From: an uncultured Candidatus Bathyarchaeia archaeon
GTDB taxonomy: Archaea; Thermoproteota; CALKCG01; B24; DRYS01
Direction of reading: 5' to 3'
Length of the DNA stretch: 64,000 nucleotides
Assembly: GCA_964491605.1 (NCBI GenBank)
Contig: CAZBGY010000003.1
Span: 24,678-88,677 of the forward strand
A program made the position numbers and the translations under genes. Shown here in pieces: positions 1-64,000 of this stretch (the first letter of the stretch is position 1; the number at the start of each line of letters is the position of its first letter). The notes under the pieces are model-generated. The model saw only the letters and a list, made by a program, of their open reading frames with translations, was not told the DNA's origin and made no database searches.

Positions 1-183
1 AAAGCAGCGGTTAAGCTTGGAGCAGCTGTTGCAACTAACGATAAAAAGCTTCGGATGAAGCTTAGATCTAAAGGTATACCCACCATATTCCTCAGGGAGC
101 GATCACATCTAGATATCGACGGATACATACCTTAAAAGCTTCACAATCTTTATAGAGAAGCGCGAAATCCTATAACCTTCTTT

Positions 184-1371
184 ATGGGGTTGCCAGATAG
201 ATGTAGTATTAGAGGCTATAGGGCTATAATTCTCCTAGGATTCGTAAGTTTAATGGGCGACATAGTCTACGAAGGAGCTAGAGGATTAATACCAAGCTTT
301 CTGAAGTATCTAGGGGCATCAGCATCCATCACAGGTTTATCTACAGGATTAGGTGATTCGATGGGTTTAGGTCTAAGGCTATTATCAGGATTAATAGCTG
401 ATGCTACCGGTAGATACTGGAGCTTAACCTTTACAGGCTATGGTCTGATAGTATCTATACCATTGTTATCCGTAGCATGGAGTTGGCCTATAGCCGTAAC
501 CCTATCTATAGTAGAGAGAGTGGGTAAAGCTTTGAGGACACCGAGTAGGGATACGATAATCTCGATGGTATCGAAGGATGTAGGCGCGGGTAAGGCGTTC
601 GGTATACATGAATTTCTAGATCAGGTAGGAGCGGTGGCAGGCCCTCTGATAGTAGCTATCGTAATGCTATATACTGGAGGTATATATGAATGTGCATTTG
701 CGGTTTTAACCATACCCTACATAGCCTTGATAGTTACATTATCGTACACATATAAGAGTATAGGACCCGTAGAATCTACTCGTAAAGCTGGATCTAAATC
801 GTTTAGATTTCCAAATCTAAGTATGAAATTCTGGCTATACTCCTCCGCAGTCTTAGCTAACACGCTAGGACTTATACCTGCTAGCCTAATACTCTATAAA
901 GCTTCAGATATATTCGTGGATGAATGGATTATACCGTTAATCTACCTAGCTATACAAGCTATAGACGCTCCGTCAGCCATCTTATCAGGTATATTCTACG
1001 ATAGAATAGGTCTTAAGATACTCTACATACCTATGCTAGCTTCAGCTATACCCTCGATCCTAGTATTTACTGAAGGAGCATGGTCTATAATGATCGCATC
1101 AATAATCTACGGAGTCGTATACGGGATGCAGGAGTCAATATACCGTGCAGCCATAGCTACGATCACACCTATGGAGTGCAGGGGGACTGGATACGGGGTA
1201 TTCAATACCTTATACGGAGCTGGCTTCCTAGCGTCAGGCGTAGTCTATGGGTTTATGCTAGATTACGGCATACCGCTACCTATCGTGTTAGCCTACACGC
1301 TATCCCTTCAAACGGTAGCAATGATACTTCTCTCATACAGTATCGGTAGGAGTAGCAAGGGTTTAAGCTAA
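184..1371 (+). CDS. Major facilitator superfamily transporter
   Basis: 395 aa with about 12 hydrophobic segments; Gly-rich MFS-like loop motifs (GLGLRLLSGLIADATGR). Confidence 0.6.
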   Translation: MGLPDRCSIRGYRAIILLGFVSLMGDIVYEGARGLIPSFLKYLGASASITGLSTGLGDSMGLGLRLLSGLIADATGRYWSLTFTGYGLIVSIPLLSVAWSWPIAVTLSIVERVGKALRTPSRDTIISMVSKDVGAGKAFGIHEFLDQVGAVAGPLIVAIVMLYTGGIYECAFAVLTIPYIALIVTLSYTYKSIGPVESTRKAGSKSFRFPNLSMKFWLYSSAVLANTLGLIPASLILYKASDIFVDEWIIPLIYLAIQAIDAPSAILSGIFYDRIGLKILYIPMLASAIPSILVFTEGAWSIMIASIIYGVVYGMQESIYRAAIATITPMECRGTGYGVFNTLYGAGFLASGVVYGFMLDYGIPLPIVLAYTLSLQTVAMILLSYSIGRSSKGLS

Positions 1372-2469
1372 ATCCTCCCCATCCTCTATGAATTTCAACA
1401 GCAGCCTATAAGCCTCTTCATCGCTTCCAATTTGAATGGGAGGATGCTTAAATAAGTATGCAGATGCACTTTTAACAACACCTTTGAATCCTCTATCGAG
1501 GGCAAGTTTAGCAACCCTTATAGCATCCACCAGAATACCTGCGATCATAGATTTATCATCGACTTTAAGTTTAACTTCGATTTCTACAGGAAAATCCGCA
1601 TAGCTCCTCCCCTTAACATATATGTAGCACACTTTAGTATTACCTAGGAATGGTATATAGTCGCTGGGACCTACCCTCACCCTACCTTCAGATTCAAGTT
1701 TATCCCCGTAGGGTAGGATGCATGTCACAGCTTTAGTCTTACTCACACGTTTATCGCGCAGTCTATCTTCAGAAAGCATATTCAGGAAATCCGTATTACC
1801 ACCTATATTCAGCTGATAAGTCTCCTCCACCTCTACACCCCTCATATATAGTAGATGTATTATGGAACGGTGAAGTATGGTCGCACCTATCTGACCTTTA
1901 ATATCATCACCTAGAATCGGTATACCAGCTTCATGGAACCTTTTACCCCATATGGGGTCGCTAGCGATGAATACAGGTATAGCATTCACGAAAGCCACCT
2001 TCGCTCTAATACATGCCTCCGCATAGAATAGTGAAGCCTCCCTACTCCCGACAGGTAGTAGATTAACGAGAACCTCTGTACCAGTATCTTCTAGGATCCT
2101 CGCTATTTCATCGACCGAGGGGTCAGGCATATCATGCTCTATATCGAAAAGGTTACGCATATGCTCGGCTACACCGTCGAGTATAGGTCCTCTACAAACT
2201 TTAACAGAAAGTCTAGGTACATCTACGAATCTAGGTGTGACGTTAGGTTTTTCGAATATAGCCTCGCTAAGGTCTAAACCAATCTTACGTCTACTTACAT
2301 CAAAAGCTGATACGAATCTTATATCGCTCAACCTATAGCCTCCTAGAACTGGGAAGGAGACGCCTGGTATATGATCGATATAATCGACGCTCCTATAGTA
2401 GTACACACTCTGTACGAGAAATGAGGCGGCATTACCCACTCCTACAATGCCTACCCTAACCTCGCCCAT
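1363..2469 (-). CDS. myo-inositol-1-phosphate synthase (archaeal type)
   Basis: N-terminal Rossmann motif VGIVGVGNAAS and the conserved NIGGNTDF motif; about 368 aa, typical of archaeal MIPS. Confidence 0.75.
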   Translation of the reverse strand: MGEVRVGIVGVGNAASFLVQSVYYYRSVDYIDHIPGVSFPVLGGYRLSDIRFVSAFDVSRRKIGLDLSEAIFEKPNVTPRFVDVPRLSVKVCRGPILDGVAEHMRNLFDIEHDMPDPSVDEIARILEDTGTEVLVNLLPVGSREASLFYAEACIRAKVAFVNAIPVFIASDPIWGKRFHEAGIPILGDDIKGQIGATILHRSIIHLLYMRGVEVEETYQLNIGGNTDFLNMLSEDRLRDKRVSKTKAVTCILPYGDKLESEGRVRVGPSDYIPFLGNTKVCYIYVKGRSYADFPVEIEVKLKVDDKSMIAGILVDAIRVAKLALDRGFKGVVKSASAYLFKHPPIQIGSDEEAYRLLLKFIEDGEDLA

Positions 2470-2564
2470 AATCTTACCCGTTATACTACTGATATTTACT
2501 CTATATTAAATATTTAATTGACGTTAAACTACCATTATTAGGCGGGCCTTTTAGCGATCGGAAC

Positions 2565-3899
2565 GTGATGAAGGAGGTTAAGATAGCCCTCGTAGGTGCT
2601 GGTAGTCTAACCTTTACACCGTCTGTAATCAAAGCTTTAACTCGTAGCAAGCTAGCCGATGAATGCATGTTAACCGTAGCCTTGATCGATGTAAACAAGG
2701 ATATATTGGATGTTATGTATAAGATATCATCGAAGATAGTGGAGGCAACAGGTAGAAGTTCTAATATACGCGTAGAAAAGTACACGGATAGGAGGGAAGC
2801 TTTCGAAGGAGTAGATTTCGCTATAGTTACTATAGGTGTAGGAGGGGTTGAAGCCACCCATCTAGATGTAGAGATTCCTAGAAAGTATGGCATCGAGCAG
2901 ATGATAGGAGATACTGTCGGACCTGGAGGTATCATGAGGGGGATAAGGCATGTACCAGCTTTAATCGATATAGCAAGCGATCTAGACGATATATCTCCTA
3001 ACGCTTACCTCTTCAATTACTCCAACCCGTTAACAGTTCTTACAAGAGCTGTTATCAGGGAGTGTAAGGTGAGAACTTACGGGCTCTGCACAGGTATATT
3101 CGGCGTGGTAGATGGTATCGCACGTATATTCGGCGTAGCATCGAAGGATGTTAAGCTGTATATAGGCGGTATAAACCATTTCTACTGGATCCTCGACTTC
3201 ACGGTTAAAGGCGAACCGGGATATCCTAAGCTGGAGAGGCTAATCAAAGAAAAACCGAAGGTAATCGAGAGATCGAAGCTGATATTCGACCTCTACAAGA
3301 TCTACAAGTTGATACCTGGACCCGGTAGACATGTAGCGGAATTCCTCCCACATATATTCATGAAGCCGGAGGCTATCGCTAGGTATAACTTTAAGCTATT
3401 CCCGGAAGGAACGATCTACGATTATAAAGTTAGGAAGCCGTATGAAGAGCTTCTCAGAGCTATAGCCTCGGATACCAAACCTATCGATGAATTGATAGGG
3501 ATTAAAGGTTTAGAGGAGGAGGGGATAGGCGTAGTGAAGCTTATAGAATCCATAGTATTAGATGAGCCTATGTTCTATCCTGGGATAAACGTCGCTAACG
3601 ATGGATGCGTAGAGGGTTTACCTTCATGGAGTGTAGTGGAGGTTCCAGCTTACGTAGATTCGGCAGGTATACACCCGATACATGTAGGTAAGCTACATAA
3701 ATCGATAGTGGGGTTAACCATACCTAGGATTATGCAGTACGAGTTAACGATAGACGCGGCGCTATCAGGCGATAAAGATCTAGCTATACAAGCTATGATG
3801 ATAGATGGATATGTGGATGATATAGAGAAGGCGAGAAAGATACTATCGGAGCTTATAGAAGCTGAGACGAGATGGCTTCCGGGATACTGGCTTAGATAG
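2565..3899 (+). CDS. Glycoside hydrolase family 4 (NAD-dependent alpha-glucosidase/galactosidase-like)
   Basis: N-terminal KIALVGAGS NAD-binding motif; NYSNP motif; length 444 aa, typical of GH4. Confidence 0.7.
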   Translation: MMKEVKIALVGAGSLTFTPSVIKALTRSKLADECMLTVALIDVNKDILDVMYKISSKIVEATGRSSNIRVEKYTDRREAFEGVDFAIVTIGVGGVEATHLDVEIPRKYGIEQMIGDTVGPGGIMRGIRHVPALIDIASDLDDISPNAYLFNYSNPLTVLTRAVIRECKVRTYGLCTGIFGVVDGIARIFGVASKDVKLYIGGINHFYWILDFTVKGEPGYPKLERLIKEKPKVIERSKLIFDLYKIYKLIPGPGRHVAEFLPHIFMKPEAIARYNFKLFPEGTIYDYKVRKPYEELLRAIASDTKPIDELIGIKGLEEEGIGVVKLIESIVLDEPMFYPGINVANDGCVEGLPSWSVVEVPAYVDSAGIHPIHVGKLHKSIVGLTIPRIMQYELTIDAALSGDKDLAIQAMMIDGYVDDIEKARKILSELIEAETRWLPGYWLR

Positions 3900-3916
3900 C
3901 TTCCCTTTAGATTACG

Positions 3917-4834
3917 CTACACGTATATATCGACCTGTATATCTCTAGCTAAGTTAGCATATCTATTCCTCACCGTTACCTCAGTAACGTTAGCAGCTTC
4001 AGCTACTTCCCTTTGAGTTTTCCTACATCCGCTTATAATCGAAGCCATATAGAGAGCCGCAGCGGCTATACCCGTAGGATTCTTCCCGTTAGTTATCTTG
4101 AGTGTTCTAGCGACTTCCACTATCCGGTATGCTATAAGCTCAGCTGAAGCTGGAAGCTGTAGAGGTTTAGCTATATGCTTAACATAGCTATGAGGGGGTA
4201 TAGGTGTAACTGTTATCGTGAGATCCTTTATAAGCGAACGGTAGCTCCTACCTATCTCCTTCTTATCCATCATGGATATCCTCGATAATTCATCTAGAGT
4301 TCTCGCATGCTTACATAGATGGCATGCGAGGTATACGGCGGCTGCAGCCATACTCTTTATAGATCTACCCTTAACCTTATTATTCTCTAAAGCTTTACGG
4401 TATACTACCGATGCAGTCTCCAGGACGGGTTTAGGTAGATTCAACGCCGATACTATCTCCATTATAGTTCTAAGAGCTAAAGCTAGGTTCCTATCCCTAG
4501 CACTCGATAGACGACTACGACTCTGCAATCTTCTAAGATTCATAAACTGGCTTAGCTTACCGATAGATAGACCACTTCTAGGCTTGATATCTATAATCGT
4601 GGATAGACCTTTATCGTGGACGGCATACGTTATAGGAGCACCTACACGTGTACGTCTCTCCCTCTGCTCATCGTCGAATGCACGCCATTCAGGACCTAGA
4701 TCCATAAGCTTATCATCGATCACAGAGCCACATGCACTACAGACGATCTCGGCTCTATCGTAGTCATATATCATGTTACGAGATTTACAGTGCGGACAGA
4801 TAATCTCTACATCATCTTTATTTTCATTCGACAT
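3917..4834 (-). CDS. tfb: Transcription initiation factor IIB (TFB)
   Basis: N-terminal zinc ribbon CPHC...CSAC followed by two cyclin-like repeats; 305 aa. Confidence 0.9.
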   Translation of the reverse strand: MSNENKDDVEIICPHCKSRNMIYDYDRAEIVCSACGSVIDDKLMDLGPEWRAFDDEQRERRTRVGAPITYAVHDKGLSTIIDIKPRSGLSIGKLSQFMNLRRLQSRSRLSSARDRNLALALRTIMEIVSALNLPKPVLETASVVYRKALENNKVKGRSIKSMAAAAVYLACHLCKHARTLDELSRISMMDKKEIGRSYRSLIKDLTITVTPIPPHSYVKHIAKPLQLPASAELIAYRIVEVARTLKITNGKNPTGIAAAALYMASIISGCRKTQREVAEAANVTEVTVRNRYANLARDIQVDIYV

Positions 4835-4842
4835 AAGCCCGG

Positions 4843-5115
4843 TTACCTCCTAGATCTATGTGGAGAAGAATAGTAGAGTATGACTCCACTTTCGATCTGT
4901 GTGCGTATAGATTCGCATCTAACTAGAGCGAAGGGGGAGGATGTGGATCCGATTATATCCTTGACGACGCCTATCTTATTCAGGTTTCGATCGAAGACGT
5001 AATCGCCGATCTTAGGAGTATTTTCAAGCTTCACTACGATATTATGATTCTTGGATATATGAAGTATGACTCCTAGCCGCCGCAAGGGTGAACAAGACTT
5101 AGTAAGCTTTGACAT
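4843..5115 (-). CDS. H/ACA ribonucleoprotein component Gar1
   Basis: Small beta-barrel protein with LGVILHIS...PKIGDYVFD...IGVVKDIIGSTSSPFALV pattern; immediately upstream of tfb, as in many archaea. Confidence 0.7.
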   Translation of the reverse strand: MSKLTKSCSPLRRLGVILHISKNHNIVVKLENTPKIGDYVFDRNLNKIGVVKDIIGSTSSPFALVRCESIRTQIESGVILYYSSPHRSRR

Positions 5116-5229
5116 AAAGATAAACTTTCCCTAGCTAGTGTATGGATGTACGATAGGGTGAGTCAAAGGGTTTACGCTTACATGTTTGGAATATAGCGGA
5201 GTAAATTCTTATAGTATCGCGGATATAGA

Positions 5230-6576
5230 TTGCTTAATACGTTCTTGTTAGCAGACGCTTTGAAGATAGCTATCGAGACTCTAGAGATAGTGGAATCTAC
5301 GAGAAGTAGCGTTAAGTCAGTATTCTACAAAGCTTCCAAGAATTACAGCGTTTCAGATATGGAAGCTCTACGTATGGCCTATAGGATAGTATACGAATCT
5401 ATCAAGAACCTTAACTTAGTAGATGCTATAGCTGAATCGATCATAGGTAGAGAATATCATGAAGATTTACCATCCATCCTTAAGAATATCATCAGGATTA
5501 TAGTGTACGAGTTTAAGGTAAATCCTTCCCAGCCTAAGCATAGTTTAGCGGATTACATATCGACGTTAAGATCCATCTACGGATGGAAGATTCTTCAACC
5601 GATAGAGCCGTATCTAGGTCGGATAGCAACGTTAAGCTATGATCAAACTAAACTTTGCGAACTAGATAGGATGGCTTTAGCATATAGACAGCCTAAATGG
5701 CTTGTAGAGTATCTAGAGAGGATCCTAGGTAGGAGTATAGCGTTAAAGGTAATCGAAGGATTGCAAGCTGAGCCTAGAATCTACATTAGGATCAATACGT
5801 TTAAAACTAGTGTAGAAGACTGCTTAGAGATGCTCCGGAACGAAGGATTCAAGCTCAAACCGGTCGATAATATACCGTACGTATATGTTCTAGAAAGCTA
5901 CGAGAAGCCAATACCACTATCAAGAGCCTACCACGACGGACTAATACAAGTACAGGATCTATCGAGCTGCTATTCAGTAGTTCTTTTAGATCCTAAACCA
6001 GGTGAACATATACTCGATCTATGTGCAGCTCCTGGTGTTAAGACCAGCTACTTGCTCCAGATAGCAGGTGGAAAGATAGATGTAGTATCCGTAGATATAT
6101 CTGTTAAGCGTCTCCATTTAATGAAGATTTTGATGGAGAAGCTCTCCATCAAAGACGCTTGTATGTTGGTAGCTGATGGAAGATACCTACCGTTAAAGGA
6201 TGTAGAGTTCGATGCTATCCTCCTAGATCCACCATGCTCAGGTACAGGCATACTGCATAGGGATCCAGCTTTCAAGTGGAGGTTGACATATAAGATGATC
6301 ACTAGATTTGCTAGACTTCAATACGAACTACTGGAATCGGCATCGAGGTACGTTAAACCCGGCGGACGCATAGTATACTCGACATGCAGCTTAACGTTGG
6401 AGGAGAATGAAATGGTATTAGAAAGATTCCTCAGGTTAAACCCAGAATTCTACTTATCTAAACCTAAGATCCTGTTAGGATCCGATGGACTTAGAGGTTT
6501 AAATTATGCCAGGAGACTATACCCTCATAGGGATCTATGCAATGGCTTCTTCGTAGCTGTTATAAGGAGGGTTTGA
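5230..6576 (+). CDS. RNA cytosine-C5 methyltransferase, NOL1/NOP2/Sun family
   Basis: SAM-binding motif DLCAAPGVKT, catalytic LLDPPCSGTG and TCS motifs; N-terminal NusB-like region. Confidence 0.8.
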   Translation: MLNTFLLADALKIAIETLEIVESTRSSVKSVFYKASKNYSVSDMEALRMAYRIVYESIKNLNLVDAIAESIIGREYHEDLPSILKNIIRIIVYEFKVNPSQPKHSLADYISTLRSIYGWKILQPIEPYLGRIATLSYDQTKLCELDRMALAYRQPKWLVEYLERILGRSIALKVIEGLQAEPRIYIRINTFKTSVEDCLEMLRNEGFKLKPVDNIPYVYVLESYEKPIPLSRAYHDGLIQVQDLSSCYSVVLLDPKPGEHILDLCAAPGVKTSYLLQIAGGKIDVVSVDISVKRLHLMKILMEKLSIKDACMLVADGRYLPLKDVEFDAILLDPPCSGTGILHRDPAFKWRLTYKMITRFARLQYELLESASRYVKPGGRIVYSTCSLTLEENEMVLERFLRLNPEFYLSKPKILLGSDGLRGLNYARRLYPHRDLCNGFFVAVIRRV

Positions 6577-6579
6577 TCC

Positions 6580-7197
6580 TTGAAAATCGCGGAGGCTAAG
6601 GAGAATCTAAGGAGAACTATATGGAGGCTACTCGAAGAGAGGGGGGTTGCTAGATATCCGCTGCCATGCTATGGGCGTATACCGAACTTCGAGGGATCGG
6701 AGCAAGCTGCGTTAAGATTAACAGCTACAGATGAATGGAGGAGGAGCGCGGTTATCCTAGCTAACCCAGATTACGCTCAGAAGCCTGTAAGAGAGAATGC
6801 TTTGAAGCAAGGTAAGATCGTTATTATGGCTACACCCAGACTTAAAAGTGGATTCATAGTTATAGATCCATCCAGAGCTAAGCATATGGAAGGCTATGCT
6901 TCGACGATAAAGGGAGCTTTCAAGCTAGGCTCACTCGTAGATAAACCTCCGAAAATCGATCTCATAGTAACTGGGTGCGTAGCGGTCGATAGAGAATTTA
7001 ACCGGTTAGGTAAGGGAGGAGGGTACGGTGATAGGGAGATATCCCTAGCGAGAACGCTCTACGGATATATACCGGTAGCGACTACGATTCACGATCTACA
7101 ACTCGTAGATAGGATACCGGTGGAAGAACATGATGTGAAAGTGGATATAGTAGCTACACCTACTAAACTATTGTATAGAAAATGGAGCGAGCACTAA
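6580..7197 (+). CDS. 5-formyltetrahydrofolate cyclo-ligase family protein
   Basis: Conserved GKGGGYGD motif and overall length of about 200 aa. Confidence 0.6.
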   Translation: MKIAEAKENLRRTIWRLLEERGVARYPLPCYGRIPNFEGSEQAALRLTATDEWRRSAVILANPDYAQKPVRENALKQGKIVIMATPRLKSGFIVIDPSRAKHMEGYASTIKGAFKLGSLVDKPPKIDLIVTGCVAVDREFNRLGKGGGYGDREISLARTLYGYIPVATTIHDLQLVDRIPVEEHDVKVDIVATPTKLLYRKWSEH

Positions 7198-7254
7198 AGT
7201 GTATCGGGTGAAGCTGTTTATAAGGAAGACTATCTAGGTTAAACTGTAATCGTC

Positions 7255-8790
7255 ATGGATGCATGGGTGCAACCGTTAGATCCGATAGGATGCCTCCCCC
7301 TCTCATGCCTAGCTTCATTTATACCTATAATGTCTCTTATAATCCTACTATGCATACTAAGGATCCCGGGATGGAAAGCTGCTTTAGCATCCTCGATAAT
7401 ATGTTTTGCTATCTCTCTAACGATATATAAGGCTCCATTCTATATAGCTTTATCGAGCTACTTATACGGCTTCGCATTCGGTTTCTGGCCTATATCCTGG
7501 ATAGTGGTTAACGCTGTATTCTTGTACAACGTAGCTAGAGAGAGCGGGTGCGTAGAGGAGCTTATCAGGTGGATGAAGAACAGTCTACCAAATAGTAGAG
7601 GACTATATGCTCTCTTCATAGCATTCCTACTGGGAGGGCTTATAGAGGGCGTGGATGGGTATGGATTTCCTATAGCCATCTCAGCCACCCTACTAGTAAG
7701 CTTAGGATTCAAACCTATAGACGCTGTATGTATATCGCTCATAGCGAACACCGTAACCGTACCGTTCGCAAGCCTAGGTGTACCTGTAGAGACTTTAAGA
7801 ATAGTATCGAATCTAGAGCTAAGATCTATATGCATACATCTTTCGCTATATCTTTCTCTGATAGCGATAGCGACATCCATACTCGTCGTCAGGATAGCTT
7901 CTATCCACGAATCCGACCGTAGAGTCTATGAAGCTGGGTTGATAGCTGGAGTTACGCTAGCTATATCCATATACATGGTGACGATCTATATAGATCCACA
8001 CCTCTCAGGTATATTAGCACCTATAGCCTCCATACTAGCTACGATACTCTACATAAGAATGCGATTCAAGAGTAGCGTTAAAGTTGTAGGCTTCAAAGGA
8101 TGGATACCGTGGATAATAGTCTCGATCGCTATGGGGTTTTCCGGCCTTACAGGATTCTACAAGTCGTTCTCTATGAAGATATACATACCGAATCTACATG
8201 AATCCATCTATATACCGCTCTACGGCAGTTTATCCACGGCGATCTACGAACTACAACCCTTAGCTCATGGAACGATAGCTTTAGCTTCAGCTTTAGCCGT
8301 AGCGTATATCTACGGGTTAAAGCCTTCGATCCTAGCTAAGCTATATATAGATACCTGGAGAAGGATGAGGTATGCTATACTAACCGTCATGGAGGTTTTA
8401 GGTTTAGCATTCCTAATGAATTACACAGGATTATCGTTAACGCTTGGGCACGCATTATCGCATATAGGTTTGCTATACCCGATCTTATCAGGGTTTATAG
8501 GATGGATAGGCACCTTCGTAAGCGGATCCGAAACAGGTTCGAATGCTTTATTTGGGAATCTTCAGAAAATGGCGGCTGAGATGATGGGAATAACACCATA
8601 TATAACGACCAGCTTAAACGCAGCTGGGGGAGTACTAGGTAAGATGGTATCGCTGCAAAGTATAGCGGTAGGATTATCAGCTGTAGGATTAGAAGGGGGT
8701 GAAGACGTTATCATGCGTAGATTGATCGGTTATAGCTTAGCTTTAACATCGATACTAGGATTAATAGCGTATGTAACAATACTCGCATAG
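7255..8790 (+). CDS. L-lactate permease (LctP) family transporter
   Basis: 511 aa polytopic membrane protein containing the LctP-like GSETGSNALFGNLQ signature. Confidence 0.55.
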   Translation: MDAWVQPLDPIGCLPLSCLASFIPIMSLIILLCILRIPGWKAALASSIICFAISLTIYKAPFYIALSSYLYGFAFGFWPISWIVVNAVFLYNVARESGCVEELIRWMKNSLPNSRGLYALFIAFLLGGLIEGVDGYGFPIAISATLLVSLGFKPIDAVCISLIANTVTVPFASLGVPVETLRIVSNLELRSICIHLSLYLSLIAIATSILVVRIASIHESDRRVYEAGLIAGVTLAISIYMVTIYIDPHLSGILAPIASILATILYIRMRFKSSVKVVGFKGWIPWIIVSIAMGFSGLTGFYKSFSMKIYIPNLHESIYIPLYGSLSTAIYELQPLAHGTIALASALAVAYIYGLKPSILAKLYIDTWRRMRYAILTVMEVLGLAFLMNYTGLSLTLGHALSHIGLLYPILSGFIGWIGTFVSGSETGSNALFGNLQKMAAEMMGITPYITTSLNAAGGVLGKMVSLQSIAVGLSAVGLEGGEDVIMRRLIGYSLALTSILGLIAYVTILA

Positions 8791-8935
8791 CTGAGGAAGC
8801 TTCTTGAAGGAAAATGATCGACTGATGGATAAGAGAATCAACTGAAAAGCTATAGTAGCCTTATCCAAGCCTTTCTAAAATCATAGAGCAATATAATAAG
8901 ACTTAAATAATTTCCAATGAAATTATTCAATAAAT

Positions 8936-9943
8936 ATGAAAGCAGCTGTTGTCGAAAAACCTGGAGTAATCGTCGTAAAGGATGTGCCTAAACCGAAGCT
9001 TGAGAGCGATTATGATGTGATAATTAAGGTACGTAAAGCTGCGATCTGCAGACATCCAGACTATGAGCTATTTCAAGGAATTCGCTCCCCTGTGAGAGCT
9101 GGTTGGGAGCCTACAAACTACCCCTTCATACTAGGACATGAGTTCAGCGGGGAAATAGTTGAAATGGGATCGAAGGTTAACGAAGTTTATCCTAAGCTGA
9201 AAAATGGGGATAGGATATGCGAGTGAACTTGGTGCGAGGGATTTGCAGAATATGTGAGGATAAACGTACGAGAGATAGCTGCGATAGCAACGCTCCCAGA
9301 TAACGTTTCAGACGAAGAGGGAGCTATCCTCGAGCTGGCAGGAGGCTCAACCATATTCCATGCGTGGGCTGCTATAAAACCACTCGATAAAGTTTTGGTG
9401 CTCGGCTGTGGACCAGCTGGCTTAAGTATCATACAACATGCAAGAAATTTTGGAGCTGATACCGTCGTCGGCACGGATATATACGATGATAGGCTTAAAG
9501 CGGCTAGGATGGTTGGGGCTGATGCTGTTTATAATGCGTCGGAGTATGAGCCTGATGAGTTAGGCAGGGTGATAAAGAGGGAGTTCGGCGAGATGGATTT
9601 AGTCTTCGATACAGCTGGAACAAGCAAAGCTATCTTTACTGGTGTAGAAGCTTTAAAGCCTAAAGGCTCCTTCTACATCTTTGCTCATGTATCAGAATCT
9701 GTAACGGTTCCATACTTGAAGATAGCTACAAAACTGAGCCATTTCGGTCCACCAATAGGTATGCCTAGTCACGTTAGGATGAGGAAGCTAATGGAGCTAG
9801 CAGTAAAGTGGGTGTCTGAAGGACGACTTGACGTTAAGACCATGATAACCCACCATTTTCCGTTGGATAAGATAGGGGAGGCGCTTACATTCAACTGGGA
9901 TAAACCTCAAGAGTGTATCAAAGTAGTAATCGATGTAGCATGA
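8936..9943 (+). pseudogene. Zn-dependent alcohol dehydrogenase/MDR family gene interrupted by one in-frame TGA (9224-9226)
   Basis: ORFs 8936..9226 and 9254..9943 are in the same frame. The first gives the GroES-like N-domain (GHEFSGEIVEMG...GDRICE). The second continues with GFAEYV and the Rossmann domain (VLGCGPAGL). Only a single stop separates them. Confidence 0.5.
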
Positions 9944-9958
9944 ATATGGGGGAGCGTA

Positions 9959-10831
9959 ATGGGTAGCATAAGATTAGCCATATCAGGTCAACAGCTCGGA
10001 GGATTCGGTAAGTCGCTTGAGGAGATACTATCGATACTTAAAGACTTTTCAATTTCGTGGATCGAACTGTGGACCTTCAACCTGATAGGAGGATTCCGAG
10101 GTAAGAGATGCAGCGATGAGGATTTAATTATGACGAGGGAGCTACTCGATGAGTATGGTATAAGTGTAGCATGCATCACGAACGGAGATGCTTTCGTGGA
10201 AGGGATATCCGAGAGACCAGAGGCATATATTGCATCGATGAAAGAAACAATCAGAATAGCTAAAGAGCTTAATTCGCCGTTTGTAAATTGCTATGTCTAT
10301 TATTTCGCCCTCGGTCACGATTCAAATATTAACCCATTCGTTAGGATAATGAAGCCTATAGTGGATTATGCGGAGAAGTTAGGCGTAACGATCGTCTTGG
10401 AGAATGAAGCACACGATGCTTCCGGGACTCCTGAAGGTATGCTTAAAATACTTAAAGCTTTAAACTCTGACTTTTTTAAGACGAACTTCGATGCAACTAA
10501 TTACTACCAAGCAAACGTTGAGCCCTTCCCTTATGCTTATGAAGTATTGAAAGACTACATAGCATACATCCACTTAAAGAATGGATGTAAGTTTATACCA
10601 GGTGTACATCCAGATTATGCTAGAGGAGGCCCGTTCGCTCCGCCTAATGAATCTCACCGCATATTTTACCCACCACTACCATACGGAGCTGTGAATATAG
10701 AGGGATTGATTCTACGATTAAAGCAAGATGGATATGATGGATTTTGTACGCTTGAACCACACGTACGTACATTGGATAAGCTTATGGAATATTACAGAGT
10801 AGAGGTATCCTATTTAAAACAACGCATCTGA
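9959..10831 (+). CDS. Sugar phosphate isomerase/epimerase (xylose isomerase-like TIM barrel) family protein
   Basis: 290 aa; general similarity to AP endonuclease 2/xylose isomerase-like TIM-barrel proteins. Weak call. Confidence 0.4.
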   Translation: MGSIRLAISGQQLGGFGKSLEEILSILKDFSISWIELWTFNLIGGFRGKRCSDEDLIMTRELLDEYGISVACITNGDAFVEGISERPEAYIASMKETIRIAKELNSPFVNCYVYYFALGHDSNINPFVRIMKPIVDYAEKLGVTIVLENEAHDASGTPEGMLKILKALNSDFFKTNFDATNYYQANVEPFPYAYEVLKDYIAYIHLKNGCKFIPGVHPDYARGGPFAPPNESHRIFYPPLPYGAVNIEGLILRLKQDGYDGFCTLEPHVRTLDKLMEYYRVEVSYLKQRI

Positions 10832-11283
10832 TGGTTATCGCATAAAATTAAATTCCTAACTATCATTCTATAGAAGTCTCCCCTTAAATATACCGATATA
10901 GCTGTGAAAGGCACTACCATCTGTCGTTACAAGATGAATGAATTTTTTACACATTCTTAGAATGATTATTTGAACGTCAGCTTGCGTTTTTCATGAAATA
11001 TCTGATAATAGTGTAGCAGAAGTATTAAACTGGCGAGAGATTAATACCTTCAAGCTATCATTCTCTAAATCACGTAGGCTTATCGTTTGATTTAGATAGC
11101 ATCTCTGGATCTACCGGATGGGAACGGGGATTAAGTTATCTCCGCAGAACCTCTAAAGCGTATGATACGCTTTCCCCTATTTCACGGTAGGTCGACCCAT
11201 CCTAGAGAGATGAGGGATTAGACAATATCTAATTTAGACAAAAACGTTTAAGACGTCATATCAGATACAGAATCGATAGCCGT

Positions 11284-11718
11284 ATGGTCTTCCTATCGCT
11301 CTGCGGTATAATCGAGGCTAACGTAGGTTACACATTCCGATTTATAGGTATACCGGAAGTATGCCGTGAATGCGGCTATCGAAATATATGCTTCGGGAAG
11401 CTTAAGCCTGGTAGACTCTATAGCGTGGTGGCAGTGAGAGGTAAGAGGTTTCCATGCAAGCTCCACGGTGAAGCGGTACTAGTTGAATTGGAGGAGGCAT
11501 CGATAGAAGCTGCGATAACCTCTAAGCAGGCTGTAAAGGATGCTATAATAGTGTTTAGATCGGAGGTATGCTGCGATAGGTCATGTCCAGCTTTCGATCT
11601 ATGCTATGCAGAGGGGTTAGAAGATAACGCTAGATATAAGGTGATAGAAGTTTACGATGAGAAGATTCCGTGTAGATACTACGGGTTTAAAGTTAAGGCT
11701 ATATTAAAGCCCATCTAG
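11284..11718 (+). CDS. UPF0179-family Cys-rich protein
   Basis: About 144 aa; N-terminal pattern LxG...G.xFxxxGxxExCxxCxxxxxC matches archaeal UPF0179 proteins. Confidence 0.45.
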   Translation: MVFLSLCGIIEANVGYTFRFIGIPEVCRECGYRNICFGKLKPGRLYSVVAVRGKRFPCKLHGEAVLVELEEASIEAAITSKQAVKDAIIVFRSEVCCDRSCPAFDLCYAEGLEDNARYKVIEVYDEKIPCRYYGFKVKAILKPI

Positions 11719-12422
11719 CCTGAAGATTCAGACGCTCTTCTCTCAGCTTTATACCTCTCTACAAACACGATCTCATCTATACTATCGATATACCTAGCTA
11801 CATCCGTAGCGAAGCCTCTCTTAGCTAGCTGAACCCCCTCGGCGAGCTGTAGGTCGCTCGGAAGCTCTATCTCAACCCTCCGATCGGTTATCCTAATTAC
11901 AGTCTTACCCATATCTATCCCTGGAAATCTACGTCGTAGTAGAGCTTCGATCTTCTCCTCGATACTCTCCAAAGTCTTCCTTAGAATCATCTTGTATACC
12001 AGAGTCTTACCTGCAAGAGGATGATTGAAGTCCACTTGAACCCTCCCAGCTCCTACAGTTCTCACTATACCTACACGCCCATCAACTTCAACTCTATCCC
12101 CAACTTTAGGTCTAGAATCTTTAGGAAATCTTCTCAGCGGAATCATACGAATCTTAGATGGATCTCTAGGGCCGACCCCCTTCTCCGGTGGAACCTCTAT
12201 AACTACTGGTTCACCGAGTTTAAGATTCGTTAAAGCTTCTTCGACACCTTTAACGACCCAGCCTTCACCGACGATTATTAACTTAGGCTCGTAAACCTCC
12301 CCAGCTCTATATATGCCTAGCTGCTTTGCATCCTCCTCCATCGTCGTCTCAACAGGTTCACCAGTCTCCTTAACAGTGACGGTATAGTCGAGTAGTATGA
12401 ATGAACCTTTCCCGATAGACAT
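11715..12422 (-). CDS. FKBP-type peptidyl-prolyl cis-trans isomerase (long archaeal type)
   Basis: FKBP core with insert flap (DYTVTV...GEGWVVKGVEEAL), and a C-terminal domain typical of archaeal 26-kDa FKBPs. Confidence 0.75.
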   Translation of the reverse strand: MSIGKGSFILLDYTVTVKETGEPVETTMEEDAKQLGIYRAGEVYEPKLIIVGEGWVVKGVEEALTNLKLGEPVVIEVPPEKGVGPRDPSKIRMIPLRRFPKDSRPKVGDRVEVDGRVGIVRTVGAGRVQVDFNHPLAGKTLVYKMILRKTLESIEEKIEALLRRRFPGIDMGKTVIRITDRRVEIELPSDLQLAEGVQLAKRGFATDVARYIDSIDEIVFVERYKAERRASESSG

Positions 12423-12499
12423 AGCAACCCTCCTATCAACGAGTAGGAAGGGGATCTATCATAACCCTATAAACTTTACCGTTACTGGATGAAGCGATA

Positions 12500-14242
12500 T
12501 CATCCACCTATCCTTCTGAATAGAGATGAAAGTATGGATGCGGACATTTTAGGCTGCCTATCTCTAGTGAAGACACCCTTCCTATTTAGTATAGTCCTCC
12601 CAGGATTTTGCGGTGCTCGGAAATCTGCGAAAACCCATACGTGTAGGCCTACGATGTAATCCTTTGTGGATAAGACCTCTATATACTTCTTAATAAGTTC
12701 GGCTTGATATTCCTCAGACCACATCTGCGGTGGATCGCTATGCAACCCTATGATAGCATCTGCTCCGAACTCCGTTATGATTATCGGTTTACCCCGATAT
12801 CTTCTGTGAATATCCTCCAGCTCTAGTAGCATGCTATCGATCCCCTTATCTATATCGCCCCAATGCGAGTACCATCCACGATAGAAGTTTAAGGAGATAA
12901 CATCTACGTAATCTAAAGCTAGATCCATAATCGTTTTATGGGATGCGAAGGTTAAAGGTCTAGATGGATCTACCTCTTTAAAATACGCGGATAATTTACC
13001 TATGAAATTAGCGACCTCAGGTATATCGCTCGGAGGCTCGTTCATAATACTATACATTATCACAGATGGCCTATTCTTATGTTCGTTAATCATTTCCAGG
13101 ATTACCTTCTTAGCCTTAGCTAGATACTCATCGCTACTAAATAGCTTCGCTATACCATCCCTACCGAGTATACGATCTATACCTGAATAGCATAGTGGAG
13201 GTTCTAGTATAACTAGGAAGCCGTATTCATCAGCCATATCTAGATGATCGGAGGAATACGGATAATGCGATGTCCTGAATGAGTTAGCTCCGATCTTCTT
13301 CATGAGGTAGAAGTCTCTCACAAGAACTGGACCTGGTAAATTCTTACCGAAAACAGGGAAATCTTCATGCCTACCAAAGCCTTTAAGGAATACTGGATGA
13401 TCGTTGATGTATATCCGGCCATCCTTAACCCTAATACTCCTAAAACCTATACGCTCGTATATAGAATCCTCTACGATACCATCAGAATATAACTCTACGA
13501 TTAGATTGTAGAGGTTAGGCTCCTCGGGGCTCCAAGGCTTAACATCGCTGAATATCCTTTCATAAACGAATCTACCGGCTTCCACCCCGCTTACCATCTC
13601 CTCATGTATAATCATGGATAGATCCTTACCGCCCAACGATATTTTCAGATCGATGGGCTTATCCGAAACTATAGTGATCGAAGCTTTCAAGTATCCGCTA
13701 CCATCGGTATATACGGTTATATCGTCGATGTAACGTCTACCGGTGAATTCAAGGTATACAGGTCTATGTATACCTCCATAATTGAAGAAATCGAACGCGG
13801 ATACATTGAGATTTAAAGCTGGGGGGAGATTCTCTATCGAAGGTGAATTATCAACCTTAACTATAAGCTTATTAAACCCGCCTATATTCAGCTTATCCAA
13901 CCTATACTTAAACCTGGTGAACGATCCTTCATGTTCTCCGATTAGAAACCCGTTGAGCCAGGCTTTAACCTTATAACCTGCACCTTCGAAGATAATCCAC
14001 GGTATCCTACCCTCAAACTCTTTCCCTACATAAAAATCCTTCTGGTACCATGCTACACCGCTGAATTGATCCCAATCAGGATTCTGCTCATTCCAAGATG
14101 AAGGGACGTATACCAGATCATGGGAGTTGAATCCGTTAAACCATCCATCTCTCTCACCTACAAGATCCTTATCAATCCTAAACTTCCAAAATCCATCGAG
14201 GGATATCTTAGATCTGAACCAGGATTTCACTTCCAAATACAC
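12500..14242 (-). CDS. Glycoside hydrolase family 2 (beta-glucuronidase/beta-galactosidase-like)
   Basis: 580 aa; sugar-binding N-domain; catalytic acid/base in MNEP and nucleophile in ITEFGAD motifs. Confidence 0.7.
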   Translation of the reverse strand: MYLEVKSWFRSKISLDGFWKFRIDKDLVGERDGWFNGFNSHDLVYVPSSWNEQNPDWDQFSGVAWYQKDFYVGKEFEGRIPWIIFEGAGYKVKAWLNGFLIGEHEGSFTRFKYRLDKLNIGGFNKLIVKVDNSPSIENLPPALNLNVSAFDFFNYGGIHRPVYLEFTGRRYIDDITVYTDGSGYLKASITIVSDKPIDLKISLGGKDLSMIIHEEMVSGVEAGRFVYERIFSDVKPWSPEEPNLYNLIVELYSDGIVEDSIYERIGFRSIRVKDGRIYINDHPVFLKGFGRHEDFPVFGKNLPGPVLVRDFYLMKKIGANSFRTSHYPYSSDHLDMADEYGFLVILEPPLCYSGIDRILGRDGIAKLFSSDEYLAKAKKVILEMINEHKNRPSVIMYSIMNEPPSDIPEVANFIGKLSAYFKEVDPSRPLTFASHKTIMDLALDYVDVISLNFYRGWYSHWGDIDKGIDSMLLELEDIHRRYRGKPIIITEFGADAIIGLHSDPPQMWSEEYQAELIKKYIEVLSTKDYIVGLHVWVFADFRAPQNPGRTILNRKGVFTRDRQPKMSASILSSLFRRIGG

Positions 14243-14334
14243 CTAAACCATCTTAGCAGGCATCTTCCATTTTAAACCTTACGTCTACATGGAATGTTAA
14301 CTGCATGAAATTAGGAAGCTCTACGAACGATAAA

Positions 14335-14616
14335 CTACCATATAATATCGAAGGATTTATACTCTCCTTTATAGGGCTCCCAGAAGATCTCTACCTTAGA
14401 TACTATAGCTCCTGGAGGACCCCTCTTACACCATTCAACCATCATCTTAACTTTATCCTCCTCACCTTCGATAACGGCTTCAACCCTACCGTCATATAGA
14501 TTCCTAATCCAACCTTTAACTCCAAGTCTTAAAGCCTCCCTCCTAGCGTTAGCTCTGAAGAAAACTCCTTGAACCCTACCAGATATGAAGACGTGAGCTC
14601 TAACATATCTAGCCAT
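14335..14616 (-). CDS. acyP: Acylphosphatase
   Basis: 93 aa; V.G.VQGVFFR...G..GWVRN..DG.VE signature. Confidence 0.85.
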   Translation of the reverse strand: MARYVRAHVFISGRVQGVFFRANARREALRLGVKGWIRNLYDGRVEAVIEGEEDKVKMMVEWCKRGPPGAIVSKVEIFWEPYKGEYKSFDIIW

Positions 14617-15418
14617 AGCCTACACCGCCCTCGATTAGATCTCTTACTCTATCCTTAAGGTTTTTCAAGGCCTCAGCAGCTATAGAGTTCGGTGCATAAT
14701 CTAGCAGCGGTACTCCAAGCCTCTCAGCTTCTACGACCGATCTATCAAATGGTATAGCAGCTATAATCGGTGATTCGAGGGAATACTCTATACTCTCGAT
14801 ATCTACATCCTCGGTAACCTTATTCACGATATAGCTTACCTTTTTCAACCCTAGATCTAAAGCAAGTTTAGCTATCCTTCTACAAGTATCTATGGATTGA
14901 GATGTAGGCTCAGCTACCGATAGTAGTAGGTCTACAGCTTCCACAGTACCACGTCCTAAAGGTTCGAGGCCTGCTTCAAGATCCACTACTACAGCTTCAT
15001 CTCTAGATAGCAGTATATAGGATAGTAGGGCTCTTAGTAGGGCGTTAGCTGGGCACATACACCCTGACCCACCATACCTTATAGTCCCAAGTCTAACAAG
15101 TATAACATCGTCCATACCCTTCACACCGTAACGTTCGATTATATCATCGACTCTAGGTGTTAGTAGGAGGAAGCCTGAACCGATATTAGTCCTCTCATCT
15201 ATAAGCTTGGAATCTTCGAGTATTGGTTTAACGACTTCAACCCTTCCGCTATCTATCCCAAGCTGTCGATGGAGATTCATAGCTGGATCAGCATCTATAG
15301 CTAAGACCTTATAGCCATCCCTAGATAAGAGTCTAGCTAGGGATCCGGCAATCAGAGTTTTACCTACGCCACCCTTCCCGGCTACGGCTATCTTAAACCC
15401 TCTGATACCGTTAACCCC
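14609..15418 (-). CDS. CooC/MinD-family P-loop ATPase (Ni-insertion accessory-like, CxC motif)
   Basis: The ORF track begins at M14-609..15280. The same frame upstream, to 15418, encodes the Walker A region (FKIAVAGKGGVGKT...LAIDADPA) with no in-frame ATG/GTG/TTG. A GSGCMCPANALLRALL motif follows downstream. The gene overlaps acyP by 8 nt. Confidence 0.6.
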   Translation of the reverse strand, partial: GVNGIRGFKIAVAGKGGVGKTLIAGSLARLLSRDGYKVLAIDADPAMNLHRQLGIDSGRVEVVKPILEDSKLIDERTNIGSGFLLLTPRVDDIIERYGVKGMDDVILVRLGTIRYGGSGCMCPANALLRALLSYILLSRDEAVVVDLEAGLEPLGRGTVEAVDLLLSVAEPTSQSIDTCRRIAKLALDLGLKKVSYIVNKVTEDVDIESIEYSLESPIIAAIPFDRSVVEAERLGVPLLDYAPNSIAAEALKNLKDRVRDLIEGGVGYG

Positions 15419-15495
15419 CTATACATACTCCAAACTTAGTCCTCGATAAAAGATTAGATTTTATTATAGCTCGATAACCTTTATCAGGAGAGGAT

Positions 15496-16344
15496 ATGCG
15501 TGGTAGCATGGTCGTAGTAGGTTTAGGAGAAGTAGGTGGGGCTCTATATAGGGTTATAGGTGGATCACGCATAGGATTCAAGCTTTACGGATACGATATG
15601 GATCCATCTAAAAGCGTGGACAGGCTTGACGATATACCTACGCCTATAGATTATCTGCATATAGCCTTCCCATATACTGGAAGCTCACCGTTTATAGAGG
15701 CCGTATCCACCTATGTCAAGCGATTCAAACCTAAACTTACGATAGTGCATTCGACCGTTGCACCTGGGACTACGAGGATCCTACAAGATAGGCTAGATAC
15801 GCTTATAGCATACTCGCCGGTTAGGGGTATACACCCGCATCTAGAGAGGCATCTTAGATTCTGGGTTAAATGGATTTCAGCCGTTAAACCTGAAGCTTTA
15901 GATGAGGGCAAAAGACATCTCGAGGATCTAGGCTTCAGGGTTAAGTGTATCGATAAACCAGAGACGCTGGAGCTAGCTAAACTATTCGAAACCATATACC
16001 GGGCAGCTTTAATAGCTACATGGCAGGAGATGCATAGGATAGCGGTAAAGCTTAACGGCGATATAATGGGTATAACCGAGTTCATCGCGGAAGTCCATGA
16101 AGTCTTAGGGGATAGACCAATCTACTATCCAGACGTTATAAGGGGTCACTGCCTAATACCTAATACGAAGATACTCTTAGAACAGGTGGATTCACCGCTA
16201 CTCAGATTCATACTGGAGTCTAACAATCTCAGAGAAGTTGAGCTTAAAGATCCTAGGATAGCTGAAGAAACATATTTGGTGAAGAGTATATGGAGTAGAT
16301 TCAGGAAGGCATGGTACTACGAAGGAGATGCCGCAGGGAGGTAG
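15496..16344 (+). CDS. UDP-glucose/GDP-mannose dehydrogenase family protein (NAD-binding and central domains only)
   Basis: N-terminal GLGEVGG Rossmann; STVAPGTT and AYSPVR motifs; central helix motif AKLFETIYRAALIATWQEM. At 282 aa it lacks the usual C-terminal UDP-binding domain. Confidence 0.4.
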   Translation: MRGSMVVVGLGEVGGALYRVIGGSRIGFKLYGYDMDPSKSVDRLDDIPTPIDYLHIAFPYTGSSPFIEAVSTYVKRFKPKLTIVHSTVAPGTTRILQDRLDTLIAYSPVRGIHPHLERHLRFWVKWISAVKPEALDEGKRHLEDLGFRVKCIDKPETLELAKLFETIYRAALIATWQEMHRIAVKLNGDIMGITEFIAEVHEVLGDRPIYYPDVIRGHCLIPNTKILLEQVDSPLLRFILESNNLREVELKDPRIAEETYLVKSIWSRFRKAWYYEGDAAGR

Positions 16345-16368
16345 AATGAAGCTAGAAGGTGCTATGGG

Positions 16369-17898
16369 ATGGAGGGAGATAGCAGTAGGCCTAGTATTAG
16401 GCTTAGGTATGCAGGCTTACTACTCTTCATATCTAGAATCTATAGTCTACTCATAGGTCTATTATTCACGGTGATAGCTACTAGGAGACTTACAGTCGAT
16501 GAATTCGGTTTATGGAGCTATATATCGACTATATCTGGGTATTGGATGCTTCCACTCAGCTTCATAGGATACTGGATCGTAAGATTCACAGCTAGAGGTG
16601 AACGTACCGGAGCTACAGCAGTATTCGTAAGCTCGATCATATCGTTGATCACTCCGCTGCTATTCCTCCTATCCTCCCGTATGATTTTCGAATCGATCGA
16701 TGTAGACTACCTAGTATTAATCCTAGTATCGGTGGAGTTAGCTATCATAGGTATATCATCATCGTTCGATTGGATAGCTCAAGGGTTAAAACCTGAGATA
16801 CTAGCTTTCGCTTCGATAGTTTTCGAGACGGCTAAGCTTCTATCGGTATCCATACTAGTAGCTATGATGAGACTGGGATTAGTCGGTATCGTACTAACCG
16901 TATCTATAGGCTATGCGGCTAGGGCTATGATGACGTATGGAGCTGTTAAACGGTTTATATCAGGATCATCTATGGATACCAAACTTATTAAACGCATCTT
17001 TAGGGGTATATGGCTACCTATCTATGGATCGATACCTTCGATTATCTCGTCGATGGACGCTATACTTTTAGTGCATATGACTGGGGCGACCGATAGTCTA
17101 GCATTCATATCAGCTATAAGGACTGTAGGCTCACCTATAGGATTAAGCTTAGTTATATCGACAGCTCTATACCCCAAACTTCTAGCTGAAGGTCGACTGG
17201 AAGATGCTGAGGAAGCTGCTAAGCTGATATACATGCTATCTATACCATCGTCTATAGGCATCGTACTACTGGCACCATACCTACTCTCGATACTTAGATC
17301 AGATTATACCATAGTATTCATACCCCTATCAGTATACGCTATACTTCAGCTGATCTCTATAGCTTCTAGTTTAGCTATGACGATAGCTTCAGGCTTGGAG
17401 AGAGTCGATCTAGATGAAGATGCAAACTTCAGAGATTATGCCAGAAGCAAGTTATTTAAGGTTGCTAATATGAGTACGGTGTCGTCGCTAATATATGTGG
17501 GAGTCCTAGCATGCCTACTATACCTCCAGAAAGATTCATGGTTATCTAAGATGCAGCCATCGATCTCTATAGCTTTTGCGTGGATAGTATCGGTTACTGC
17601 ATCGACGATATTCTCGTTGATATATGCGTATAGGATGCTTCTCGGAGGCTTAGAACGTGTGAGGATTCCGTGGACTTCGATAGCTAGATATATGTTAGCA
17701 TCGATCGCTATGGCTATACCAGTATACATGCTTAGACCTAAAGTTGTCTATGTGGAGGTATTACCGCTTCTAAGGAGTATAGCTCCACCGATACTCTCAG
17801 GTGCATCCGTATACTTCGCTGCACTATACCTGTTAGATCCATGGTTTAGGAGACTATTATCAAGGCTTATATTCATGGTAACTAGGAGGTTCTCCTAA
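16369..17898 (+). CDS. Polysaccharide biosynthesis/oligosaccharide flippase (Wzx/MOP superfamily)
   Basis: 509 aa with about 14 TM segments; N-terminal region typical of the PST family. Confidence 0.6.
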   Translation: MEGDSSRPSIRLRYAGLLLFISRIYSLLIGLLFTVIATRRLTVDEFGLWSYISTISGYWMLPLSFIGYWIVRFTARGERTGATAVFVSSIISLITPLLFLLSSRMIFESIDVDYLVLILVSVELAIIGISSSFDWIAQGLKPEILAFASIVFETAKLLSVSILVAMMRLGLVGIVLTVSIGYAARAMMTYGAVKRFISGSSMDTKLIKRIFRGIWLPIYGSIPSIISSMDAILLVHMTGATDSLAFISAIRTVGSPIGLSLVISTALYPKLLAEGRLEDAEEAAKLIYMLSIPSSIGIVLLAPYLLSILRSDYTIVFIPLSVYAILQLISIASSLAMTIASGLERVDLDEDANFRDYARSKLFKVANMSTVSSLIYVGVLACLLYLQKDSWLSKMQPSISIAFAWIVSVTASTIFSLIYAYRMLLGGLERVRIPWTSIARYMLASIAMAIPVYMLRPKVVYVEVLPLLRSIAPPILSGASVYFAALYLLDPWFRRLLSRLIFMVTRRFS

Positions 17899-18209
17899 GA
17901 TCAACTTCGTTATGGATGTATATGGATAGGGTTCTGAGTAGCCTAGTCTTCAGTGGGTGTACATAGCTCTGAGGATTTATAGGTAAGCGTCAGACGGTTG
18001 ATCCATCTTCATATATCTGCTAAGGCTGAACTCATCATCCGCAAAGATAAATCTACCATTTCTCGATGGCTATAAGCTTATCGAGGTTATCTTCTCACGC
18101 TTCATCTATCTCTTATAGCTTCATACATCCATAAGCTATACACTTAAGAGTCGGACGATACGACGAACATTTAAGCTTTTACGAATCTTAAAAGTTAGTT
18201 GGTGGAAGT

Positions 18210-19460
18210 ATGTCTAAGGTTAGAGATTTAGGGCTGGCTTCAGAGGGGAGGCTTAAAGTCGAATGGGCTGAAGTACATATGCCTGTCCTTATGAAGATAA
18301 GAGAAGCCTTCCTAGAAGAGAAACCTCTAAAAGGGGTTACGGTAGGAGCTTGCCTCCATGTAACTAAGGAGACGGCTGTACTTGTTAAAACACTTATAGC
18401 CGGAGGAGCTAAGGTAGCTCTATGCTCATCCAACCCGCTTAGCTGTCAGGATGATGTAGCCGCAGCTTTAGCGTTAGATGGGATACACGTGTATGCATGG
18501 AGAGGACAGAGTAAGGATGAATATTACAAGTCGATAGATGATGTGTTAAGCTACAATCCCGATATACTACTCGATGATGGTGCGGATCTGATAGTTACGA
18601 TGCATAGGAGACATCCTGAACTCTTAGAAACCTGTATAGGTGGATGCGAGGAAACTACTACCGGTGTGTATAGGCTTAGAGCGATGGAGGTAAGGGGGGA
18701 GCTTAAGATACCTGTTATAGCGGTTAATAATGCTGAGACTAAATGGGATTTCGATAATGTCTACGGTACTGGTCAGAGCACATTGGATGGTGTGATGAGA
18801 GCTACCAATATCCTGTTAGCTGGTAAGAAAGTTGTCGTAGCTGGATATGGACATTGCGGTAGAGGTATAGCCTGGAGGGCTAGGGGTATGGGTGCTCATG
18901 TGATAGTAACAGAGGTCGATCCAGTTAAAGCATTGAAGGCTGTTATGGATGGGTTCCATGTTATGCCTATGAGCGAGGCGGCTCCTATAGGCGATATATT
19001 CATAACGGCTACGGGGAATAGGGATGTAGTAAGGGCTGAGCATATGGAGGCCATGAAGGATGGGGCTATACTATGTAACGCGGGGCATTTCGATGTAGAG
19101 ATTTCGGTTGGAGATTTGGAGAGGATATCTGTATCTAAGCGTAGGGTTAAACCCTATGTGGATGAGTATAGACTTAGGGATGGCAGGAGGCTATACCTAC
19201 TAGCTGAGGGGAGGCTTGTAAACCTTGTAGCGGCTGAGGGGCATCCGAGCGAGGTTATGGATATGTCATTCTCGAATCAAGCTTTATGCGTAAAGTATCT
19301 AATCGAGAATAGGGGTAAGCTTAAACCTAGCGTATACGATGTACCTTCGGAGATAGATAGAGCTGTAGCGAAACTTAAACTAGAGACTTTAGGTGTAAGG
19401 ATAGATAGCCTTACGGATGAGCAGATAGCGTATTTATCGAGCTTCGAGTATGGTACATAG
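18210..19460 (+). CDS. ahcY: S-adenosyl-L-homocysteine hydrolase
   Basis: 416 aa; NAD-binding GYGHCGRG motif; strong overall AhcY pattern ([17 protein letters not shown]). Confidence 0.9.
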
Positions 19461-19462
19461 CT

Positions 19463-20452
19463 ATGAAGCTATCAGATGTAGGTGAGAGGAAGCTTATAGA
19501 GATTATATCATCCATCCTGAAGCAGGATCCGGATGAGATCTTAGGCTTAGGCATAGACGATGCTGCAGCTAAACCTGTGTATAGGGATCTATGCATAGTT
19601 ATGCATACGGATGTATTTGTCGAATCGACAGATAAGCTTCCAAATCAAAGCTATAGAAATCTAGCTTGGAAGGCTGTAACCGCTAATGTATCTGATATAG
19701 CGGCTAAAGGTGCTAAGCCATACGCGATACTCTCAGCTATAGGAATACCTGAAACGTACGATCTAGATATTTTCGAGGAATTGATAATAGGGTTAAATGA
19801 TGCTTCATCTGAATATGGATGCTACGTAGTCGGAGGAGATTTAACCTCGTCTAGGGAACTATTCGTAGCTATAACAATCCTAGGGTTAGCCCATAGGGAT
19901 AGGATTATAGGTAGGAGGGGGGCTAAACCCGGAGACATAGTATGTCTTACAGGTGAGATCGGCTATACAGCGTTAGCATATAAGATACTATTCGATGGAT
20001 GGTATGTAAACGGAGATATTAAATATAAAGTCCTCGAGAGGGTCTACAAGCCTAAAGCACGGTTAGATGAAGGGTTAACCTTAGCATCGACTGGAGCCAT
20101 ATCTAGCTGCATGGATGTAAGCGATGGGTTAGCTGTATCCTTGAATACGCTTGCGGAAATCAATCGTGTATCGATCATAATCGATGATATACCTGTACCG
20201 ATGGAAGTTTCATCGATAATCGAGGGGTATGGTATGGATCCTAAATATACTGTGCTATATGAGGGGGGAGAGGAATACGAGCTTCTATTCACAGTTAAAC
20301 CTAGCGAGTTGAAACTAGTCGAGGAGGCGTTATCTAGGCTTGGATCAAGATTTAGCATTATAGGACGCGTAGCAGAGGGGCGCGGTGTTTACCTATCCTC
20401 TGGAGTAAGGATTGAAGCTAGAGGATGGCAGCACTTCTTTCGATGGAGGTAG
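19463..20452 (+). CDS. thiL: Thiamine-monophosphate kinase-like (AIR synthase-related family)
   Basis: N-terminal GERKLIEII...GDDAA pattern and PurM-like C-domain; 329 aa. Could be another PurM-superfamily member. Confidence 0.5.
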   Translation: MKLSDVGERKLIEIISSILKQDPDEILGLGIDDAAAKPVYRDLCIVMHTDVFVESTDKLPNQSYRNLAWKAVTANVSDIAAKGAKPYAILSAIGIPETYDLDIFEELIIGLNDASSEYGCYVVGGDLTSSRELFVAITILGLAHRDRIIGRRGAKPGDIVCLTGEIGYTALAYKILFDGWYVNGDIKYKVLERVYKPKARLDEGLTLASTGAISSCMDVSDGLAVSLNTLAEINRVSIIIDDIPVPMEVSSIIEGYGMDPKYTVLYEGGEEYELLFTVKPSELKLVEEALSRLGSRFSIIGRVAEGRGVYLSSGVRIEARGWQHFFRWR

Positions 20453-20461
20453 TATCCAGGT

Positions 20462-20875
20462 CTATTTTCTAGGAACTCTTACTTCTAATACATTCCTATA
20501 ACATGTTATCGAAGCTCTACTAGGATCTACGGGTACGGGTATATCTATACGTATATGGTATTTCTTGAACCTACCGCTCCTATGAGTAACTCTCAGAGAA
20601 CTGAAATCTAACGTACGTTGAAGATTAGCTTCTATCTCTACGGTATTTTCATCTACGAACCTTACACGAGCACTCTCACTATCGGCGCAAGGTATATCGA
20701 CCGTTATCACAACCTCTCTAGGTTCTACGTAGACGTTAGCTAACGGCTCTATAGCTTCTGATGATGGATGCCAGAGGTTCCTCTCCTCCACCTCTGCTAG
20801 ATAATCCTCTATGATCCCCTCCAACCTACTCATGTACTCTTCGATTATATCCGTTAACCTCCTACGCTTACTCAT
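20462..20875 (-). CDS. Hsp20/alpha-crystallin family small heat-shock protein
   Basis: Alpha-crystallin-domain pattern (VVITVDIPCADSES...RFVDENTVEIEA...GRFKKYHIRIDIP...NVLEVRVPRK). Confidence 0.55.
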   Translation of the reverse strand: MSKRRRLTDIIEEYMSRLEGIIEDYLAEVEERNLWHPSSEAIEPLANVYVEPREVVITVDIPCADSESARVRFVDENTVEIEANLQRTLDFSSLRVTHRSGRFKKYHIRIDIPVPVDPSRASITCYRNVLEVRVPRK

Positions 20876-20887
20876 GCGCTACACCCC

Positions 20888-21646
20888 CTATACGTGGAGC
20901 GGAGGTATATCATACTCTTGAGCTTTCCTCATCCTAGCAAGCTCAGCTTCAGTCCTCTTCATTAGATCCCTAGCAGCTAGCCTTATCTCCTCACCCTTCT
21001 CCCTAAGCTCGGCTAGATCTATCTCCAACCCGACAAGCCTACCGAGCTCCTCTAAGACCGAAGCCGCGGCATCTGGATCCGGATAGTTGAAGAAGCTTTG
21101 AGCTAGAAGCCCCACAGCTGTTAACCCGTATAACGGTGCAAGCCTCATCATCGATGCATACGGCCCGACTAAGTAGCCTCTATCAAGTATCTCCATACCC
21201 ATAGCTTTAAGATCCTCTAAAACCTCTCTATTCGAAGCTGTAACATAGACTTTAGGCTTATCAAGCTTATACCTCTCCTCAACAGGTATACCGCCTAGGG
21301 TTACTAGGAGTTTAGCTTTCTTCCTAGAAACCCATTCGACTACAGCTCTACATATCTTAGGTACGGCTGAAGCTGGGATAGCGATCTCTGATACGAGCGC
21401 AACTAGCCTCCCGGAACGTAGTATCCTAAATGGGGGTTTAGGTACACCTCCATGGAGGACTACAACCGGTGGTAGTAGATCCGATTCTATGAAGCCAACC
21501 TCCTCCATATCGGTCTTAGAAGCTAGATGGAATACAGCTATCAAACCCACTAAACCTACATCAGGTAGCCCCGCGATTACTATAGGTTCCTCACCTATCT
21601 CCTTAACCTCTACTATAGAAACCTCTCCGTCGGACATACTAGCCAC
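20888..21646 (-). CDS. PAC2-family (proteasome assembly chaperone-like) protein
   Basis: About 250 aa with GLPDVGLVG near the N-terminus, typical of archaeal COG1938/PAC2 proteins. Weak call. Confidence 0.4.
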   Translation of the reverse strand: MASMSDGEVSIVEVKEIGEEPIVIAGLPDVGLVGLIAVFHLASKTDMEEVGFIESDLLPPVVVLHGGVPKPPFRILRSGRLVALVSEIAIPASAVPKICRAVVEWVSRKKAKLLVTLGGIPVEERYKLDKPKVYVTASNREVLEDLKAMGMEILDRGYLVGPYASMMRLAPLYGLTAVGLLAQSFFNYPDPDAAASVLEELGRLVGLEIDLAELREKGEEIRLAARDLMKRTEAELARMRKAQEYDIPPLHV

Positions 21647-21742
21647 AATAAATTTTTGCGATATAGCCTTATATCAACGTTACACACTCATACCATATAG
21701 CGAATAGTATTTATAGATCGAATTCACCTATCCAAGCTGATA

Positions 21743-22225
21743 TTGAAGATTAAGATTATAGCTCTAGGAAGTATAGCATCCTCAGATGATGCTCTAGCTT
21801 TGAAGGTTATAGATAAGCTTAGATCGGTAAACCTACCATCAGGAGTAGAGTTGATAGAAGCTGATAGAAACCCCTACAGACTCTTAAGCGAGATAGAAGG
21901 ATGCGATAAACTCATAGTGATCGATGCTATAAGAGCCGGAGCACCACCTGGAACAATACATAAACTCGGATTAGACTCCATAGAGCCATCCAGATCGATA
22001 ACACTCCACAAGATGGATACAGCTACACTGATAAAGCTAGCGCTAATCCTATCATCAGAAAAGCCTAAGGATATAGTAATCATAGGTTTAGAACTGTACA
22101 CGGTAGATCCAGGAGAAAATCTATCACCCAGGATCGAGGGAGGAATAGATAAACTGGTAGAAGAAGTTTTAAGGGAGATAAATCGAGGGAAACGCTTAAA
22201 CCCAAGCCCCATATCTACAACATAG
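21743..22225 (+). CDS. Hydrogenase maturation protease (HycI/HyaD family)
   Basis: 160 aa; motif pattern ALGS...DDALALKV...DKLIVIDA...GAPPGT. Confidence 0.6.
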   Translation: MKIKIIALGSIASSDDALALKVIDKLRSVNLPSGVELIEADRNPYRLLSEIEGCDKLIVIDAIRAGAPPGTIHKLGLDSIEPSRSITLHKMDTATLIKLALILSSEKPKDIVIIGLELYTVDPGENLSPRIEGGIDKLVEEVLREINRGKRLNPSPISTT

Positions 22226-22236
22226 AACTAGAGGTA

Positions 22237-22324
22237 GCGGGGGTAGCCAAGCTAGGTCTAAGGCGCGGGACTGAGGCTCCCGTGGGGTAGCCCTTCGTGG
22301 GTTCAAATCCCACCCCCCGCACCA
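22237..22324 (+). tRNA. tRNA-Leu (anticodon GAG), encoded CCA
   Basis: Acceptor GCGGGGG/CCCCCGC; anticodon stem CGGGA/UCCCG with loop CUGAGGC; long variable arm; T-arm GUGGG-UUCAAAU-CCCAC; 3' ACCA. Confidence 0.8.
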
Positions 22325-23119
22325 ATTTACCAGTAAATCACAGGTACTAATTCATCCAGTTTGTTCCTAGTGTTGTATACTTAAGCCTAATAGGGTGAGA
22401 ACGAGACGATTAAGGATAGGATCATTTATACTTATCCTCCATCTTTGGAGGTGGTTAAGGATCGGAAGTGTAGGGTTGACTCCTCACTTTCTAAGTTTAT
22501 TGTTAAATGCGTTTTGGTTAAACTTTAACGAGTATGGTAAGATATAATAAGACTAATTAAAGAAATGCGGGAATAGTCTCTGAGAAATTATTAGAGATAT
22601 CAAACGCTGCTATAGCGAGGGAGCTTCAAGTATCTATTTAATACATGTAGCAGTATGTTCGGTGCATTGGAGTTAAGAATTTCGCTGTTAAGAATGAACT
22701 AAAGAAGATAGCGATAACCGAGATGAGGTATGCAGAGGCTATCGTTGAAAGACTCTTCTATCCTGGAGGAATACCTACAACAAAGCCAGCGGAGATATTA
22801 GTGGGCAAAATTCTTAGAGAGATGATAGAGTGCGATATAAAGGATGAGGAAAATGCCATCACCTTATATAGTGAGATAATAGCTCAAGCACGTGTAAAAA
22901 GGATGAGAGTAAGAAAAATTCTGAGGTTTAATTGGCAAGTTTAAGAAAGTATAAAGTTAGATAAATGGAAGTATCGAGTTCGTGGTTACCATTTATGATC
23001 CAGAATTCGGTGATTCAAATTAGGCGTTAATCCGAGAACACCCTTCGAGGATTTAGCGAACAACTGGGTTTGCTTAAATAGATAGAGTTAAATAATTGAA
23101 GCACCAAACACATAGTTAG

Positions 23120-23743
23120 GTGATCTTTATGGAGGTATCTAAACTTTATGTTCTGCCACAGCTTCCCTATAATTACAATGATTTAGCACCATATATGTCT
23201 GAGGAGCAGCTGCGCATACACTATACCATACATCATCAAGCTTACGTTAATGGGGCAAACGCTATACTTAGGAAGCTAGATAGTGCCCGTAAAGAAAATG
23301 CCGACATAGATGTTAAAGCCGCTTTAAAGGAGCTTTCATGGAATATAGGAGGACACCTATTACATTCAATATTCTGGAGGAATCTTGCACCGCCAGGTAA
23401 AGGCGGAGGAAAACCAGGCGGAAGATTAGCTGATATTATCGAGAAGGAGTTTGGCAGCTTTGAAAGGTTTAGAAAGGAGTTTACGCAGACTGCTGTCAGC
23501 GTTGAAGGCTCTGGTTGGGCAGCCCTAACAATATGCAAGCAAACTAACCGTCCATTAATAATGCAAATAGAGAAACATAACACCAATATATATCCGACAT
23601 TCCCAATCCTAATGGTCTTAGACGTCTTTGAACACGCCTACTACATAGACTATAAAAACAAAAGAGCTGACTTCGTAGAAGCCTTCTGGAACATAGTCAA
23701 TTGGGATGAAGTAAGTAAGCGCTTAGAAGAAATGCTTAAATAA
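23120..23743 (+). CDS. sod: Fe/Mn superoxide dismutase
   Basis: [31 protein letters not shown]-terminus; DVFEHAYY near the C-terminus. Confidence 0.9.
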
Positions 23744-24380
23744 GAAGGAAAGCATTAAAAATTCATCCTATATTTTTATCCAAAGAAAAAGATACGGTTA
23801 TATATTATAGTTCTTCCTAAAATCATGGATATCGAAGAGGCGACTATTAGATTGAAAGACCGTCTTATTTATTTGTGTCGATAATAGTTTTAGAAGGCAG
23901 ATTGCTGAAGCATACTTCAATAAATTTATCCATGAGAACTGGAGGCTCATTAGTGCTGGTTTAATACAGCTGAAGATGCCCACCCAAATACTCTCAGGCT
24001 TATATGATGGATTCTCTTCGAAAATTTTCTTTTTAAGAAATAATGCTATTTAGTGAAAGTGGTTTGGCGTTTGAGGATTAGGTCAGATATTTTACAATTT
24101 TTACATGAGTTAACTAAGCATGCTGAGAAGATATTTGAGATAAAGAATGATGCAAATTTAGAAGATTTAATTGAAATAATTGCGTCCAGGTATAGTAATA
24201 AGGAGTATCAATATCTATATACTAGTGAAGATTAAAGAATTGTTGAGCCATCAATTCGTTTTCTAATTAATAGAAGGAATTCAAATATGCTTCAAGGATT
24301 AAAGACTAAGCTTAGGAATAGCGATAATACCGCTTATGGGTGGTGAATAATCAGCACGATTTATCTCTGAATCTTATATG

Positions 24381-26315
24381 TTACCTAATGAGAAGTGTCA
24401 GAATCCTGAATGCAATCCCACCTAAAATTATTGCGAATACTATCTCGAACACTGTTATTAAAAGTGCATTTTTCCATCCAACTTCCTTAATTAATGCTGC
24501 GATAGTCGATATGCATGGTATATAGAACATCGTTACTATCGTGAATACAACCATCTGAGTAGGTGTTAAGATGCTGGAGAAATCCGTCGTTTCAAGTAGA
24601 GTTGAGAGCATTATCAACGTTAATTCCTTTCTTAGTATGCCGAAAATCAATGTTATACCTGTAGTAGCTGGTAATCCCAGCCATGTGACGATTATCGGAC
24701 TAAGCATCGTTGAAATAATCTCTGATAAACCTAAAACCTCCATCGATTTAATGATGAAGCTTCCGGCGATTATGAGAGGGAATGCTATCTTGATGAACTC
24801 GATTAGCCTAAATAATGTTTGCTTGAGAACAGTTTTTAGATGCGGAATCCTATAGGTAGGCATTTCCATAATTAAAGCCGTAGGCTCACCTGGAAGAGCT
24901 TTAAAGGCTAATCTTCCGAGTAAGAGTATAATTATGAGGTTGAAAACGTATAGTGCTAGAGCCCACTCCATCCCTAGAAATCGACCGACAAGGCCGAGGA
25001 TTATAACTGTTCGTGCAGCACAGGGGATGAGGGTTGTTACGAAGACCGCGAGAAGTCTCTCCCTCTCAGTCTCCATTATTCTGCAACCTAAGCATGCTGG
25101 AACATTACATCCATAGCCAAGCATTATCGGTATAAAGGCTTTTCCATGCAACCCCATTTTATGCATTAAGCTATCCATTAGGAATGCGATTCGACACAGA
25201 TATCCTGAATCCTCTAGCATGTATAGTATTACGTAGAATGGAGCTATATATGGAAGAACTATGGTGACGCCAGCGATAAGTCCCTCCATAATACTCCATA
25301 CTAATGAGCCCACTACTCCGACCCCGAAAATCCCACTAATAAAGGGCTCTAAACCGTAAAATATACCGTTTAGTAGTTCTGAGATATATCCTCCAAAAAT
25401 GAAGACGGTATAGAATATGGAGAGAAGTGTAAGGATCATTATTGGATAACCTAAAATCTTATGAGTTGTTAGATCGTGAAGTATCTCCTCGATCGACGGC
25501 TTTAAAGGAGGCGTAATCCTCTGAACTTCTCTAACGATACAGGTAACCTTCTCATATCTTTCGGAAGTCATCACCGATGGGCAGGGATGCCCATGGATTT
25601 TCTCGATCTCAACAGCAAGATTCCTAGCAAAAGAAACTATCTGAGGATTTATCTTCGATATTTCTTCCACAATTTCCTTATCTTCTTCGAGTAGTTTAAT
25701 CACTGTGTAGCGTATTGGATAATGATAATTTATTTGTTTAATCATTTCTGCAAGTTTAGCTATTCTCTCCTCGATCTCCTTACCATACTTTATCTTAACA
25801 CATCTTTTCTGCCCCTTTTCAGCGACTTCTATAATCTTGTCTAAAAGTTGGGTAAGACCTACACCCTTTATTGCAATCGTAGGTACGACAGGAATTCCTA
25901 AAAGCTCTTCCAGTTTTCCCACATCGATAGATATACCCTTCTTTCTCGCAATATCCATCTGATTTAACGCTATAACCATTGGAGATTCAAGTTCCATCAA
26001 TTGTAATGTGAAGAATAAGTTTCGTTCAAGAGCCGAAGCATCGATTACATTCACTACGACATCAGGTTTCTCAATCGCGATATATCTTCGTGAAATAAGC
26101 TCCTCCAAGGAATACGTCGATAATGAGTATATTCCAGGCAAATCGATTATATCGATAACATAACCCTTATAGTAGAGTGTTCCTTCAGCTTTCTCGACAG
26201 TTTTACCCGGCCAATTACCGATATGTTGATGTAATCCAGTAAGCTGATTAAATATAACGGATTTTCCAACATTCGCATTCCCAGCTAAAGCTACTGTTAT
26301 CTTTCTCTTAGACAT
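24381..26315 (-). CDS. feoB: Ferrous iron transport protein B
   Basis: N-terminal G-domain ([15 protein letters not shown]), followed by large polytopic membrane domains; 644 aa. Confidence 0.9.
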
Positions 26316-26595
26316 CCCTTTTCACCACAAAAACCTTCTCAGCTAAGCCTCGACCTAAGGCTAGCCTAGTACCTCTCACTAAAATTTCCAATGGACCATG
26401 GAATGGAGCTGCTTTCACAACTAAAACTTCTGTTCCCGGAGTAAGACCCATATCCATTAACCGCTTCTCAGCCCCCCATCTAGCCCCATATCCCCTTCCA
26501 TAGCCTCCTCTAATCGACGACACGATCCCAGCTTCACCTTCCCTTAACCAGGTTAACGGTACCTCCTGCCCGCTAGATATTTTTCGCTGTTCCAT
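26308..26595 (-). CDS. feoA: FeoA-family protein
   Basis: Small SH3-like protein; overlaps the feoB start by 8 nt. Confidence 0.65.
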   Translation of the reverse strand: MEQRKISSGQEVPLTWLREGEAGIVSSIRGGYGRGYGARWGAEKRLMDMGLTPGTEVLVVKAAPFHGPLEILVRGTRLALGRGLAEKVFVVKRDV

Positions 26596-27256
26596 ATAGC
26601 CCCCTCACCCTAATAGAGGATGCCATAGAGATGCTGAGCACATGACTTCTATCCCCCACTTTAACAAGAATCAACTCATCAGAAATTTTCCTCAGAACTT
26701 CTATCGTAGCTCCAGGCACTATCCCTGCTTTAGCAAAATACTCTAATACATTGTATTCCTCTTCAGTTAGCTTAACTATTACAGTGCTTTCACCAGGCTT
26801 TAAGTCGGTTAACGGCTGACTCTCCTCCTCAAATACTCCTCCACAGTCGGTGGGTATAGGATTTCCATGTGGACAAGTTTGAGGATGCCCCAAAGCTTTT
26901 TCGATCTTCTTTATTATATCTCGTGGGAAAACATGTTCCAATTTACAAGCAATATCATGGACTCTTTCCCACTCAACATGGAAAATATCGGTTAAAAGCC
27001 GTTCGCAAAGCCTATGTCTCCTAATCACTTGTAAGGCTATCTTTCTACCTTCCTCAGTTAATCTTACACCTCTATAAGGCTCATGGACTATATAGCCCTT
27101 CCTTTCAAGTCGCTTAAGGGTATTAGTAACCGATCCGGGAACAACTTTTAAAAGTCTAACTAAATCTTTAGTTCGTGCTCTACCTACCTTCTCCTGCAAC
27201 CTATAGATAATCTCAAGATATTCCTCCGTAGTCTCGGTAAGAGCGTGCTCCTCCAT
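26573..27256 (-). CDS. DtxR/MntR-family iron (metal)-dependent transcriptional repressor with C-terminal FeoA/SH3-like domain
   Basis: wHTH N-domain, dimerisation/metal-binding domain, C-terminal SH3-like domain; first gene of the dtxR-feoA-feoB run. Confidence 0.8.
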   Translation of the reverse strand: MEEHALTETTEEYLEIIYRLQEKVGRARTKDLVRLLKVVPGSVTNTLKRLERKGYIVHEPYRGVRLTEEGRKIALQVIRRHRLCERLLTDIFHVEWERVHDIACKLEHVFPRDIIKKIEKALGHPQTCPHGNPIPTDCGGVFEEESQPLTDLKPGESTVIVKLTEEEYNVLEYFAKAGIVPGATIEVLRKISDELILVKVGDRSHVLSISMASSIRVRGLYGTAKNI

Positions 27257-27270
27257 GTTAGACGTATATA

Positions 27271-27292
27271 AATGTACGATTAGTCGTACATT
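27271..27292. promoter_or_regulatory. Perfect 9-3-9 palindrome AATGTACGA-TTA-TCGTACATT 15 bp upstream of the dtxR start, flanked by TATA-like A/T boxes; candidate DtxR operator
   Basis: Seen directly in the sequence. Its position overlaps the presumed promoter of the minus-strand dtxR-feoAB operon. Confidence 0.4.
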
Positions 27293-27657
27293 TAAACTTT
27301 ATCTCGTCGAAAACAAAACCTCAACTATACGCTCTTTGAATAAATCTCTACGATTCTCTTGAAGCTTCCCGGTATAGATGCTAGCATGGAAAGATCTACT
27401 GAGACCTTAAAATATATTGGAATCAATATATCTGCCGGTATACTAAAGTTTACAAGGAGGCATGGAGTAATAGCTATCTGCGAGAAAATGAAAATTTACT
27501 ATTCATCGATGGTTCCTTTGACGATAACTCCATAATATATCCTCAAACAGAAAGCAGGATTCAAATAGAGGTGGGGGTCGCATCAAATCTGTGGTATTCA
27601 AAAATTACTTCTTCCATATTACCTTTACCCTCATGCCCTTTTTCCTTAACTATTATA

Positions 27658-28224
27658 CTATAGCATGTAAAGATTACCGACGCTTCCATAAACAAATGAA
27701 TCCAGCATAGCTTTATGCATCGTGAAGATTGCATGCCGACCAGTGCAATGTGATGGGACGATAATCTTCGGACTTATTTTTCTCAGCTCTTCTACGGTTT
27801 GGTTGATACGCTTCTCGAATTCCCTACCTCCTAGATGGAAGCCGCCTAAAACGGCGTAAACCGTCTCTATACCTGTAAGATGTTGTGCATAGCTGATCGT
27901 ATTTATTATACCAGCATGACTGCATCCAGATAGGATAATTAGCCCCTTACGCTTAACATCGATTACTAACGCTCTTTCATCCCATATCCATGGATCTGGC
28001 TCCCACCTACCATTAATGAAAGCTCTATGTTGTGGATAGCCCTTCTCGAAGGAGGTTTTCCGCGGAATCTCACCGGTAACCAATGCTGAGCTATCGGCTA
28101 TGAGGAGTGGTTTGCTCACCTCGATATACCCAGCTGGTTTAATCCTATCTTCAGATGGAAAGCTTGTAGCGATAGTTAAGCAGAATGCGAAGATGTTAGT
28201 TGAAAGGGAGAATATCGATATCAT
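27658..28224 (-). pseudogene. Remnant (C-terminal half only) of an MBL-fold metallo-hydrolase (COG1237-like)
   Basis: The C-terminal half carries ILSGCSHAGIIN...GGFHL...PSHCTG, but the N-terminal HxHxDH half is absent. Upstream sequence is occupied by opposite-strand fragments. Confidence 0.4.
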
Positions 28225-28606
28225 ACTAATCGATGGCCCTCCATGGATAGGCTGTCCGGCAATATCCTCTGTTGTAGATGTGGATATAGGTCTAATAGTT
28301 ACTGAGCCTACAGTATCAGGTTTTCACGATCTGAAAAGAGTACTACTCTTACTGTAACATTTCGATACCCCATCCTTAATATGTATAAACATGTATGATA
28401 TAAATTATGATAATATCGTAGAATTCTGCAGAGAAAATGATATAGAGGTTATTGGTAGAATCCCCTTTAACCCGAAGGTTATCGAGGCGATGATTAATAG
28501 GAAAACTATCATAGAGTATTCTCCAGAAAGCGATGTTGCAAAGGAGATAGAGAGAATATGGGGGGAATACTTAATTATAATCATATTATTATATTGTCTA
28601 ATTTAA
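28040..28606 (+). pseudogene. Fragment of a MinD/CooC-superfamily ATPase (COG1149-like), with internal TAA and missing N-terminus
   Basis: ORFs 28100..28357 (ILIDGPPWIGCPAISS...VTEPTVSGFHDLKR) and 28391..28606 (VIGRIPFNPKVIEAM) are in one frame, separated by a single TAA. No Walker A or ferredoxin region lies upstream. Confidence 0.5.
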
Positions 28607-28633
28607 TTATTATGTTATCTAAGAGGGTGGTGG

Positions 28634-29576
28634 ATGACTTCACCAGTATTCGGGCCAGTTCCCTCAAGGCGTTTAGGAAGAAGTCTAGGGATAAACAATA
28701 TCCCGTATAAGACGTGTACGTATTCATGCGTATACTGTCAGCTAGGAAGGACAACTCATATGCTTATTAGAAGGCGAAGATTCTATAAACCAAAGGAGAT
28801 TTTAACTGAGGTTGAAAGGAAGGTTGAAGAATTACGCTTAAAAGGTGAGCGGATAGATTATTTAACCTTCGTCCCTGGCGGTGAGCCAACTTTAGATGCT
28901 AACCTCGGAAGGGAGATTCTACTTCTAAAGCGGATAGGTATTCCGATAGCTATTATAACTAACGCTTCTCTACTCTGGAAGCATGATGTTAGAGAGAGCT
29001 TACTTGAAGTCGATCTTATTTCATTAAAGATCGATGCAGTTAGTCAAAACTTATGGAAGAAGGTGAATAGGCCGCATAAGAACTTGCAGTTAAATGACAT
29101 TTTACACGGCATAAAAGAGTTTACTAAAATATTTGATGGAACAATAATAAGTGAAACGATGCTTATTGATGGCATAAACTATGGTGAAGAACTTAAGCGG
29201 ATAGTAGACTATCTTGGGAAGCTAGATAAATTAGATGCGGCTTATATAGCGGTGCCGACAAGACCGCCAGCGGAGGGATGGGTTAAACCAGCTAGAGGGG
29301 GTCTTAAACGAAGCTTTCCAAGCATTTTCAAAGGAGCTTGGAGGTGAGAGAATAAAATTTTTAGTGAAGCATGAAGAGGATACCTTCGCTTTTACTAGGG
29401 GGATCGAGGATGAGATAGTTAGCATAGCGGCTGTGCATCCGATACGGAAAGACTATTTAACGAAGTTTTTAAACAGCATTGGAGTGGATACGTGCATCAT
29501 AGAAAAGCTTATTCAAGAAGGAAAACTAGTAAAACTTAGATACGGCGGAGACGAGTTTTATAGGAGCCGTTTCTAG
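28634..29576 (+). CDS. Radical SAM protein (COG0731-like); reading frame shifts at a G5 run (29296-29300)
   Basis: CxxxCxxC (CTYSCVYC) and GGEPTL motifs. Removing one G from the G5 run fuses ORF 28634..29347 seamlessly to 29364..29576 (…GWVKPARGVLNEAFQAFSKELGGERIKFLVKHEED…). Confidence 0.55.
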
Positions 29577-30490
29577 AATATACTGTACAATGGATGATTT
29601 TTAACTAGCGGCTTTATACCTAGGCTTCTTGCATGATACGCTATTATCGCATCGATTACCGCGCATATAGGAAAGATATGTTTCGCTTTCGCGATTGAGC
29701 CGTAAACGATGAAATTTGCCCCCATCGCCTGAGCGAGGGATAGTACTCCACCTCTACATGCTATCTTCGCATCCTTCTCTAGGCCTTTATTTTTACACCA
29801 TTTCCCCACAACACCTATCGGCGCTGTCCCAGTGGGTAAACCGAACTTTTCTTTAGCTATGTAGACACCGTAAACTGCAAAACCTATATTTGGAACATCC
29901 AAAACTGGCGTGAAGATTAAGGGTTTCTCTATCCCAGCCCTTAAAGCTCTCATAATTAACCCCTCTTTTTCTAGGGTTCCCTCAAGGATCTGGATCATTC
30001 CATCTGGATACGGATTTCTAGGGTTAAAAGCTTGAACGATAGCCGCCTTCAACCCGGTTCCTTTAATTGCTTTAATTTCCTCCTCGTTCAGCGTATAATT
30101 TATCGAGTTGTAAACCGCTTTATCCTGGAGACCAACCTCTCTCACGTAATTCGCTGCTTCAACCCTAACGGAGGCGTTAGGCCCATTTATTAAGAAGGGA
30201 CTGTTAGTAATGCTTGCTACAAATTCGATGTATTTTATTAGTGCCTTGGAAGTTTCTCCGACAACATCGAGCATGCATGGAACACCAGTTTTATTAGACA
30301 TTTCCTCTTGAATATTTATCAATCTTTCAGCTTCGATTTTATCGAAAATCCCTAAATATCTATCCTTAACTATTTTTTGCCTCTCATGAAATATACTTCC
30401 AATCAGTACAGTAGGCAATTCTCCTAGCTGCCCACTTATCCTTACTCCTCCAATATCGAAAATTTCCTGTCTCCTCCCAAACTTAAATAA
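29573..30490 (-). CDS. MtrH-like methyltransferase (tetrahydromethanopterin S-methyltransferase subunit H family homologue)
   Basis: From memory of MtrH sequences, the start of MtrH resembles the 24 codons immediately upstream of the first canonical start (TTG at 30418), which read LFKFGRRQEIFDIGGVRISGQLGE. At the homologous initiator position this gene has TTA. Confidence 0.6.
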   Translation of the reverse strand, partial: LFKFGRRQEIFDIGGVRISGQLGELPTVLIGSIFHERQKIVKDRYLGIFDKIEAERLINIQEEMSNKTGVPCMLDVVGETSKALIKYIEFVASITNSPFLINGPNASVRVEAANYVREVGLQDKAVYNSINYTLNEEEIKAIKGTGLKAAIVQAFNPRNPYPDGMIQILEGTLEKEGLIMRALRAGIEKPLIFTPVLDVPNIGFAVYGVYIAKEKFGLPTGTAPIGVVGKWCKNKGLEKDAKIACRGGVLSLAQAMGANFIVYGSIAKAKHIFPICAVIDAIIAYHARSLGIKPLVKNHPLYSIF

Positions 30491-30561
30491 AGTATTCCAC
30501 CGTACAGCTTCAACTAAACGTTGATCAAAACTACTATTTAGCAGTTTACTACTCCACTATA

Positions 30562-30921
30562 TTACTTCTCAAGAATTGCTAGATTTTCCTTAATAACATC
30601 TGCAACTTTGGTATTAGGCTTTACCGGGATAACCCTTACATTATGATAGTTAAGTAGCTCTGAAGCTTCCAGTCCTAGTTCCGCCGCTAATACTACATTC
30701 ACATTAAGATCTACCAAGGTTTTTACCACGATTGGTCCTGATCCATGCTTATATGATGATGCAGGATTATCGAGGATATATACGCTTATAATCGTACCAT
30801 CTTCGATATCGATGATGGTGAATGTCCTGGCTCTACCGAATACTTCTGAGACAACATCATCTAGACCTGCATGAGCTTTTGTTGGAACGGCTACTCTTAC
30901 CTTTCCCATATCGATCAGCAT
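30562..30921 (-). CDS. Dinitrogenase FeMo-cofactor-binding (NifX/NifB C-terminal-like) domain protein
   Basis: 119 aa; KVAVPT...FGRARTFTIIDIEDG...GSG...VNVVLAAELG pattern of the Nitro_FeMo-Co domain. Confidence 0.65.
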   Translation of the reverse strand: MLIDMGKVRVAVPTKAHAGLDDVVSEVFGRARTFTIIDIEDGTIISVYILDNPASSYKHGSGPIVVKTLVDLNVNVVLAAELGLEASELLNYHNVRVIPVKPNTKVADVIKENLAILEK

Positions 30922-30956
30922 CCAGATACCCGGGGAAAATAGAGGGGGTGAATGTT

Positions 30957-31136
30957 TTACCTAGGAGGCCCTCTACCTCTTCCACACCTCCCCCCTGGAG
31001 GTCCTTTATTTATTCTATGAATCATTATCGATGGTGCACCGCATCTTGGGCAAATTCGCGGTTTTGGTATACCTTGAGGGACCTCTATCATGTATCCGCA
31101 ACTACTACATTGGAAAAGCTTAACTGGTAAGCTCAT
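30957..31136 (-). CDS. Small zinc-ribbon protein with Gly/Arg/Pro-rich C-terminal tail
   Basis: 59 aa ORF, below the 60 aa cutoff of the ORF track: MSLPVKLFQCSSCGYMIEVPQGIPKPRICPRCGAPSIMIHRINKGPPGGRCGRGRGPPR. Two CxxC pairs; ATG at 31136, TAA at 30957-30959. Confidence 0.4.
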   Translation of the reverse strand: MSLPVKLFQCSSCGYMIEVPQGIPKPRICPRCGAPSIMIHRINKGPPGGRCGRGRGPPR

Positions 31137-31156
31137 ACTCTTATATCCCCTGAAAG

Positions 31157-31393
31157 CTATCTAAAGCCCCTCTCAAGCATATCCTTTAACTCCTTTATTC
31201 TCGTCTCAACCTCTCTTATCTCCTCTTCGATATCTGCCTTCTCTTCCTCAAGATGCTTCTTGTAATCTTCTAGCGCCTTCAATTCATCCTCTGGAGATAT
31301 AAAGGGATATCGTGGTAGATACATATATGGATATGGCGGTGGATAGATCCACCATCGCCAGAATCTCTGCCTTCCAAACCACACCATCCTCAT
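31157..31393 (-). CDS. DUF5320-like small protein (Trp/Tyr/Pro/Arg-rich N-terminus plus acidic coiled-coil C-terminus)
   Basis: The N-terminus is WFGRQRFWRWWIYPPPYPYMYLPRYPF. It is followed by SPEDELKALEDYKKHLEEEKADIEEEIREVETRIKELKDMLERG. This architecture matches DUF5320 as remembered. Confidence 0.4.
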   Translation of the reverse strand: MRMVWFGRQRFWRWWIYPPPYPYMYLPRYPFISPEDELKALEDYKKHLEEEKADIEEEIREVETRIKELKDMLERGFR

Positions 31394-31407
31394 TCACCCC
31401 TCATAGT

Positions 31408-31662
31408 TTAATACCAGTATGGCGGATAAATTATTGGGGGAAGACAATATGGGAGACCGTACCCATAGTAGTATGGGTATACCCACCACCATCTTGGAAG
31501 CCATGGAAATCTAGCACAAACCCATGGATTATATGGGTAGCCCCAAAGCCATCTACCGAAGCCGAAAAGCCATCCAGGCCTCTGCCATGGTGGCAAGTAG
31601 CTAAACGGCCCTCTCCCAGGCCAAGGCCCAATCCAACCAATATCTCTCCAACCCCAAGCCAT
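31408..31662 (-). CDS. Extremely Trp/Tyr/Pro/Gly-rich small ORF (84 aa; about 19% W, 14% Y)
   Basis: MAWGWRDIGWIGPWPGRGPFSYLPPWQRPGWLFGFGRW...WWWVYPYYYGYGLPY. The frame was chosen because it continues the composition of the next gene's N-terminus. The DNA here is CCATGG/CCA-rich, so all three reading frames stay open. Confidence 0.3.
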   Translation of the reverse strand: MAWGWRDIGWIGPWPGRGPFSYLPPWQRPGWLFGFGRWLWGYPYNPWVCARFPWLPRWWWVYPYYYGYGLPYCLPPIIYPPYWY

Positions 31663-33641
31663 TTGGGATCACCAAATATTGTGCATATGCACACAAATAT
31701 ATAAATCTTTCGTTAATATAGTTCATCTAGAGGATACCAAACATGTTGCGAAGATTGTATGATATCATAGATTTGAATATAGGAGAAGAGGTAAGTTACC
31801 AAAGTCTGTAGGGTTGACGACTTCGCAGACTTAACTAATGCTACACTCGAACTGCCGAGTCACTTAGATCCTATATTCCTAGAGATTGCGAGCTTGAAGT
31901 TTTCAGATCTGTCGGTTTTGAGAGATACTAGATTCGTCTCTAGAGTTAGCTTAACAACATTTCCATCTTCCTAGTTTATAACCTTAAGATGATGTGCTAG
32001 GTTGGATGGAACTCGGATGTATTAATCCTAGTTACCAGTAAACTTTGAAGCTTCTCTAACCGATAAAAGAGCCCCTTATCGGTTTCTTCTCCCCTATATC
32101 AGATATCACTTAAACTGCAAACTTAGATTTTGTAAAGTTCATAATTACTGGGAAAAGATCAATCATACTTTCAGTCGTTCGGTGTTATTATCATGATGAA
32201 TGTATGATTTGTACCATCACTTCTACCTTCATACTAGCTTAGATATACGCTATTCAATCCTTCATTAGATGCTATTTCGCATAGCTTTCTATCCGCTGCT
32301 AGAAATCATATAGCGTTTACATTTTTAGCTTAAGCTATTTGTAGTGCGTCAGCTTAATACACATGACATTTCTCGAGTATGATCTATGCCTATTTCAACG
32401 TTATACTCTTTACATGAAGTAGTATAAGCGAACGAAGCCTAGCCAACCTTATGGTCTCAAGTATAAATCTTCTCGTAGCGATGTAATCCTCTTCGATTAT
32501 CTTCTTAATGCTTTTCGCCCTATCTAATACGTCTAAAACCTCGCCGATATTCCATATATTAAACGATAGCTTCAACTCGCCTCCATATGCTTTCCTATAT
32601 AATTCCCTTACAAACTCTATGCCAGGGCTCCTCAATATACCTCTTTACGACGGCACTACTATCGAGATAGACTATCTGATCTACCTATCCATCATCCTTT
32701 TAACCAGCATACTCATAAGATCCTCCTTCGGTATTACAGGTTCGAAATCTAACTCATAGGTTTTTCGAGTTGGCGAGCTCATTTAAACCCTTCTCTACAT
32801 AATCCATAAGCTCCCCTATAAACGAACTAGTTTCTAAATCTTTCTCCCACAGCATAACTTTTAAACATCCTTCAAAGCTTTTTCATCCACATATATACTA
32901 CTCTTCCTTCTAGATATATAGACACCAACAGATATATACCGAAAACATTTTTAGACATTTCTACCTAAAGCATTTACTAGAAAACATCTATTGAATAGTC
33001 CAAGATATGGTGTATGCTATCTGAACATTAGATCTTAAGATTCAATTAAGTTATGAAGGGAGTTAAATATCTAAAATGCTATCGATAAAATCATCGATGA
33101 AACTATGATTAAAACATAGATTTCAATAAATCTTAATCTAAGCTCTTTACTACGTTCTAAAACTTTTTCATAGACATACAGCATTATTATGAGTAGTTTT
33201 GATATATTCTTCACTATTCCTCCTTCCGGATAGAAAAATACTACATAGTAACTGATAATTATTCGTTAACACTTAAAAATCTACTTAGGATAATGAATGT
33301 TTGAAGCTGGCTAGAGAGATCATATAATAAAAATTTAAGTTACAGCCTCCTAATCTAATCTCCGCTAAACCTTATCTAGCAGTCTATTTAGAGTTAGTAG
33401 AAGATCTAGTACACTCTAGAAGTATCCTTGACGAAAAGCTGATGATACGTAGACCTGAGGATTGACGCCACCTAAACTCTCGATACAACTATGCTGCTTC
33501 TATATAGCTTAACTCGCAAGTTATTTTAGGAAACCTAGAAAATGTTAACCTTCTTCTAACTAGTAGTTAATGGGATGGTTATAGATGTCATCTACGATAT
33601 ACGTTAAGATTAAATGGTTGAATGCGTGATCAGAGAATGTT

Positions 33642-34484
33642 GTGATAGTAGATATCCATACTCACCTAGGAGGAGTTCGATCCTGGTATAGAGGTTTGAA
33701 GGGTATAATCTTCTCTGGTTTAAACGATCTCCTAAGCTATATGTCTGATACCAGTATCGATAGAGCTGTAATCCTACCTACACCCGGTGTAGATAGGATC
33801 TTAGGAGAGTATCTATACTCGTACGATATGATCTATAGAATTAATAGGATTTATCAGCAGCTTATGGTATTCTGCTATGTGGATCCATGGAGCCCTAAAA
33901 TGGAGCATATGATAGAGGAGTATGTATCTAGGGGTGCTGTAGGTTTCGGTGAGTATAAGGTTAAACTCCCGATAGATCATCCATACTCCCTTGAGATCTA
34001 CAGGATATGCGGGGAGCTAGGTATACCTATATTACTACATATCGATGATAAGCATAACTACGGGGTAGAAACCGTATTTCTGGATGTAGCTTCAAAGTAT
34101 AATAAGACTATATTCATAATGCATGGACCTGGATGGTGGAAGCATATATCCAGTATACCTAGCTGTGAAACATATCCTAGAGGACCTATATCACCTGGAG
34201 GGTTGATCGAAAAGATATTGGAGAGCCTTGATAACGTTTACGCAGATATCTCAGCTACATCGGGATACAATGCTCTCGATAGGGATAGGGGGTATGCTAA
34301 ATTATTCCTAGAGAAGTATAGTTCTAGGATACTATTCGGTACAGATTTCCCATGCATAGATATGTATGGAGGACAATATGGCGTAGATAAGCTGCACCTA
34401 AACCTTCTAAAATCTCTCGATCTAAAAAATAAAACTATGAACAATATACTATACAAGAATGCTGAAAGAATACTAGGAATATAA
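33642..34484 (+). CDS. Amidohydrolase-2-type TIM-barrel metal-dependent hydrolase
   Basis: VDIHTHL N-terminal metal-binding motif; HID and FGTDFP motifs. Confidence 0.6.
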   Translation: MIVDIHTHLGGVRSWYRGLKGIIFSGLNDLLSYMSDTSIDRAVILPTPGVDRILGEYLYSYDMIYRINRIYQQLMVFCYVDPWSPKMEHMIEEYVSRGAVGFGEYKVKLPIDHPYSLEIYRICGELGIPILLHIDDKHNYGVETVFLDVASKYNKTIFIMHGPGWWKHISSIPSCETYPRGPISPGGLIEKILESLDNVYADISATSGYNALDRDRGYAKLFLEKYSSRILFGTDFPCIDMYGGQYGVDKLHLNLLKSLDLKNKTMNNILYKNAERILGI

Positions 34485-34955
34485 ACATTCCTCAACCCTA
34501 ACTAGACTCTGATTCCACTAGGTGTGAATTAAGTAGGGATTATCCAGGGGGGATCATATACAACGAGGTATCTATGGAGGTATGGGGAATCGAGAGGTAG
34601 ATAAACCCTCCTAGTATAACATTAGAAATTAAGCCATCAAATACGTATCCTAGAATGTTAGAATAGAAAACTCGAGTTAGATATGGAAGCTCCGTATGCA
34701 TATACCTATAGTAATATGGTGTAAACACTAAAGTATCTGCTGAATTTTAATATGTAAATCATCTTTACTGTATCTAATATCTAATCTTATCCTGTAAAAA
34801 TTTTAGATAATGAGAGGCTAAACCTCGATCCTTAATGCATCCGAGCACTTTCACCTTATCTGCTTGCTTCATAGAGTGCTCTTCGGCTTCCTAGAATTAG
34901 CAGGTCATCTTCTATAGGCAGCTACTCTAAGTTTATCTCCATGTCTTCACCTCGT

Positions 34956-35927
34956 TTACTGAGCTCTTAACCTATATGTAAGGAAGTATGCTATATCGTA
35001 TATGTTTCCGCTAACCACCTTGATAGGTATTCCATCCTGTATATCGTAGACTCTTATGGTAGCTATACCCCCATACCTACTGAACCAGTTTGAATATCTT
35101 TCAAGCTCCTTATAGGGGTTTTCAGATCCTAGAGCCGACGGGTACCCTGTATAATAGCTACTTGCAGTATCGAGTATGGTTAACCTGCCTTCTCCTACTG
35201 GGAACGCTACGGCTACATGTTCCATGCCATCTTTAAGCGTTATATCTATAAGCCAAAGGATACGCTCTTCGCCGTAGATATAGCGTTGATAAGATGCTAT
35301 TAACGCGTATAGGAGTATAGCCTGATCTTCGCAGTCTCCCTGCTTACAGCTTAAAACCTCACTTGGAGATAGAACGATCTGTCTATATGTCGTTTTCACG
35401 TATATCCCACATTCAAGGTCTGATGCTAAGGGGGGATAAGGTACCGGGGGATCATAGACGTACTCTACGTTCTTTCTAACATAATCGTATAGCTCTTTCA
35501 CGCTACACCAGTAATCGTCGGGATGAGATATCATCGATTGTGCTAAGGAGGCTAGGTTTGATATCTCGCTATCGTTCAGAACCCTACTTATAGAATCTTC
35601 GAGGAATAGGTAGGATAAAGCATACCTCCTCCAATCTTCGTAGCTACCGATTAAACGTTGATAGCTTATTCGTAGAGCTGAGTAGCTAGCCTCCAGAATC
35701 CTATACTCATTCTTCAATCCTATATGCTCATCGGATAGGCTATCATACATCGCATATAGAACTCTATACTCTTCCTCAAGCTTACTAAATGATCTTCTAA
35801 GCTCACCGTAACTACGCAGAAGAGCCGCATACTGATTGTAAGAATAGAGAGCGGAGGTGAGCCCTAAAACGGCGGATGCTAGGAGGATGGAGATTAGAAT
35901 ATTAGATTTAACACCGGCAATATTCAT
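34956..35927 (-). CDS. Membrane-anchored transglutaminase-like (papain-fold Cys protease-like) protein with coiled-coil stalk
   Basis: N-terminal TM helix, then a heptad-like repeat region (YRVLYAMYDSL...YRILEASYSALRISYQRL), then a QGDCEDQAILLYALI Cys-core motif with downstream His/Asp. Confidence 0.5.
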   Translation of the reverse strand: MNIAGVKSNILISILLASAVLGLTSALYSYNQYAALLRSYGELRRSFSKLEEEYRVLYAMYDSLSDEHIGLKNEYRILEASYSALRISYQRLIGSYEDWRRYALSYLFLEDSISRVLNDSEISNLASLAQSMISHPDDYWCSVKELYDYVRKNVEYVYDPPVPYPPLASDLECGIYVKTTYRQIVLSPSEVLSCKQGDCEDQAILLYALIASYQRYIYGEERILWLIDITLKDGMEHVAVAFPVGEGRLTILDTASSYYTGYPSALGSENPYKELERYSNWFSRYGGIATIRVYDIQDGIPIKVVSGNIYDIAYFLTYRLRAQ

Positions 35928-36385
35928 CTACATCGGTATCATTATCCTCTGAAACCGAGTATATTAAGGCTTAGAAACATTCTATAGACTTAGAAGGTGG
36001 CTAGGAAATAGCCTAGAAGATTATAGACGTGTAACGAGTATCGTTTTAATCTAGGATTGATCTTTAAAATATCTTTGAAGCGGATGATGGATAATGAAGC
36101 ATATTCCTCAAAGGTTTATGGAGATGTAAAAAATATATCGAGGAATTAGGTTCGCGGGAGAAGGGAGACTGGTCTTAGGTAATGAGGGATATGATACTAC
36201 ATAGGCACCTCTATATTCAAATCTTCCAGAGAACCGGGTTCTGGGAAAGAAACCGAAAGCTACGCATAATAGTGAAACGGAGTACTAGAATTACCTTTAA
36301 ACAGAATATCCTCTCGAGAATCCCGAACATATTGCTACTAGCTAAAATAGTAGGAGAAGCATAGATTACGGCGATGGTTATGGGA

Positions 36386-36513
36386 TGGTAGCCCGGGGGA
36401 GATTCGAACTCCCGTCGGCGGGGTTCTCCTCCCCGTCGATGGAGATCCAGAGCCTTATGGGAGGGACTGGCCCTACCGCCTCCCGCCATGCTTGGCCGCT
36501 GCACCACCGGGCT
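36386..36513 (-). tRNA. Intron-containing tRNA (about 128 nt; isotype unresolved, possibly initiator-type with A1:U72)
   Basis: Minus strand: acceptor AGCCCGG...CCGGGCU-A-CCA; D-arm GUGC-AGCGGCCAA-GCAU; T-arm GGGAG-UUCGAAU-CUCCC. That leaves about 51 extra nt in the anticodon region. No single canonical 37/38 intron gives a U33 loop by eye. Confidence 0.65.
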
Positions 36514-36563
36514 ATCCTCGACGTATTATTTCTCCTAAGAGTATTTTAAGGATTTTGGTTGGT

Positions 36564-36830
36564 CTATAGAATTTCTGCCGTAGATCCTAGGATAGTCCCA
36601 GGTACTCCTCTATTCATCCTAACTATTACGACCCCATTCCTTCCATGTGTAGCTACTATCTTTCCATGCAGTTTCTTAGTCTCTCTGCTTAACTTAACTT
36701 GTAGGATTAGTTTCCTACCTATTAGTTTTGAAGCTTCAGCATCGGACTCTACGCCTTCCGGTTTAACTAATAGTTGCTTCGAATACTGTTTCTTAGGCCC
36801 GATCCTATATTGTAGGATCCTAGCCTTCAT
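36564..36830 (-). CDS. rpl35ae: Ribosomal protein L35Ae (eL33)
   Basis: 88 aa; LHGKIVATHGRNGVVIVRMNRGVPGTILG pattern. Confidence 0.7.
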   Translation of the reverse strand: MKARILQYRIGPKKQYSKQLLVKPEGVESDAEASKLIGRKLILQVKLSRETKKLHGKIVATHGRNGVVIVRMNRGVPGTILGSTAEIL

Positions 36831-36907
36831 CGAATCTCGCCTCTTATAATATGATTCATCAGAACTTCAGATTCATTAACTTTTCCAGATTTATATCTAG
36901 CTTATAG

Positions 36908-37759
36908 ATGAGGTTTAAGGTTAAGGTATTCGAGAGCTGCTACTGGATACCTGGATACGATTTCGAAAGTGAGATCATTTCTAGGGTTAGCCGTTATGCT
37001 AAGACTGGAGATTATCTGGTAATCTCCGAGAAGGCTATATCTACCGCTTTAGGCTACCTAGTCGATGAGTCTAAGCTTAAACCCGGCTTATCTGCTAGGA
37101 TTCTAGCCAGAATATGGATCCCAGTATTTTGGGGCTACCTACTCGGGGTCCTATGCGGCTTGAAGCCTAGCACGCTTGTTAAGCTTAGGAATTATCCGTA
37201 TACTGAGGGGGTACGTCATAAGGAGGCTGCGATACGCTACGCAGGCCCGGTAGCTGCTTTAAAGCATTTCTCCGAAGGGGGATTGGATGTGAATAATCTA
37301 CCGTATAGCTATGCATCCCTACCCCTACCAAGATGTGAAGCCCAGGAGTTAGCTTCTAGAATTAGGATGAAGCTAGCTAACAGATACGGATTAGATGTAA
37401 CGGTGGTTATCGTAGATAGCGATCATACGTTTAGCTGGAGATCGATATATCTATCCTCAAGACCAGCGGCCGACGGTATCATAAATCTCTCTACGTTAGG
37501 ATTCATAATAGGTTCATCGTTAAGGTGGAAAGCTAGACCTACACCTATAGCTATATCAGGATCCTATGGAAGCTTAGAGGAGATTTTAGAGGTTTGTAGG
37601 ATTGCCGATAAGACCATGGGATACGGTCTAGGTAGAGATATATGGGATGTATCGTCTAAACTCGGTGTTCCACCTACTGGTTTAACGTGGAGTATCCTTA
37701 TGATGTATACGCATAAACCCTATGCTTTGATACGTAAACTCGATCAATACGTATCTTAA
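36908..37759 (+). CDS. CofE-like (F420-0:gamma-glutamyl ligase family, COG1478) protein
   Basis: DYLVISEKAISTALGYLVDESKLKP and GGLDVNNLP-like motifs; 283 aa. Confidence 0.4.
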   Translation: MRFKVKVFESCYWIPGYDFESEIISRVSRYAKTGDYLVISEKAISTALGYLVDESKLKPGLSARILARIWIPVFWGYLLGVLCGLKPSTLVKLRNYPYTEGVRHKEAAIRYAGPVAALKHFSEGGLDVNNLPYSYASLPLPRCEAQELASRIRMKLANRYGLDVTVVIVDSDHTFSWRSIYLSSRPAADGIINLSTLGFIIGSSLRWKARPTPIAISGSYGSLEEILEVCRIADKTMGYGLGRDIWDVSSKLGVPPTGLTWSILMMYTHKPYALIRKLDQYVS

Positions 37760-38544
37760 CTGATCTTGGATAGCTCTTCGAGGAGCCTATCCTCCATAAC
37801 CTTATGCTCCCTGAAATGTTCGTTCGGATCCTTTGTAAGAGTATATATCCAGTAGAGTATGAAGAAGCCTAACGTAGCTATGGTAGCTACTATGTATACG
37901 GCCGTACTCCTATCTGGAAACTCGTAGTCTGAATGAAAGCTTATAGGCTTGAAGCTGGGATCAACCTCAACGGCAACCGATGAGAAGCTACTCAGCACAT
38001 ACCTCTCCATCTTACTATGAATAGAGAAATCCTTATTGAGGAAGTGGTATACATAGATGAGAATCGGTAAGCCTACTATAGGTATCAACTGCAGGATAGC
38101 CCATATGAATGCATCCCTTTCGCCCCATTCGTAGCCTGCATCTCTAATATCTCTTTCTAGAAGTTGAAGTTTACCCTTTACATATGCCCCCTTCTCGGTA
38201 CTTACGACCACTATATAGTCTTTCATCGATTCGAATAGTTTTAAAACTCTTCTGAAATGCTTATTCCTCCTATCTATCCATCTATAAACGATGTATACGT
38301 TGAATAGATGCACTACTATCAGTATGATGGATGTTACCGTATACCATACGATCGGAAAAATTATTACACCCGGCCTGAAGCGTGGATATATGAAGATACG
38401 TACACCTATCGTCGATACGTATACGAGGATCAATAACAGTATGAACGGTAGTAGCGGAAGCCATACGGGCATTATACGATCAGTCTCCCTTCTAGCCTCG
38501 ATACATCTACGTATATACTCTAGATACTGCGGGTGTAAGGTCAA
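37756..38544 (-). CDS. Hypothetical membrane protein
   Basis: Several hydrophobic helices; no recognisable family. Confidence 0.3.
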   Translation of the reverse strand: MTLHPQYLEYIRRCIEARRETDRIMPVWLPLLPFILLLILVYVSTIGVRIFIYPRFRPGVIIFPIVWYTVTSIILIVVHLFNVYIVYRWIDRRNKHFRRVLKLFESMKDYIVVVSTEKGAYVKGKLQLLERDIRDAGYEWGERDAFIWAILQLIPIVGLPILIYVYHFLNKDFSIHSKMERYVLSSFSSVAVEVDPSFKPISFHSDYEFPDRSTAVYIVATIATLGFFILYWIYTLTKDPNEHFREHKVMEDRLLEELSKIS

Positions 38545-38643
38545 GCCATATCTCCATGAATAACCGCGATATATTAACCCTTACTACCTGGTTAGATACA
38601 GAACTCTTATCTAGGTCTCGTATACCGTTATACTATCCTAGTC

Positions 38644-39864
38644 ATGCCGATGGTGAAGATTGGTATAGTAGGTAAGACTAACACTGGTAAGACTACATTA
38701 TTCAACGCTGCGACGCTGCTCAGAGCTGAGGTAGGCACATACCCATTTACGACTAAGAAGCCTAACGTAGGTATCGGGTATGCTAGAAGCTTCTGTGTAT
38801 GCTCGGAATTCGGTGTTAAGGATAATCCTAGAAACTCTATCTGTATAAGAGGTTTCAGATTCATACCGGTAGAGCTTATAGATCTGCCAGGACTCATTAA
38901 GGGTGCATGGATGGGCAAGGGTCTAGGCAACCAGTTCCTAACGGTAGCATCACAAGCCGATGCACTATTACACGTTGTAGATGCATCTGGTAGTATAAAC
39001 CAGGCTGGTGAACTTGTAGCTCCAGGTATCGGCGACCCTATACAGGATGTACTCGATATAGAGGAGGAGCTTACGATGTGGCTCTACAAGATACTAGAGG
39101 GTAGTAGAGCTAAGATAATCAAGATGCTTGAAAGCCGTACTACCAGGTTAATCCCAGCTCTAGTACAGCTACTCTCAGGTTTAAAGATAAATAAGGCTCA
39201 TATAGAGGAGGCACTTAAGCTATCAGACCTCTACGATAAGTCTTTCGAAAGATGGAGCAATGAGGAGTTGAAGCTATTCGCTACGAATCTTAGAAAAGTC
39301 TCTAAACCCACGGTGATAGTAGCTAATAAGATGGATGTGGATGGAGCTGAGGAGAACTATGAGAGGCTTGTAGAAGCTTTCAAACCTACACCTGTCGTCC
39401 CATGCTCGGCTGAAGCTGAGCTTGCTTTGAGGAGGGCTGAATCAGATGGACTGATAGAATACCTGCCTGGAGATGAGATGTTCAGAGTCAGATCCTATGA
39501 ACAGCTATCCGAAAGGCAGAGAGCTGCCTTGAAATATATAGCGGAGAAGGTTTTCGAGAAGATTTCTAGGACAGGTGTACAGTACGCTATAGATGTAGCC
39601 GTATTCAAGCTTCTACGTATGAACGTAGTATATCCGGTTGAAGATGAGAATAAGCTTACAGATCATAGAGGGAATATCCTCCCAGACGCATTCCTCATGC
39701 CTCAAGGAACTACAATCTACGATCTAGCTATGGAGATACATAGCGAGCTAGCTAATACCATGCTCTACGCTATAGATGTTAGGACTAAGGTGAGGCTACC
39801 TAAAGACTATGTATTAAGAGATAGAGATGTTGTTAAGATAGTAGCCGCAGCCGGTAGAGGCTAG
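38644..39864 (+). CDS. Obg/YchF-like GTPase with C-terminal TGS-like domain
   Basis: G1 GIVGKTNTGKTT, G3 DLPG, NKMD G4 motif; 406 aa. Confidence 0.75.
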   Translation: MPMVKIGIVGKTNTGKTTLFNAATLLRAEVGTYPFTTKKPNVGIGYARSFCVCSEFGVKDNPRNSICIRGFRFIPVELIDLPGLIKGAWMGKGLGNQFLTVASQADALLHVVDASGSINQAGELVAPGIGDPIQDVLDIEEELTMWLYKILEGSRAKIIKMLESRTTRLIPALVQLLSGLKINKAHIEEALKLSDLYDKSFERWSNEELKLFATNLRKVSKPTVIVANKMDVDGAEENYERLVEAFKPTPVVPCSAEAELALRRAESDGLIEYLPGDEMFRVRSYEQLSERQRAALKYIAEKVFEKISRTGVQYAIDVAVFKLLRMNVVYPVEDENKLTDHRGNILPDAFLMPQGTTIYDLAMEIHSELANTMLYAIDVRTKVRLPKDYVLRDRDVVKIVAAAGRG

Positions 39865-39867
39865 CTT

Positions 39868-41106
39868 ATGGTCAAACTCAGATTTTATGGTGGTGTCGAA
39901 GGATCCATAGGTGGAAACCAGATAGTGCTAGAGGATGAAAGTGCTACACTACTCCTAGATTTTGGTTTAAACTATCGTCTATGGTCTAGCTATTTCGAAT
40001 TCATATTTTCAGAACCTGAGAGTATAGAGGAGGTTATCCGTGTAGGTTTAGCCCCAGATCTACAGGCCATAGATTCTATCGATGCATGCCTTATATCGCA
40101 TGCGCACACCGATCACTGGCGTCTTATAACGATGCTACCGGAAGGTTCACGCATCCTTCTAGGTGAATGTACTTATAGGATTATAAGCGGCTGGTCTAAG
40201 CGTGTGAGAAGGAGGACCCTACTATATCGTACATCCCATCTTAGATTCGATACTTTCAGGACAGGATCCACCATAAGAGTTGGGGGAATTGACATCAAGC
40301 CTATAAGCGTAGATCACAGTATACCTGGGGCGTACGGCTTCCACATATATACTCCATCGGGTTTGATAGTATATACGGGTGATTTCAGACTTCACGGTAG
40401 GTTTAAGCCTAGGATAGATCTATGCGAGGGGATAGAGGACCGGGTATCGCTTCTAATATGCGAAGGAACGAACGTAGGTAGGCTTGTAGAACCTACGAGC
40501 GAAAGCGATGTGGATGCTAGAGCCTCCAGCATAATACGGCGGTGTAGAGGCTTAGTTATAGTGGATATAGCCCCGGCGGATCTAGATAGATTAAACACGA
40601 TGGTAGAAGTAGCGCGTAAAGTCGGTAGGGAAGTTTTATGCAGTGGTAGAATTATGGATACGGTTACGGATCTATCCAGTGATAGATCCTTAAAGGTTCC
40701 GAGGATAGGTGACGATGTGAAATCCTTTGAAGAGTTTAAAGATGATTGCATGCGGAGTCCTGAGAAGTATATGTTGGTTACATGCTTATACAGCGAGAGA
40801 GAGGTTAGAAGAATTAAACCCCCTCCTGGAAGCATCTATCTCTTAAGCTGTTCAGAGCCCTTCGAGGAGGAGAGGGAGATAGCGTTCAACCGCCTCTTGA
40901 ATTGGCTGAATACATTCGGTGTATCTATATACCATATACATTCATCCGGACATATATACCCCATCGATATACGTGAGATAGTCGAGAAAATCAAACCTAA
41001 AGCCGTAGCAGCGATACATACAGAGTATCCAGATGCATTCAGATCACTTCTATCCGATCTAACTAAAGTCTATACGTTCAGGAGAGGAGATGAACTTAAA
41101 ATCTAA
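39868..41106 (+). CDS. MBL-fold/beta-CASP hydrolase (archaeal RNase J-like)
   Basis: HAHTDH motif; downstream Asp/His motifs; C-terminal HSSGH beta-CASP-like motif; 412 aa. Confidence 0.5.
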   Translation: MVKLRFYGGVEGSIGGNQIVLEDESATLLLDFGLNYRLWSSYFEFIFSEPESIEEVIRVGLAPDLQAIDSIDACLISHAHTDHWRLITMLPEGSRILLGECTYRIISGWSKRVRRRTLLYRTSHLRFDTFRTGSTIRVGGIDIKPISVDHSIPGAYGFHIYTPSGLIVYTGDFRLHGRFKPRIDLCEGIEDRVSLLICEGTNVGRLVEPTSESDVDARASSIIRRCRGLVIVDIAPADLDRLNTMVEVARKVGREVLCSGRIMDTVTDLSSDRSLKVPRIGDDVKSFEEFKDDCMRSPEKYMLVTCLYSEREVRRIKPPPGSIYLLSCSEPFEEEREIAFNRLLNWLNTFGVSIYHIHSSGHIYPIDIREIVEKIKPKAVAAIHTEYPDAFRSLLSDLTKVYTFRRGDELKI

Positions 41107-41762
41107 AAGTCGATAAGATACGGTAGTATAGCTTTAAGATTACTGGATTCTACTACTACATCGACTACCTCCCTCACTGCTTCGACTTTAGGGTTGAACG
41201 CTATCCTGAATCCAGCCTCCTCGAATAGGGATATATCGCTTATATCATCCCCTATAGCCGCTGTGAAGCTTCTAGGAATACCGTCGCGCTTCATAAAATA
41301 CCTTAGAATCCTACCCTTATCCCCTATACCAACCCTAATTTCGATATCACCTGTAAGAATACCGTCGGCGACCACAAGCTTATTCGCTATAGCATAATCT
41401 ACACCTAACCTACAGGCAGCCAGATCTGCGAGCTCCTGTAGACCTGCGCTTATAATTAAGATTCTAGCACCAGCCTTCTTTAAAACTTCTATGACGTAAT
41501 CGGCTCCATCCACATACTCAACTTCTCTTAAAGCCTTCATAACATCGTCTAACGGTATACCACGCCATAGGTTCGCATCGAGTTTAGCCCACTCCTCATA
41601 GCTTATTCTCCCCTGGAAGAATAGCTCGGCGTTAACCTTAGCTTTATCGATAGTACCGAATCTCCTATGTAGATACTCCCATACGCTTACGGTCTTGGTT
41701 AGTGTTCCATCTAGGTCGAAAGCTACCAGTTTGAACCTAGCTTTCATAAAGTCTACAAACAT
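41103..41762 (-). CDS. HAD-superfamily hydrolase (phosphoserine phosphatase-like)
   Basis: FDLDGTLT motif I, and IISAG/GDDISD motifs. Confidence 0.6.
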   Translation of the reverse strand: MFVDFMKARFKLVAFDLDGTLTKTVSVWEYLHRRFGTIDKAKVNAELFFQGRISYEEWAKLDANLWRGIPLDDVMKALREVEYVDGADYVIEVLKKAGARILIISAGLQELADLAACRLGVDYAIANKLVVADGILTGDIEIRVGIGDKGRILRYFMKRDGIPRSFTAAIGDDISDISLFEEAGFRIAFNPKVEAVREVVDVVVESSNLKAILPYLIDF

Positions 41763-41920
41763 TAATCAGAAGGGCTTTAAATTTAACTGTAAAGTGTAGA
41801 GCGTGGTGGTGCAGATGTTCAGGGAGCCTATAGTAGCCGTTACGCACGGAGAGTCTCGGATCGAGACCCGAAGATTGTGACGGCATCTGCTCGGCTGCTC
41901 TACTTAAAAGGAATCTAGGG

Positions 41921-42811
41921 GTGGATCGTATACGTATATCTACACCTACAGGTCTCTGTAGAGCTTTAAGATCGATAGTATCTACGAATCCATCGACTAT
42001 AATCATATGCGATATCGCCTTAGATACAGGCCATATAGGCGAACTTATAGATCTAATAAGAGGTCTACCACCTGGATGCTCGGTATGCTATATCGATCAT
42101 CATCCACCACCGTCAGGATTCCCCCCATCAGATCTAGATAGATTAGAGTATAGGTATAGATCAGGTGTATCAGCGTCCCAACTTGTATATGAAGCGTTAG
42201 GTGAACCCGATGATAGGATCTCTAAGATGCTTATGGTGTACGGTGCGATAGGCGATATGTGCGATGACTCCCAGCTAGTCAGGGAAATATTGAGTCTATG
42301 GGATAGACGTCTCATATACCTTGAAGCAGGATTCATAGTTGAAGGATTGATATCTAGAAGAGATCAGGCTTTCATCGATAAACTCATAGATAGGCTAGCA
42401 CAGGGGAATCCTCCTAGCAGTATACCTGAATTAGTATCGAGCTGTCTTAAAACCTTAAGCGACGAGTATAAGGTCTACAAGTATGTCGAAGAGAACGTCA
42501 CGGTTAAGGGTAGGATAGCTATCGTATCGAAAATACCTATAAGCGGTTTCGGAGGTAAAGCTGCAAACTACGCTCTAGCATGCACTAAAGCCGATGTAGC
42601 TATAGCAGTAACCGTGAATAAAGGTATAGCTCACATAAGTTTGAGGAGTAGGAATCCTATGATAGATCTAAACGATCTAGCACGTAGATTATCCACAGCT
42701 CTAGGAGGCTATGGCGGGGGGCATCCACAATCCGCTGCGATGCGAATACCGGCTTCCAGGATGGAGGAGTTATTGATGTTCATGGAAATAGCTCTATCCG
42801 GTATAAGCTGA
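41921..42811 (+). CDS. DHH/DHHA1 phosphoesterase (NrnA-like)
   Basis: DHH motif region (YIDHHPPP) and C-terminal GGGH DHHA1 motif. Confidence 0.65.
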   Translation: MDRIRISTPTGLCRALRSIVSTNPSTIIICDIALDTGHIGELIDLIRGLPPGCSVCYIDHHPPPSGFPPSDLDRLEYRYRSGVSASQLVYEALGEPDDRISKMLMVYGAIGDMCDDSQLVREILSLWDRRLIYLEAGFIVEGLISRRDQAFIDKLIDRLAQGNPPSSIPELVSSCLKTLSDEYKVYKYVEENVTVKGRIAIVSKIPISGFGGKAANYALACTKADVAIAVTVNKGIAHISLRSRNPMIDLNDLARRLSTALGGYGGGHPQSAAMRIPASRMEELLMFMEIALSGIS

Positions 42812-42885
42812 TGATATCATAAACCTTTAAGCTAAACGTTAATATGTAAGTGTATCGTGAGCATCCTATGGCGGTGAACTACTAG

Positions 42886-43983
42886 ATGAAGATAACTATA
42901 TCCGTTATAAAAGCCGATGTAGGATCCCTAGCTGGGCACCATATAGTCTATCAAGAGCAGATAGAGCTTGCTAAGAAGATTTTAGAGAAAGCTAAGGATG
43001 ACGGTTTGCTGATAGACTACTACGTATTCAACGCCGGCGATGATCTAGAACTTGTAATGACCCATACTAAAGGTGAATCTAGCCCTGAGATCCACGGCCT
43101 AGCTTGGAATGTATTCAAGGAAGTGACGGAGAAGGTTTCACGTCCTAGAAAACTGTATGCCGCAGGCCAGGATCTACTAAGCGAGGCATTCTCAGGTAAC
43201 GTTAGGGGTATGGGGCCTGGAGTAGCCGAGATGGAGATAGAGGAGAGGAGGAGTGAACCTATAATAGTCTTCGCCGCTGATAAGACTGAGCCTGGAGCAT
43301 GGAATCTACCTCTATACAGAATATTTGCCGATCCATGGAACACAGCTGGGTTAATCATAGATCCAGCCTTACATCAGGGTTTCGTCTTCAGGGTTATGGA
43401 TGTAATCGAAGGTAAGACGATAGACCTGAAGACACCTGAAGAAGCATACGATCTACTAGCTTTGATAGGTACTACAGGGAGGTATATCATAGAGAGAGTA
43501 TATAGAGCTGATGGATTACTAGCAGCTGTAGCTAGCGTGACAAGACTAAGCTTGATAGCAGGTAGATATGTAGGTAAGGATGACCCTGTATGCATAGTCA
43601 GATGTCAGCATGGCTTACCAGCTGTCGGAGAAGCTTTAGCCCCATTCTTCACACCACACTTCGTAGCAGGCTGGATGAGGGGGTCACACTACGGACCGCT
43701 AATGCCTGTAGGCTTAAAGGATAGTAGATGCTCATTCTTCGACGGACCACCCAGAGTGGTAGCACTAGGATTCCAGCTAGCTGAAGGTAGGCTAATAGGA
43801 CCTGCCGATCTCTTCGAAGATGTAGCATTCGACCATTCACGTAGAATAGCTCTACAGATGGCTGAACTTATAAGAAGGAATGGACCTATAGCACCGGCTA
43901 TACTAGGACCGGAAGAACTCGAGTATACAGGTATAAAGGAGACTCTACAGCGCCTAGCATCTAGATTCAAATCTGAGAAGTAA
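42886..43983 (+). CDS. fbp: Fructose-1,6-bisphosphate aldolase/phosphatase (class V FBPase)
   Basis: MKITISVIKADVGSLAGHH N-terminus, characteristic of the archaeal bifunctional FBPA/P; 365 aa. Confidence 0.9.
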   Translation: MKITISVIKADVGSLAGHHIVYQEQIELAKKILEKAKDDGLLIDYYVFNAGDDLELVMTHTKGESSPEIHGLAWNVFKEVTEKVSRPRKLYAAGQDLLSEAFSGNVRGMGPGVAEMEIEERRSEPIIVFAADKTEPGAWNLPLYRIFADPWNTAGLIIDPALHQGFVFRVMDVIEGKTIDLKTPEEAYDLLALIGTTGRYIIERVYRADGLLAAVASVTRLSLIAGRYVGKDDPVCIVRCQHGLPAVGEALAPFFTPHFVAGWMRGSHYGPLMPVGLKDSRCSFFDGPPRVVALGFQLAEGRLIGPADLFEDVAFDHSRRIALQMAELIRRNGPIAPAILGPEELEYTGIKETLQRLASRFKSEK

Positions 43984-44155
43984 CTAAATATACATATTCA
44001 CGTCAATATAGTCCAACCTATATTTTTCCCCTATGGATACAGCCATTACATCTAACTACACTTCTCTGTAGTTATCACACTAAAAGCGTTTCCAACAGAC
44101 TTAAATCTAAAACCTAGATGAAACATTAGAATCGCCGGTCGATAGGCGATACCCC

Positions 44156-44425
44156 GTTACATCTCCATCGCGATCCTGTAGAGATATAGCGGTGGAGACG
44201 TAACAGTGGACAGCCTCCTCCCCCCGGAGGGGGAGATCTACCGGGGGGATCTCCCCCTGGGAGACTGCCCACTGTTATGCCTCCGCTACTATATCTCTAC
44301 AGGATCAAGGTGGAGATGTAGCCTTCAGGAACCCCTAGGTCCCCCGCCTAGGAGTTCCTGAAGGTAGGGGATGCTTACAATTAACCGTAGGCTCCGAAAC
44401 CGGAGCTGAAGGTTAGTTGTAAGTC
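44156..44425. repeat. Compound palindromic element: about 54-bp imperfect inverted arms (44156-44209 / 44269-44322) around GC-rich hairpins, followed by two further long hairpins (44322-44364, 44373-44425)
   Basis: The reverse complement of 44269-44322 matches 44156-44209 at most positions. The centre is CTCCCCC-CGGA-GGGGGAG and GGGGGGATCTCCCCC. The second hairpin is CCTTCAGGAACCCCTAGG...CCTAGGAGTTCCTGAAGG. The third is GCTTACAATTAACC...GGTTAGTTGTAAGTC. Confidence 0.6.
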
Positions 44426-44498
44426 ATGGAGGAAACTCCTATCGCCTGACAAACGGCGTCTACCTTCTAAGTAAATCGATGCGGATCTGAAGGATATT

Positions 44499-44762
44499 CT
44501 AGATGGATCTTAGTTCCTGTTGGCCTCTACCCGTGAGCTTCCACATGGATGGCCTCTCAGATATTCTTACAATTATACCATCCTGCTCCATCTTCCTAAG
44601 CTGTTTTAACGTTGCTGAGTAAGATCTACCCACCGCTCTAGCTATAGTACTTGTATCGATTAACCCTTCCTTCAAAGCCTTCACTATAAGGCTGCGTGTT
44701 TCAAGCCCCTTCTTTACGTTTCTAACGGTAGCTAGGTAAGATCTCGCTTCATATCCATCCAT
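44499..44762 (-). CDS. Small winged-helix DNA-binding protein (MarR/TrmB-like)
   Basis: 87 aa; a predicted HTH (TSTIARAVGRSYSATLKQLRKMEQDGII) followed by a wing. Confidence 0.45.
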   Translation of the reverse strand: MDGYEARSYLATVRNVKKGLETRSLIVKALKEGLIDTSTIARAVGRSYSATLKQLRKMEQDGIIVRISERPSMWKLTGRGQQELRSI

Positions 44763-44857
44763 CTAGATCTACTTAACCTCCGATAGTATGAATGTTTATT
44801 CCGGTATCTTAACGTTTATCTCTAGCTTTAGGTATCTATCAATCGTGGTTTCGGTTT

Positions 44858-45880
44858 ATGTCTAGGAGGATACTTGATGGTGATGTTATCTATAGTAGGG
44901 ATGGATTCATATTCTATGTATTCGGCTACGAACACCCGCCAGATAGAGCTATAGCATTCCTTAAGTATATCCCAAAAGAATACTCTGATAAGCTTAATCT
45001 GGAGTATCTAAAGTACGAATGGGTGTTTAAGGGAAGGAGGTATGTTAGACCTGCTTCGCTCTATACGGCTAGCAACTATCAACGTATAATAGAATTCTTC
45101 GAAAACTATTACCCAGACTATGTATACGATTGCCATGTAAACGGTAGAAAGCTTATAGCAGTCCCTAAAGATTTAATCGAGGAAATCTACTATCCGGATG
45201 AGGGGCTACGTAAGATTCTAGGTATCAGCTCGCTTCCACCCATATACAAGGTTTCGGTGGAGCTTATCGAACTTATCTCGAGAACATCCGGTATCGGCTT
45301 AGAAAATTTCGGTTTACATGGATCGCTCCTTCTAGGTATGGAGTCTGAGAAGCCCGATATAGATATAGCCGTCTACGGATGGCAGAACTACCGTACGATT
45401 AAACAGACTCTCATGGAGTTGGAAGCGAAGGGCTATCTAAAGATCCTCTACGAAACTCCTACAGATTATAGAAGGAGGAATAGATGTATCTTCAGGAACT
45501 ATAGAGCTGTCTTCAACGCTATACGTAAACCTTGGGAAGTTCACGATATATACGGATCCGTGATACGTAAATCGGTTAAGCATGTAAGATTTAGGACAAT
45601 AGTTAGAAACGCTTCTGAATCGATATTCCGTCCAGCCATATACATAATACAGGGATACACGCCTTTAGATGAATCCTCACGCATAGATAAGGAGGATATT
45701 CCGTGGCTTCTAGTATCGATGGTAGGAGATTATAGGGATGTGATCGAGGAGGGCTCTGTGATAGAGGTCGCAGGTCTACTTGAAAGAGAGTATCTACCAG
45801 ATGGCAGGCCGTATAGGACTAGGGTTATTGTAGGTTCGGGTTTAAGAGATGACGAATATATAAGTGTAGTGAAGGAGTAA
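44858..45880 (+). CDS. Nucleotidyltransferase-fold protein, paralogue A (unknown family)
   Basis: Pol-beta-type motif [24 protein letters not shown] in the middle of the protein; conserved N-terminal domain G-x-I-F-x-V-x-GY-x-HPPD shared with the next gene. Confidence 0.45.
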
Positions 45881-45885
45881 ATCGT

Positions 45886-46956
45886 ATGTCTACGAGGCTT
45901 AGAGATAGAGATTATATCGTCGGAGCCGAGGGTATAATCTTCAGGGTTTTAGGCTACTTCCACCCTCCAGATGGCTATATATGCGAGCCGGAGTATGCAC
46001 CTAAAAGGATATTCACATCCGAAAATCCTAGAGCACTTAGAGGCTACCCTGAAATATCATACTTCAAATTCTATGGAGATGAAGGGTTAAGATTCGTAGA
46101 GGAGAATTATCCGTCGTATCGTCTATACGTTAAACCTCTTAAAACATACCTCGTAGGCGTTCCCAATAATCTTATCGCAGCTGTTAGGAAACCGCAGGAT
46201 AGGCTAGCTAAGATCATAGAGGAAAGCTACAGAGATAAGCTTCTAGAGGATACCCTCGATATCGTGGAGATCGTATGCGAAAATGCAGAGCTCAACCTCT
46301 CTAGTCTAGGCGTTTTCGGATCGATTCTACATGAATTTTATAACCCATTCCTATCGGATATAGATTTAGTAGTTTATGGGTCGAAGAATACTATTAAGCT
46401 TATGGAATGCTTATCCGAGCTGTACAGTGGAAGAGACAGTCCTCTTAGGAACGAATATGATTTCCCTGTGGAGAAAGCTAGATGGATCTTTAGAAACTAT
46501 AGCTTTAAGGAATACATCTTTCATGAAAGAAGGAAGATGATATACGCTAAGTATTGGGATGGGAGTAGATGGGTTAAAGTCGAGTTCGAACCTGTTAGGG
46601 ATTATGACGAATACCATAACGAATACATGGATGTAAATTCGATAGAGAAGATCGGATGGGTTAAACTCGAATCTATCATTGTAGATGATAGTGGGGTATA
46701 CTTTATGCCAGCTACATACGGGGTTGAAGTAACGAAGCTTATATCAGGTCCTAAGGAGGCTTTAGAGGCTTCTAAGATAATATCCTATATCGATGAATTC
46801 AGGATTCAAGCCTGGAGGGATGAAGAAGTCTACGTGGAGGGGATGCTTGAAAGAGTCGTTAGGAATGATGAAGTGGAATATCAGGTTTCCATAACATACT
46901 GCGATAGGTATGGAGACCAGGTTCTTAAGCTTAAGAAGATACCAGGTAGATTATAA
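45886..46956 (+). CDS. Nucleotidyltransferase-fold protein, paralogue B (unknown family)
   Basis: LGVFGSILHEFYNPFLSDIDLVVYG motif; N-terminus MSTRLRDRDYIVGAEGIIFRVLGYFHPPDG aligns with paralogue A; shared IFRNY and G(L/M)LER motifs; 5 nt intergenic gap. Confidence 0.45.
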   Translation: MSTRLRDRDYIVGAEGIIFRVLGYFHPPDGYICEPEYAPKRIFTSENPRALRGYPEISYFKFYGDEGLRFVEENYPSYRLYVKPLKTYLVGVPNNLIAAVRKPQDRLAKIIEESYRDKLLEDTLDIVEIVCENAELNLSSLGVFGSILHEFYNPFLSDIDLVVYGSKNTIKLMECLSELYSGRDSPLRNEYDFPVEKARWIFRNYSFKEYIFHERRKMIYAKYWDGSRWVKVEFEPVRDYDEYHNEYMDVNSIEKIGWVKLESIIVDDSGVYFMPATYGVEVTKLISGPKEALEASKIISYIDEFRIQAWRDEEVYVEGMLERVVRNDEVEYQVSITYCDRYGDQVLKLKKIPGRL

Positions 46957-46993
46957 GCCATACATTTTTTAGTATCCTCTACACGAGGGTTAA

Positions 46994-47680
<687 letters not shown>

Positions 47681-47713
47681 ATCGGTCAACCCGGTAGGCA
47701 TATGATACTATCC

Positions 47714-48388
47714 CTACGGTACTATCATCGTTCCTCTAACGTTTTTCCCTTCCAACGCATACCCGACTATATCTGGGTTTAAACCGTTAACGATCATGCA
47801 TTTGATAGGTTTAAGCCTGAATAGTCTGGGGAAGAATCTATCCACGCATACCTCTTTAAGCTTCTCCAACTCCGAAACGCTTACGATAGGCATAAACTCT
47901 GCTTCAGGATGGATCCTAGGATCCATTCTGTAAACCCCATCCACATCCTTCACCAGTATAAGTTCCTCGATATCCCAATCCTGAGCTAACTTTAAAGATA
48001 TCGAATCCGATGTCACATCCCAACTTTCAGGTAAATCCCTTAACTCCTTCAACCCGTATACCTCTAATATGGGAGTATAACCATCTACCCATAATCTCTG
48101 CGCTTCACTTAAACTCGAAGCCACCCTACCGTTAGGTATAAGGTACGCTAGGAGTAGACCATAGATATCCATAGATTTTACAGCCATCCAATGGGATATA
48201 CGGTTCGATAAATCGAGAAGCCTATCTATATACCTAACGGAATCTGCGAATATACCTCCACCTGGAATTACTAGGAAGGATCTAACCCTACGATTCGATA
48301 GAAGCCTACATAGCTCTACGAGTTTACTTGGATACCTCAATAAGCTGCCGCCCAGCTTAATTATACACTCTATAGCTCCGGATCCCAA
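47714..48388 (-). CDS. Amino-acid-kinase-family protein (COG2054-like archaeal kinase)
   Basis: IKLGGSLL N-terminal motif; about 224 aa; overlaps the next gene. Confidence 0.5.
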   Translation of the reverse strand: MGSGAIECIIKLGGSLLRYPSKLVELCRLLSNRRVRSFLVIPGGGIFADSVRYIDRLLDLSNRISHWMAVKSMDIYGLLLAYLIPNGRVASSLSEAQRLWVDGYTPILEVYGLKELRDLPESWDVTSDSISLKLAQDWDIEELILVKDVDGVYRMDPRIHPEAEFMPIVSVSELEKLKEVCVDRFFPRLFRLKPIKCMIVNGLNPDIVGYALEGKNVRGTMIVP

Positions 48389-49455
48389 TATATCCTCCTA
48401 CCCTCTAAATACGAGGCTGCAAGGAAAGCTAAACCTACAGCCGGAGTCATTATAGCTACATCTCTACGAGTGATACTACTAAGTCTAACAACTGGTCTCA
48501 ACCCCGCCTTCACAGCAGCTTCAGCGGCTAGGAAATCTTCACCTAAACCTGTGGCGATACACGGTATATCTTCGACACCGTAATGTTCCCTCATCCTCTC
48601 AGCCTTCCTCTTCAAGCTTGAAGCTATAGCTTCAAGCTGCTTCTCATAGAAGTATCTAGCTATAGACATTATATCCTCCATATCGAGGGTTTTAGTATCT
48701 GCACACACAGTTCTTGCGATACGGCTGGCAGCTTCCTCCTTGGATAAACCCCTACCATCGGGAGTATCGCACGTATAGTCTTCGATCGATATAAAGCCTA
48801 ACAACAGATATACATCACCCGTTTGAGCGAAGTATTCGCTGCTAATGTTAATCCATCGATCCTTGAGACTTATCCTGGAAGCAATAGTTGCTAGATTCGT
48901 CCTTAAAGCACCTGTATAGACGAGTTCGTATAGTTGTAGCTTCTCTAAATCTGTGAAACCTTCAGCTTTAACTTCACCCATCGCCACCGGTACTATGCTC
49001 GTCGTGGTACTACCTACATCCACTAGTATACATAGATCGAAGAACTGTGACGCAAACCATCCTGATGCATACCAATTCGAAGCTGCCACCTTGTACGGAT
49101 CCTCTAAGGCGTCATCCATACTTAGCAATCTACCGCTACAATCTAGAACCCTAATATCTACATCTCTGAAAATTTCGAGTACAGCATGACATATAGCGGC
49201 CACACCTTCATCCTTAGATCTGAATATGTCGGATAGCTCCCCGGTCATAGTTAGAGCAACCATATCAGGCTCCCCCCAATTCTGTAGAGTCTCTAGAGAA
49301 AGGATCTTCAATGTAGATGGAAGCTCCGAAAGCCTCTTCCAGAGCGGTAGGTAACGTATACCAGTCGATAGGCTTACAGCTCTCCCCCTGTGAACGTTTA
49401 AAGCTGCGATCTTAGTATTCGCTCCACCTACGTCGATACCTATAGTTAGGGTCAA
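48370..49455 (-). CDS. Hydantoinase/ASKHA-like protein (COG1548-type, methanopterin-pathway associated)
   Basis: N-terminal IGIDVGGANTK ASKHA phosphate-1 motif, and a second DVGSTTT motif. Confidence 0.5.
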   Translation of the reverse strand: MTLTIGIDVGGANTKIAALNVHRGRAVSLSTGIRYLPLWKRLSELPSTLKILSLETLQNWGEPDMVALTMTGELSDIFRSKDEGVAAICHAVLEIFRDVDIRVLDCSGRLLSMDDALEDPYKVAASNWYASGWFASQFFDLCILVDVGSTTTSIVPVAMGEVKAEGFTDLEKLQLYELVYTGALRTNLATIASRISLKDRWINISSEYFAQTGDVYLLLGFISIEDYTCDTPDGRGLSKEEAASRIARTVCADTKTLDMEDIMSIARYFYEKQLEAIASSLKRKAERMREHYGVEDIPCIATGLGEDFLAAEAAVKAGLRPVVRLSSITRRDVAIMTPAVGLAFLAASYLEGRRIYWDPEL

Positions 49456-50600
49456 TCTAGCTTACCCCTTATATCTAGGAGATCAACCCAGGCATCTCTT
49501 AAACTATAACCGAAACCTGAGATTAAGCTATAGCCGTCTATAGATGCTATAAGCCTATCATCCATATGTAAGCCTACATCTAATGCAGCCTTCCTAACCT
49601 TTAGGAAAACTGAAAAACCTCTGAATTCATTAAATATATCCATCTCTCGAAGTTTACCATATACAGCCGCCTCTAATACGACTTCAGCTGGATTTCTCCT
49701 GTAGCTTCTACTTAAACCGATATATGAGACAGTTAATCTAGGATTAACCTCGATCACATATACTTCACCGCCAGCTATAACCGTATCGACGCCTACATAA
49801 CCTTTCAACCCATGTAGAAGAACCTCCAGCTTATCGATAAGCTCATCCATATGGATGTAAGGTAATATCAACGGTACATATCCCCCGAAGTAAGATGAAC
49901 CAGTATATGATAGATTTACGAATTGACGGTTAATCGATAAAGGCTTCAACGAGCACCCATTTGATATAAGCGAAAGGCTTGAAGCTAAACCCTTCACATA
50001 TTCTTGAACAATCCATAATCTATCGCGATGTCTAAGAAGTTTCTCAGCCTCACCACGATCCCTTACTACACGTAAACCGCTACACCCAGCTTCCAACCTA
50101 GGTTTAACTATCAGAGGGTAACCGAGCTTATCCAGATCTTCTAAAGTAACCTCATCTAAATCGATCGATCTAGGAGTTTTCACACCCATTCTCGAAAGTT
50201 CATAGTAGAGATCTAGCTTATCGATAATTCTATCCAGCGTATCGATACACCCATTAGCTATTATCGACGATCCGTATTCATCCTCTATTCTATGGAGTAT
50301 GGAGGATAGGAAGCCGTTTGTCTCAGGCGCTATAACGTAAACCTTATCGAAATCCAGTTCACCTATCCAGTACAGTATATTCTCTATACATGAATCCTTA
50401 AGGTAGATCTTACGGCATGGTAGTATGGAGTCGGGTAGATTGACTACAAGCTTTCTATCCACAACAGTATATAGATCGACCCAACTAAGCTTAGATACAT
50501 CTACAGAAAATCTCCTAAGCATAGAGAAGCCTTCGATTAGAATCGAGGGTGGGGCATCGATTAAACCAGCCGTTAATGCTTCTACTAAGAGAAGCTTCAA
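49452..50600 (-). CDS. ATP-grasp ligase (COG1821-type)
   Basis: GYPLIVKPRLEAGCSGLRVV ATP-grasp core and IEVNPR motif. Confidence 0.5.
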   Translation of the reverse strand: MKLLLVEALTAGLIDAPPSILIEGFSMLRRFSVDVSKLSWVDLYTVVDRKLVVNLPDSILPCRKIYLKDSCIENILYWIGELDFDKVYVIAPETNGFLSSILHRIEDEYGSSIIANGCIDTLDRIIDKLDLYYELSRMGVKTPRSIDLDEVTLEDLDKLGYPLIVKPRLEAGCSGLRVVRDRGEAEKLLRHRDRLWIVQEYVKGLASSLSLISNGCSLKPLSINRQFVNLSYTGSSYFGGYVPLILPYIHMDELIDKLEVLLHGLKGYVGVDTVIAGGEVYVIEVNPRLTVSYIGLSRSYRRNPAEVVLEAAVYGKLREMDIFNEFRGFSVFLKVRKAALDVGLHMDDRLIASIDGYSLISGFGYSLRDAWVDLLDIRGKLD

Positions 50601-50702
50601 CGCATACCACCAATCCTGGAGTCTAGTTTCGATCGATATTATCGAATCTAGTAGATAGATTAAACGTTTATATGACCTTATAGAACCCGTTCAATTTAAG
50701 GT

Positions 50703-51434
50703 TTGATAGTTATACCTGTGATAGACGTTATGAACGGCTTAGCGGTTCATGCTGTTAGAGGTGAGCGGAAAGCGTATAAACCGTTAGAGAGCATCTTATC
50801 CAAATCCACGGATCCGGTGGAGGTAGCATCGATATTCTCGAGTATAGGATTTAACCATATCTATGTAGCAGATCTAGATGCTATAATTCATAGGATGCCT
50901 TCATGGAGTTTATACTCGAAGTTGAAATCCGTAGTCAGATATCTCATGCTCGATAACGGTGCTAGATCATATAGAGATTGCATGAAGCTTTTAGATCTAG
51001 GTATAGATTACGCTGTGATCGGAACCGAGACGTTCGAATCTATGAGTGAGCTTAAGAACCTCTTAGAAGCTTATGCTGATAAGGTTATCATAAGTGTTGA
51101 TCTTATGCATAACCAGATACTTTCACCTATACAATCTGTGAGAATATTGCGTGTAGATGAATACCTGAGAATCCTACACGGATTCGGTCTTCGTTCAGCT
51201 ATAATACTAGAACTCTCGAGAGTAGGATCCGGTTTAGGTATCGATACTGATATGATGAATATGATAGGTAGATTAACGCCGCTGGTCGATAAGCTCTATG
51301 TAGGGGGAGGCGTTAGATCTATCGAAGATATAGAGGTATTGAAGGAGATCGGTGTCTACGGTGTTCTCATAGCTACAGCTCTGCATAAAGGATGGGTAGC
51401 GATAGAAGGTCTAAGAAGTAAAGGATATCTCTAA
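50703..51434 (+). CDS. HisA/HisF-like TIM-barrel protein (COG1411-type)
   Basis: IIPVIDV...G..V N-terminus; YVADLDA and GGGVRS phosphate-binding motifs. Confidence 0.55.
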   Translation: MIVIPVIDVMNGLAVHAVRGERKAYKPLESILSKSTDPVEVASIFSSIGFNHIYVADLDAIIHRMPSWSLYSKLKSVVRYLMLDNGARSYRDCMKLLDLGIDYAVIGTETFESMSELKNLLEAYADKVIISVDLMHNQILSPIQSVRILRVDEYLRILHGFGLRSAIILELSRVGSGLGIDTDMMNMIGRLTPLVDKLYVGGGVRSIEDIEVLKEIGVYGVLIATALHKGWVAIEGLRSKGYL

Positions 51435-51655
51435 GCTTCTACGAGAGTCTCCGTACTCCTCACACCTTCTATACGGTTTATCTCAGCCGAAATCCTGGCA
51501 ACTTCCTCGTTACTCTTAGCTTCTATGAAGCATACTACATCAAAACGTCCGTAGACCGGGTAGCATTTAACAACGCCATCGATACTCTTTAAGGCATCCA
51601 ACACCTTAGCTAACCTTATAGGTACGACTTTCATCAATATGCAAGCTTTAACCAT
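51431..51655 (-). CDS. Stand-alone Lrp/AsnC ligand-binding (RAM) domain protein
   Basis: 74 aa; V...D.V..V..YGRFDVV..IEA pattern. Confidence 0.5.
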   Translation of the reverse strand: MVKACILMKVVPIRLAKVLDALKSIDGVVKCYPVYGRFDVVCFIEAKSNEEVARISAEINRIEGVRSTETLVEA

Positions 51656-51893
51656 GGACTTCCACCCCTTTCATCTCAATAAGAGTCTCCGTAAATACTA
51701 CGGAGCCAAGCCTCCCGATCCTTCTAACGATCCTAGTAAGCTCCTCTATATCGGAAGCCTCTACATCAGCTACTACATCCCAGCGTCCGAGTACTGGAAA
51801 TACATTCTTAACCTGCGGTATCTTACTCAGAGATTCCACGACATCTATGTATCTACCGGTTGAGCTTCTTATGAGAATGCATGCAGATATCAA
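51648..51893 (-). CDS. Stand-alone Lrp/AsnC ligand-binding (RAM) domain protein (paralogue)
   Basis: 81 aa; VFPVLGRWDVVADVEA; overlaps its paralogue by 8 nt. Confidence 0.5.
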   Translation of the reverse strand: MISACILIRSSTGRYIDVVESLSKIPQVKNVFPVLGRWDVVADVEASDIEELTRIVRRIGRLGSVVFTETLIEMKGVEVHG

Positions 51894-52037
51894 GGTCTAC
51901 GACACCATTATATTTCTGGTAAGCTATATACACATAAATATTCCGGTCTACGACAGGTTTACCGAGTATAGATTCCTGAAAGAAACGTTTAATAGAGGTA
52001 TCTAATGGTAAATGATTCTCTACAGGAAACGTAGGCT

Positions 52038-53156
52038 ATGAATAGAGTGGGCCTAGTATATGATAAGCTGACATCGGATGAGGAGGAAATAATACTGGAA
52101 GCTGAGAGGAGAGGCTTCCAACTCAGATATCTATTTGTTAAGAACCCTGTACAAGCGTATCTTCCAAGTTCTAAGCTTATAGATCTACCGGTTGTATTCA
52201 ATAGATGCGAGAGTAAGAGAAGAGCTCTAGAGGCAGGCAGGATAATCGAGGATAACGGTATACCTGTAGTAAATCCTTTCAAAGTTGAGTATCTATGCGC
52301 CGATAAGATAGAGACTTTAAAGTTATGGTTTAATAACGGTATAAATACACCTAGATGGGTATACGCATCTTTTACGGGGAGGGATGGATTTCTCGATAGC
52401 GAGATCGAAGATATAGCCGATGAAATCGAGAAGTTAGGGTATCCTATCGTAGTTAAACCTACTATGGGGAGCTGGGGTAGGGGAGTCGTGAAGATAGATG
52501 ATAGATGCAAGCTTATCGAGGCTCTACGTAATTCTCATCCATCACCTATAAATCCGGATGGATTCTTCGCTCAAGAGTATGTAGAGAAGCCAGGGTTCGA
52601 TCTACGTATACTCGTAGGTCTCAAACCTAGAGGTGATATTAAAGTTTTATGCGGAATAGCACGCATATCTCCATCACCTAAGGAGTTTAGAACTAATACT
52701 CATCTTGGCGGTATACCACTCGGGCTTAAACTAGATGAAAATTCGAAGATAGTCAAAGAAGCGGTGGATGCTGGTAAAATCCTACTGAATGGGTGTAAGT
52801 GGGGTGTGATAGCGTTGGACGCCATGCCTGATGCTAGAGGTGTAGATTACAGCATGATTTATAGGTATGTACCTGAATGTAATAATCTATTCCAGCAAAT
52901 TAGGAGACTTGTAGAGGAGAATAAGCAGTATAGATATAGATCTTGGAAACACCTTCTAGAGGATGCCTTCTTAAAATACAAATCTTCTGAAGCATATATC
53001 AAGATGGAGGCGATCGTACATGAAATCCTAGAGTTCTGCAAACTTAAATGGCATGAAGCTAATTCTAGGTTCGATTACGCGGTGAATACTCGTAACGCTT
53101 CGGGTTTCAACCCGGCTAAATTCTACCTAGATATAGCTGAAGATTTAGCTTACTAA
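52038..53156 (+). CDS. RimK-family ATP-grasp ligase (MptN/LysX/CofF-like) with C-terminal extension
   Basis: GYPIVVKPTMGSWGRGV ATP-grasp motif; preceding pre-ATP-grasp domain; 372 aa. Confidence 0.55.
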   Translation: MNRVGLVYDKLTSDEEEIILEAERRGFQLRYLFVKNPVQAYLPSSKLIDLPVVFNRCESKRRALEAGRIIEDNGIPVVNPFKVEYLCADKIETLKLWFNNGINTPRWVYASFTGRDGFLDSEIEDIADEIEKLGYPIVVKPTMGSWGRGVVKIDDRCKLIEALRNSHPSPINPDGFFAQEYVEKPGFDLRILVGLKPRGDIKVLCGIARISPSPKEFRTNTHLGGIPLGLKLDENSKIVKEAVDAGKILLNGCKWGVIALDAMPDARGVDYSMIYRYVPECNNLFQQIRRLVEENKQYRYRSWKHLLEDAFLKYKSSEAYIKMEAIVHEILEFCKLKWHEANSRFDYAVNTRNASGFNPAKFYLDIAEDLAY

Positions 53157-54506
53157 TCCCTCTACGAACTTCAACGTCGATAGCGCTACCCGCTCGGTTA
53201 ACTCTACGGCTTTACCGAGATAGTTAGCAGGTTTGAATAATTCATCTAGCTCTTCATCCGATAGATACTTCGATACCTCTGTATTCTTCAAAACCTCCTT
53301 CAGATGGACCCCCCTCTTCATAGCTTCCAAGCAGCTAACCCTTAATAGTTCATGAGCTTTCTGCCTATCATAACCTTTCCTAGTTAACGCTATCATAACA
53401 GCTTCAGAGAATATAAGCCCCATAGTAGCTTCTATATTCTTCATCATATTCTCAGGATACACTTTAAGGTTCGATAATACCTGGTACATCGTTTTAAGTT
53501 GTTCATCTAGTAGTAGGAATACTTCAGGTATCATAACCCTCTCGCATGAGCTATTAGTTAGATCCCTTTCATGCTCTTGAACTACATTCTCTAGGGAGGG
53601 TATAGCGAAACCTCTGAGGATCTTAGCTAGTCCGCATACCTTCTCGGATCTTATAGGATTCCTCTTATGCGGCATAGTACTCGAGCCGATCTGAGTGGTT
53701 TCTTCGAACGCTTCCTCAGCCTCTCTTATCTCTGTTCTATGTAGATTCCTAATCTCGTTAGCCATTTTATCTAAAGTCGATGATATAAGTGATAAGGTTA
53801 ATATCAACTCGGCTAAGCTATCTCTCGGAACGATCTGAGTCGTTATCTCAGCAGGCTTTAAACCGAGAATCTTCATAGCGTAATCCTGTATCTCGAAGGC
53901 TTTATCGCCGAAGCCAGCCATAGTCCCTACCGCACCTGTCAACTTACCTACACATATCCTATCCTTAAGCCCGTTCAATCTCTCTATATGCCTCTTAAGT
54001 TCTGAAGCCCATACGGCAAACTTGAAACCGAAAGTTATAGGTATCGCAGCTACACCATGAGTCCTACCCAAGCATATGGTATCCTTATACTTGAGAGCCA
54101 TCTCGGCGGTGAGTTTAGCTAGTCTAGCTAGATCCCTCTCCACCACTTTTAAAGCTTCCTTAATCTGTAATGCTAGAACGGTATCGGTTATATCGTTCGA
54201 AGTCGCTCCTAGATGCACATACCCGCCGTAGGGATCCCCGACGGCTTCAGCTAAAGCTTTAACAACTGCTACTACCTCATGCCTAGTTATAGCTTCTAGT
54301 TCATTCACCCTCTCAAGCTTAACATACTTGGTAGAAGCTTTACTCCTTATAGCTTCGGCTGCTTCCTTAGGGATATTGCCTACGGCTGCATGTGCATCGG
54401 CTAACGCGGCTTCAACCATAAGCATGTATTCAAGCCACATCTCCCTTTCGAAGATCTTACGCATCTCACGACTACCGTAACGGTATTCTATCGGGTGTAC
54501 CGGCAT
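53145..54506 (-). CDS. purB: Adenylosuccinate lyase
   Basis: Fumarate-lyase signature GSSTMPHKRNP. The likely start is the internal Met (MPVHPIEYRYGS), not the ORF-track start at 54566. Confidence 0.85.
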   Translation of the reverse strand: MPVHPIEYRYGSREMRKIFEREMWLEYMLMVEAALADAHAAVGNIPKEAAEAIRSKASTKYVKLERVNELEAITRHEVVAVVKALAEAVGDPYGGYVHLGATSNDITDTVLALQIKEALKVVERDLARLAKLTAEMALKYKDTICLGRTHGVAAIPITFGFKFAVWASELKRHIERLNGLKDRICVGKLTGAVGTMAGFGDKAFEIQDYAMKILGLKPAEITTQIVPRDSLAELILTLSLISSTLDKMANEIRNLHRTEIREAEEAFEETTQIGSSTMPHKRNPIRSEKVCGLAKILRGFAIPSLENVVQEHERDLTNSSCERVMIPEVFLLLDEQLKTMYQVLSNLKVYPENMMKNIEATMGLIFSEAVMIALTRKGYDRQKAHELLRVSCLEAMKRGVHLKEVLKNTEVSKYLSDEELDELFKPANYLGKAVELTERVALSTLKFVEGLVS

Positions 54507-54582
54507 GTAGTACCAGCCCCGCCGCCATGAAATATATGAAGGAACAACTAATAAACCTAGGTGCACGTTATCTGATGGTGAA

Positions 54583-55644
54583 ATGACTACAGCGATATTC
54601 TACGACCCCATATTCCTAGAACATGATACGGGCTATGGACATCCGGAATCAGCCGATAGACTCAACTCTATAATTAGAGGACTTAGGGAACACGGCATAC
54701 TTGAAGATCAGAGGTTTAAGGTTCTAAAACCGAGCAAAGCATCCATAGATGAGATAAGCCTTATACATGATCCAGACTATATCAGATTCATGGATGATTT
54801 CTGCAGAAGAGGTGGAGGAATCGTCGGGACTTGGGGTGGAGGTATCGTATGCAGCTCAAAGAGTTTCGAAGCTGCATGCTATGCCGTAGGCGCGGCTCTA
54901 GATGCTGTTAGGCTATCCGTAGATGGGGTGTATCCTAGATCTTTCTGTTTAGTAAGACCTCCAGGACATCACGCCGAGTATAATTATCCATACGGCTTCT
55001 GCATGTTCAATAATATCGCTATAGCGGCGGCGTATCTCCTAAAGTATAGAGGGGTTGATAGGATTATGATAATCGACTTGGATGCTCACCATGGAAACGG
55101 TACACAGCATGCATTCTACGATTCATCCAAGGTGCTCTACGTAAGTATACACCAAGACGCTATATTCCCTGGAACAGGATTTATCGATGAAGTAGGCGTA
55201 GGCGATGGTGAGGGGTATACGTTAAATATACCGGTACCCGCATATACTGATGCAGAAGTATATCTGCAAGCGATACATAAAATAATTAAGCCTATAGCTA
55301 TAGAATATAAGCCTGAGATCATACTCGTCTCAGCAGGTTTCGATCCCTATTACGATGACCCTATAACAGATCTGGGAGTAACCCTGGAAGGGTTCAGGGA
55401 TATATACAGAGAGGTTATCAATCTAGCAGATATATGCTCTGGGAGGATAGTATTCTGCCTTGAAGGTGGATATAATCTGGAATGCTTGAGGGTAGCGGTC
55501 GCATCGGTCATCGCTTTAATGGAAGGTATAGAGTTCAAGCTACCTAAGGAGGAGGTATACCCGCCGGGCTATCTTAAGAAAGAGGCTCTCTCTATAGTAG
55601 AGAGAGTGAAAGAGATTGCATCATCGTATTGGAGGATACGTTAA
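54583..55644 (+). CDS. Histone deacetylase/acetoin-utilization (AcuC) family protein
   Basis: PPGHHA, DLDAHHGNGT and GFDP motifs of the arginase/deacetylase fold. Confidence 0.8.
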   Translation: MTTAIFYDPIFLEHDTGYGHPESADRLNSIIRGLREHGILEDQRFKVLKPSKASIDEISLIHDPDYIRFMDDFCRRGGGIVGTWGGGIVCSSKSFEAACYAVGAALDAVRLSVDGVYPRSFCLVRPPGHHAEYNYPYGFCMFNNIAIAAAYLLKYRGVDRIMIIDLDAHHGNGTQHAFYDSSKVLYVSIHQDAIFPGTGFIDEVGVGDGEGYTLNIPVPAYTDAEVYLQAIHKIIKPIAIEYKPEIILVSAGFDPYYDDPITDLGVTLEGFRDIYREVINLADICSGRIVFCLEGGYNLECLRVAVASVIALMEGIEFKLPKEEVYPPGYLKKEALSIVERVKEIASSYWRIR

Positions 55645-55717
55645 CTTCGAATCATGATTCAGCGAGATGGGTAAATATTTATATGAACGAGATACCCTTT
55701 CAGGATAGAGTACCCGT

Positions 55718-56359
55718 ATGTATTATAGAGTGAGCAGCGTTAAGAAGATCTTAGAGGAGCAGAGGAAGAAGGCTTCGATAGAGGAGTTTCTAAGGAATTA
55801 TCTTAAGGACACCGGGTTTGGAGGCGTCAGCATTTTAACGACACCGTTAGGTACACGAGTAACACTGTATGTGATGCGACCTGGTATGGTGATCGGTAGA
55901 GGCGGACAGAATATAATGATGCTATCGAAGCTGCTTGAAGAAAGGTTTGGGTTAGAGAACGTTCAGATAGCGGTCGCGGATGTACCTAAACCTGAGTTGG
56001 ATCCCTACATAATGGCATGCCAGATAGCAGCGGCTATGGAGAGGGGGATAAAGTTTCGTAGAGCAGCTTATTGGGCTCTCAACCGTATAATGAGCGCTGG
56101 AGCTTTAGGTGTTGAGATAAAAATTTCTGGTAAACTTACATCGGAGAGAGCTAGGACTGAGGCTTTCCGCGCCGGATATCTGCCTAAATCTGGAGATCCA
56201 GCTATGAAGAATCTTAAGTCAGCTTCTGTACAAGTTCTACTGAAGCCAGGTATCTACGGGGTGAAAGTATCCATCCTACCTCCTGATGCTAAATTCCCAG
56301 ATAAGATCGAGTTTGTAGCCGAGGAGAAGGCTGCGGTGGAGGAGGTAAGCGAAACTTGA
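55718..56359 (+). CDS. rps3: Ribosomal protein S3 (uS3)
   Basis: KH domain GMVIGRGGQNI; position at the head of the r-protein operon. Confidence 0.9.
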   Translation: MYYRVSSVKKILEEQRKKASIEEFLRNYLKDTGFGGVSILTTPLGTRVTLYVMRPGMVIGRGGQNIMMLSKLLEERFGLENVQIAVADVPKPELDPYIMACQIAAAMERGIKFRRAAYWALNRIMSAGALGVEIKISGKLTSERARTEAFRAGYLPKSGDPAMKNLKSASVQVLLKPGIYGVKVSILPPDAKFPDKIEFVAEEKAAVEEVSET

Positions 56360-56571
56360 CTATACTACGGGTTAAAGATATCAGGGCTATGAGTAGCGCC
56401 GAGAGGAGACGGAAGCTACTGGAGCTACGAAATGAGTTGATGAAGATGGTAGCTACGGTTAAATCTGGAGGGGCGGTAGAGAATCCAGGCCGTATAAGGG
56501 AGCTTAGAAGGGCTATAGCTCGCATACTTACCGTAGAGAGAGAGGAGCAGATTAGGAGGTTGAAGAAGTGA
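56356..56571 (+). CDS. rpl29: Ribosomal protein L29 (uL29)
   Basis: 71 aa helical protein; LRNELMK pattern; overlaps neighbouring genes. Confidence 0.8.
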   Translation: MTILRVKDIRAMSSAERRRKLLELRNELMKMVATVKSGGAVENPGRIRELRRAIARILTVEREEQIRRLKK

Positions 56572-56840
56572 TGCCCATAACTCCATACAATATAGTTAGA
56601 CATGAGCTTATAGGTTTGGAGGTTAAAGTTTCAGCTTCATCTAACCCCTATCTTAAAGGCATCTCCGGTATAGTTGTCGACGAGACGAAGAATATGCTTA
56701 TCGTGGAGGGAGCCGATGGAAGAGTTCGAAAAATACCTAAATCCTGCTGTAGATTTAAGTTCAAGATATCCGCGGATCTTATAGTCGAAGTTGATGGGAA
56801 GCTACTAGTAGGTAGGCCTGAAGAGAGGCTTACGAGGTAG
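56568..56840 (+). CDS. rnp1: RNase P protein component 1 (Rpp29/Pop4)
   Basis: ELIGLEVKV...GISGIVVDETKNMLIVE pattern; canonical position between L29 and S17. Confidence 0.75.
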   Translation: MMPITPYNIVRHELIGLEVKVSASSNPYLKGISGIVVDETKNMLIVEGADGRVRKIPKSCCRFKFKISADLIVEVDGKLLVGRPEERLTR

Positions 56841-56846
56841 AACTGT

Positions 56847-57164
56847 ATGAGTACATCTCACCAATCTGTATGCAACGATAGGGATTGCCCATTCCACGGA
56901 TCTCTTAGGATTAGAGGCAGGGTTCTAGAAGGAGTTATCGTAAAGTCTAAAGCTAGTAAGATGGTGGTAGTGGAGAGGGAGTATCTACACTATGTTCCAA
57001 AGTATATGCGTTACGAGAGACGCAGGAGTAGGATACATGCCCACAATCCTCCTTGCATCAACGCTAAGGTAGGGGATAGGGTTAAAATAGCTGAATGTAG
57101 ACCTATAAGTAAGACCGTATCCTTCGTCGTTATAGAGAAGAGGGAGGGAGAAAAGGTTGTCTAG
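56847..57164 (+). CDS. rps17: Ribosomal protein S17 (uS17)
   Basis: [15 protein letters not shown] motif. Confidence 0.85.
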
Positions 57165-57615
57165 TAGGAGACCTACTAGAGGTACAGGTAGATCTAGAGC
57201 TGTATCAGCTAAAGCTGTCGAGGTACATAAGCCACATATACCCAGAGCACTCCCGATAGGAGCACATCTTGTATGCGCTGATAATAGCGGTGCTAAGGAG
57301 GTTAAATTGATAGGTGTCATAGGGTATAAAGGTAGGCTTAGAAGACTTCCAGCAGCAGCGGTAGGGGATATGGTTGTCGTATCGGTGAAGAAGGGTGTGA
57401 CGGAGCTTAGAGGCCAAGTTTTCTACGCTGCTGTGATAAGGCAGAAGCAGCCGTACCGTCGAGCTGATGGTACATGGATATGCTTCGAAGATAACGCTGT
57501 AGTACTCCTCACACCTGAGGGCGATGTTAAAGGTAGCGAGGTAAGGGGGCCAATAGCTTTAGAAGCTGCTGAGAGATGGCCGCAGATAGCTTCCATAGCA
57601 TCTATGGTGGTATAG
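57157..57615 (+). CDS. rpl14: Ribosomal protein L14 (uL14)
   Basis: CADNSGAKE motif. Confidence 0.9.
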
Positions 57616-57617
57616 TT

Positions 57618-58016
57618 ATGAGCAAGAAGATCTCTGGATCTAAGCGGAGGAAGCAGAGGAAGCGTTACTTTGAAGCACCAATCCACCGCGTACGTAAGAT
57701 GATGTCTGCAACCCTTTCAGATGAGCTTAGAGATAGGTATGGAATCAGATCCTTCCCTGTACGTAAAGGTGATGTTGTGAAGGTTTTAAGAGGGGATTAT
57801 AAAGGTGTAACAGGGACTGTTATTAGGGTCGATTATAAGAAGAGAAGGATATATGTGGATGGAGTAGTTAGACAGAAGGTTAGCGGCGAGAGTACGCATG
57901 TAGCCATCCACCCATCTAAGGTTATGATAACTAAGCTTAACCTGGACGATAAGCGTAGAGTGGAGGCTTTAGAGCGGACTTCTAAAGTTAAAGCCGCAGC
58001 CGTGGGAGGAAGCTAG
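57618..58016 (+). CDS. rpl24: Ribosomal protein L24 (uL24)
   Basis: KOW motif VRKGDVVKVLRGDYKG; start placed at the internal Met (MSKKIS) right after the L14 stop. Confidence 0.8.
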   Translation: MSKKISGSKRRKQRKRYFEAPIHRVRKMMSATLSDELRDRYGIRSFPVRKGDVVKVLRGDYKGVTGTVIRVDYKKRRIYVDGVVRQKVSGESTHVAIHPSKVMITKLNLDDKRRVEALERTSKVKAAAVGGS

Positions 58017-58017
58017 T

Positions 58018-58794
58018 TTGGGTAGGATGGGTGGTTCTAGGCATCTAAAGAGGTTAGTAGCTCCATCTATATGGCCGATCCCGAAGAAGAAGTTTAAATG
58101 GGTAGTTAAACCTTCTCCAGGTCCACATCAGGCGGATTACAGCATACCGTTAACAATCATCCTAAGGGATATACTCGGCTACGCGAATAATATGCGTGAG
58201 GTACGCTTCATACTCAACAACAAAATGGTTTTAATAGATGGTGTAGCTAGATGCGATCCGGGATTCCCGGTAGGTATCATGGATGTCGTATCTATACCTA
58301 AAACAGAAGAGCACTACCGTATCCTACCAGATAGGAGCGGGCGATTGATACTACATCGTATAAGTGATGCTGAAGCACGGTTTAAGCTATGTAAGATTAT
58401 AGGTAAAACTATGCTTAAGAAAGGACGCTTACAATTGAATCTACATGATGGGAGAAATATACTGGTGAGATTATCGGATCCCATGCATCCCGTGGAAGAT
58501 GTCTATCACGTCCACGACGCCCTCCAGTTATCTATACCTGAAAACACTTTGATGACACATATACCGTTGAAGGAGGGCACGTTATGCCTTATAATTAAAG
58601 GAAGTAACGTTGGTCGTACAGGGTATATAATCGAGAAGATACCTGGTAGCCTCACCTCTCATCCTAGAGCTATACTCGAAGATGAATATGGTGAAAGATT
58701 CGAAGCTATACTAGAATATGTATTTCCTATAGGTGTGGAGAAAGCACTCATATCCCTTCCGAAAACTGTAGCGGAGGCTGCTAGACGTGGTTAA
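58018..58794 (+). CDS. rps4e: Ribosomal protein S4e (eS4)
   Basis: MGRMGGSRHLKRLVAP N-terminus. Confidence 0.9.
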   Translation: MGRMGGSRHLKRLVAPSIWPIPKKKFKWVVKPSPGPHQADYSIPLTIILRDILGYANNMREVRFILNNKMVLIDGVARCDPGFPVGIMDVVSIPKTEEHYRILPDRSGRLILHRISDAEARFKLCKIIGKTMLKKGRLQLNLHDGRNILVRLSDPMHPVEDVYHVHDALQLSIPENTLMTHIPLKEGTLCLIIKGSNVGRTGYIIEKIPGSLTSHPRAILEDEYGERFEAILEYVFPIGVEKALISLPKTVAEAARRG

Positions 58795-59290
58795 CCCTAC
58801 GTACGATAACCCGATGCGTACACCTAGGATACTCAAAGTAGTAGTTCACTCATGTGTAGGGGAATCTGGAGCCCCGTTAGAGAAGGCTATGAAGATACTT
58901 GAAGAACTTACAGGTGCTAAACCCTGCATTAGGAAAGCTAAACGCACTATAAGAGATTTCGGTATACACCGCGGCGAACCGATAGCCTGCATGGTAACTT
59001 TAAGGGGTATTAAAGCTGTAGAATTCTTGAAGAAAGCTTTAACCGCTGTAGGGAATAAAATTAAAGCTTCAAGCTTCGATGAATATGGAAATTTCAGTTT
59101 CGGTATAAAGGAACATCTAGATATCCCTGGTGTGAAGTATAAACCTGAACTCGGTACGATAGGTATGGATATATGCGTTCATATAGGTAGACCCGGATAC
59201 AACGTAGGTAGGATAGGAAGGAAGCATAGGGTAACGAAAGAGGAAGCCATAAACTTTATGAGGGAAGCTTTCGGTGTAGAAATTATATAA
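58787..59290 (+). CDS. rpl5: Ribosomal protein L5 (uL5)
   Basis: Typical uL5 pattern, including GMDICV. Confidence 0.9.
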   Translation: MVNPTYDNPMRTPRILKVVVHSCVGESGAPLEKAMKILEELTGAKPCIRKAKRTIRDFGIHRGEPIACMVTLRGIKAVEFLKKALTAVGNKIKASSFDEYGNFSFGIKEHLDIPGVKYKPELGTIGMDICVHIGRPGYNVGRIGRKHRVTKEEAINFMREAFGVEII

Positions 59291-59816
59291 TCCTCCTTCA
59301 AGCTTTACACTCATTCATTCCGTCTGAATTAAATATTCTTAGTATTCTAGTATGAACCTCGGAGAATTCCGCTTCCCAGGAACTTCCCCCTTAAATGGAT
59401 GAGGAGCTAAGAGACTCCTCATGAATACACTCTACTACTTCCCTGTCGATAAGATTTTAGGTATAGTAGCCGATCTTTTAGGAGAATGCGCCGAAAAGCA
59501 TATGATTAAGAATAATGAAGCTGTAGAGATCGTTAAGATGTAGTTCTATGAGGATTCGGAACCCATACCGGCTTAAAGTCTAAAGCAAGGGAATATTAAA
59601 GGATACCTCCAAAGTATATCAATCTTTCCTGGATCTACTTCCCATTAAAGTTGTAGATGAATCCTTCAGAATCTTCTGTACACCCGATGAACGGATAGCT
59701 TTGAAGGGTAGGAGAAGGGGGTGGGAAGCACTATAGCATCTAATTCGAGGGGGAAATGCTTTTTAGGAAGAGAGGCTATGATGCTTTAGAGAGTTAAGGG
59801 GGAAGGAGCTTAAGGT

Positions 59817-59981
59817 ATGGCTAAACATAGACCTCCTAAGGAGAGAAAGTTTGGGAAGGGTAGTCGTAGGTGTAGGCGTTGTGGTAGTCATGAAGCTGTA
59901 ATCCAAGCATATAATCTCATGTATTGTAGGAGATGTTTCCGAGAGATAGCCCCTCTTCTAGGTTTTAAGAAGTTTGATTAA
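59817..59981 (+). CDS. rps14: Ribosomal protein S14 (uS14, zinc-binding type)
   Basis: 54 aa, below the ORF-track cutoff: [54 protein letters not shown], with a CxxC...CxxC zinc finger. Confidence 0.8.
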
Positions 59982-59996
59982 GGATGCTGATACGAT

Positions 59997-60389
59997 ATGG
60001 TCATGGTTGATCCACTATCGAACGCCATAGCTATAATAGATAACGCTGAGAGGCGTAGGAAGAAGGAGTGCATAATAGCGCCTGCATCTAAGCTGATAGG
60101 CGAGGTTCTACGCGTAATGCAGAAGCATGGGTATATCGGTGAATTCGAATACATAGATGATGGATACAACGGCAAGTTTAGAGTACAGCTACTCGGACGT
60201 ATAAATAGGTGTAAAGCTATTAGGCCGCGATTTTCTGTACGAAACGATGAGATACTCGATTTTGCTCGTAGATATCTACCCTCACGTGATCTAGGTATAC
60301 TTATACTTACAACCCCTAAAGGCGTTATGACGCATAGGGAAGCTTTAGCTTCAGGTATAGGCGGTAAGCTGCTAGCTTTCGTATACTAG
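59997..60389 (+). CDS. rps8: Ribosomal protein S8 (uS8)
   Basis: DPLSNAI...NAERR N-terminus. Confidence 0.9.
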   Translation: MVMVDPLSNAIAIIDNAERRRKKECIIAPASKLIGEVLRVMQKHGYIGEFEYIDDGYNGKFRVQLLGRINRCKAIRPRFSVRNDEILDFARRYLPSRDLGILILTTPKGVMTHREALASGIGGKLLAFVY

Positions 60390-60400
60390 GAGGGATCTAT

Positions 60401-60960
<560 letters not shown>

Positions 60961-60961
<1 letters not shown>

Positions 60962-61401
60962 TGAGCGGGGAGACTCAGCAGACTGAGAAGCCATCTATAC
61001 CTAAACCGAGACTCTCGGATAGGGAACGGTATCTACTTAGGTTGAGAATGGAGCGAAGAGTGAAATTCGTTAGACAGGAAAGTTGGAGGTATGTACGTGT
61101 TAAGGATAAGTGGAGAAAGCCTAGAGGTGTTTCCAGTAAGATGAGGCGCCGTATGAGAGGATGGCCTAGGATAGTATCAATAGGTTATGGTGCACCTAGA
61201 GCTATCAAAGGACTTCATCCATCAGGTTTCAGAGAGATTTTAGTGTACAACGAGAAGGAGCTTGAGGGGCTGAACCCGCATAGGGATGCTATCCGTATAG
61301 CCCATACGGTAGGTATGAGGAAGAGGAGGCTTATACTCGAGAAGGCTAGGCAGCTTGGATTGAAGGTTTTAAACCCAGGTATCATAGCAGAGGTGGGGTG
61401 A
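60961..61401 (+). CDS. rpl32e: Ribosomal protein L32e (eL32)
   Basis: WRKPRG...GYGAPR motifs. Confidence 0.85.
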
Positions 61402-61402
61402 G

Positions 61403-61837
61403 ATGAAGGTAGATGTGCAACGTCGTATAGCTGCATCTCTACTCGGAGTAGGCTATCATAGGATATGGATAGATCCCGAGAGGATGGAGGATGTGCAATC
61501 TGCTATAACTAGAGGTGATGTAAGGGCTTTAGTGAAAGATGGAGTGATAAGAGTTAAGCCGGTTAAGGGTACGAGCAGGGCGAGGGTTAATAAGCGTAGA
61601 AGAGGGGTTGGAAGTGTTAAGGGTAGTTCTAAATCTAGGATGGATGAAGGACAGATGTGGGTTGCACGTATAAGAGCTCTGCGAAGGGAATTGAAGAGGC
61701 TTAGGGAGAGGCGTATAATAACTAGGTCTACTTACAGGTATCTCTACCGTTTAGCTAAAGGTAATGTATTCCGCTCTGTTAGGGATCTTAGAAGCTACAT
61801 ATATAGCCATGGATTGGCTAGGAGGCTACCTATATGA
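61403..61837 (+). CDS. rpl19e: Ribosomal protein L19e (eL19)
   Basis: QRRIAASLLGVG...IWIDP N-terminus. Confidence 0.85.
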   Translation: MKVDVQRRIAASLLGVGYHRIWIDPERMEDVQSAITRGDVRALVKDGVIRVKPVKGTSRARVNKRRRGVGSVKGSSKSRMDEGQMWVARIRALRRELKRLRERRIITRSTYRYLYRLAKGNVFRSVRDLRSYIYSHGLARRLPI

Positions 61838-62430
61838 TAGGGAGGGTTGTTCTTCCGCTTAAACGTATGAGGCTCGGTTTAACAGATTATAGACGTAGAA
61901 GGAAACTGATACTTTCAGGTTTACCTAGATTCACCGTGAGATTCTCGAATAGGTACATACTCATACAGCTGATAGAAGCTAGGCTGGGAGGGGATCATAC
62001 GATCACCTCATTCTACTCAAGAGAGCTGTCAACGAGGTATGGATGGAAAGCTTCATGTATAAATACGCCTGCGTCATACCTCTCAGGTTTAGTTGCAGGG
62101 TTTAGATCATTGAGAGCCGGGGTGGATAAAGCTGTACTAGATGTTAAGAGGTTTGGTAGAGGCTTCAGATGTTCCGCAGTACTTAAAGGAGCGCTCGATG
62201 CCGGTATGGATATACCACACGGCGACGATATATTCCCGAGCAAGTCTAGGATCAGAGGGGAGCATATCGCTAACTATGCAGCTCTACTAGAGAGGATGGA
62301 CCCGGAGATGTATCGTAGAAGGTTCAGTTCGTATTTAGCTAAAAGTTTGGATCCAAAAGATTTACCTAAACACTTCGATGAGGTTTATCGAGCTATAGTA
62401 GAATCCTTCAAGAGGGAGGGGGTGATCTGA
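61834..62430 (+). CDS. rpl18: Ribosomal protein L18 (uL18)
   Basis: RLxVxxSNRxIxxQLI pattern. Confidence 0.85.
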   Translation: MIGRVVLPLKRMRLGLTDYRRRRKLILSGLPRFTVRFSNRYILIQLIEARLGGDHTITSFYSRELSTRYGWKASCINTPASYLSGLVAGFRSLRAGVDKAVLDVKRFGRGFRCSAVLKGALDAGMDIPHGDDIFPSKSRIRGEHIANYAALLERMDPEMYRRRFSSYLAKSLDPKDLPKHFDEVYRAIVESFKREGVI

Positions 62431-63053
62431 TGGCATTTGATACGAGCGGATGGACGCCTAGAACTCAGCTAGGTGAGATAGTTAAGAAGGGGCTAGTGAC
62501 AAGTATAGATGAGATATTTGCTAGAGGATATAAGATAATGGAACCTGAGATAGTGGATGTACTGCTACCAGATATTCAGTACGAGATAGTATACACGACT
62601 ATAGTTCAGAAGCAGACTGATGCAGGTGAGAAATCACGTTTTAAAGTTATAGTAGCTGTAGGTAATGGCGACGGCTATATAGGTATAGGATCTGGTAAAG
62701 CGGCTCAATGGCGTGTAGCTGTAGAGAAATCTCTAAAGGAAGCTAAACTCAACATAACACCTGTTAGACGGGGATGCGGGTCATGGGAGTGTAGCTGCGA
62801 TCAACCCCACTCTGTACCATTCAAGGTTGTGGGTAAATGCGGTAGCGTTAGGTTCGAGATACTACCAGGACCTAGAGGTTTAGGACTCGTAGCTAATGAT
62901 ACATCCAAGATTCTACTCAGGTTAGCTGGTATAAAGGATTGCTGGACGAGGAGTAGGGGATCTACGAGAACTACTCAATCTCTTATATACGCTACGTTCA
63001 ATGCTTTAGCGAATACCTACCGTATAGTTACTCCGAGCGATTGGGTAAGGTGA
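62430..63053 (+). CDS. rps5: Ribosomal protein S5 (uS5)
   Basis: VAVGNGDGYIGIGSGKA motif. Confidence 0.9.
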   Translation: MAFDTSGWTPRTQLGEIVKKGLVTSIDEIFARGYKIMEPEIVDVLLPDIQYEIVYTTIVQKQTDAGEKSRFKVIVAVGNGDGYIGIGSGKAAQWRVAVEKSLKEAKLNITPVRRGCGSWECSCDQPHSVPFKVVGKCGSVRFEILPGPRGLGLVANDTSKILLRLAGIKDCWTRSRGSTRTTQSLIYATFNALANTYRIVTPSDWVR

Positions 63054-63060
63054 TAAAGTT

Positions 63061-63519
63061 ATGATCGCGGTGGTAAGGCTGAGAGGTGTAGTCAACGTTA
63101 GGATTGATGTAGAGGAAACACTTAGAAGGCTTAGGCTAGTTAAGCCTAACCACTGCGTAGTCGTACCGGAGACGGCTGCATATCTAGGTATGATAAATAA
63201 GGTTAGGGATTGGGTTGCCTACGGCGAGATAGATCTGGAAACGCTTAAGCTCCTACTTAAAGAGAGGGGTAGAGTTATCGGGGATAAACCTTTAACAAAC
63301 GAGGTCTGTGAGAAGTTGGGTTTCAAAGACGTAGATAGTCTCGCCGAAGCTATATACTCTGGACGTGTAAGTTTTAAGGATCTAAAGATTATTAAGCCTG
63401 TATTTAGGTTGCATCCACCATCAAAAGGATACTATAAAAATGTGAAGAAGCATTATCCTGAAGGCTCCTTAGGATATTGGGGGAAGGATATACGGAAGCT
63501 TATCGAACGTATGGTTTAA
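63061..63519 (+). CDS. rpl30: Ribosomal protein L30 (uL30)
   Basis: VRLRGVVNVRIDVEETLRRLRL N-terminus. Confidence 0.85.
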   Translation: MIAVVRLRGVVNVRIDVEETLRRLRLVKPNHCVVVPETAAYLGMINKVRDWVAYGEIDLETLKLLLKERGRVIGDKPLTNEVCEKLGFKDVDSLAEAIYSGRVSFKDLKIIKPVFRLHPPSKGYYKNVKKHYPEGSLGYWGKDIRKLIERMV

Positions 63520-64000
63520 ACATACCATAACCAAGATCATAAATATCGTATTAGGTAGAGTGGATGGTATAAGTTTGCATATCATGCTAGTAGATTTACA
63601 TCGTGTAGCCGAAACTCATGTACGCATATCTTAGATGCACATAATCATGATATTTCACGAAACTTTTCTAATCTCTATCTAAACTTAATAAGGAAAACCT
63701 ATGGATTTGATGCTAAAACTTATTTAAGCAAAGTAGACAAAATAAAATAGTGGTTTAATAATCTTAAGAGGTAACCCGTTACAAGCTGATGGAAGTCATT
63801 AAAACCTGTTGAAATTGGTATGATATACTTGAAGAATAGGATTGCCTTACCTCTGATGCATATACCCGTCTCGCAGTACCAGATAGCTTCGTAACGAAGG
63901 AGATGATAAATTATACTACTCCGAGAGGATGAGAGATATCGAGCTAACAATTATCGAGTACAGCTAATATGATGAAGATTAGGGTAGAGCACTTAGAGTA

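Follow-up and report, generated by a model that had tools for sequence, protein, structure and literature searches.

A probable methanofuran biosynthesis cluster with an adjoining LysX-derived ligase in a Bathyarchaeia genome

The genes at 47.7-51.4 kb of the window, by which we mean the whole 64-kb stretch of DNA from a Bathyarchaeia metagenome-assembled genome (MAG) analysed here, very probably form the core of a methanofuran (MFR) biosynthesis cluster, whose finished cofactor would serve a tetrahydromethanopterin (H4MPT)-dependent C1 pathway. This reading is built on the observed family assignments, operon structure and conserved synteny of the cluster. All open reading frames (ORFs) named in an earlier note on this DNA were present where it had placed them (Table 1), and profile searches bore out their folds and families. 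The function attached to these families is, however, MFR biosynthesis instead of the H4MPT biosynthesis proposed in that note: three of the proteins are homologues of MfnE, MfnF and MfnD, and the HisA-like protein belongs with MJ0703/Orf17.

Table 1. Features of the cluster and its surroundings, with positions in the window
Feature	Position	Strand	Length	Basis
MfnE-like amino-acid-kinase-fold kinase	47714..48388	-	224 aa	PF00696 AA_kinase, 66 bits
MfnF-like protein, ASKHA/hydantoinase-A fold	48370..49455	-	361 aa	PF01968 Hydantoinase_A, 116 bits
MfnD-like ATP-grasp ligase, long form	49452..50600	-	382 aa	PF02655 ATP-grasp_3, 115 bits
Divergent intergenic (promoter) region between ATP-grasp operon and HisA-like gene	50601..50702	no strand		sequence
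HisA/HisF-like (beta-alpha)8 barrel, MJ0703/Orf17 family	50703..51434	+	243 aa	PF00977 His_biosynth, 112 bits
RAM (AsnC/Lrp ligand-binding) domain protein, stand-alone	51431..51655	-	74 aa	PF01037
RAM (AsnC/Lrp ligand-binding) domain protein, stand-alone	51648..51893	-	81 aa	PF01037, 45.9 bits
Long-form LysX/RimK-family ATP-grasp ligase	52038..53156	+	372 aa	RimK / LysX_preATP_grasp
Stand-alone MtrH-family pterin methyltransferase	29573..30418	-		PF02007, 250 bits

MfnE, MfnF and MfnD were the best NCBIfam families of the three core proteins by a wide margin, although all three scored below the equivalog cut-offs of these models, which appear to be methanogen-trained, judging by the "_Meth" in their names and by their descriptions as archaeal enzymes. 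The kinase matched NF040622 (MfnE) with 118 bits (equivalog cut-off 300), the next family reaching 41 bits, and its best PDB match was 7QRH (73.5 bits). The MfnF-like protein passed the cut-off of TIGR03123 (327 bits, cut-off 244), stayed under that of NF040623 (MfnF; 265 bits, cut-off 520) and aligned over its full length with PDB 3C0B/3CET from M. maripaludis (Q6M145, 204 bits); its 2460 homologues are headed by Bathyarchaeia proteins, and some bear the JGI name MfnF synthase. For the ATP-grasp protein, the top NCBIfam match was MfnD_Meth (84 bits, partial as a single sequence), while its family profile found 3DF7 from A. fulgidus as top PDB entry (144 bits, in two segments spanning both halves). 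The same structure was the top Foldseek match (TM 0.84) of its AF2 model (pLDDT 93.5). The ATP-grasp motifs K-P...G, QEY and D...E-x-N were found, and some homologues carry the JGI label tyramine-L-glutamate ligase. Proteins of this long form have 380-415 aa. Compared with 3DF7/MfnD, the ligase has an insertion within the chain and extends further at its C-terminus, and it exceeds MfnD by about 90 aa.

On the minus strand the ATP-grasp and MfnF-like genes overlap by 4 nt and the MfnF- and MfnE-like genes by 19 nt, which points to a single operon of the three. In the divergent intergenic region, TTTATAT (50667-50673) precedes the TTG start of the HisA-like gene by about 30 nt, and a stretch ATATTAT (50636-50642) precedes the ATP-grasp start on the other strand by about 36-42 nt; both are candidate promoter elements by consensus resemblance only.

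The HisA-like barrel scored 158 bits with TIGR00734 (hisAF_rel, cut-off 180); with the model of true HisA, TIGR00007, it reached only 101 bits (cut-off 229). It has the (beta-alpha)8 fold of HisA (ProFAR isomerase) and HisF (the cyclase subunit of IGP synthase), and the two positions of the catalytic Asp residues of HisA (D8 and D133) as well as the GGG phosphate-binding loop towards the C-terminus (G201-203) are at least 95% conserved. In contrast to HisA, the N-terminal GGG phosphate site is replaced by D84-x-G86, and the gene was never found in a histidine operon but with mfn genes. From these conserved residues we infer that the protein may act at an early stage of core formation, by acid/base chemistry on an intermediate that carries a single phosphate.

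Synteny was assessed in 80 GTDB Bathyarchaeia loci anchored on MfnF, 45 of them with full flanks. The order ATP-grasp>MfnF>MfnE recurs in each of the 80 loci that has sufficient flank, and since these are independent genome loci, the clustering is not due to chance. In 81/81 loci MfnF is followed immediately by MfnE, and in 77/81 it is immediately preceded by the ATP-grasp gene. Among the 45 loci with full flanks, MfnE was present in 45, the ATP-grasp gene in 44, the HisA-like gene in 43, MfnB in 40 and MfnA in 25, a typical order being HisA-like< MfnB> MfnA> ATP-grasp> MfnF> MfnE>. Representatives from these relatives matched TIGR03812 (MfnA; 502 bits, cut-off of 299 passed) and the (5-formylfuran-3-yl)methyl phosphate synthase model (MfnB; 280 bits). 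The cluster genes occur with MfnA and MfnB and never with mpt genes in the relatives, while MfnA, MfnB and MfnC were found neither in the 64-kb window nor in about 10 kb to its left.

In the pathway proposed here, the reactions of MfnD, MfnE and MfnF and the requirement for Orf17 are taken from the literature, and we infer the substrates in the Bathyarchaeia host. The MfnD-like protein is a predicted tyramine(/tyrosine)-glutamate ligase that would join the gamma-carboxyl group of glutamate to tyramine (or tyrosine). The MfnE-like kinase would convert [5-(aminomethyl)furan-3-yl]methyl phosphate (F1-P) by phosphorylation into the diphosphate F1-PP, and the MfnF-like protein is predicted to couple F1-PP with gamma-glutamyl-tyramine, whose phenol oxygen would displace the diphosphate to give APMF-Glu, the MFR core. 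The HisA-like barrel would be a further obligatory biosynthesis protein, and the furan-forming MfnB and MfnC and the tyrosine decarboxylase MfnA would be encoded elsewhere in the lineage. Like MyfB in methylotrophs, the long-form LysX-type ligase may attach glutamate to the side chain of MFR.

The same families of ATP-grasp ligase, amino-acid-kinase-fold kinase and hydantoinase-A-fold coupling enzyme act in Methanocaldococcus jannaschii, as MJ0815 (MfnD), MJ0458 (MfnE) and MJ0840 (MfnF), and the structural relatives 3C0B and 3DF7 also come from MFR-using archaea. Judging by these locus numbers, however, the M. jannaschii genes are scattered, whereas those of the window form one overlapping operon that encodes a longer MfnD-like ligase and has no mfnA, mfnB or mfnC beside it in the window. 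The "archaeal-like" H4MPT/methylofuran island of methylotrophic bacteria comprises Orf21 (MfnE), Orf9 (MfnF), Orf22 (MfnB), OrfY (MyfA), Orf5 (MyfB) and the HisA-like Orf17 (PMC8141765). Kinase, coupling enzyme, MfnD-like ATP-grasp protein, HisA/HisF-like barrel of the Orf17/MJ0703 family and a RimK-family ligase are common to both, but the host of the window is archaeal, and its cluster is not interspersed with fhc, H4MPT-enzyme or H4MPT-biosynthesis genes. The ligases differ as well: MyfB is 33% identical to MptN, while that of the window is LysX-derived and carries an insertion.

This ligase had been called MptN-like in the earlier note, a label that did not hold, as it scored 36.8 bits with NF040720 (MptN, cut-off 350) and 122 bits with LysX (cut-off 276), next to 115 bits with rimK_fam (cut-off 143) and 37 bits with CofF. 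In the alignment, an insertion of about 75 aa separates its two Mg-binding motifs, ALDAMP and HEANSRF, and the long form is rare, matching at E<=1e-30 only 7 of 1.84e9 representatives. It lies beside the MFR cluster in 20/21 informative loci, namely 10 from GTDB and 10/11 from metagenomes, the latter counted among informative loci of a search anchored on the ligase itself. As far as the sequences tell, its role would be either that of an MFR side-chain ligase or that of a LysX acting in trans, and most likely it is a recruited MFR accessory. RimK/LysX enzymes lengthen a chain from the carboxyl end, while canonical archaeal MFR grows by gamma-glutamylation at the amino end, which counts against the ligase as an MFR accessory.

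It is possible, if somewhat doubtful, that neither the ligase nor the two RAM-domain proteins belong to the MFR system. The ligase would then be the LysX/ArgX of the host, loading alpha-aminoadipate or glutamate onto a LysW encoded elsewhere, with the RAM pair as amino-acid sensors and the adjacency to MFR genes merely historical. LysX and its pre-ATP-grasp domain are the best family matches, and the ATP-grasp core is likewise shared; LysX/ArgX-type chains top the PDB list, and the nearest distant long forms with the insertion (P0366 and P0367) sit in regulator-LysX-LysW-LysY-LysZ(-LysJ) operons as genuine LysX. One member of the subfamily (L092) has no MFR neighbours, and the ligase gene of a second clade stands two genes from a gene for a LysM-like regulator (161 bits) and from a homocitrate/isopropylmalate-synthase-like gene. 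The RAM proteins, both devoid of an HTH, match LysM best: the 81-aa protein matched the C-terminal half of LysM with 32 bits, while PF01037 was detected for the 74-aa protein on an identical gene in L001, and the 74-aa gene is kept in the clade of the window (L002-L004, L082-L084). The two RAM genes overlap by 8 nt and are therefore probably co-transcribed. Against a LysX function, the ligase stays far under the LysX cut-off, and LysW, LysY, LysZ and LysJ were absent within 8-10 kb in all 22 MFR-linked ligase loci and from the window, although these queries did recover all four next to generic LysX genes of that data set. Moreover, ligase and MFR genes are adjacent in two clades that differ in gene arrangement and are only 48-50% identical; the HisA-like/mfn linkage survives this rearrangement, and in the second clade the ligase gene stands between c9 and the HisA-like gene, both MFR-linked. 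RimK-family ligases that work on glutamyl cofactors have precedents in MptN, CofF and MyfB, the RimK/MptN-like enzyme that elongates the polyglutamate chain in methylotrophs (PMC8141765).

Less probable, though worth considering, is that the cluster makes a non-canonical furan cofactor, for example a tyrosine-containing or methylofuran-like one with alpha-linked or branched glutamates, which would explain the absence of a local MfnA, the long MfnD-like ligase with its insertion and extension, and the extra RimK-type ligase. In line with this, the RimK-type ligase never shares a cluster with MfnA (0/10 loci, against 39 loci having MfnA), and methylotrophs without MfnA make a tyrosine-type methylofuran and use MyfB (PMC8141765). 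On the other hand, MfnA may be encoded elsewhere, and c9 of the second ligase-bearing clade is a putative alternative decarboxylase.

That the cluster makes H4MPT itself, with the RimK-type ligase as MptN and the HisA-like barrel in the ribofuranosyl-aminobenzene branch, is highly improbable and largely refuted: the four families do travel together in "H4MPT-linked C1 transfer" islands, as the earlier note had stated, TIGR03123 and many database entries keep the name "probable H4MPT-linked C1 transfer pathway protein", and an earlier proposal, cited in PMC8141765, placed MJ0703 in H4MPT biosynthesis, but the characterised archaeal homologues are MfnD, MfnE and MfnF, and Orf17 (HisA/HisF family, MJ0703 homologue) is essential for methylofuran in Methylorubrum/M. 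extorquens genetics while methenyl-dH4MPT is still formed in the orf17 deletion mutant, a result by which, according to its authors, the H4MPT hypothesis is invalidated for bacteria at any rate (PMC8141765). The co-clustering with MfnA and MfnB in the relatives, the MptN score and the missing mpt genes likewise speak against H4MPT. A profile scan of ORFs of at least 110 aa outside the ribosomal operon recognised no H4MPT-biosynthesis genes in the window, and neither the GTP cyclohydrolase MptA nor MptB, RFAP synthase or similar.

The MtrH-like gene, from which together with the cluster a methanopterin-dependent C1 branch had been suggested, is a real family member, but it is unlinked to the cluster and scores about as well with the bacterial THF-dependent MtgA (222 bits) as with TIGR01114 mtrH (232 bits, cut-off 271). 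Bathyarchaeia have been reported before to carry isolated MtrH genes, and MtrH/MtgA-type corrinoid:pterin methyltransferases of Bathyarchaeia and Methanomethylicia likewise belong to the MtrH Pfam family and lack other Mtr subunits (PMC7886697). Those genes adjoin a corrinoid-protein gene, whereas within several kb of the gene studied here neither such a gene nor other mtr subunits were found. It is neither physically nor demonstrably functionally linked to the MFR cluster. To our knowledge, MFR works only with formyl-MFR dehydrogenase and formyltransferase, feeding H4MPT, and an H4MPT C1 pathway in the host is therefore implied, if indirectly, through MFR. The finished cofactor would serve these two enzymes in the archaeal H4MPT-dependent Wood-Ljungdahl pathway, which Bathyarchaeia are already known to encode (PMC7886697). 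The MFR pathway is expected in Bathyarchaeia, and the sole unusual part is the ligase of LysX descent, a rare form, that adjoins the cluster.

The five genes pointed out in the earlier note (amino-acid-kinase-family, hydantoinase-like, ATP-grasp, divergent HisA-like and RimK-type ligase genes) were all confirmed, and their families agree with Pfam. Assigning them to a C1 cofactor placed them in the right pathway neighbourhood but named the wrong cofactor, as NCBIfam, the assignments in PMC8141765 and synteny point to methanofuran (MFR) or methylofuran. In methylotrophs, Orf22, Orf21 and Orf9 are homologues of MfnB, MfnE and MfnF, respectively (Hemmann et al. 2021, PMC8141765), and because of these assignments the gene set is read as a methanofuran/methylofuran set and not one for tetrahydromethanopterin (H4MPT). 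The cluster adds to the mfn clusters of a lineage whose MFR use was already known. Its source is an uncultured Bathyarchaeia archaeon, as a MAG contig at NCBI (122 kb) encodes identical proteins and MAGs of Bathyarchaeia are the nearest named relatives. An H4MPT biosynthesis cluster, as originally proposed, was not borne out: in Pfam and NCBIfam searches of the scanned window ORFs, MptA, MptB, MptD/E, the RFAP synthase MptG and MptN were not recognised, nor were any other recognisable H4MPT-biosynthesis or H4MPT/MFR-dependent enzymes found.

Coordinates of features in the window and, where a locus handle (L) precedes them, in homologous loci from GTDB genomes or metagenomes
Feature	Coordinates	Strand	Description
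5-Formyltetrahydrofolate cyclo-ligase family	6580-7197	+	PF01812, 107 bits
MinD/Mrp-like ORF pair	28100-28606	+	two short adjacent ORFs
Radical-SAM gene	28634-29347		
MtrH-like gene	29573-30418	-	PF02007, 250 bits
Nitro_FeMo-Co-domain gene	30562-30921		
W-, Y- and P-rich small ORFs, then ORF-poor sequence	31157-33600		
Example of a W-, Y- and P-rich ORF	31408-31662	-	84 aa
Divergent CofE-like protein	36908-37759	+	PF01996 (F420-0:gamma-glutamyl ligase), 46 bits; CofE equivalog model, 26 bits
Tandem paralogue 1	44858-45880	+	~350 aa
Tandem paralogue 2	45886-46956	+	~350 aa
Amino-acid-kinase-fold protein, MfnE-like	47714-48388	-	224 aa; PF00696, 66 bits
Hydantoinase-A/ASKHA protein, MfnF-like	48370-49455	-	361 aa; PF01968, 116 bits
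ATP-grasp_3 ligase, MfnD-like	49452-50600	-	382 aa; PF02655, 115 bits
HisA/HisF-type barrel	50703-51434	+	243 aa; PF00977, 112 bits
RAM-only gene 1	51431-51655	-	stand-alone AsnC/Lrp RAM domain
RAM-only gene 2	51648-51893	-	stand-alone AsnC/Lrp RAM domain
RimK/LysX-type ATP-grasp (long ligase)	52038-53156	+	372 aa
c6, example	L027:5317-6159	+	280 aa; DUF362/Npun_F2552-like
c9, example	L039:2885-3262	+	AdoMetDC-like
c9, example	L085:9119-9496	-	AdoMetDC-like
c9, example	L020:12611-12976	+	AdoMetDC-like
Synthase-like gene and LysM-like regulator	L085:9530-11459	-	
Long ligase and its surroundings	L092:4816-10016		

Overlaps of 4 nt and 19 nt between the three minus-strand genes mark them as one operon, which is separated from the divergent HisA-like gene by a 102-nt spacer with TATA-like boxes. 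In the NCBIfam search, the MfnF-like protein scored 327 bits on TIGR03123 (cut-off 244) and 265 bits on the methanogen equivalog model NF040623 (cut-off 520), and its match to 3C0B, a structure from M. maripaludis, was full-length (204 bits). MfnF is the (4-{4-[2-(gamma-L-glutamylamino)ethyl]phenoxymethyl}furan-2-yl)methanamine synthase, and the window protein is predicted to couple F1-PP with gamma-glutamyl-tyramine. The top NCBIfam family of the MfnE-like protein was NF040622, the model of [5-(aminomethyl)furan-3-yl]methyl phosphate kinase, with 118 bits (cut-off 300) and an alignment spanning 209 of the 211 profile positions. Isopentenyl phosphate kinase came next with 41 bits, and the best PDB match of the protein was 7QRH. 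An identity of this kinase as LysZ/ArgB was rejected on an argB score of 20 bits, compared with 118 bits for MfnE.

For the ATP-grasp protein, the best NCBIfam model was MfnD (tyramine-L-glutamate ligase, NF040722), matched with 84 bits at profile positions 158-259 only (cut-off 400). The profile of its family hit A. fulgidus 3DF7 with 144 bits, far above all other PDB chains, in two aligned segments that span both halves of this structure, which was also the best Foldseek match of the AlphaFold model (pLDDT 93.5; target-normalised TM 0.84). The profile match to both halves, together with the match of the predicted model, argues that the protein is MfnD-like along its whole length. Its catalytic motifs are intact (K166-P167, Q199-E and D272...E-V-N286-P-R in the ATP-grasp alignment A3 and the window sequence), and it has an internal insertion of ~55 residues and, at the C-terminus, an extension of ~70 residues, both typical of a 380-415-aa bathyarchaeal family. 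The MfnE-, MfnF- and MfnD-like proteins of the window reach none of the three Mfn equivalog cut-offs. Names such as MfnD_Meth and MptN_Meth, together with descriptions that refer to archaeal enzymes, suggest that these NCBIfam models are methanogen-trained.

The MfnF alignment A1 yielded 80 loci in GTDB species genomes, almost all from Bathyarchaeia, and the loci were compared with local tblastn searches and by grouping all of their ORFs into clusters. The gene order ATP-grasp, MfnF, MfnE was invariant in the GTDB loci, with MfnE directly downstream of MfnF in 81/81. Among the 45 full-flank loci, defined by at least 8 kb of upstream and at least 4 kb of downstream sequence, MfnE was present in every one, the ATP-grasp gene in 44, the HisA-like barrel in 43, the MfnB family in 40 and the MfnA family in 25. 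Most commonly, a reverse-oriented HisA-like gene was followed by forward-oriented MfnB, MfnA, ATP-grasp, MfnF and MfnE genes. Of the two additional families, the MfnB representative reached 280 bits with the model for (5-formylfuran-3-yl)methyl phosphate synthase, and the MfnA representative 502 bits with TIGR03812 (cut-off 299). The synteny in Bathyarchaeia settles the identity of the cluster.

Bathyarchaeal MfnA and MfnB homologues were found neither in the 64-kb window by tblastn nor in the ~10 kb left flank, and they were also absent near the cluster in the window's clade (L002-L004, L082-L084). Pathway genes were absent from both flanks, the left one (~10 kb) carrying AlaRS, aIF2 and TmcA and the right one ribosomal proteins, and no aminotransferase able to be MfnC was found in the window, where archaeal ribosomal-protein and TFB genes are also located. 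The two tandem paralogues of the window gave weak nucleotidyltransferase-fold matches only and no NCBIfam family; L003 and L004, the closest relatives, keep them beside MfnE together with triose-phosphate isomerase. A further gene, c6, represents an ORF cluster recurring in related loci and absent from the window; in 29/81 loci it is the next gene after MfnE, in the same orientation, and it may be an unrecognised cluster member.

Another recurring ORF cluster, c9, consists of 125-aa AdoMetDC-like proteins (TIGR03330, 32-35 bits) that keep a VES|G...YTW.E motif resembling a pyruvoyl self-cleavage site. It was found in 13 Bathyarchaeia loci, 1.7-3.7 kb from MfnF and in at least three arrangements, and these do not overlap with the 39 loci possessing MfnA (hypergeometric P 6e-5, uncorrected for phylogeny). 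c9 may be an alternative, non-orthologous tyrosine decarboxylase for methanofuran synthesis.

The HisA-like barrel scored 158 bits over the full 221-position profile of TIGR00734 ('HisA/HisF family protein', cut-off 179.85) and 101 bits on the true HisA model. That it is a real HisA was rejected because this score is below the cut-off and the gene is never found in a histidine context; its neighbours in the 43 full-flank loci are furan-cofactor genes. Orf17, a PF00977 protein and homologue of MJ0703, is essential for methylofuran, but its mutant still makes methenyl-dH4MPT; the study presents this as evidence 'thus invalidating' the H4MPT role proposed before, at least for bacteria, and assigns Orf17 no particular step (PMC8141765). 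In agreement with these bacterial genetics, our comparison shows that the archaeal HisA-like gene is as tightly linked to the furan-cofactor genes as MfnB. The family keeps D8 and D133, the two catalytic aspartate positions of HisA, as well as the C-terminal phosphate loop (GGG), and has D84-x-G86 in place of the N-terminal GGG, a residue pattern that may point to acid/base chemistry on a singly phosphorylated intermediate.

A RimK-type ligase does lie near the cluster, but calling it MptN-like was not justified, since it scored 36.8 bits on the MptN model NF040720 (cut-off 350). LysX (TIGR02144) gave 122 bits (cut-off 275.6), the RimK family 115 bits (below its cut-off) and CofF 37 bits, and the top PDB matches were LysX/ArgX-type chains. 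Eleven orthologues (alignment A2) have invariant motifs in common and, between their two Mg-binding motifs (ALDAMP ... HEANSRFDY), an insertion of ~75 residues. Such ligases are rare, with only 7 members at E<=1e-30 among 1.84 billion representatives in an exhaustive phmmer search; a single-sequence AlphaFold model was unusable (pLDDT 39.7). Long ligases beside HisA-like/mfn genes were found in 10 GTDB loci, which form two clades (48-50% identical) with differing gene arrangements, and in a ligase-anchored search of JGI metagenomes MFR genes were adjacent in 10/11 informative full-length homologues. For the distant long-form ligases P0363 and P0365, the contigs were too short to give an informative context. 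The sole exception among the 11, L092, encodes a member of the MFR-linked subfamily (49% identical) with no MFR genes nearby; it adjoins an aspartate dehydrogenase gene and an integrase-like gene, a 438-aa ORF that is tyrosine recombinase-like by eye, and these neighbours suggest a rearranged context.

Methylofuran is glutamylated by OrfY (MyfA, MfnD-like) and Orf5 (MyfB, RimK/MptN-like), and the same paper counts the archaeal enzymes that attach more glutamates or end groups to MFR among those yet to be found (PMC8141765). In our reading, the long ligase is LysX-derived and has departed from the LysW operon, and by analogy with MyfB we tentatively propose that it could be an MFR side-chain or Glu-Tyr ligase. 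That it is instead a LysX acting in trans is only slightly less likely, and several neighbourhoods favour it: two distant long-form members (31-35% identical) sit in regulator-LysX-LysW-LysY-LysZ(-LysJ) operons, the long ligase of the second MFR-linked clade is followed closely by genes for a homocitrate/isopropylmalate-synthase-like protein and a LysM-like regulator (161 bits), and two RAM-only proteins with LysM as best match are encoded between the HisA-like gene and the ligase of the window. Against a plain LysX role, queries with LysW, LysY, LysZ and LysJ detected all four beside control LysX loci of the same data set but none in the window or at any of the MFR-linked loci. The two RAM-only genes overlap, lack a DNA-binding domain and are kept only in the window's clade. 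In L085 and its equivalents (L014, L037, L047, L071, L079), the synthase-like protein, whose C-terminal ~90 residues are RAM-like by eye, and the LysM-like regulator are encoded immediately past c9 and the LysX-like ligase; lysine-pathway-type genes thus abut the methanofuran cluster in this clade.

Returning to recruitment of the long ligase into MFR synthesis, a joint scenario can be drawn for some Bathyarchaeia, which as a whole we regard as rather unlikely. A LysX-type ligase would have left the LysW pathway, gained the ~75-aa helical insertion and been recruited to the methanofuran cluster, where it would supply the archaeal activity still sought for side-chain glutamylation of MFR (or for joining Glu to tyrosine). 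In the same loci, tyrosine decarboxylation would fall to the small AdoMetDC-like pyruvoyl protein c9 in place of the PLP-dependent MfnA, and the HisA-like barrel, given its near-universal linkage, would count among the core MFR enzymes of archaea and not only of bacteria.

The presence of an MtrH-like gene was confirmed as well. Its product scored 232 bits on TIGR01114 (below the cut-off of 271) and an almost equal 222 bits on the THF-dependent MtgA, and neither other mtr genes (mtrA-G) nor a corrinoid-protein gene were found near it. For Bathyarchaeia, a complete Wood-Ljungdahl pathway of the MFR/H4MPT type has been described, as have isolated MtrH genes, usually with a corrinoid-protein gene beside them (PMC7886697). 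The window gene is likewise isolated, but has no corrinoid-protein neighbour. It is compatible with an H4MPT-dependent methyl branch, but alone does not show pterin specificity and is unlinked to the cluster; the methanopterin-dependent C1 branch suggested in the earlier note is implied indirectly. The MtrH-like gene is flanked by the radical-SAM and Nitro_FeMo-Co-domain genes, the former of which is adjoined by two ORFs that look, by eye, like the central and C-terminal portions of a MinD/Mrp-type ATPase and are probably a disrupted gene.

Further features were observed in the window. The divergent CofE-like protein is possibly another cofactor gamma-glutamyl ligase. A 5-formyltetrahydrofolate cyclo-ligase family protein is encoded by a host otherwise expected to use H4MPT. 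The small ORFs with an extremely high content of W, Y and P are followed by ~2 kb of ORF-poor sequence (GC 35.5% vs about 43%); CRISPR or significant repeats were not found in the ORF-poor 31-37 kb stretch, which has chance-level repeats only, and Rfam and tRNA scans gave one tRNA-Leu only and no RNA families in the region of the W-, Y- and P-rich ORFs.

The MFR/H4MPT pathway in Bathyarchaeia is already known. Gene names of the type "H4MPT-linked C1 transfer pathway" are a common annotation trap, as such genes belong to methanofuran and not to methanopterin. The operon-encoded sets of MfnD, MfnF, MfnE and the HisA-like barrel are compact, come from an uncultured lineage and could be expressed for pathway reconstitution, and through the Bathyarchaeia clusters the role of the MJ0703/Orf17 barrel and the identity of the archaeal side-chain enzymes become slightly more tractable questions. 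The loci also offer two candidate accessory enzymes, the long ligase and c9.
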